Notes under the pieces: generated by a model | What the model was told of the DNA's origin: nothing | What the model saw: the letters and a program-made list of their open reading frames with translations, nothing else | Database searches by the model: none | Translations under genes and position numbers: made by a program | Shown: positions 1 through 25,200 of the stretch, piece after piece | Numbering within the stretch: position 1 is the first letter of the stretch | Layout: the number at the start of each line of letters is the position of its first letter | Origin: a virus | Lineage: Duplodnaviria; Caudoviricetes | Virus record (IMG/VR): IMGVR_UViG_3300017757_000139 | Span: 1-25,200 of that record | Reading direction: 5' to 3' (one strand) | DNA: 25,200 bases

Positions 1-705
1 GTCAACAATCTCATCCTGACCAAATACTCCTTGCTCATAGAATCCTGAAATTTTAAGTACCACTCTGCTCATTGCTCTCTTTTCTGCCATAGCAACAGGG
101 AACTTCTTACCACCTCCCATTAAGTTATTGTCAGATGCTTCACCAAAACTCATAGCGTTCTTAACCTCATTACCAACTTTCATTGATGCTGCTGCTCTTA
201 ATACGCATATTCCTTTTTCTATATCCATATTGATTACTTCATAGGCAACTGTAATATTGTTTCTTGATACAATCTTATCAATTCCAGTTCTTGTGATAAT
301 TACAAACCCTCTCTTGTCTTTGTAAATATCTTCTTCTACTAAACCATTCTCTTTGTAAAGCCTTCTTAAAGCCTCTTTTCTTGTTTCCACTATTGGCTCA
401 GGTTGTTTCTTCAGTTTTTCTTGCATTGTTTTTTTTGTCATTTTATTATTTAATTGATTAATACTCGGTTGTTGTGCAATATCATGCATTGCGTTAATTG
501 TTTCTTCTCTTTCTTTCATAAATTCTTCTTTCATTCTTCCCATTTTTTCGTTTTTTTCGTTAATAGTTTCAAATTTATCTTCTGTCTTGTTGTAACAGTA
601 TTGTTCATCATCTCCCCTGTAGTATCTATCTCCAAAGTTTAAATCAGTCCTACTGTTCTCATCTTCCATAATGCCATCTTCAAAAATTCTGTCTGCTATG
701 CTCAT
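1..705 (-). CDS. Probable ssDNA-annealing protein (Rad52/Redbeta/Sak-like superfamily), 3' end cut by window edge; alternative starts at 543 and 441
   Basis: Not in the ORF track. My translation is open for 235 codons from ATG 705 to base 1. The C-terminal MAEKRAMSRVVLKISGFYEQGVFGQDE resembles the helix-G-x-Y/F-xxDE motif of Redbeta/RecT-like annealing proteins. A strong promoter lies directly upstream. Confidence 0.6.
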   Translation of the reverse strand, partial: MSIADRIFEDGIMEDENSRTDLNFGDRYYRGDDEQYCYNKTEDKFETINEKNEKMGRMKEEFMKEREETINAMHDIAQQPSINQLNNKMTKKTMQEKLKKQPEPIVETRKEALRRLYKENGLVEEDIYKDKRGFVIITRTGIDKIVSRNNITVAYEVINMDIEKGICVLRAAASMKVGNEVKNAMSFGEASDNNLMGGGKKFPVAMAEKRAMSRVVLKISGFYEQGVFGQDEIVD

Positions 706-736
706 AATTGTTTATTGTTTTAGTTATTAATTGAGG

Positions 737-767
737 CAAAGATATAAAATTGGAATTACCTACCAAA
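737..767 (-). promoter_or_regulatory. Bacteroidota primary-sigma promoter
   Basis: Minus strand reads TTTG (767-764), 19 nt, TATCTTTG (744-737), a full match to the -33 TTTG / -7 TAnnTTTG consensus. It lies about 30 nt upstream of ATG 705. Confidence 0.8.
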
Positions 768-903
768 AGATTTTTAACAATTTTTAGATAAATGTTTACC
801 TACTAGGTTAAAATTATTATATTGAGAAGAATAAAACTATTATAATTAATAGAATATAGAACAAAGATAGTTTAGTTGAATCTTTTATTTTCATTATAAA
901 ACA

Positions 904-1995
904 TTAAAAGTAATGCACTAAACGAGCCACTTGTCCACTTGTTTTTTCATGCAAAAATCCTTCAACTGCTTTAGGAACTCCAACATATCCTTTTCTTGAG
1001 TGCCAACTATCAGTTCCTGATGGACTACGCATATACTCTACAGTAACTCCTATAAAGTCTTTAGCATCTAGCCACTTATGTTTAACTTTGTGATGTAAAT
1101 GATGTAGATACCAATATCTATATTTAGTTTCACTCCACATTACTGGTTTCTCCTGAGCCATCATTAAAGGTAAGTTTGCCATCTTAGCACCATCTCCATG
1201 CTCTAATCCAATTAAGTTCTTACCATACTTATAATACTTTCTATGTGCTACACTAATATCAAAAGTAATATCTCTGTCGTTTCTAAACCAACTCTTTAAT
1301 GCGTGTGCCAAATGAAATCCACTTTGGTAATCATGATTAGACATTGAATGAACAACATCTACAGGTGCTACCTCTCTTAATATTTCTATACACTTAACAT
1401 ATAGTGCTAATGCAACCTCAAAATGTTCCCACCACTTACCATCTACATCTTGACCTGTACCTGCTGTAGTTTGATTATATACATTATCTATATGTAAAAC
1501 ATCATTACCTATGCAAAATAATATCCTTTCTACCTCAAAGCCATCTGCCTTATATATAAGTCCTTCTAAGCCCTCTAAAACACGCATACAGGCAGTTTCA
1601 ACATCATACCCATCACCAGTTTCAACTCCATTAGCATATTTACCTATATGTATGTCTGCAGGATTTATTACTAATAGATGATTAGCATCTTTGTTATCTC
1701 TTTTTACTGAAGGGTAATAAGGTGAATGATTTTCAATGAAGCCACTAATCTTATCTAGCATATCATTTTCATTAGCATTTATATCCTCTTTGGTTACAAT
1801 ACTAAATCTGTATTCACCACTTGCAGATTGCCAATGCTTGACACTTACAACATCATCTTTCTTTATACCCCTATCTGCAAGATGTATGTCTAATGCTGTA
1901 TTTCCATTAATGTTTGTTGTGCTTTCTGCCCTGTTCTCATAAACCATCTCAACTTCTTCTTTAGATAATCTAAGTCTTTTGCCATATTTCTTCAT
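904..1995 (-). CDS. Calcineurin-like metallophosphoesterase
   Basis: 363 aa with ordered motifs ADIHIG, GNDVLH, SNHD, HGD and HHLHH, matching the DxH / GDxxD / GNHD / H / GHxH pattern. Confidence 0.85.
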   Translation of the reverse strand: MKKYGKRLRLSKEEVEMVYENRAESTTNINGNTALDIHLADRGIKKDDVVSVKHWQSASGEYRFSIVTKEDINANENDMLDKISGFIENHSPYYPSVKRDNKDANHLLVINPADIHIGKYANGVETGDGYDVETACMRVLEGLEGLIYKADGFEVERILFCIGNDVLHIDNVYNQTTAGTGQDVDGKWWEHFEVALALYVKCIEILREVAPVDVVHSMSNHDYQSGFHLAHALKSWFRNDRDITFDISVAHRKYYKYGKNLIGLEHGDGAKMANLPLMMAQEKPVMWSETKYRYWYLHHLHHKVKHKWLDAKDFIGVTVEYMRSPSGTDSWHSRKGYVGVPKAVEGFLHEKTSGQVARLVHYF

Positions 1996-2018
1996 AGTTT
2001 TATGTATTGGTTATGATG

Positions 2019-2026
2019 CAATTATA
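2019..2026 (-). promoter_or_regulatory. Possible -7 promoter element for the phosphoesterase gene
   Basis: TATAATTG(C) has one mismatch to TAnnTTTG. It lies just downstream of the terminator hairpin and about 24 nt upstream of ATG 1995. Confidence 0.35.
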
Positions 2027-2046
2027 CAAAAAAAAATGCTTATATA

Positions 2047-2082
2047 ATACAAAAGTGAGATGTTTTTAAACATCCCACTCTT
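2047..2082 (-). terminator. Intrinsic terminator ending the late/lysis operon and the candidate sRNA
   Basis: AAGAGUGGGAUGUUU-AA-AAACAUCUCACUUUU forms a long stem with two G-U pairs and runs into a U-rich tail (UUUUGUAUU). Confidence 0.8.
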
Positions 2083-2129
2083 GAAAACTATAAACAATGA
2101 AAACAAAGATAGGCACAACCCTACCTGTG
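2047..2129 (-). ncRNA. Candidate small regulatory RNA (5' hairpin, U-rich anti-start-codon region, terminator)
   Basis: Downstream of TATCTTTGC (2142-2134). It contains the hairpin AGGUAGG-GUUGUG-CCUAUCU (2126-2107), then UUGUUUUCAUUGUUUAUAGUUUUC, then a terminator. The G-U pairs in both stems form only on the minus strand. Confidence 0.5.
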
Positions 2130-2133
2130 TTAT

Positions 2134-2142
2134 GCAAAGATA
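2134..2142 (-). promoter_or_regulatory. Bacteroidota -7 promoter element
   Basis: TATCTTTGC, identical to the element at 744-736, lies immediately after the stop of the 93-aa membrane gene. No canonically spaced -33 TTTG is present (nearest TTG at 2168-2166). Confidence 0.55.
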
Positions 2143-2143
2143 A

Positions 2144-2425
2144 TTATTTTTTACAATTATCAGTACAATTACATTTATTTTTTTCAAATACAGAAAAACA
2201 TAATGGCAAAACACCTAACCCTGTAAGTATTAAAGCGTTAGTATCAATACCATTTTTCTCAATGTATAAACTAGCAGCAAGTACTATCACTCCACTAATG
2301 GTTCTTTTGCTACTCCATTTACCTTTAGTGTCTGTAAAAAGTTCTTTTACTGCTTTTAATAATTCTGCTATTGGCTTTACACCACCCTTTAGTAGTGCTT
2401 GACCTATCCATTTCTGTATCATCAT
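2144..2425 (-). CDS. Two-TM membrane protein, holin candidate
   Basis: Two hydrophobic segments (ISGVIVLAASLYI; ALILTGLGVLPLCFSVF) and a basic C-terminus. It lies in the lysis cassette with an ATGA overlap to the upstream gene. Confidence 0.6.
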   Translation of the reverse strand: MMIQKWIGQALLKGGVKPIAELLKAVKELFTDTKGKWSSKRTISGVIVLAASLYIEKNGIDTNALILTGLGVLPLCFSVFEKNKCNCTDNCKK

Positions 2426-2583
2426 TTCTTCTTGTTGTACTTAGGAACAATAGCATCAATCATTGTATCTAACCATCCAAAGATTTTGTTGTCTTTTTCT
2501 GTTGGAGTTAAATTAGTAACAACTTTCGCAAAAGCCATTATTCCAACCAATAATTCTAGCCAATTTTCTGTAATAAAATTCAT
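2422..2583 (-). CDS. Small membrane protein, holin-like (53 aa)
   Basis: Not in the ORF track: MNFITENWLELLVGIMAFAKVVTNLTPTEKDNKIFGWLDTMIDAIVPKYNKKK. It has an N-terminal hydrophobic helix followed by TPTxKD, and lies directly after the endolysin. Confidence 0.7.
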   Translation of the reverse strand: MNFITENWLELLVGIMAFAKVVTNLTPTEKDNKIFGWLDTMIDAIVPKYNKKK

Positions 2584-2612
2584 AATATATATTTAATTAG
2601 TTAATATTCTGT

Positions 2613-2972
2613 TTAGTAACCCCAAATACAAGGGTTTGTTTTTTCCTCATCACAATCAGTATGTATAAATTTGTTTTTAAAATCTATACCAAATCTTTCA
2701 AATCCTGCACCTCCTAATCCTCCCATTATTAGTGCTAAGTTTTTACCATCAGTAAAATGTATATCAGCAGCAATACCTTTTATATGAGATGAGGTTGGAT
2801 TTTTCTTAGATAGTGGATGGTTTTCACATCTAAAACCACTATTTATTCTGAATGGAACTCCTGCAATTCTTCTTGCCTTATCCATCATTTCTAAGAAATC
2901 ACTATCAGTGTAGTTTGTATTACAACCACACTTACAATTAAACTCACTTCTTTTAAAGTATTTTAATTCCAT
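2613..2972 (-). CDS. Endolysin, Zn peptidase M15 (Peptidase_M15_3-like)
   Basis: Motifs YFKRSEFNCKCGC, INSGFRC, SSHIKGIAADI (SxHxxGxAxD) and FIHTD. The start is re-called at ATG 2972, 1 nt after the upstream stop (119 aa). Confidence 0.9.
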   Translation of the reverse strand: MELKYFKRSEFNCKCGCNTNYTDSDFLEMMDKARRIAGVPFRINSGFRCENHPLSKKNPTSSHIKGIAADIHFTDGKNLALIMGGLGGAGFERFGIDFKNKFIHTDCDEEKTNPCIWGY

Positions 2973-2973
2973 T

Positions 2974-3345
2974 TTATTTTTTTTCTTTAATAGATTTAAT
3001 AATATCTTCAAAAAAACTTTCAAAATCTTCTTTGATTTTATTTTCAGAGTCAATTTGTTTTAACTTTTTTATAGCCCAATTTACACCTGCATCTCCTCCC
3101 CAAGCATCCCACATAATACCTCCACACCCTTCATCATAAGGAACATCTTTATGTTGTTGGTGTCTTTTAAAGGAAGCCATACGAGCAATAGTATCTCTAC
3201 TCAAACTATCTCTGTTGGCTAACTGTCTTGCTCTAGTCCACCCAACTTGAGTTCCACAATCACTACCATTTTCTTCCTTGTACTTTATAGCCCTCTTAGC
3301 ATTGTTAGTTGCTGCTTGTGGATAATCATTATAAGTTTTAGCCAT
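2974..3345 (-). CDS. Conserved phage protein (GTxVGxxRAxQLA ... WGGDAG domain)
   Basis: 123 aa, tightly coupled to its neighbours. It has motifs GTQVGWTRARQLA and MWDAWGGDAGVNWA, which I recognise from phage head-region proteins; function unknown. Confidence 0.65.
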   Translation of the reverse strand: MAKTYNDYPQAATNNAKRAIKYKEENGSDCGTQVGWTRARQLANRDSLSRDTIARMASFKRHQQHKDVPYDEGCGGIMWDAWGGDAGVNWAIKKLKQIDSENKIKEDFESFFEDIIKSIKEKK

Positions 3346-3346
3346 A

Positions 3347-3808
3347 CTACGCTGTTACTACAACAAACTCAATGTCAATCGCTGCTGTATTTGCATTAGC
3401 ACCGATTTGAGTTATATCTGTAAGAGTTCCTATAGCAGTACCTGATGCTACTGCATCAATCTCGTTATCCATTAATAAGAAACTTTCACCTGCTTTTACT
3501 TTAACAAAGAAAGAGTCTGCAGTACCTGTAACTCTTAATTCTAAATAATTAGTATCATCTAAATTAGTAACTCTAAAATATTTATAGTTAGTAATATCTG
3601 CTTGACCTGCATCATCTACTGCACCGAAATTAATTATATCTGTCCACACATCTCCTCTTACCCCTGCTGCAATTCTCATTACTCTCTGGTAAACCTCTCC
3701 ATTACTTGTAAAGGTTTTATTCATTGTATTACCATAACTAACACCATTAAGAGTATATTGCTCTGTTATTGTTACTGTTAAATCCTCTGCTATTACTGTT
3801 GTTGCCAT
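3347..3808 (-). CDS. Putative virion structural protein
   Basis: 153 aa, rich in Thr/Ala/Gly/Val with a beta-strand-like pattern, in the late operon with an A-rich leader. Confidence 0.55.
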   Translation of the reverse strand: MATTVIAEDLTVTITEQYTLNGVSYGNTMNKTFTSNGEVYQRVMRIAAGVRGDVWTDIINFGAVDDAGQADITNYKYFRVTNLDDTNYLELRVTGTADSFFVKVKAGESFLLMDNEIDAVASGTAIGTLTDITQIGANANTAAIDIEFVVVTA

Positions 3809-3835
3809 ATTATATTGTTTTTTTTTTATTTATTT

Positions 3836-4513
3836 TTATATTGCTGATAGATAATTATTAACATTAGTTGTAAGTGCTGTGCTTTCTGTGTCATATATTT
3901 GTATTTCGCTAATAGTTCCATCATACGGATTAAGGTCTTCCCTTCTTACTCCTATTGTATCAATATTAGCCGTTCCTGATAGTGTAGGAGTCGCTGTAGT
4001 TTGCTGAACTCCCTTCCACCAAAGTGTTATTACATTACTAGAATTTCTTGTTACAATCATATAACCATTACCCCAAGACCCACTATCTAATTCTACATTT
4101 GCTGTTAAATTATCAATCTTAATTCTTAAAACAGTAGAAGAAAATAATTTAAAAAATTCGCCTGTTGCTGTATTATCACCAATAATAATTCCTCCTATTG
4201 CTGCTATGTTTAATCTTATTCCTATAGTAAAAGCACCACTTAAAGTAATATCACTATCCGCACCTAAATTGTGAGTTTGAACAGGTGTAAACTCTATATC
4301 TCCTGAATTGTAAGCAGGTTGTTCTGCTACTGTCGGTTGTCGCATATCAAAACTATTAGAAGAACTATCAGCCCAAATTGCAACATCAGTACCATTCAAA
4401 GTTATTCCTGTTTGATTTTTGTACCACGCTTCTAAACCTGTTTCATCAGAAGGTTGCCAACCACCTAATGGTCTGATAGTATTTAAACTTAAAGATTGTT
4501 TTAAACTTAACAT
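3836..4513 (-). CDS. Virion protein with a concanavalin-A/LamG-like domain
   Basis: Motifs LEAWY, VAIWADSS, QPTVAEQP, IGVR and YDGTISEIQIYD, typical of phage LamG-like beta-sandwich domains. Confidence 0.65.
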   Translation of the reverse strand: MLSLKQSLSLNTIRPLGGWQPSDETGLEAWYKNQTGITLNGTDVAIWADSSSNSFDMRQPTVAEQPAYNSGDIEFTPVQTHNLGADSDITLSGAFTIGIRLNIAAIGGIIIGDNTATGEFFKLFSSTVLRIKIDNLTANVELDSGSWGNGYMIVTRNSSNVITLWWKGVQQTTATPTLSGTANIDTIGVRREDLNPYDGTISEIQIYDTESTALTTNVNNYLSAI

Positions 4514-4518
4514 ATTAT

Positions 4519-4791
4519 TTATATATCTCTATATCCTATTCCAATTCCACTCGTTAGTGTAATGGATGTAATATTCATGAACAATGTCGTTCCTGCACTA
4601 AGTGTCGTTTGAAGTGCAGTTTCACCTGTAACTCCATCTGCTGCAATACTTGCAACAACAGATTCAACTGGGAAATGCACACAAAACCAGTCTTTACCTG
4701 TTTGTGCTGCAGTAGTGAAAACCTCAGTACCACCACCTTTACCTAATTGCATCATTAGAAGCGTATTGTCTGTATCAAATTCTGTACTCAT
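4519..4791 (-). CDS. Small putative structural protein
   Basis: 90 aa, Thr/Gly-rich, ending ITSITLTSGIGIGY; A-rich leader. Confidence 0.55.
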   Translation of the reverse strand: MSTEFDTDNTLLMMQLGKGGGTEVFTTAAQTGKDWFCVHFPVESVVASIAADGVTGETALQTTLSAGTTLFMNITSITLTSGIGIGYRDI

Positions 4792-4825
4792 TTTATTTTA
4801 TTTTTAAATTGTTATTATTTTATTT

Positions 4826-5059
4826 TTATTCTGTAAAAAGTTTTATCAATGCACCTAAAGTTATAGCGTAAATCATCCACATTGCTTTCACTAAAACCTT
4901 TCTCATTGCTGTGTTTCTATTAACTCTAGCAGCAACTCCTTTATCTGGATTTAGTAATCTTTCTGTAATCATATCTAATTTATTATCTAAATTATCCATC
5001 TTTTCATTTATTGAACTTATGTCTTTCTTCATAGATACTATCTCCTCTTTTGTTGTCAT
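4826..5059 (-). CDS. Coiled-coil protein with C-terminal TM helix (XhlA/holin-like architecture)
   Basis: Heptad-like ISSINEKMDNLDNKLDMI followed by hydrophobic AMWMIYAITLGALIKLF; TAATG overlap with the upstream gene. Confidence 0.6.
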   Translation of the reverse strand: MTTKEEIVSMKKDISSINEKMDNLDNKLDMITERLLNPDKGVAARVNRNTAMRKVLVKAMWMIYAITLGALIKLFTE

Positions 5060-5697
5060 TAGAATGTTGTTGTTTGTACTGCTATATTCATATATATTGT
5101 TGAGCCACCACTTACCTCCTTAATCATTGGAAAGATAATATCTCCTGATGCTACTGCTGCTGTAGTTATAGTTGTTTCGTTTATTCTAACACCCTTATTA
5201 TTGTTACTAAGACCATCTACTGAAATTTCATCAATCACAATAGGAGTTACTGATGTTGTAACATCCTCTACAGGTGTAATTTTACATATAGCAATCGTAA
5301 CTGCATTAGAGCCATTACTTGTAAGCCAACCACTTATAGATGTAACACTAGCAGTTTCAGGTATAACACAAGCCTGACCTATTCTAAAGAAATTTGAAGG
5401 ACTTATATTTCCTGAAGATACTGTTGATGTTCCATAATCAACAGCCATTTCAAAAGGAGATTTAGTGTCTGCTATATCCTCTCCATAGAAGTAATTTGTA
5501 GCACCTGTAACAAAACCCTGCATCTTATAATTAGTAACACCCATATAAGATTTCCCTTTCCACTCTAAGTTACCATCAGTTCCTGTTGCTGATGTTCCTC
5601 CACTTTTACTTAAAACAGTATCATTAATAGCAGTTTCAAATCCTTTTGGATTATGTCTATTTATACTACTTAAATTTTTATGTTCGTTTGCAGCCAT
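5059..5697 (-). CDS. Putative fibre/decoration virion protein
   Basis: 212 aa, Ser/Thr/Gly-rich, with a fibre-like GTDGNLEW motif; located after the adaptor gene. Confidence 0.5.
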   Translation of the reverse strand: MAANEHKNLSSINRHNPKGFETAINDTVLSKSGGTSATGTDGNLEWKGKSYMGVTNYKMQGFVTGATNYFYGEDIADTKSPFEMAVDYGTSTVSSGNISPSNFFRIGQACVIPETASVTSISGWLTSNGSNAVTIAICKITPVEDVTTSVTPIVIDEISVDGLSNNNKGVRINETTITTAAVASGDIIFPMIKEVSGGSTIYMNIAVQTTTF

Positions 5698-5710
5698 TTA
5701 TATATTTATT

Positions 5711-6295
5711 TTAACAATCATCACAAGGACAGTTATTCTTCCAACTATCATAATTTCTAGTAGGTCTTGAATATATACTATCATACATTATTATACCATG
5801 ATTCTTATAGACATCATCATTACAAGGTTTATTAGATTCATAAGTTGGATAATCACCATTTTGGTCGCTATCATTCATATAATCTAGCATATCTTTTAAG
5901 TATATCTCAGCCTTTCTGTAAGTGTCCTGCTTATAAGCGTTTAACTCAGAAGGGTCTATAATAGTAGCAAACTCATCAAGATTATGTACGATACCTGCAC
6001 TACTACTATTACTCTGAACTTCATTTATTACCTCAAACCTAACAAACCAACACAAAGTTCTTGTTAAGAAATCATCCATTAAAGTTTGATTAGCAGTAGT
6101 TAAAGTACCATTATTATGTTGAGTTTTTAATTCCTCATAAAACTTTTTACCGATTGCCTCTTTTAAATGTGCTAACTCAGCAAGAAGTAATGTGCTGCTA
6201 GAAATTAAAGCAGTATCAGTATTAGCGTTAGTAAAACTATTACTTATAACTTCTGATGCTGTTACTAAAGGTATATATTGGTTTACATTTGCCAT
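5711..6295 (-). CDS. Putative head-tail adaptor/connector
   Basis: 194-aa helical protein 2 nt after the portal stop. The pattern LKEAIGKKFYEELK ... YLKDMLDYM ... YPTY resembles Bacteroidota phage adaptors. Confidence 0.55.
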   Translation of the reverse strand: MANVNQYIPLVTASEVISNSFTNANTDTALISSSTLLLAELAHLKEAIGKKFYEELKTQHNNGTLTTANQTLMDDFLTRTLCWFVRFEVINEVQSNSSSAGIVHNLDEFATIIDPSELNAYKQDTYRKAEIYLKDMLDYMNDSDQNGDYPTYESNKPCNDDVYKNHGIIMYDSIYSRPTRNYDSWKNNCPCDDC

Positions 6296-6297
6296 AG

Positions 6298-7632
6298 TTA
6301 TTCTTTTTCAATTTCAGTTACTTGCATATCTCCTACTTCATCATCACCTTTACCATCACCATCATCATCTCTTGTTACGATAATTTGTTCTCTATCAGTT
6401 AAGAACATATTACCTTCCTCTAGCATTGGTAAATCCTCATCTAACATTCTTCTTTGTTCGTTAATAGTAAGAACTTGTTTAGGGTCAATCTGAGTTGCAA
6501 AACTAATTGGTGGCTCATAATGAATCACTAATTCTTCAGGTAAGAAACCTAACTCTTTATATAAAACCCCTCTAATACCATTTAACAATAAATCAGAAGT
6601 ATCTTTAATTACAGTAGTCATTGCTAAATCATAAGCAATTCTAATCTCACTACCTGTATTATTCATTTTACCTGAACTAACTAAACCACTTAATGATGGT
6701 TGCCATCTATGAGCAGTTACAATGTTCTGGTCAGTTATTCTTTGTAAGTCTATCCAACTACCCTCTTGGTCATCTTTGATAATTTGAACATTAGCACTTG
6801 AAGTATCTCCATTTTTAACAATGAACATAATCTTACCATTGTTTCCATCTCCAACAAACTTCTTTTGTGCCTCTCTTACTAATTTCTTTGCTTCTTCCTC
6901 ACCCATATCTCCATTAATCTCAACGATTGCTGAAGGTTGAAATCCATTCTTGAATTTAGTGTGATTCCATTTACCAATTTCATAATCAACTGCAATATGC
7001 TCTAATGCAGCAATATAATCAGGTAAACCATAGAATTGGAATGTAGGCTCGTAATCTTTAAATTGAATAACAAATCTATTTTCACTCACTTTAGGATAAA
7101 TAGGAATGATAGATAATTTATCTTTCATACTATTGTACTTAGCCCAATCAGGATGTACATATACTTCTTTCTTGTTTTTAGACATTCTAACAGTAGTTGC
7201 ATCTATGTGATATAGATTTAGTCCACCATCATATAATACACCCTCTAAATAGGCATTTCCAAATGAATAGTAATCATCTGCTAATTTCTTAAAAACCTCT
7301 CTTAACGATTCTCCATCAGCATTTACATCTTTAATGTATTCTTTAACATCTTCATTATTCGTAACAAACTTAGCACCACTTGTAAAGATAGTCTTTTGTG
7401 CTAATACACTTCTATGAGTAGAAGATTTACGCTTTAATTCTGCTAAATACTGAGGGAATAGATTGTTAGTACCAAAAGGGATAAACTTAGTTCTTACTTT
7501 TGCTAAATCTAAAGGTTCTTCAATATGTTCAGGAATTGCTAAATTAAAAACTCCAAATTCAAAAGTATTACTCTTTTGAGTCTGAAGATTCTTTACCTGA
7601 CTTTTTCTTTTTGGTTGCTTTCTTTGGCTCAT
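6298..7632 (-). CDS. Portal protein
   Basis: 444 aa with FIPFGTNNLFPQYL, DYYSFGNAYLE, FYGLPDY, FKNGFQPSAIV and LTINEQRRML, all characteristic of HK97/PBSX-type portals. Confidence 0.9.
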   Translation of the reverse strand: MSQRKQPKRKSQVKNLQTQKSNTFEFGVFNLAIPEHIEEPLDLAKVRTKFIPFGTNNLFPQYLAELKRKSSTHRSVLAQKTIFTSGAKFVTNNEDVKEYIKDVNADGESLREVFKKLADDYYSFGNAYLEGVLYDGGLNLYHIDATTVRMSKNKKEVYVHPDWAKYNSMKDKLSIIPIYPKVSENRFVIQFKDYEPTFQFYGLPDYIAALEHIAVDYEIGKWNHTKFKNGFQPSAIVEINGDMGEEEAKKLVREAQKKFVGDGNNGKIMFIVKNGDTSSANVQIIKDDQEGSWIDLQRITDQNIVTAHRWQPSLSGLVSSGKMNNTGSEIRIAYDLAMTTVIKDTSDLLLNGIRGVLYKELGFLPEELVIHYEPPISFATQIDPKQVLTINEQRRMLDEDLPMLEEGNMFLTDREQIIVTRDDDGDGKGDDEVGDMQVTEIEKE

Positions 7633-7789
7633 CTTTTGTTTTTGTAGTTGATAATTTTTCTACTAATGTAGTCATCCCTAAATCTTCATAAGCATACGCT
7701 AACTCCTCTTGAGTTGCTGTAGCCCATTTAATTTTAAAACCATTCTTGTAACAAGTACCTGATGATGATTTTGCTTTATATTCTGCCAT
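7568..7789 (-). CDS. Small hypothetical protein with a Lys-rich tail (alternative start 7849)
   Basis: 73 aa from ATG 7789 (A-rich leader); overlaps the portal start by 65 nt. Confidence 0.6.
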   Translation of the reverse strand: MAEYKAKSSSGTCYKNGFKIKWATATQEELAYAYEDLGMTTLVEKLSTTKTKDEPKKATKKKKSGKESSDSKE

Positions 7790-7854
7790 AATTGTATATA
7801 TTTTTAAGTGTGATAAATCTACAACTTTTTTTGCATTACAATCACACATATTAT

Positions 7855-7924
7855 AAAAAAGATATTAATAGGGAAATGTTGTTAAACTTTTTACGAACAA
7901 AGTCCAACCTATTTCTATATCTTT
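7855..7924 (-). terminator. Long interrupted stem-loop with U-tract after the major tail gene
   Basis: Paired segments AAAGAUAU/AUAUCUUU, AAUAGG/CCUAUU and UUGUU/AACAA, ending in a U6 run. Confidence 0.5.
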
Positions 7925-7929
7925 AATTA

Positions 7930-8505
7930 TTATGCTCCTGCTGTTGCAGTTAATGCTGAAGTATCAACAGTTACAGTACCAGCATACTCTCTTGGTAACT
8001 CAAACTGTCTTGCCATTAAGTTAATAGTAATACCATTCTCATCTGAATAAGCAGCACCTGTACCACCCTCAAATCCACTTAAACTCAAGAAAGTCTGACT
8101 TTTTGCCTGAACATCCTCGTTAGCATACTTTGCACTAGCACCTAAAACCCACCAATTTCCATTTGTATCTAAAACCATCCCCATCATACAAGCATTTTCA
8201 AAGTTTTTTAATTCTTCAAATTTTGTTGCATCAATATTAGGAAGCATAAAAGATAAACCACACTCAAAAGAAGTTGAACCATTCTCTTTTGTTGCAGTAA
8301 TAGTCATTGCAGGTACTTCATTTTTAAATTCATAAACAAACCAAGCAGAATCACCACCTGATTGAATATTTGTAATAGTGTGTGCTGTACCTGCTCCATA
8401 AGTAACTACATCTGCAGTAGCCCATTCTCTAAGTATAATTTGAGAAATACCACCTGTTGCTTGTAAGTCAGCACATACCACTCCTAAACCTGTATCTATT
8501 GCCAT
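7930..8505 (-). CDS. Major tail (tube) protein, putative
   Basis: 191 aa, acidic and beta-rich, with motifs CADLQATGGISQI, ENGSTSFE, DTNGNWWVLG and GTGAAYSDENGITI resembling Bacteroidota siphophage tail tubes. It follows the capsid gene and has a strong A-rich leader. Confidence 0.7.
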   Translation of the reverse strand: MAIDTGLGVVCADLQATGGISQIILREWATADVVTYGAGTAHTITNIQSGGDSAWFVYEFKNEVPAMTITATKENGSTSFECGLSFMLPNIDATKFEELKNFENACMMGMVLDTNGNWWVLGASAKYANEDVQAKSQTFLSLSGFEGGTGAAYSDENGITINLMARQFELPREYAGTVTVDTSALTATAGA

Positions 8506-8534
8506 TTTTTTATTATTTTATTAGTTATTTAAAA

Positions 8535-8574
8535 GTAATTAAGAGAGGAGGACTAACCTCCCCTCTATTATTAC
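8535..8574 (-). terminator. Hairpin (terminator or stabiliser) after the major capsid gene
   Basis: AGAGGGGAGG-UUAGU-CCUCCUCUCU, a 10-bp stem (8566-8542) with a weak U tail (UAAUUACUUUU). Confidence 0.7.
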
Positions 8575-8582
8575 ATTATTGT

Positions 8583-9590
8583 TTAGTAAAAGATTCCCCA
8601 TTGAACAAGTGAAGGGTACAAGAATTGTACTCCTAACTTGAAGTAACCTCTGAAGAACATTTTTTCTTCTAAGTCATCATAAAATACTTTGAATGAACCT
8701 TCTGGGTCAGTTACATCAGAACCAATGATTAAGTTCTCAACTGCACAGTAACAAGCACCTTCTGTTCCATTAACACCTCCTCTTAAGAATAGTGCTGGGT
8801 CAGTATCTGCTAAGATAGTATCCCACTCATACATTGCTACTAATTCAACACCTCTAAATTTAACAGTTAATACACCATCTTGTTGGTTAGTAATTGCTAA
8901 ATCTGCAGAAGTACCTTCTAAGTTTGATAAGTAAGAATTGTAAGTCTTAGGAGATACAAATATTTTCTTATCTTTTGCAGGAACTTGTTGTAATGCTGCT
9001 GGAGCATTGTCATACATCTCTCTTAATAAAGAAAGTGATTCACCTGCTGTAGGTGTTGTAGGTGCTACTGCACTTTTTTCAGTTCTTGCTGCTAATACAG
9101 TTGCATCTGCACCCATTAATTTCATCCACCCATCAAGAGCAGTATAATTTGCAGTTGCGCCATCACCACCCCATGCTAATCTTACTACATCAGAAGCGAT
9201 ACCTGTTACTGCTCTGTTTACGATTGCATCAGATAATTGAGTTCCCTCAACATTCATTACATCTGCACCATTTCGGTACATTTCTTCAATATAAGTTCCA
9301 AAGAACTCATCAGTACATTGCTCTAAAGCAACTCTACATCTACCTGCAGTAATTACTTTATCATCAATATTAAATTGAGTTGAACCACTTGTTGCAGAAC
9401 AAGTTGTATAAGGTTGTACTATTTTAGTTAGAGCAGCAGAAGTGTAAACATTCATTTTATGTTTAACATTAGGAATAACTCTATAGTTACGCATAATATC
9501 ATCACTTCTAAATACTGGCTCGTAAAATATTTCGTTTAGTTGTGCACCACCATAAGTTGCTGCAATACTATTATTTGCTACATTTGCCAT
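8583..9590 (-). CDS. Major capsid protein
   Basis: 335 aa directly after the protease/scaffold gene and followed by a hairpin. It has HK97-fold-like motifs AWGGD, LDGWMK, IFVSPKTY and FRGVELV. Confidence 0.85.
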   Translation of the reverse strand: MANVANNSIAATYGGAQLNEIFYEPVFRSDDIMRNYRVIPNVKHKMNVYTSAALTKIVQPYTTCSATSGSTQFNIDDKVITAGRCRVALEQCTDEFFGTYIEEMYRNGADVMNVEGTQLSDAIVNRAVTGIASDVVRLAWGGDGATANYTALDGWMKLMGADATVLAARTEKSAVAPTTPTAGESLSLLREMYDNAPAALQQVPAKDKKIFVSPKTYNSYLSNLEGTSADLAITNQQDGVLTVKFRGVELVAMYEWDTILADTDPALFLRGGVNGTEGACYCAVENLIIGSDVTDPEGSFKVFYDDLEEKMFFRGYFKLGVQFLYPSLVQWGIFY

Positions 9591-9604
9591 TTTTATTTAT
9601 TTTT

Positions 9605-10639
9605 TTAATTATTAAATTTGTTTCTAATTCTAGAAGCCATTGCATTGTAAAAACCTGCATTAGCATCTTCTGTCTTGTTTTCAACTACTGCAGGGTCGCT
9701 TTCAGTTTCAATTTCTGTACCTTTAGCATCTGCTTTGTTGATTTTAGCGTTTAACGCTTCAACTTCTACTGTTAAAGTTTCGTTAGTTCCTTTTGAGGCA
9801 ACTAATTCTTCCTCTAACAAAGAAATTTTGTTTGATAATTCAATGTTACCAGTTTCAAACTCAGAAATCTTATTCATGATTTCATCATTATCCCCTAGAT
9901 TAACAGTTATCATAGTTTGCTCAGCAACATCTTCAGAAACCTTTACATCACCTTTTACAGTAGCAACGATTTCTTCAACTTTATTACTAAACCATTCTTT
10001 TAACTCGTTAGTCATTTTTTTGTTATTTATATTAATACTTAATTTATTCTGTATTTCTTCTTGTGTGATGTTCTTAAATTTAGAAACATCATACTTTGCA
10101 GCCACTTTAATAGAATCAGAGATAGTATCAATAAAACCTAACTCAAATGCCTCATTAGCATTTAGCCAAGTCTCTTCATCCATCATCTGAGCAAGAGCAT
10201 CATAAGATAATCCTGTCTTTTTTCTATAAATGTCTGTAAGTTCACTTGTGATTTTATCAAGAGTATCTGCAGTTTTTCTCATATCTTTTGACTCACCCAT
10301 TGTTCCACCCCAAGCGTTATGTATCATAAATAAAGAGTTTTCTGCCATTACAACCTCATCAGCACCAAGAGCAATAATAGTAGCAATACTTGCTGCTATA
10401 CCCTCAATATAAACTGTAGTCTTAGCCTCTCTCCTTTTGATTACATTATACATTGCCATACCATCAAATACATCTCCACCTAAACTGTTAATGCGTAAAT
10501 TGATAGGCATATCTTTTAATCCTTTAATGTCAGTAATGAACTCTTGTGCAGTTACACCATAAGTTCCTATTTCATCAAAGATATAAATGTCAGCAGTTTT
10601 ATCTGCCTTGTTCTTAATGTTATACCATTTCTCGTTCAT
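9605..10639 (-). CDS. ClpP-type prohead maturation protease with C-terminal scaffold domain
   Basis: Motifs INSLGGDVFDG, GIAASIA (catalytic Ser), FMIHNAW (His) and ETWLNANEAFELGFID, followed by an acidic coiled-coil C-terminus. Confidence 0.92.
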   Translation of the reverse strand: MNEKWYNIKNKADKTADIYIFDEIGTYGVTAQEFITDIKGLKDMPINLRINSLGGDVFDGMAMYNVIKRREAKTTVYIEGIAASIATIIALGADEVVMAENSLFMIHNAWGGTMGESKDMRKTADTLDKITSELTDIYRKKTGLSYDALAQMMDEETWLNANEAFELGFIDTISDSIKVAAKYDVSKFKNITQEEIQNKLSININNKKMTNELKEWFSNKVEEIVATVKGDVKVSEDVAEQTMITVNLGDNDEIMNKISEFETGNIELSNKISLLEEELVASKGTNETLTVEVEALNAKINKADAKGTEIETESDPAVVENKTEDANAGFYNAMASRIRNKFNN

Positions 10640-10643
10640 AAGT

Positions 10644-10652
10644 GCAAAAATA
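10644..10652 (-). promoter_or_regulatory. Bacteroidota -7 promoter element for the head operon
   Basis: TATTTTTG(C) lies in the intergenic gap, with only 5 nt (CACTT) between the box and ATG 10639. Confidence 0.6.
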
Positions 10653-10695
10653 GAGTTTAAAGAAATTAATTTTACCTAATTTTCTTACAAAACTT

Positions 10696-11028
10696 TTAGT
10701 ATGTTATATTATTAGATGGAATTGCTTTCTTTCTTTCCTTGTAAACTATGTTCTGTGCTTGACTTTCACTTATCTTATATTTAATAGATAAGTCCATCCA
10801 AGTGTAGGTTCTACTGCCTTTGTTTCCTACTAACATTCTATCAAAGTCAGCAATAATCATATAGTTTCTTACTCTTTTTGGCTCTATTATACCTTTCTCA
10901 ACAAGATGTCTTATCATATCCTTGCAGGTTGGTGATTGACCAAATCGCTTTTCTAATTCAACTCCACAAATATCAATGAAGTCTTTAACTACATCTACCT
11001 TATTTTGTCTTTGTTTTTTTTGAGGCAT
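10696..11028 (-). CDS. Putative HTH DNA-binding protein (Mor-like C-terminal HTH)
   Basis: The C-terminal TWMDLSIKYKISESQAQNIVYK fits an HTH. Start re-called at ATG 11028. Confidence 0.55.
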   Translation of the reverse strand: MPQKKQRQNKVDVVKDFIDICGVELEKRFGQSPTCKDMIRHLVEKGIIEPKRVRNYMIIADFDRMLVGNKGSRTYTWMDLSIKYKISESQAQNIVYKERKKAIPSNNITY

Positions 11029-11293
11029 TTTTCTTTTTAGGTGTTTGTTCAGTTTCAATCCACTCATCTACAATAGTTTCCCAAAACTTACAAACTGCTG
11101 CTCTACAAGAAGTACATTTAATGTCTTGCTTATGTTGAGGTAGTAATAAGTGCCATTCTGCAAACATTAAGTTTAACGATTCAGAGTGATAGGTAGTGAA
11201 ATTTTTCTTGTAATTCCTGTTAGTGATAACAGCATCTGTCATCATCTTTCTTTTTTTCTTACTGTAATTTTCAGCGATTTCTTTAAAATTCAT
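11000..11293 (-). CDS. Hypothetical protein with CxxC motif
   Basis: 97 aa from ATG 11293, just after the upstream stop; contains KCTSCRAAVC and a basic tail. Confidence 0.6.
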   Translation of the reverse strand: MNFKEIAENYSKKKRKMMTDAVITNRNYKKNFTTYHSESLNLMFAEWHLLLPQHKQDIKCTSCRAAVCKFWETIVDEWIETEQTPKKKNASKKTKTK

Positions 11294-11303
11294 TTGTAAA
11301 GTT

Positions 11304-11498
11304 TTACCATTTATTTTTAGGACATTTACCAAAAAACTCTTTTGTTAATGATGTCTTTGCATCTAGGAAACACTTACATTCAGCACATCTAGCACCTCTT
11401 GTTATCTTTGGTTTCTTTAGTAACATAAAGTTTCGGTAAAAACTACAACTTTTACATATATCTAATCTCTCTAACTTAGTCTTTTTATCAACAAACAT
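11304..11498 (-). CDS. Small Cys-rich putative Zn-binding protein (DUF6171-like pattern)
   Basis: Pattern RLDICKSC ... CAECKCFLDAKT ... CPKNKW. Confidence 0.7.
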   Translation of the reverse strand: MFVDKKTKLERLDICKSCSFYRNFMLLKKPKITRGARCAECKCFLDAKTSLTKEFFGKCPKNKW

Positions 11499-11518
11499 TT
11501 GTTTATTTTTTTTGATTA

Positions 11519-14239
11519 TTAAATTGTTGCCTCAGATTGTATTACACTTACTGAGTTTTGACTATCAGTAATATCTGCTTCAACTACTACTACTTTACCA
11601 GAACTTCCCATAGCACCTACCATTTGATTCTGACCTATCGCATTAAATTGTTGTTGGCTAAATGAAGGTTGGTTAAGTAGTCCACCATCTGCAAACTTAA
11701 CACCACCCCCTGCAGCGTTCATTGCTGATAATTGTTTACTAAACATTGCTGTACTTCTTTTATTTATAACAGCCTCACCACCTTCTAATTCAACAACTCT
11801 ACCACCTACTGCAAACTTCTCACCACCTTGTGCGTGTGATTTACCATGTACCATACCACCATTAGCAAACTCCTCAATCATACCACCTCTTGCTTTTTTA
11901 CTTATTCCTGCAACAGTTTGTGCTAAAATTCCTGCTATTGACAATGATGAAGTTATATTATTTGCAGATACTAATGCTGCAGCAGTTGCAATAGAAGAAC
12001 CAAATGTTGGTATAGATAGAGCAAGACCTTCTGCAGTAATTTGAGCATTTGTTCTAAGGTTTGTAACTATAACATCTTTTACTGCCATTGCTTGTTGAAT
12101 TAAGAAGATAGCCTTCGCTAAATCACTCCCTTCCTCTACAAATCCTGCTGCAATATTTAAATAACCTCTTACTGCTGCTGCTTTGGCTTCTTGAAGCCCA
12201 ACAAAAGCATCTCTCTCATCCCTCATGTTTTGAAGTTTAATACCCTGTATTCTTTGCTCTTCAGTAAGTTCTAATTGTGCGTATTGTTGTCTAAGTGCTA
12301 CTTTTTCTTCTTCAGATGTTAAAGTGTTTTGTAATTTTGCATTTATAAAATCTAACTGTACTTGTAATTTATCTTCATTGTAAAAAGTTTCTAATCCTTT
12401 TAAATATACCTCTCTTTCTTCTAAAGATTTACCCTCTGCAAGAGTTAATGATTCTGCATATTCTAATTGGAGGTTTAGCAATGCTTGGTTTCTATCCTTC
12501 ATTTCATTAATAACTACTGAACCACCACCACCACCAATATCCCCACCACCAGTCGGAGGTTTGGGGGTAGTTATTTCATCAGGCAATCCAAATTCATCTT
12601 TTAATTTTTTATATTCTTCTCCTAAATCTCCTGTGGATTTTGTTAAATCATCATATTTTTTAGTAGCAATTTCAGCCCTCTTAGCAGACGTATTTAAAGT
12701 TAATAATAATGGGTCAGCATCATCAGTATAATCACTTTGAGCAACTATTAAGGCTGTTACTGCCTTTCTTTGTTCTTCTAAAGTCATTGATGTTAAATCT
12801 AAACCTAAATTATAATCTTCATTAAGTTTTATTGCAGCCTGTGTTGCAGTTGATGATTCTTCTCTTGATTTATTAAAAGCATCTGCTGCTTCTTCTGCAA
12901 CAGCCTCCATTTCAGCCTCTTGTTTCCTTAATACTATTCTTTGTATATACTGTTCGTTTGCTAAACTTAAAGCAGTTTTTAAATCCTCATTTTTTGTTTT
13001 TTCGCTATCTAAATTTTTAAAATACTCTGGATATTTTTTTTGTAATTCTATTATTGCTAATCTTCTTTCATCTGTCCCTTCTGCTAAATTCATTGTTTGA
13101 ATTGCTAAAGCGTTCATTGCAATTCTATCCCTATTTAAAGTTTCCTCTATAGGTTCTTCTATGAATTTAGTAAAGTTATTGAATAATTTAGATGTTCCAT
13201 CAATAAAATTTTGAAATCCTTTACCGAATACAGATTCTGCAACTACAATTTGCAATCCTTGCCAAGCAGAAGTAAGTCTTTTAAACGAACCCTCTAAATT
13301 ATCGCCAACAATACGAGCCATTTCCTCTGAAGCACCATTACTTTGCTCTAGTTCAAAAGTTAAATCAGATACACTTTGACTACCATTAATCATGGTTTGA
13401 AAAGCAGCAACTTGTCTTAAATCAACCAACTTCATCATTTCAGCATTTGACAATCCTTCGGCATTTAATTGGTCTAATGCTCTTTGTAAGTCATCAGAAC
13501 TTGTTACAGTAAATCCTAAATGTTTAGACAAATCTGATGCTGGGTCTTGCATTTTTAAGAATATGTTTCTTAAAGATGTACCTGCAATAGATGCCTCAAT
13601 ACCTGCATCCGTAAGTGTACCCATAACTGCTGTAGTTGCTTCTAATGATATATTAGCACCTGCAGCAATAGGTGCAACCTTAGTCATAGAAGTTTGAAAC
13701 TTTTCTATATCTAATGCCGAACTTGTAAACGCTACACCCATGACATCTGCAACTCTTTGTGTTTCTGAAGCATCTAATCCAAAACCTCTAACTGCTGCAC
13801 CTGCTACAATCGCTGCTCTAGCCAAATCACTATCTGTTGCTGTTGCTAAATCTAAAGTTGCTTTTTGTGCTTTTAATATTTCTTTTGTAGAAAATCCTAA
13901 CTTACCAAAATTAGTTTGTAATTCTGCAACTTGTTGTGCCGTAAAGAATGTGGAACGACCTAAATCTTGTGCTGTTTGACTTAATTTAATAAAGTCTTTA
14001 TTAGAAGCACCTGTAATTGCCTTAACTTTAGCCATTTGAAATTCATAATCTCTAAATGTTCTTATTGCACTACCTATAACCTTATTAATAGTTGCAAAAG
14101 CAGCAGCAGCAGCAGCAACACCTACAGCCATCTTACCAAAACTCTTAGTACCTTTATCTGCTGACTTACCTACCTTATCTAATCCTTTCTGACCTTTTAC
14201 TACTACCTGAACTACTATTTTCTCTGTATTTGTTGCCAT
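11519..14239 (-). CDS. Tail tape measure protein (TP901-family core)
   Basis: 906 aa, Ala-rich and helical, with the TP901 core (FEFQMAKVKAITGA-like start, TFFTAQQVAE, GIEASIAGTSLR) and a C-terminal FANGGMVHGKSHAQGG ... EGGEAVIN. Confidence 0.95.
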   Translation of the reverse strand: MATNTEKIVVQVVVKGQKGLDKVGKSADKGTKSFGKMAVGVAAAAAAFATINKVIGSAIRTFRDYEFQMAKVKAITGASNKDFIKLSQTAQDLGRSTFFTAQQVAELQTNFGKLGFSTKEILKAQKATLDLATATDSDLARAAIVAGAAVRGFGLDASETQRVADVMGVAFTSSALDIEKFQTSMTKVAPIAAGANISLEATTAVMGTLTDAGIEASIAGTSLRNIFLKMQDPASDLSKHLGFTVTSSDDLQRALDQLNAEGLSNAEMMKLVDLRQVAAFQTMINGSQSVSDLTFELEQSNGASEEMARIVGDNLEGSFKRLTSAWQGLQIVVAESVFGKGFQNFIDGTSKLFNNFTKFIEEPIEETLNRDRIAMNALAIQTMNLAEGTDERRLAIIELQKKYPEYFKNLDSEKTKNEDLKTALSLANEQYIQRIVLRKQEAEMEAVAEEAADAFNKSREESSTATQAAIKLNEDYNLGLDLTSMTLEEQRKAVTALIVAQSDYTDDADPLLLTLNTSAKRAEIATKKYDDLTKSTGDLGEEYKKLKDEFGLPDEITTPKPPTGGGDIGGGGGSVVINEMKDRNQALLNLQLEYAESLTLAEGKSLEEREVYLKGLETFYNEDKLQVQLDFINAKLQNTLTSEEEKVALRQQYAQLELTEEQRIQGIKLQNMRDERDAFVGLQEAKAAAVRGYLNIAAGFVEEGSDLAKAIFLIQQAMAVKDVIVTNLRTNAQITAEGLALSIPTFGSSIATAAALVSANNITSSLSIAGILAQTVAGISKKARGGMIEEFANGGMVHGKSHAQGGEKFAVGGRVVELEGGEAVINKRSTAMFSKQLSAMNAAGGGVKFADGGLLNQPSFSQQQFNAIGQNQMVGAMGSSGKVVVVEADITDSQNSVSVIQSEATI

Positions 14240-14250
14240 ATTATTATATA

Positions 14251-14745
14251 TTAACGAACTTTTGCTTTTGTATTATTTTTAATTTTCTCTCTAATCATAC
14301 TTGCTACATCTTTACCTATAGATGGTGCTAATCTACCTGCTACTTTACTCTTAAACTTATTTGCTACATATCCTGCAAAGTTTGTTCTTCTTAAACTATT
14401 CCCCTCTGTCCAATATACATAAGGTTTACCATAGCCTTGTCTTAACATCTTAGCGTATATTCTTGTTATTGCTGCAGGAGTTGATTCTATACCTTTCTTT
14501 GCTCTAACCCAAGATGCTATTGCATTATAATTAGGAGTTTTAGCAAACTTAGGGTTATTAACTGCCTTCCAATAACTAACAGATGACATTACATTTAAAG
14601 TAGTACCTTTAACTTCATACCTCAACCCTTTACTCAATCTACCTGTAGCATTATGCTTTTGTGCAATAAGTTCTTTCTGCAAACCTACCTTTAGCATTTG
14701 ACCAACACCCTTTAACTTCTTTAATGTCTTTTTAAATTTAATCAT
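14251..14745 (-). CDS. Putative neck/tail-completion protein (HK97 gp10-like)
   Basis: Very basic 164 aa with ATGRLSKGL (xTGxLxxS-like motif) and a PNYNAIASWVRAK segment. Confidence 0.5.
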   Translation of the reverse strand: MIKFKKTLKKLKGVGQMLKVGLQKELIAQKHNATGRLSKGLRYEVKGTTLNVMSSVSYWKAVNNPKFAKTPNYNAIASWVRAKKGIESTPAAITRIYAKMLRQGYGKPYVYWTEGNSLRRTNFAGYVANKFKSKVAGRLAPSIGKDVASMIREKIKNNTKAKVR

Positions 14746-15457
14746 CAGAAAGTATATTACCTGAGTTTCTTCTTAATACCTTATGGTCATTACCAAACTT
14801 ATCAGTAGCATAAACAGGCACTAAGTATTCTTGCTTTTCTTTTATTGATATACTTGTTATTGCTACATTAACTGAAGATGTTTCATTTGTTGTGAAATAT
14901 ATCTGAATAATATCATTAGCAGTTTGAGCAGTAAATGTTGAGGTGATAATATTGGTAGAAGTATTGCTAACAGGATAATCTATTCTATTGGTACTTATTT
15001 GTGTATAAGCACCAGTATTAGGTCTATATGTATCTACATAAATACTACCTGAACTTGCACTAATAGCAGTTTTAATTTCTACTTGATATTCATTACCTGA
15101 AATTAAAGATAGTTTCTGATATATACCACTATATGATTGCAATCCACCTGTTTTCTGTCCAGAAAATATAAAAAAACCAGCAGCACTTGTAGGTGCTGAT
15201 ACTGATGTGTATGGTGCGCCACTTGTGTGATACCTATACCACCTTCCAATGTCATTTGCAGGACTATTTATTAAAGCATCAGTATGTGGGTCTGCTGCTG
15301 TTGTAGCGTAATCTGTGTCTGAAGCAAGTTGAGTTATGTAAGCAGAAGCATCACCAAAATTCAAATACTCCCCATTATGAGTTGTTATACTAGAAAACAC
15401 ATCTAATCCACTTTGCTGTGCTATTCCTCTACTTGATATTTCTTTTCTGTCTGTCAT
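14738..15457 (-). CDS. Putative tail-associated protein with carbohydrate-binding-like beta-sandwich
   Basis: GIYQKLSLISGNEYQVEI ... FTAQT ... ITSISIKE resembles CBM-like jelly rolls; lies in the tail cluster. Confidence 0.5.
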   Translation of the reverse strand: MTDRKEISSRGIAQQSGLDVFSSITTHNGEYLNFGDASAYITQLASDTDYATTAADPHTDALINSPANDIGRWYRYHTSGAPYTSVSAPTSAAGFFIFSGQKTGGLQSYSGIYQKLSLISGNEYQVEIKTAISASSGSIYVDTYRPNTGAYTQISTNRIDYPVSNTSTNIITSTFTAQTANDIIQIYFTTNETSSVNVAITSISIKEKQEYLVPVYATDKFGNDHKVLRRNSGNILSDD

Positions 15458-15460
15458 ATT

Positions 15461-18160
15461 TTATAAACCTATATTTTGATTGTCAGTTTCAGCAGAGCCT
15501 GTATTACCAAGACCTCCTGTGTTCTCGTTACCACCAAAAGATGGTGCTACTGCTGCAAATGTACCCAACTGTAACCATTCAATTAACTCTACTTTTGTGG
15601 GTTGGTTTTTATTTGGTTGATAGTCAACTACTTTATTTATTCTCCAATAAACACCATCTATATATACTAATTTTCTAAAATCCAAATTAATAATGTCTGT
15701 TGTTTTTAAGTCAATATAAACAGTTCTTAATCTTGGTTTTGCCTTAAACATCTCAAACATATTCTTATAATATGTTTCAAATAAACCCTTACCTGCTGCA
15801 TAAGATGTATATACTCCTGTTGCATCATCATAATCTCTTACATTAACATTACCATAAGATAGTATTGGACTTGAACTATCATCTGTATTGATTGATGTTG
15901 CTTGAGGGTATTTGTTTGATGTTACAGAAGTGTTGGCTGCATCTGCCAATATAAACCCAAATGTATTAGCCCAAGTTTGAACCTTTGCTAGTTTAATATC
16001 AAAACCTACTGCTACAGAAGGTGGTGAGTATTTATTCCAATATAATAATCTTGGTAAAAATTCATAGCCTTTATCTGGTCTATAAGTATCATTTGCACCT
16101 GGCGTTCCTTCCCATAAACAAGCAGAAAATGCTGTGTCTATTTGTCCACCTGTAGTATCTTGGTCTTTAGTATTATGTGTTCCTGCAAAGAATGGGTTTT
16201 CATATTTACTTTCACCCTTCTCAAAAGTTGCAGGTAGTGTTTCTTGATATGGATATTCATCTTTTATTCCATTAAACAACACCTCACCTCTCTGTTCAAC
16301 TTTCTTGTCTTTGCTATCTGGTTTATATTTAAAAACAACATCTCTTTTTAAGTCGCTTTGAATCCACTTATCCTGTATTTGTTTACTTCTATCTAATTTA
16401 TAAGTCCAATCTATTGCATCAGCATAATCCTTATAAAAAGTATTAAATGGTTCTATATTTACAGTCTTAGTAGTTTCATCAGTAGTCATTTTAAGATTAA
16501 ATGCGTGTGCAATACCTTTAACAAAATCAATCTGTTTGTAATCTTTATTAATTACTTTATCTAAATCATAAGTTTGACCATAATCAACTACTTGAGAGTT
16601 AAGAGTAATATCAAGATTACTAGAACTTGAAGAACGAATAAAAGTACTAATATTAAAGATTTGAGAGTTTACGCCTGAGTCAGAAATCATGGTTTCAAAT
16701 TTAAAACCTGCTGTAAATCTTATTTTATCCCCCTTATTAAACCAAAAATTATTATCAACACTAGGCATTAATTCATAATTAGTAATAACACTATTATCTT
16801 CATTGGTTTTGCTAGAATTAGGGAATAGAACTTTAAATGGCGTTTGTTCTATCTCAGTCCTTTCTATTGTTTTCCATCCTGTTGTAATAGACTGACCAAC
16901 AGTTAATACATCAATATTTATACATAATTTGACTTTTGAAGCACCCCTTTGGCTAGAGCCTCCTTTTATCATATTAGATAATCTTGATTCTATCCCATTT
17001 AATTTTATATCATAATAACCATACTCTCCTATTGTTATGTAATCGTTACTCATATCTACATAACTTGTTCCTAAAGTTACATTTAAGTTTAAAGTGCTTA
17101 ATGGAATAAGTTTCGTTCCTGTTGAACCTTGAACAGTTGGTTCGCCAATATAATTATCATCACCTTCATTAAAAGTAACACCACCAAAATATGTGTCAAA
17201 TATACCACTATCAGTAACTGTTGATATTACTCCACCTTCTCTATAATCAGTTGCACTTAAACTTTCTCCATTTTTAAAGTTACTTTCTACAGAATACTCA
17301 TCATATTGTTCTTCAGCATTATTATATTTAAAATTAGGTAATAACCATACCAACTTCTTAAACATATCTGTTTCCATAAAAGTTGAATTTATACTATAAC
17401 CAACTTGACTAAATATCTTTTCTAATGTATCTTTAACAAAAACTGCAGGTCGCCAATCTGCAGATGGTAGAGGTGTTCCATAACTATTGCCTGAATTATC
17501 AAACCCATAATAACCAATTTTAGTTGCAGTAGTTGGCAAAGCATCTGCAAAAGTATCTAAAAGTTGTATTGTTTTCGGCTCTCCATCAGGATTGTAATCT
17601 CCATAAGACACTATTGGATATACTATTGGAGATGTAGATGAATCACAATTTTCATCTTGCCAAGTAGTCATAATTTTAGTTTTATTATACTCTAAGTTCT
17701 GACCATTAACACCCCAATTTAACTCATTCATATATTTATTAGATATATCATCAGCCCAACTTAGATTACTCCCAAAAAATACACAATCATAATAAGATGG
17801 TGTTTCTCCATAACCACCAACTCCTGTAACTTTAATTAATCCTTTTATAGAAAAAAGATTATTAACAAGTATTCTACATTTTTTATTCTCAGTAAGATTT
17901 ACATCAGTATCTATATTTGGAGTATAAGTGTTTTTTAATAACTTATTATTATTCTTTGTAGCAGGTATTTTAAATGTTTTACTATAATCACCACTTGTTG
18001 AAGTTAATTCTTTTATATCTGATATTTGGAATGTCATTGCTAGAGGGAATTCAGAATGGTCAGTTACATCCAACTCACCCACAACACTCTTTTCCCAATC
18101 AATAACAGTATTGGTAGCATCAGTATATTTATAATCTAGTATCTCAACTTTTACCGACAT
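15461..18160 (-). CDS. Large tail tip/hub protein
   Basis: 899 aa with N-terminal FQISDIKELTSTSGDYSKTFKIPATKNN, central QIDFVKGIAHAFNL ... IDWTYKLD and C-terminal LDFRKLVYIDGVYWRINKVVDY, a typical siphophage tail-tip architecture. Confidence 0.75.
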   Translation of the reverse strand: MSVKVEILDYKYTDATNTVIDWEKSVVGELDVTDHSEFPLAMTFQISDIKELTSTSGDYSKTFKIPATKNNNKLLKNTYTPNIDTDVNLTENKKCRILVNNLFSIKGLIKVTGVGGYGETPSYYDCVFFGSNLSWADDISNKYMNELNWGVNGQNLEYNKTKIMTTWQDENCDSSTSPIVYPIVSYGDYNPDGEPKTIQLLDTFADALPTTATKIGYYGFDNSGNSYGTPLPSADWRPAVFVKDTLEKIFSQVGYSINSTFMETDMFKKLVWLLPNFKYNNAEEQYDEYSVESNFKNGESLSATDYREGGVISTVTDSGIFDTYFGGVTFNEGDDNYIGEPTVQGSTGTKLIPLSTLNLNVTLGTSYVDMSNDYITIGEYGYYDIKLNGIESRLSNMIKGGSSQRGASKVKLCINIDVLTVGQSITTGWKTIERTEIEQTPFKVLFPNSSKTNEDNSVITNYELMPSVDNNFWFNKGDKIRFTAGFKFETMISDSGVNSQIFNISTFIRSSSSSNLDITLNSQVVDYGQTYDLDKVINKDYKQIDFVKGIAHAFNLKMTTDETTKTVNIEPFNTFYKDYADAIDWTYKLDRSKQIQDKWIQSDLKRDVVFKYKPDSKDKKVEQRGEVLFNGIKDEYPYQETLPATFEKGESKYENPFFAGTHNTKDQDTTGGQIDTAFSACLWEGTPGANDTYRPDKGYEFLPRLLYWNKYSPPSVAVGFDIKLAKVQTWANTFGFILADAANTSVTSNKYPQATSINTDDSSSPILSYGNVNVRDYDDATGVYTSYAAGKGLFETYYKNMFEMFKAKPRLRTVYIDLKTTDIINLDFRKLVYIDGVYWRINKVVDYQPNKNQPTKVELIEWLQLGTFAAVAPSFGGNENTGGLGNTGSAETDNQNIGL

Positions 18161-18163
18161 ATA

Positions 18164-19951
18164 TTAGTTTCTTTGTGTTATTACTTTATGTGCTAAAGTA
18201 TATTCAATATTAAATTTAACTAAACCTGCTTCTTGATTAACAGTTTCAACATCACTATTTGTAATGATTACAGGTATGTATTCTTTATCTGATGGTCGTA
18301 AGTATGGATTTCTTGTATTACCCATCTCTGTAGCCTCTGTGTCCATCTCTATCCAAACATTAGGTGATAACATCATTTCTTCTAACCATTTTGATACACT
18401 TTTATTTAAAGGCTCTGTATAAACACTTTGTACTCTTTCTGCATTTACATTAGAAACCTCTCTACCTCCTTTGTATATATCACCACCCCTCATTGTGTCT
18501 GAATGGTAAAGTGAAGTGTCAAATATTGTATCATTATTATTTTTTTGACCCTGATACCAAGTTCTATCACCACTTTTTCTTTCAATTACATCTCTACTTA
18601 TTGTTAATCCTTCAACTACATCTCTTTTTGCAGTATAACTATCAATACCACCAACAGAGTTTAACCAATGAAATCTAACAAATCCATAAGCATTTTTTTC
18701 ATCTTCTCTATCTATAGTATAATATCTGTATTTTGATGTTCTTCTTTCGGTGTACGGACTCCACATAGCAAATCTTGACATACTAACTCTGTAATAAGCA
18801 GTATTTGATGTTATTTTATTACCTGTATATGTATTCCAATAAGGGTAGTTTGATGGACTATTAGTAGGTGATTTTTTACTAAGACCAATAAGATTTGTAG
18901 TGTTATTTATATAATATGGCGAAACATTCTGAACAAACATTGCGTTTTGATATTCCTCTGGTGTTACATAACCATTATTACTATTGTCAGTTATAATATT
19001 ATCTTCAAAATCTCTTAGATAAAATTGATTTTCAGCAGTACCATCTGCTAAGAATGTTTCAACATATAACCCAACAGTACCAACTGTGTCATCTCCTGTT
19101 ATTATACTTGTAGAACGAATATTTCTGATATAAAACTGTAAATATTCTGCCTGTTCATCTATTCTGATTGGTTTTTGAAAATGATAAGTTAGTGGTGATG
19201 AATCTGTAGAGTTTGGACATCTACTTAGGAATTTATATTTATTACTTGAACTAGTACTCATGTTATAACTTGAGTTATAAAACAAACTATCTTTCTCAAA
19301 CTGATTAACTGAGTTTATAACAGTAATAGTGTTTGATGTACCACCACCTGTTGCACTGACAATCTCACCATCACCATTTATTATTTCATAGTTTACTGAT
19401 ACTTTTAAAAGTCTGTAAGTTCCATTCCTAGAAACATTATACCTGCTTACTGGAGTACCCATTGCGCCACCAGATGCACCAAGAACATTATCTTGCATAG
19501 TTAATCCACCATTCATACCTCCATAATAATTACTTTGCCAAGTTCCTTTATTTATTGGACATAAACTATAAGAAAGTTCATTTGAAACTAATTGACTAAT
19601 ATCTACTGTAAATCTATGACCTAAAGGCTGACTTCCATCATCATATTTCTTATTTGCTATATCTCTTGACTTTTTAATACTACCTAACTCTTGCCAATAC
19701 CCATCACCAACAGTTGTTTCAACCTTAAAAATAACATTTACTACATCACCACTGTTACTTGAAAAATTACCAGAAGAAGGTTCTGTTCCTTCAGTAACTC
19801 CTGCAGATGTCCAAAGAACTTGATACCTTAATGGGTCATTTACACTTTTAAGATAATTACTTCTATAATCCCAAAAAGAACCTGCTAGGTTTGAATTAAA
19901 CCAATCTAATGGTTGTATTTGCCAACTTACTGTTCCGTTTATCCCTGCCAT
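18164..19951 (-). CDS. Tail protein (distal-tail-like)
   Basis: 595 aa. The C-terminal domain WLNSVGGIDSY ... WLEEMMLSPNVW ... FNIEY is typical of the gene preceding the tail-tip protein in Bacteroidota siphophages. Confidence 0.65.
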   Translation of the reverse strand: MAGINGTVSWQIQPLDWFNSNLAGSFWDYRSNYLKSVNDPLRYQVLWTSAGVTEGTEPSSGNFSSNSGDVVNVIFKVETTVGDGYWQELGSIKKSRDIANKKYDDGSQPLGHRFTVDISQLVSNELSYSLCPINKGTWQSNYYGGMNGGLTMQDNVLGASGGAMGTPVSRYNVSRNGTYRLLKVSVNYEIINGDGEIVSATGGGTSNTITVINSVNQFEKDSLFYNSSYNMSTSSSNKYKFLSRCPNSTDSSPLTYHFQKPIRIDEQAEYLQFYIRNIRSTSIITGDDTVGTVGLYVETFLADGTAENQFYLRDFEDNIITDNSNNGYVTPEEYQNAMFVQNVSPYYINNTTNLIGLSKKSPTNSPSNYPYWNTYTGNKITSNTAYYRVSMSRFAMWSPYTERRTSKYRYYTIDREDEKNAYGFVRFHWLNSVGGIDSYTAKRDVVEGLTISRDVIERKSGDRTWYQGQKNNNDTIFDTSLYHSDTMRGGDIYKGGREVSNVNAERVQSVYTEPLNKSVSKWLEEMMLSPNVWIEMDTEATEMGNTRNPYLRPSDKEYIPVIITNSDVETVNQEAGLVKFNIEYTLAHKVITQRN

Positions 19952-19954
19952 ATC

Positions 19955-21160
19955 TTAATATATTTTATATTTATAATTTAAGTAACCTACTACTGCATCT
20001 TTTTCATCATTTGATAATGTTCTATTGTACATAATAATTTCTTGTACTTTACCATCTAAATGTCTGGTTTCAATTAATGAAGGAGGAGTAAGTCCATTAG
20101 AAGTCAAGGAACATCCAATTTTGAACTTTTTTGTATTCCATTGTGTTGTAGGTGTGAAAAAGTTTATATTGTACACTGTGTTGGAGGGATATTGCCAATC
20201 TGCACTTAGGTAGTCGTATATTATTTGTACATTTTGATACCTCAGAACACTAATATGAGGCTTACCTAAGTCAGAAAGTGTATTTGGTAGAACTTTAGAT
20301 AATTCTTGAGAGCCATTTTTCATATAAAAATTATAATAACCTGATGAATTTGTACCCATCTCAATTATTCTATCATTAGTTAAATCATGATACCCAAAAA
20401 CAGCGTTATCAACTTTATTTATCTGACTAACCTCAAATATTGTAAAATTCTTATTATTTGTACTTGTTACAAAATTGTTGTCTGAAATAAAACTGTCATT
20501 TGTGCCATCAAAATTAAAATATGCTTTACCATTAGCCCCACCATACCCTTCTCTTAATGGTTGATTTGCTGTTGTTGCTTGAGTCATATTACTACCCCAT
20601 TGAGAACCTGATTGGTCAGCCCAAGCACTCACTCTTTTAGATGCTATATCAAATGTAGCAGCACTATCTGATTTTAACCATTCTGTTAAATCAGAATAAT
20701 CTGATGGGTAGTTAGATACAGGTCTGAAGCATTTAGTAAACGCACTCATAGTGAATGTTAATTTTATTTGCACCAATCTATCGTTTGCTACTTCTTTAAC
20801 TCTCTCTATAGCAATACTCTCATCTTCTAAGTATGCTTCTACATTTACATCTTGATAATTTTTAAGCACCATATCTAGCCACTCATTAGCCAAATCTTGT
20901 AAATTATCCCATCTCTTTTGAAGTGTAACTACTGATTGAGCATCTTGAGAGTATAAATTATAGAAGTTTATTTCAAATGTATATTCCTCTCTACCATTAT
21001 ATACTACAGGTATAGTTGATTCAGGTGGTTCAACTAGCATTAATGGGTACTGAGTGTCATGGTCTTGGTTTACTTCACTTTCGTAACCAAATTTCACATC
21101 ACCATAAGTCCATTTGCTGTCAAATACTGTTATTATGTCTGTTAATCTTGTTATTGCCAT
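19955..21160 (-). CDS. Putative tail terminator-like domain fused to a LamG-like domain
   Basis: The N-terminal ~145 aa has TQYPLMLVEP and an acidic alpha/beta pattern. The C-terminal ~250 aa has WLKSD, VSAWADQSG, QATTANQP, FDGTND and LDGKVQEIIMYNRTLS. Confidence 0.6.
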   Translation of the reverse strand: MAITRLTDIITVFDSKWTYGDVKFGYESEVNQDHDTQYPLMLVEPPESTIPVVYNGREEYTFEINFYNLYSQDAQSVVTLQKRWDNLQDLANEWLDMVLKNYQDVNVEAYLEDESIAIERVKEVANDRLVQIKLTFTMSAFTKCFRPVSNYPSDYSDLTEWLKSDSAATFDIASKRVSAWADQSGSQWGSNMTQATTANQPLREGYGGANGKAYFNFDGTNDSFISDNNFVTSTNNKNFTIFEVSQINKVDNAVFGYHDLTNDRIIEMGTNSSGYYNFYMKNGSQELSKVLPNTLSDLGKPHISVLRYQNVQIIYDYLSADWQYPSNTVYNINFFTPTTQWNTKKFKIGCSLTSNGLTPPSLIETRHLDGKVQEIIMYNRTLSNDEKDAVVGYLNYKYKIY

Positions 21161-21162
21161 TA

Positions 21163-21483
21163 TTACAATGTTATATTATTTTTATTATGTATTTTCTCTT
21201 GAACAGCAATTTCATAGTCATTTTTAGCAGTATTCCAACTTAAATAAGTTAAAACCTTGTATAAATCTGTTTTCTTCACACTATCTATGTCGTTTTCACC
21301 ATTCACTCTAAATATCCCCTTTTCTGCAACCATATATAAACTATTAAGCCAACCATAAGGTTTTATGAACTTGTTGTAGAGTCCAACTGTAGAAACTCTA
21401 TTTTTGCCTCCTCCACTTCTTCCTCTGTTTTCCCCAAAAACATTTGGAAAGTCCTTGTTAATTTTACGCTTTGCATTGTCAAA
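21163..21483 (-). CDS. Tail assembly chaperone, -1 frameshift extension (gpT-like)
   Basis: The -1 frame is open from the T9 run (21489-21481) to stop 21163, 2 nt before the next ATG; contains YGWLNSLYMVA ... VLTYLSW. Confidence 0.7.
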   Translation of the reverse strand, partial: FDNAKRKINKDFPNVFGENRGRSGGGKNRVSTVGLYNKFIKPYGWLNSLYMVAEKGIFRVNGENDIDSVKKTDLYKVLTYLSWNTAKNDYEIAVQEKIHNKNNITL

Positions 21484-22043
21484 AAAAAACTGAATTCCCA
21501 TACGAAATCCATTGTCAATTCTTTAAACTTTTCAGTTTTGGCAGGTATTGCATCATCATCATATTCCTCATCAGCCCTTCTGCAAAGTATTGCCATTTGC
21601 TCTGGTAATACATCAAACCTCCCATGTTTCATTATTTCTATTGTACTCTCTAAGTGAGTTGATTCAATATAATCTCCAAATGTGTTTCTTCTTAGAAATT
21701 CTTTTGGAAATAGATACTCCTCACCTTCAAATTCAAATTTATCTATTCCTTTTGGCTTATATTCTTCTAATGTTTGTGAGAATATTGCTACTGCATTATT
21801 TACACTATCAACATCTAGCATATTCATCTCATTATGACTAACACCTGTAAGATATATGAAAATATCTCTATTCATCTTTAATAACTCAACTTCTGAGTGT
21901 TCTGCTTCAATAACATTACCCTCATCATCTCTTTTGTTGTACTGATTGATTATTGAGTATAATCCACACCAATATCTAAGTGTTATATCCTTCCACTCAG
22001 TTGGAATGTCATAACTTTTTTCTTGAATTTTAATTTCAACCAT
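21363..22043 (-). CDS. Tail assembly chaperone (gpG-like)
   Basis: Acidic 226 aa with IPTEWKDITL and TFGDYIE motifs; contains the slippery AGT TTT TTT TTG (S-F-F-L). Confidence 0.7.
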   Translation of the reverse strand: MVEIKIQEKSYDIPTEWKDITLRYWCGLYSIINQYNKRDDEGNVIEAEHSEVELLKMNRDIFIYLTGVSHNEMNMLDVDSVNNAVAIFSQTLEEYKPKGIDKFEFEGEEYLFPKEFLRRNTFGDYIESTHLESTIEIMKHGRFDVLPEQMAILCRRADEEYDDDAIPAKTEKFKELTMDFVWEFSFFLTMQSVKLTRTFQMFLGKTEEEVEEAKIEFLQLDSTTSS

Positions 22044-22048
22044 ATCTA

Positions 22049-22486
22049 TTAATTTTTTGTTAAATCTAAATCTAAAATATCTTGCATTATTTTTTTACTT
22101 TCTTTTTCATCTATAAGAATATCTGCAAGTTCACTTGTTGCGTTTTCGCAAATAGAACCAATTTCTTCTAAACTACTTCTCATTAGATAATCATTATCTT
22201 CATCTTTTAATGCAGTTAAATACCCAATAGCAGTATAAAACACCATATTTGGTATTAAAAAAATAAATTCTTCCAATAAAGCACCATCACCTTTCTTTTC
22301 TACCATAGTATCATGAAAATTGTTTGAATATAGGTAAACTGAGTTCATTATATCTAAAAAGTCTTGATACTTCCCTTCTCCAACATCTTCAGTTGCAAAA
22401 TACATTGCTTTCTTAATTTTTCTTAGATGCTGCTCAACAATCTTTTTATGATTGTCGTTTATGTATGATATTTCTATATTTTTCAT
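22049..22486 (-). CDS. Hypothetical protein
   Basis: 145-aa acidic helical ORF with a promoter box upstream, closely coupled to the next gene. Confidence 0.7.
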   Translation of the reverse strand: MKNIEISYINDNHKKIVEQHLRKIKKAMYFATEDVGEGKYQDFLDIMNSVYLYSNNFHDTMVEKKGDGALLEEFIFLIPNMVFYTAIGYLTALKDEDNDYLMRSSLEEIGSICENATSELADILIDEKESKKIMQDILDLDLTKN

Positions 22487-22515
22487 AATTTTCTGATAAT
22501 TTTTTTAGAATTACT

Positions 22516-22533
22516 CAAAACTACGCAAAAATA
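22516..22533 (-). promoter_or_regulatory. Tandem Bacteroidota -7 elements upstream of the tail operon
   Basis: TATTTTTG (22533-22526) and TAGTTTTG (22523-22516) lie in the 100-nt gap after terL. Confidence 0.55.
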
Positions 22534-22586
22534 GTAAATTTAGTATGAAATATTTTCACAATTTTTAAACAAACTCAAAAAAAACT

Positions 22587-24029
22587 TTAATTAAAGTAAA
22601 CTACCTTACCTCCACCACCCCATATTTCCTTATTTACAGCCATAACTAAACAATCTACCATATCATCATGTTTTGCTGCAGGAAACCTAGTAAGTTGGTC
22701 AAGAAACTCTGTATTCCAATCTCCATTAAGTAAACTAACTCTACCACTCTCAAGTGATGCACTAATATCACTAACTCTCGCTACTTTGTCTTTAGTTGGT
22801 GGTTTATCTTCTTTTATGTTAAGTCCTGTTTCTCTAACTAATGTTTGCACAATAGATTTACCTGATGCTTTAGGCTCTACAAATATTCGGCTTTTTGGAG
22901 TATATCCATTCTTTTTTACCCATTGAGGAATGAATTTAACTAATTCAGGAAATTCTTTATGCACATTAATACAATCTACTATCTGCCATTTGTTATCTTG
23001 ATAGGTATATGCTAGTAGTGCTGATGGGTCATTCTTTTGATTCGCAGTATATGCAGGGTCAATAACAAAGTTTACTGTAGCCTCATCTTTTCTATATCTA
23101 TCAATCTTAAACCAATCTTTATGAATCATACCACTATCTAGTGGTGTTGGTGTTTGTTGTAGTTGCCCTGCATAACCATAAGTACCTAATGCACTCTTAT
23201 AGTCATCTAATACCTCTTTACTAAATCTATCTTCCCAAAACAAGCCATTTTCTTGATTATAGAACTTTCCTAGTGATTTTGGTTTGATATTACCATCTTC
23301 ATTTGTTGCAGGTATGCAAATATGTTTATATTTTGTTCTTGTTTCCCTATCTAACAAGAATCCACTTAAATCTTCTTCATGCACTCTTTGCATAATTATA
23401 ATCCTCACTCCTATATCTGCTTGATTAAGTCTTGAGTAGAATGTTGTCCTATACCATTCATTAGCGTTCTCTCTTTCGGTTGCTGAGTTTGCCATTTGAG
23501 GTGATAGAGGGTCATCCACAATTAGGAAATCTCCACCCTGACCTGTTACAGTACCACCAACAGATGTTGCCCTTCTCATTCCAATATGATTATTCTCGTA
23601 TCTCTCTTTTAAGTTTTGGTCTTTCTTAATATGGAATACATCACCCCATCTTCTCTTAAACCAATCACTAAATATTATATCTCTTGATTTAGTTGCAAGT
23701 TCAATAGATAGTGCAGCAGAGTAAGAAGAAGTAATGAATCTTAGTTTAGGTGATTTTATCCAAGCCCATACTGGAAACATAACAGTAACTATTAATGATT
23801 TTGTTGAACGGAATGGTACATTAATAATTATATCTTTAGTTTTTGGCTTTTGTGCTATGATTCTCTCACATTCTTCTTGTAGAGTATCGCATATATATTT
23901 ATGATGCCAATTAGTTGATAGGGGTACGGCTGGTTCTACTACTACCCAAGCAGCCTTAAAGAACTCATAGAAACTCATCTCAGATAGTTTCTTTTCAAGT
24001 GCGAACTTTAATAATTTTTTATCAGTCAT
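22587..24029 (-). CDS. terL: Terminase large subunit
   Basis: Motifs NWHH, variant Walker A NVPFRSTKS, TGQGGD with Walker B LIVDDP, IIIMQRVHEEDL, QLQQTP, and nuclease motifs IDPA, VEPKASG and FPAAKHDDMVD. Confidence 0.95.
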   Translation of the reverse strand: MTDKKLLKFALEKKLSEMSFYEFFKAAWVVVEPAVPLSTNWHHKYICDTLQEECERIIAQKPKTKDIIINVPFRSTKSLIVTVMFPVWAWIKSPKLRFITSSYSAALSIELATKSRDIIFSDWFKRRWGDVFHIKKDQNLKERYENNHIGMRRATSVGGTVTGQGGDFLIVDDPLSPQMANSATERENANEWYRTTFYSRLNQADIGVRIIIMQRVHEEDLSGFLLDRETRTKYKHICIPATNEDGNIKPKSLGKFYNQENGLFWEDRFSKEVLDDYKSALGTYGYAGQLQQTPTPLDSGMIHKDWFKIDRYRKDEATVNFVIDPAYTANQKNDPSALLAYTYQDNKWQIVDCINVHKEFPELVKFIPQWVKKNGYTPKSRIFVEPKASGKSIVQTLVRETGLNIKEDKPPTKDKVARVSDISASLESGRVSLLNGDWNTEFLDQLTRFPAAKHDDMVDCLVMAVNKEIWGGGGKVVYFN

Positions 24030-24438
24030 CTAATTCAGTATAATCAATATCTTCTGCATCTTCAAGTCCTCTAATTTGATTTTTAATATCATCAAGTGTT
24101 GCTCCTTCAGTTAAGTTAATCTCAATCTTAGTGTCAGTATCCTTCTTAATCTCTGTAGATGATAGTTTAGGCATAGCATAGTTCATTAGTTTTGCTATTG
24201 CATCTATATATGCTCTAGGGTCTTCATCAAATAATATATCTAATGCCATCTTAATCTTTACAGGCTGTCCTTCTAATGCATAAGCAAGTGATTTACGAGT
24301 CATCTTAGCCACTTGTCTTGCCTCATTATTTTTAGGTTGTAGTGCCTTTGGAGTTTTATTATAGTTCTCATCTATCTTACCAAGTTGAGGTCTTTTCTTC
24401 CTTGCCTCACTACCTAACTTCTTATTTTCTTCTTTCAT
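24022..24438 (-). CDS. Putative terminase small subunit
   Basis: 138 aa overlapping the terL start, with a basic N-terminus and helical core (AIAKLMNYAMPKLSSTE). The call is mainly positional. Confidence 0.6.
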   Translation of the reverse strand: MKEENKKLGSEARKKRPQLGKIDENYNKTPKALQPKNNEARQVAKMTRKSLAYALEGQPVKIKMALDILFDEDPRAYIDAIAKLMNYAMPKLSSTEIKKDTDTKIEINLTEGATLDDIKNQIRGLEDAEDIDYTELDD

Positions 24439-24676
24439 TATTATATGTATCTATAAATATTGGGGTTTTTTCTCCAACATAACAATTTATTGTATTGTAG
24501 TAAAAAAAATCTTTTGCTTCTTGATAGTCCATACCATCTCTCAATAACGAATCTATACACTTATCAATATCGTAAACAACTATCACCTCTCCATCTCTTT
24601 GGCAAGTTCCAATTATAGCATCATCAAAGCCATCAGCAATTAAACAATCATTTTCTTCTAATATTTCTTTTATCAT
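24422..24676 (-). CDS. Conserved hypothetical phage protein
   Basis: ADGFDDAIIG ... VVYDIDKC ... EAKDFFYYN ... YVGEKTPIF, a family I recognise from aquatic phages; function unknown. Confidence 0.75.
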   Translation of the reverse strand: MIKEILEENDCLIADGFDDAIIGTCQRDGEVIVVYDIDKCIDSLLRDGMDYQEAKDFFYYNTINCYVGEKTPIFIDTYNNERRK

Positions 24677-24701
24677 CTTTTATAGTTTTAGTTAATTTTT
24701 C

Positions 24702-24709
24702 GCAAGATA
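24702..24709 (-). promoter_or_regulatory. Possible -7 element for the packaging operon
   Basis: TATCTTGC, a variant box about 25 nt upstream of ATG 24676. Exact TAnnTTTG boxes occur further upstream at 24804-24797 and 24954-24947. Confidence 0.4.
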
Positions 24710-24742
24710 CAAAAATTATTTAAACCACTCTCCTAATTATTA

Positions 24743-24974
24743 TATAAAATTGAACTTCTGTTATTTAACATTATTGTAAATTGTAAGAAAACTATGCAAA
24801 ACTATAATTTTAAATACCTATCTTCGTGCCTCTTATAAGAGTATATGTTATTCTTCTAATATACTTATAATCGCCACATCCTATAGTAAACATTATTGCT
24901 CATATCGCAAAGTATGTTACAACTTCTAAAATAAATGTTTATTCTACAAACATAGTATTTATAAAATTGAACTT
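24743..24974. repeat. 15-bp direct repeat TATAAAATTGAACTT (two copies)
   Basis: Identical copies at 24743-24757 and 24960-24974 in the noncoding region upstream of the packaging genes. Confidence 0.7.
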
Positions 24975-25200
24975 GTATTCTGTGTGTGTGCGTTTGTGTG
25001 TCCAAAGAGTATATATAAATTGGTTTACGGAATTCAAATACCAACCTTTTATTAATATCTTTTTAGTAAAAAACTCTAGTAATTAAGGTAAATCTGAACA
25101 AAAACTGTTAAAAGTTTGTAAAATACTAGTTATTAACACTTTATATTGATAAAATGTATCTTTTTTTAGTGCAAAGTTGTCTATAAAGAGAAAATTTGCA

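Follow-up and report, generated by a model that had tools for sequence, protein, structure and literature searches.

A conserved small-RNA-type element at the end of a phage lysis cassette, predicted to pair with the start regions of the phage's own early genes

Plasmid copy-number antisense RNAs of the ctRNA/CopA kind are cis-encoded, fully complementary to their target and repress the mRNA of the replication initiator. In Bacteroidota, whose mRNAs lack Shine-Dalgarno (SD) pairing, the small RNAs GibS, FopS, MasB and BatR are described as pairing near start codons, which for GibS and FopS of Bacteroides results in repression (PMC7366714, PMC11697453). Initiation in Flavobacterium is reported to be promoted by adenines at positions -3, -6, -12 and -13 (PMC6847099). 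As for phages, a precedent exists in the C4 RNA of P1 and P7, whose targets are specific to the phage (PMC5320573), and one of the above sources mentions a Bacteroides phage that has FopS (PMC11697453). Beyond that remark, a search that covered mostly the main text of articles free of subscription gave no self-targeting RNA of such kind in Bacteroidota phages. Here we describe an element encoded by a phage that by prediction acts in a similar way, on the phage itself.

The DNA analyzed (the window) is a 25.2-kb phage fragment in which almost every gene is found on the minus strand. Along this strand the order is terminase, tail, tape measure, Clp protease, portal, M15 endolysin, two small hydrophobic ORFs, the RNA element, a nuclease/phosphoesterase-type gene and the start of the early region. 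The window stops short of the replication-initiator gene; near-complete genomes of its kin measure 32–37 kb. The features relevant here are the following.

703..721, minus strand: leader of the gene that opens the early region, equal to the core mirror image at 14 of 15 bases, weak predicted binding (-7.8)
904..1995, minus strand: nuclease/phosphoesterase-type gene (phrog_704), downstream of the RNA element
2047..2131, minus strand: predicted small RNA gene of ~85 nt, both ends putative
2050..2083, minus strand: terminator-like hairpin of 15 bp (fold; covariation)
2084..2106, minus strand: unpaired core of 23 nt, the predicted pairing region, with a GUUUUCAU segment and a UUUAUAGUUUU segment (conservation; predicted duplexes)
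2107..2126, minus strand: 5' hairpin of 7 bp with loop GUUGUG (fold; covariation)
2135..2142, minus strand: promoter -7 box TATCTTTG of Bacteroidota type, one base past the stop codon of the upstream ORF
2144..2972, minus strand: lysis cassette, upstream of the RNA element (family searches)
2144-2425 and 2422-2583, minus strand: two small hydrophobic ORFs, holin-like by position and hydrophobicity only
2613-2972, minus strand: M15 peptidase endolysin of the lysis cassette
24674..24689, minus strand: leader and AUG of an 84-aa gene before the terminase genes, best predicted target within the window (-13.3 kcal/mol)

The host is likely a marine member of the Flavobacteriales, to judge from the TAnnTTTG-type boxes, the A-rich leaders without SD, the matches of the nuclease (the best cultured ones, at 48–51%, are in Elizabethkingia and Flavobacterium phages) and an outer-membrane-protein-like gene in one of the kin (L064:9165-9557). 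The latter adjoins the lysis genes, has relatives in 69 of 401 Flavobacteriales genomes, all of 0.8–2.1 Mb, and may be a host marker or an exclusion gene. Family searches gave no match for the two small ORFs of the lysis cassette. No PF00589 (tyrosine) integrase was found in any of the five kin records that are at least 94% complete, neither an integrase nor a clear repressor was found among the 36 ORFs of kin record G002, and there was no antiterminator among the proteins scanned.

The genomes hold other recurrent features, several of them around the nuclease gene, which is preceded by a promoter-like box of its own. A 25-codon hydrophobic ORF (MKIKDSTKLSLFYILLIIIVLFFSI; 817-894, minus strand, in the window), by its look a small membrane peptide, recurs after the nuclease gene in L002, L027, L279, L321 and L326, which represent several phage groups. 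The nuclease leader of L201, L202, L216 and L295 contains three copies of TTGAAACTGCT about 30 nt apart between the promoter box and the ATG (at about 9900-10000 in L201 and L202). G-rich repeats of the GGGGGTA type are located just 5' of the VRR-NUC gene in L027 (16250-16306), L060, L075 and G005, in genomes that are otherwise AT-rich. Lastly, AAAGAT repeats together with AACCCTTA/TAGGGT inverted words follow the nuclease stop codon in L188, L195, L212, L238, L240 and L247; they stand before the first early promoter and look origin-like.

Starting at 2142 the minus strand reads TATCTTTGC, of which the first eight nucleotides (2142-2135) form the box, which we take to be a Bacteroidota -7 promoter element (consensus TAnnTTTG). 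The box, the 7-bp 5' hairpin, the unpaired core and the terminator hairpin that the first-pass annotation had placed on this strand were all located, with the small correction that the C at 2083, formerly read as the last base of the core, is the first base of the terminator stem. The RNA formed by 2047-2130 folds stably on the minus strand (-29.4 kcal/mol, z -6.4, reached by 0 of 200 shuffles), compared to -16.7 kcal/mol on the plus strand (z -3.2, 1 of 200 shuffles). Both hairpins score as terminator-like. The 15-bp hairpin (2083-2050) had been described as a strong terminator, but its strength can only be presumed, since the U run is short and partly within the stem; the late/lysis transcript would stop there too. 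Neither the TAnnTTTG box (52 copies vs. 41 expected, 9 of 100 shuffles) nor the leader match to the core (4 vs. 1.6 expected, 10 of 100 shuffles) exceeds chance when the window is taken by itself, and the support for both comes from the relatives. That no described family covers the element agrees with the Rfam search, which gave no match at gathering score over the window and, around the element, 17 weak matches down to E 10, none of them to FopS, GibS or C4. A collection of annotated phages returned just six chance matches of 25 bases in Klebsiella phages.

The evidence that the element is under selection comes from its relatives. Using the nuclease as query, we examined the best 80 of 501 matches (clade 1) and found the whole element in 75 of them, the other five being cut by contig ends. 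A second query with a 71% relative added 78 loci, 55 with a diverged unit at the same place, 21 (from other phage groups) without it and two cut; the P0122 query gave just one unrelated locus. Altogether there are 134 loci of about ten types and 69 distinct variants, once four false loci (L256-L259) had been excluded from the 138 of the unit finder output and L013 and L018 had been re-anchored. The finder demands a promoter box, so the presence of the box in 69 of 69 variants is no test of its conservation. The models R1 and R2 and the generic scan detect one unit per locus. The candidate small-RNA gene at the end of the lysis cassette, proposed from the window alone, is conserved in close and diverged kin.

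Over 66 clade-1 regions, identity to the window was 99.5% at 2081-2094 (the 3' half of the core), 97% in the box, 94% in the terminator and 93% at 2095-2105, vs. 61% in the adjoining spacer and 68–72% at third codon positions; the unpaired core is better conserved than either stem. Among 43 distinct clade-1 variants, six of 21 pairs change on both sides, a number reached in 0 of 500 shuffles, a control in which the kinship among variants is still in. Three of these are among the six counted pairs of the 5' hairpin and three among the 15 of the terminator. In 28 clade-2 variants the terminator covaries in seven of 14 pairs and the 5' helices do so more weakly, so that stem covariation, proposed beforehand as a check, is seen in both alignments. 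The RNA strand folds better than its complement in all 69 variants. Two words are almost invariant, UAGUU 5' of the terminator (67/69) and GUUU(U)C (65/69); of the conserved CAU core that had been expected, these words stand, but the CAU itself does not, as it follows GUUU(U)C in just 40 variants. Conservation, covariation and strand asymmetry in the relatives take the element beyond chance, and we are highly confident that it is selected and of small-RNA type.

Beyond these clades, model R2 had no match among 77 partial loci of sister phages (L275-L351), though L295 bears a unit of a third type. Model R1 gave only weak matches in the sister-phage loci (best E 0.04), the two best shown being on the opposite strand and the third being L295. 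The generic scan matched 12 of 15 carriers, six of 95 sister-phage loci (partial) and none of 19 host stretches. With few candidates analyzed per genome, 151 Flavobacteriales genomes gave R2 a single match, to an ordinary terminator that follows a gene, and R1 had none in five. Matches to the clade-2 pattern in metagenomes amounted to 29. In the sister groups L275-L351 a holin-like gene and one of two different phosphoesterase genes are joined in one operon that leaves no space for an RNA. Like units were seen at L269:3446-3546 and L267:918-1005, in contigs binned as Flavobacteriales and Woesearchaeota genomes; that of L269 is placed after the nuclease gene and has no match to its six own downstream starts.

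We also considered the opposite strand, where an antisense ORF of 101 codons (2097..2402, plus strand) had been named beforehand as the finding that would explain the leader-like sequence. A frame of 101–115 codons is open in the nearest kin and reaches at least 60 codons in eight of 69 variants. However, the ATG is missing in 25 of 69, the frame from 2097 varies from 1 to 115 codons (most below 20) with frameshifts right behind the ATG, a TAnnTTTG box is found on the plus strand in one of 69 and the family search of the ORF gave no match. We have rejected it as a gene, and that the ATG at 2097 is a true gene start is largely refuted, with hardly any probability left.

Contigs from RNA libraries (8 of 19 listed runs) cover the region. 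Three of them, from three studies, stop at the terminator, X13 (2064-2278), X14 (2084-2334) and X12 (from 2074), a coincidence of ends that is weak without a DNA run. Contig X2 runs through, and X1, X3 and X10 have pieces on both sides. A discrete transcript cannot be shown with contigs of this kind.

In the kin, AAAAC[AT]AT, a mirror motif of the core, is present at 132 of 593 distinct starts from the nuclease onward vs. eight of 477 late starts. The shorter AACTA occurs in 39% of 273 early leaders of carriers and in 11% of 227 late leaders, with 14% of 397 early leaders in sister phages without a model match and 10% of 233 starts in one Flavobacteriales genome as controls; the groups compared are similar in A content, and as the phages are related their counts are not independent. 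AACTAA is strongly strand-biased (224 vs. 33), and 107 of the 224 copies lie at most 35 nt before an ATG, a zone that makes up 8.5% of the sequence. The 16-nt mirror image of the core with the AUG included, AAAACTAWAAACAATG, is found on the coding strand of 20 of the 80 clade-1 loci; the three that were checked (L027, L033 and L002/L378) have it at the start of the initiator gene. Within L188-L493 it is absent except for L378, a second copy of one of the 20, and among all 493 loci no other phage group and no host stretch has it.

Co-folding of 17 RNAs with 529 start regions (ViennaRNA cofold and duplexfold) gave a consistent picture. Own early starts outbind own late starts in 12 of 15 testable genomes, with no such preference in L075, L223 and L269. 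The 70 cognate duplexes at -12 or better span about -25 to +10 and include the AUG in 47 cases, in keeping with the proposal of a single strand complementary to A-rich leaders plus AUG. The predicted duplexes are rich in A-U pairs and of modest strength, with -13 to -17 kcal/mol in clade 1. A promoter box is present at just 12 of these 70 targets, and 47 lie within 35 nt of the previous ORF. Testing each RNA against its own genome, the replication initiator (phrog_270/19658) is the top predicted target in 20 of 40 clade-1 loci; in 21 loci of other kin it is poor (median -8.1) and a peptidase-like gene comes first in 14. The RNA unit and the initiator gene are ~3.8 kb apart on the same strand in the kin. 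For the late families up to 3 kb upstream, median binding never falls below -6.4, and the start of the nuclease gene is predicted to bind at a median of -7.1 in clade 1 and -3.2 in clade 2. In G005, a 99% kin record, the strongest predicted partner of the window RNA among 50 starts is the initiator (-16.6), and the six best are all early or middle genes. In a sliding scan of two records, six of the top 25 sites in each were starts, vs. 4.5% of the scan steps in G005. When the alignments are scored by nothing but identity, there is an excess of C-to-T mismatches, which would be G-U in the duplex (60/143, p 0.0007). The second wobble class, A-to-G, does not reach significance (p 0.16), and transitions that give no wobble pair stay at the background level.

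RNA and leaders moreover vary together by phage type. By eye, the L064 core and the first early leader of the same genome are mirror images over 18 of 18 bases, long or rare words are common to RNA and own leaders in L238 and L202, and in clade-2 leaders the two RNA segments are both mirrored, with their order as expected for pairing. In a double-centered matrix of eight types and 13 genomes (the window, L201, L267 and L269, with fewer than 10 early starts, were excluded) the own-type cells have a mean of -3.0 kcal/mol at early starts, reached by one of 40,320 permutations, and by one of 720 when permuting only within two broad blocks. These counts are not independent, types and leaders being related by descent, and own type is the best partner in just five of the eight. 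The control matrix of late starts gave +0.2 kcal/mol (28,097 of 40,320 permutations), and 17 composition-keeping RNA shuffles 0.0 ± 0.4 vs. -1.7 for the real RNAs. A ninth type (39 loci), found after the test, had a mixed out-of-sample outcome: its predicted target pattern is present in three of 493 loci, all of that type, one match being a gene start and two lying within a gene. Both non-self near matches of L460 precede ORFs, one of them exact over 17 nt, and there are three further near matches in L456 and L475. In the sequences, the complementarity is group-specific and specific for early genes. The first-pass annotation had seen in the core the match to a generic host leader; what it matches, group by group, are the phage's own early and middle leaders.

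The best reading of these data is that the element probably acts in trans, as an antisense repressor of early leaders in the phage itself. The minus strand from 2142 to 2047 would give a trans-acting antisense RNA of ~85 nt, produced from its own host-type promoter from entry onward, from the 3' end of the lysis transcript late in infection, or from both. The unpaired core would pair with leader and AUG of several early and middle mRNAs, in clade 1 chiefly that of the replication initiator. As the predicted duplex spans the adenines at -3, -6, -12 and -13 and the AUG, ribosome loading would be occluded in the cell and translation likely blocked. Late mRNAs, with leaders mostly lacking the motif, would be left free, and superinfecting kin with the same leaders may be shut out. 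Output from both RNA sources would increase with the number of phage genomes, in line with a brake on replication and early genes. The most likely role, although less certain, would be a negative feedback that grows with copy number and with late transcription. That no tyrosine integrase was found in the near-complete kin, and no integrase or clear repressor in G002, favors a role in the early-to-late transition or in exclusion over one in lysogeny. A more far-reaching version, which we put forward tentatively, is an RNA-only master switch in which AACUA/AAAAC plus AUG act as a leader “barcode”, one RNA from the lysis end shuts off replication and early translation and excludes phages of the same barcode, and RNA and barcode diverge together into immunity-like groups.

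Several observations count against the antisense reading: RNA contigs that lie on both sides or run through, modest duplexes, a window that lacks the initiator gene and whose first early leader binds weakly, three genomes without the early-over-late preference, own type as best partner in just five of eight types, starts at just six of the top 25 scan sites, the non-significant A-to-G class, the mixed ninth type and the common descent of types and leaders. A shared leader style could also have another cause, and some host starts (rpsG-like and fusA-like genes) bind too. Instead, the RNA could act mainly on host mRNAs whose starts are strong and A-rich, such as those for ribosomal or outer-membrane proteins and perhaps for the receptor, in the way that FopS silences SusC; the early genes would then match only because they copy strong host leaders. 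The best host matches include an rpsG-like start (-13.7) and, with the L202 RNA, a fusA-like one (-17.8), an outer-membrane-type gene in G098 bears a AAACTATAAA leader and FopS-like sub-threshold units exist in eight of 151 Flavobacteriales genomes. However, at -12 or better we found 1–2% of 220 host starts vs. 9–12% of carrier early starts, and the clade-1 pattern appears 10 times in five candidate host genomes (8.1 Mb; six times in the reversed control) vs. two non-self occurrences in the 32 kb of G005, an indirect comparison as the hosts are candidates. The preference for the own genome is also unexpected if one host set drives the core, and we consider host silencing unlikely. That same preference bears on a U-rich strand serving as decoy for a protein (an RRM protein of the RbpB kind or bS1), with complementarity as a by-product of U-richness: RbpB is described as binding single-stranded AU-rich RNA including FopS and GibS (PMC11697453), and GUUUUC and UAGUU are almost invariant, but shuffled RNAs of the same composition lose the preference, late leaders are equally A-rich and show none, and protein binding as a chaperone is compatible with the antisense reading. 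A decoy seems quite improbable.

Another alternative is a promoter-terminator unit or tandem terminator of the lambdoid PR'-tR' kind, which would only end late transcription or throttle the nuclease gene without trans action, or a cis anti-leader on the next gene. The terminator-like score of both hairpins and, weakly, the three RNA contigs that end at 2064-2084 point this way, and such short RNAs are described as by-products in lambdoid phages (PMC7547250). Against this, the core is conserved above either stem, the gene that follows is served by a promoter-like box of its own and is seldom a good target (1/40 clade-1 loci and 0/21 others at -12 or better), and the like unit of L269 lies after the nuclease gene, not before it. 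We consider a unit without trans action very improbable. Finally, the core might be an inverted DNA site for a phage protein that binds before early genes too, as the same words are present at both places and three of five records have weak HTH matches, below cut-off. Here the strand bias of the motif, its position at start codons mostly without a promoter box, the enrichment in G-U-type mismatches and the covariation of the flanking stems as RNA all argue to the contrary, and we give a DNA site very little credence indeed.

If trans repression of early leaders is true, a phage of a host without SD pairing controls a whole gene class post-transcriptionally, one RNA reading a shared early-leader motif. 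The about ten natural RNA-leader pairs could be combined into cognate and non-cognate sets in a laboratory Bacteroidota, so that the rules for occluding a start site that has no SD would become directly testable, and the element may explain timing or superinfection exclusion in widespread uncultured marine phages. The first-pass annotation knew of no described family; the mechanism itself is already described, in the pairing of GibS, FopS, MasB and BatR near start codons (PMC11697453, PMC7366714), and the novelty would reside in its self-targeting, many-gene and co-varying use.

Compared with known systems, the closest likeness is to FopS (RF04319) and GibS of Bacteroides thetaiotaomicron, described as having their own promoter, a single-stranded U-rich seed, a terminator and start-codon pairing on mRNAs without SD. 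The element has the FopS layout in its sequence, with a canonical promoter and a single strand followed by an intrinsic terminator. The clade-2 copy of L212 has GUGUUUU(U)CAUAGUA in common with the FopS seed, and FopS is its best Rfam match (28 bits, E 0.0096), below the gathering cut-off of 56 bits that none of five records passed; the window copy has no FopS match down to E 10. In the description of FopS, the R1 seed (GUGUUUUUCAU...) is the unpaired 5' end; clade 2 has GUGUUUUC(AU) inside a 5' hairpin and the window copy has UUUGUUUUCAU after a hairpin. Differences from FopS as described are the 5' hairpin, one copy per genome (FopS is multicopy) and predicted targets in the phage rather than in host PUL genes. 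The likeness of the seeds may reflect descent or convergence on the start-region consensus, between which the sequences do not distinguish. Among the eight of 151 Flavobacteriales genomes with FopS-like units below the family cut-off are G048 (L383:1455-1570) and G035 (L381:1490-1570); the L383 unit, in a chromosomal intergenic region, consists of a box, a GUUUUUUCAU segment, UUAGUU and a terminator.

With C4 of P1/P7, as it is described, the element shares being a phage-encoded trans RNA of ~80 nt over the ribosome-binding region of phage mRNA, with specificity set by variable single strands and, by prediction here, targets that depend on the phage. It has two hairpins instead of the three-stem C4 fold with a' and b' loops, no C4 match in Rfam and many predicted targets through a shared leader motif. 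C4 is described as belonging to a lysogeny/immunity region and as processed by RNase P. In the kin no PF00589 integrase was found (5/5 records), so that a lysogeny role is not supported. StxS and the lambdoid PR'-tR' RNAs are likewise short promoter-terminator transcripts by the lysis region that can act in trans (PMC7547250). StxS is described as preceding the late genes, arising from antitermination control and binding Hfq (PMC7547250), while our element follows the lysis genes; a PR'-tR' RNA precedes antitermination-dependent genes, and the next gene here has its own promoter-like box. That a small RNA would repress the mRNA of a replication initiator, as predicted here, recalls the ctRNA/CopA kind, but the element is encoded ~3.8 kb from the initiator in the kin, on the same strand, with imperfect pairing to several genes. 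By prediction it works like FopS/GibS, C4 and StxS, and appears to be a member of none of them.
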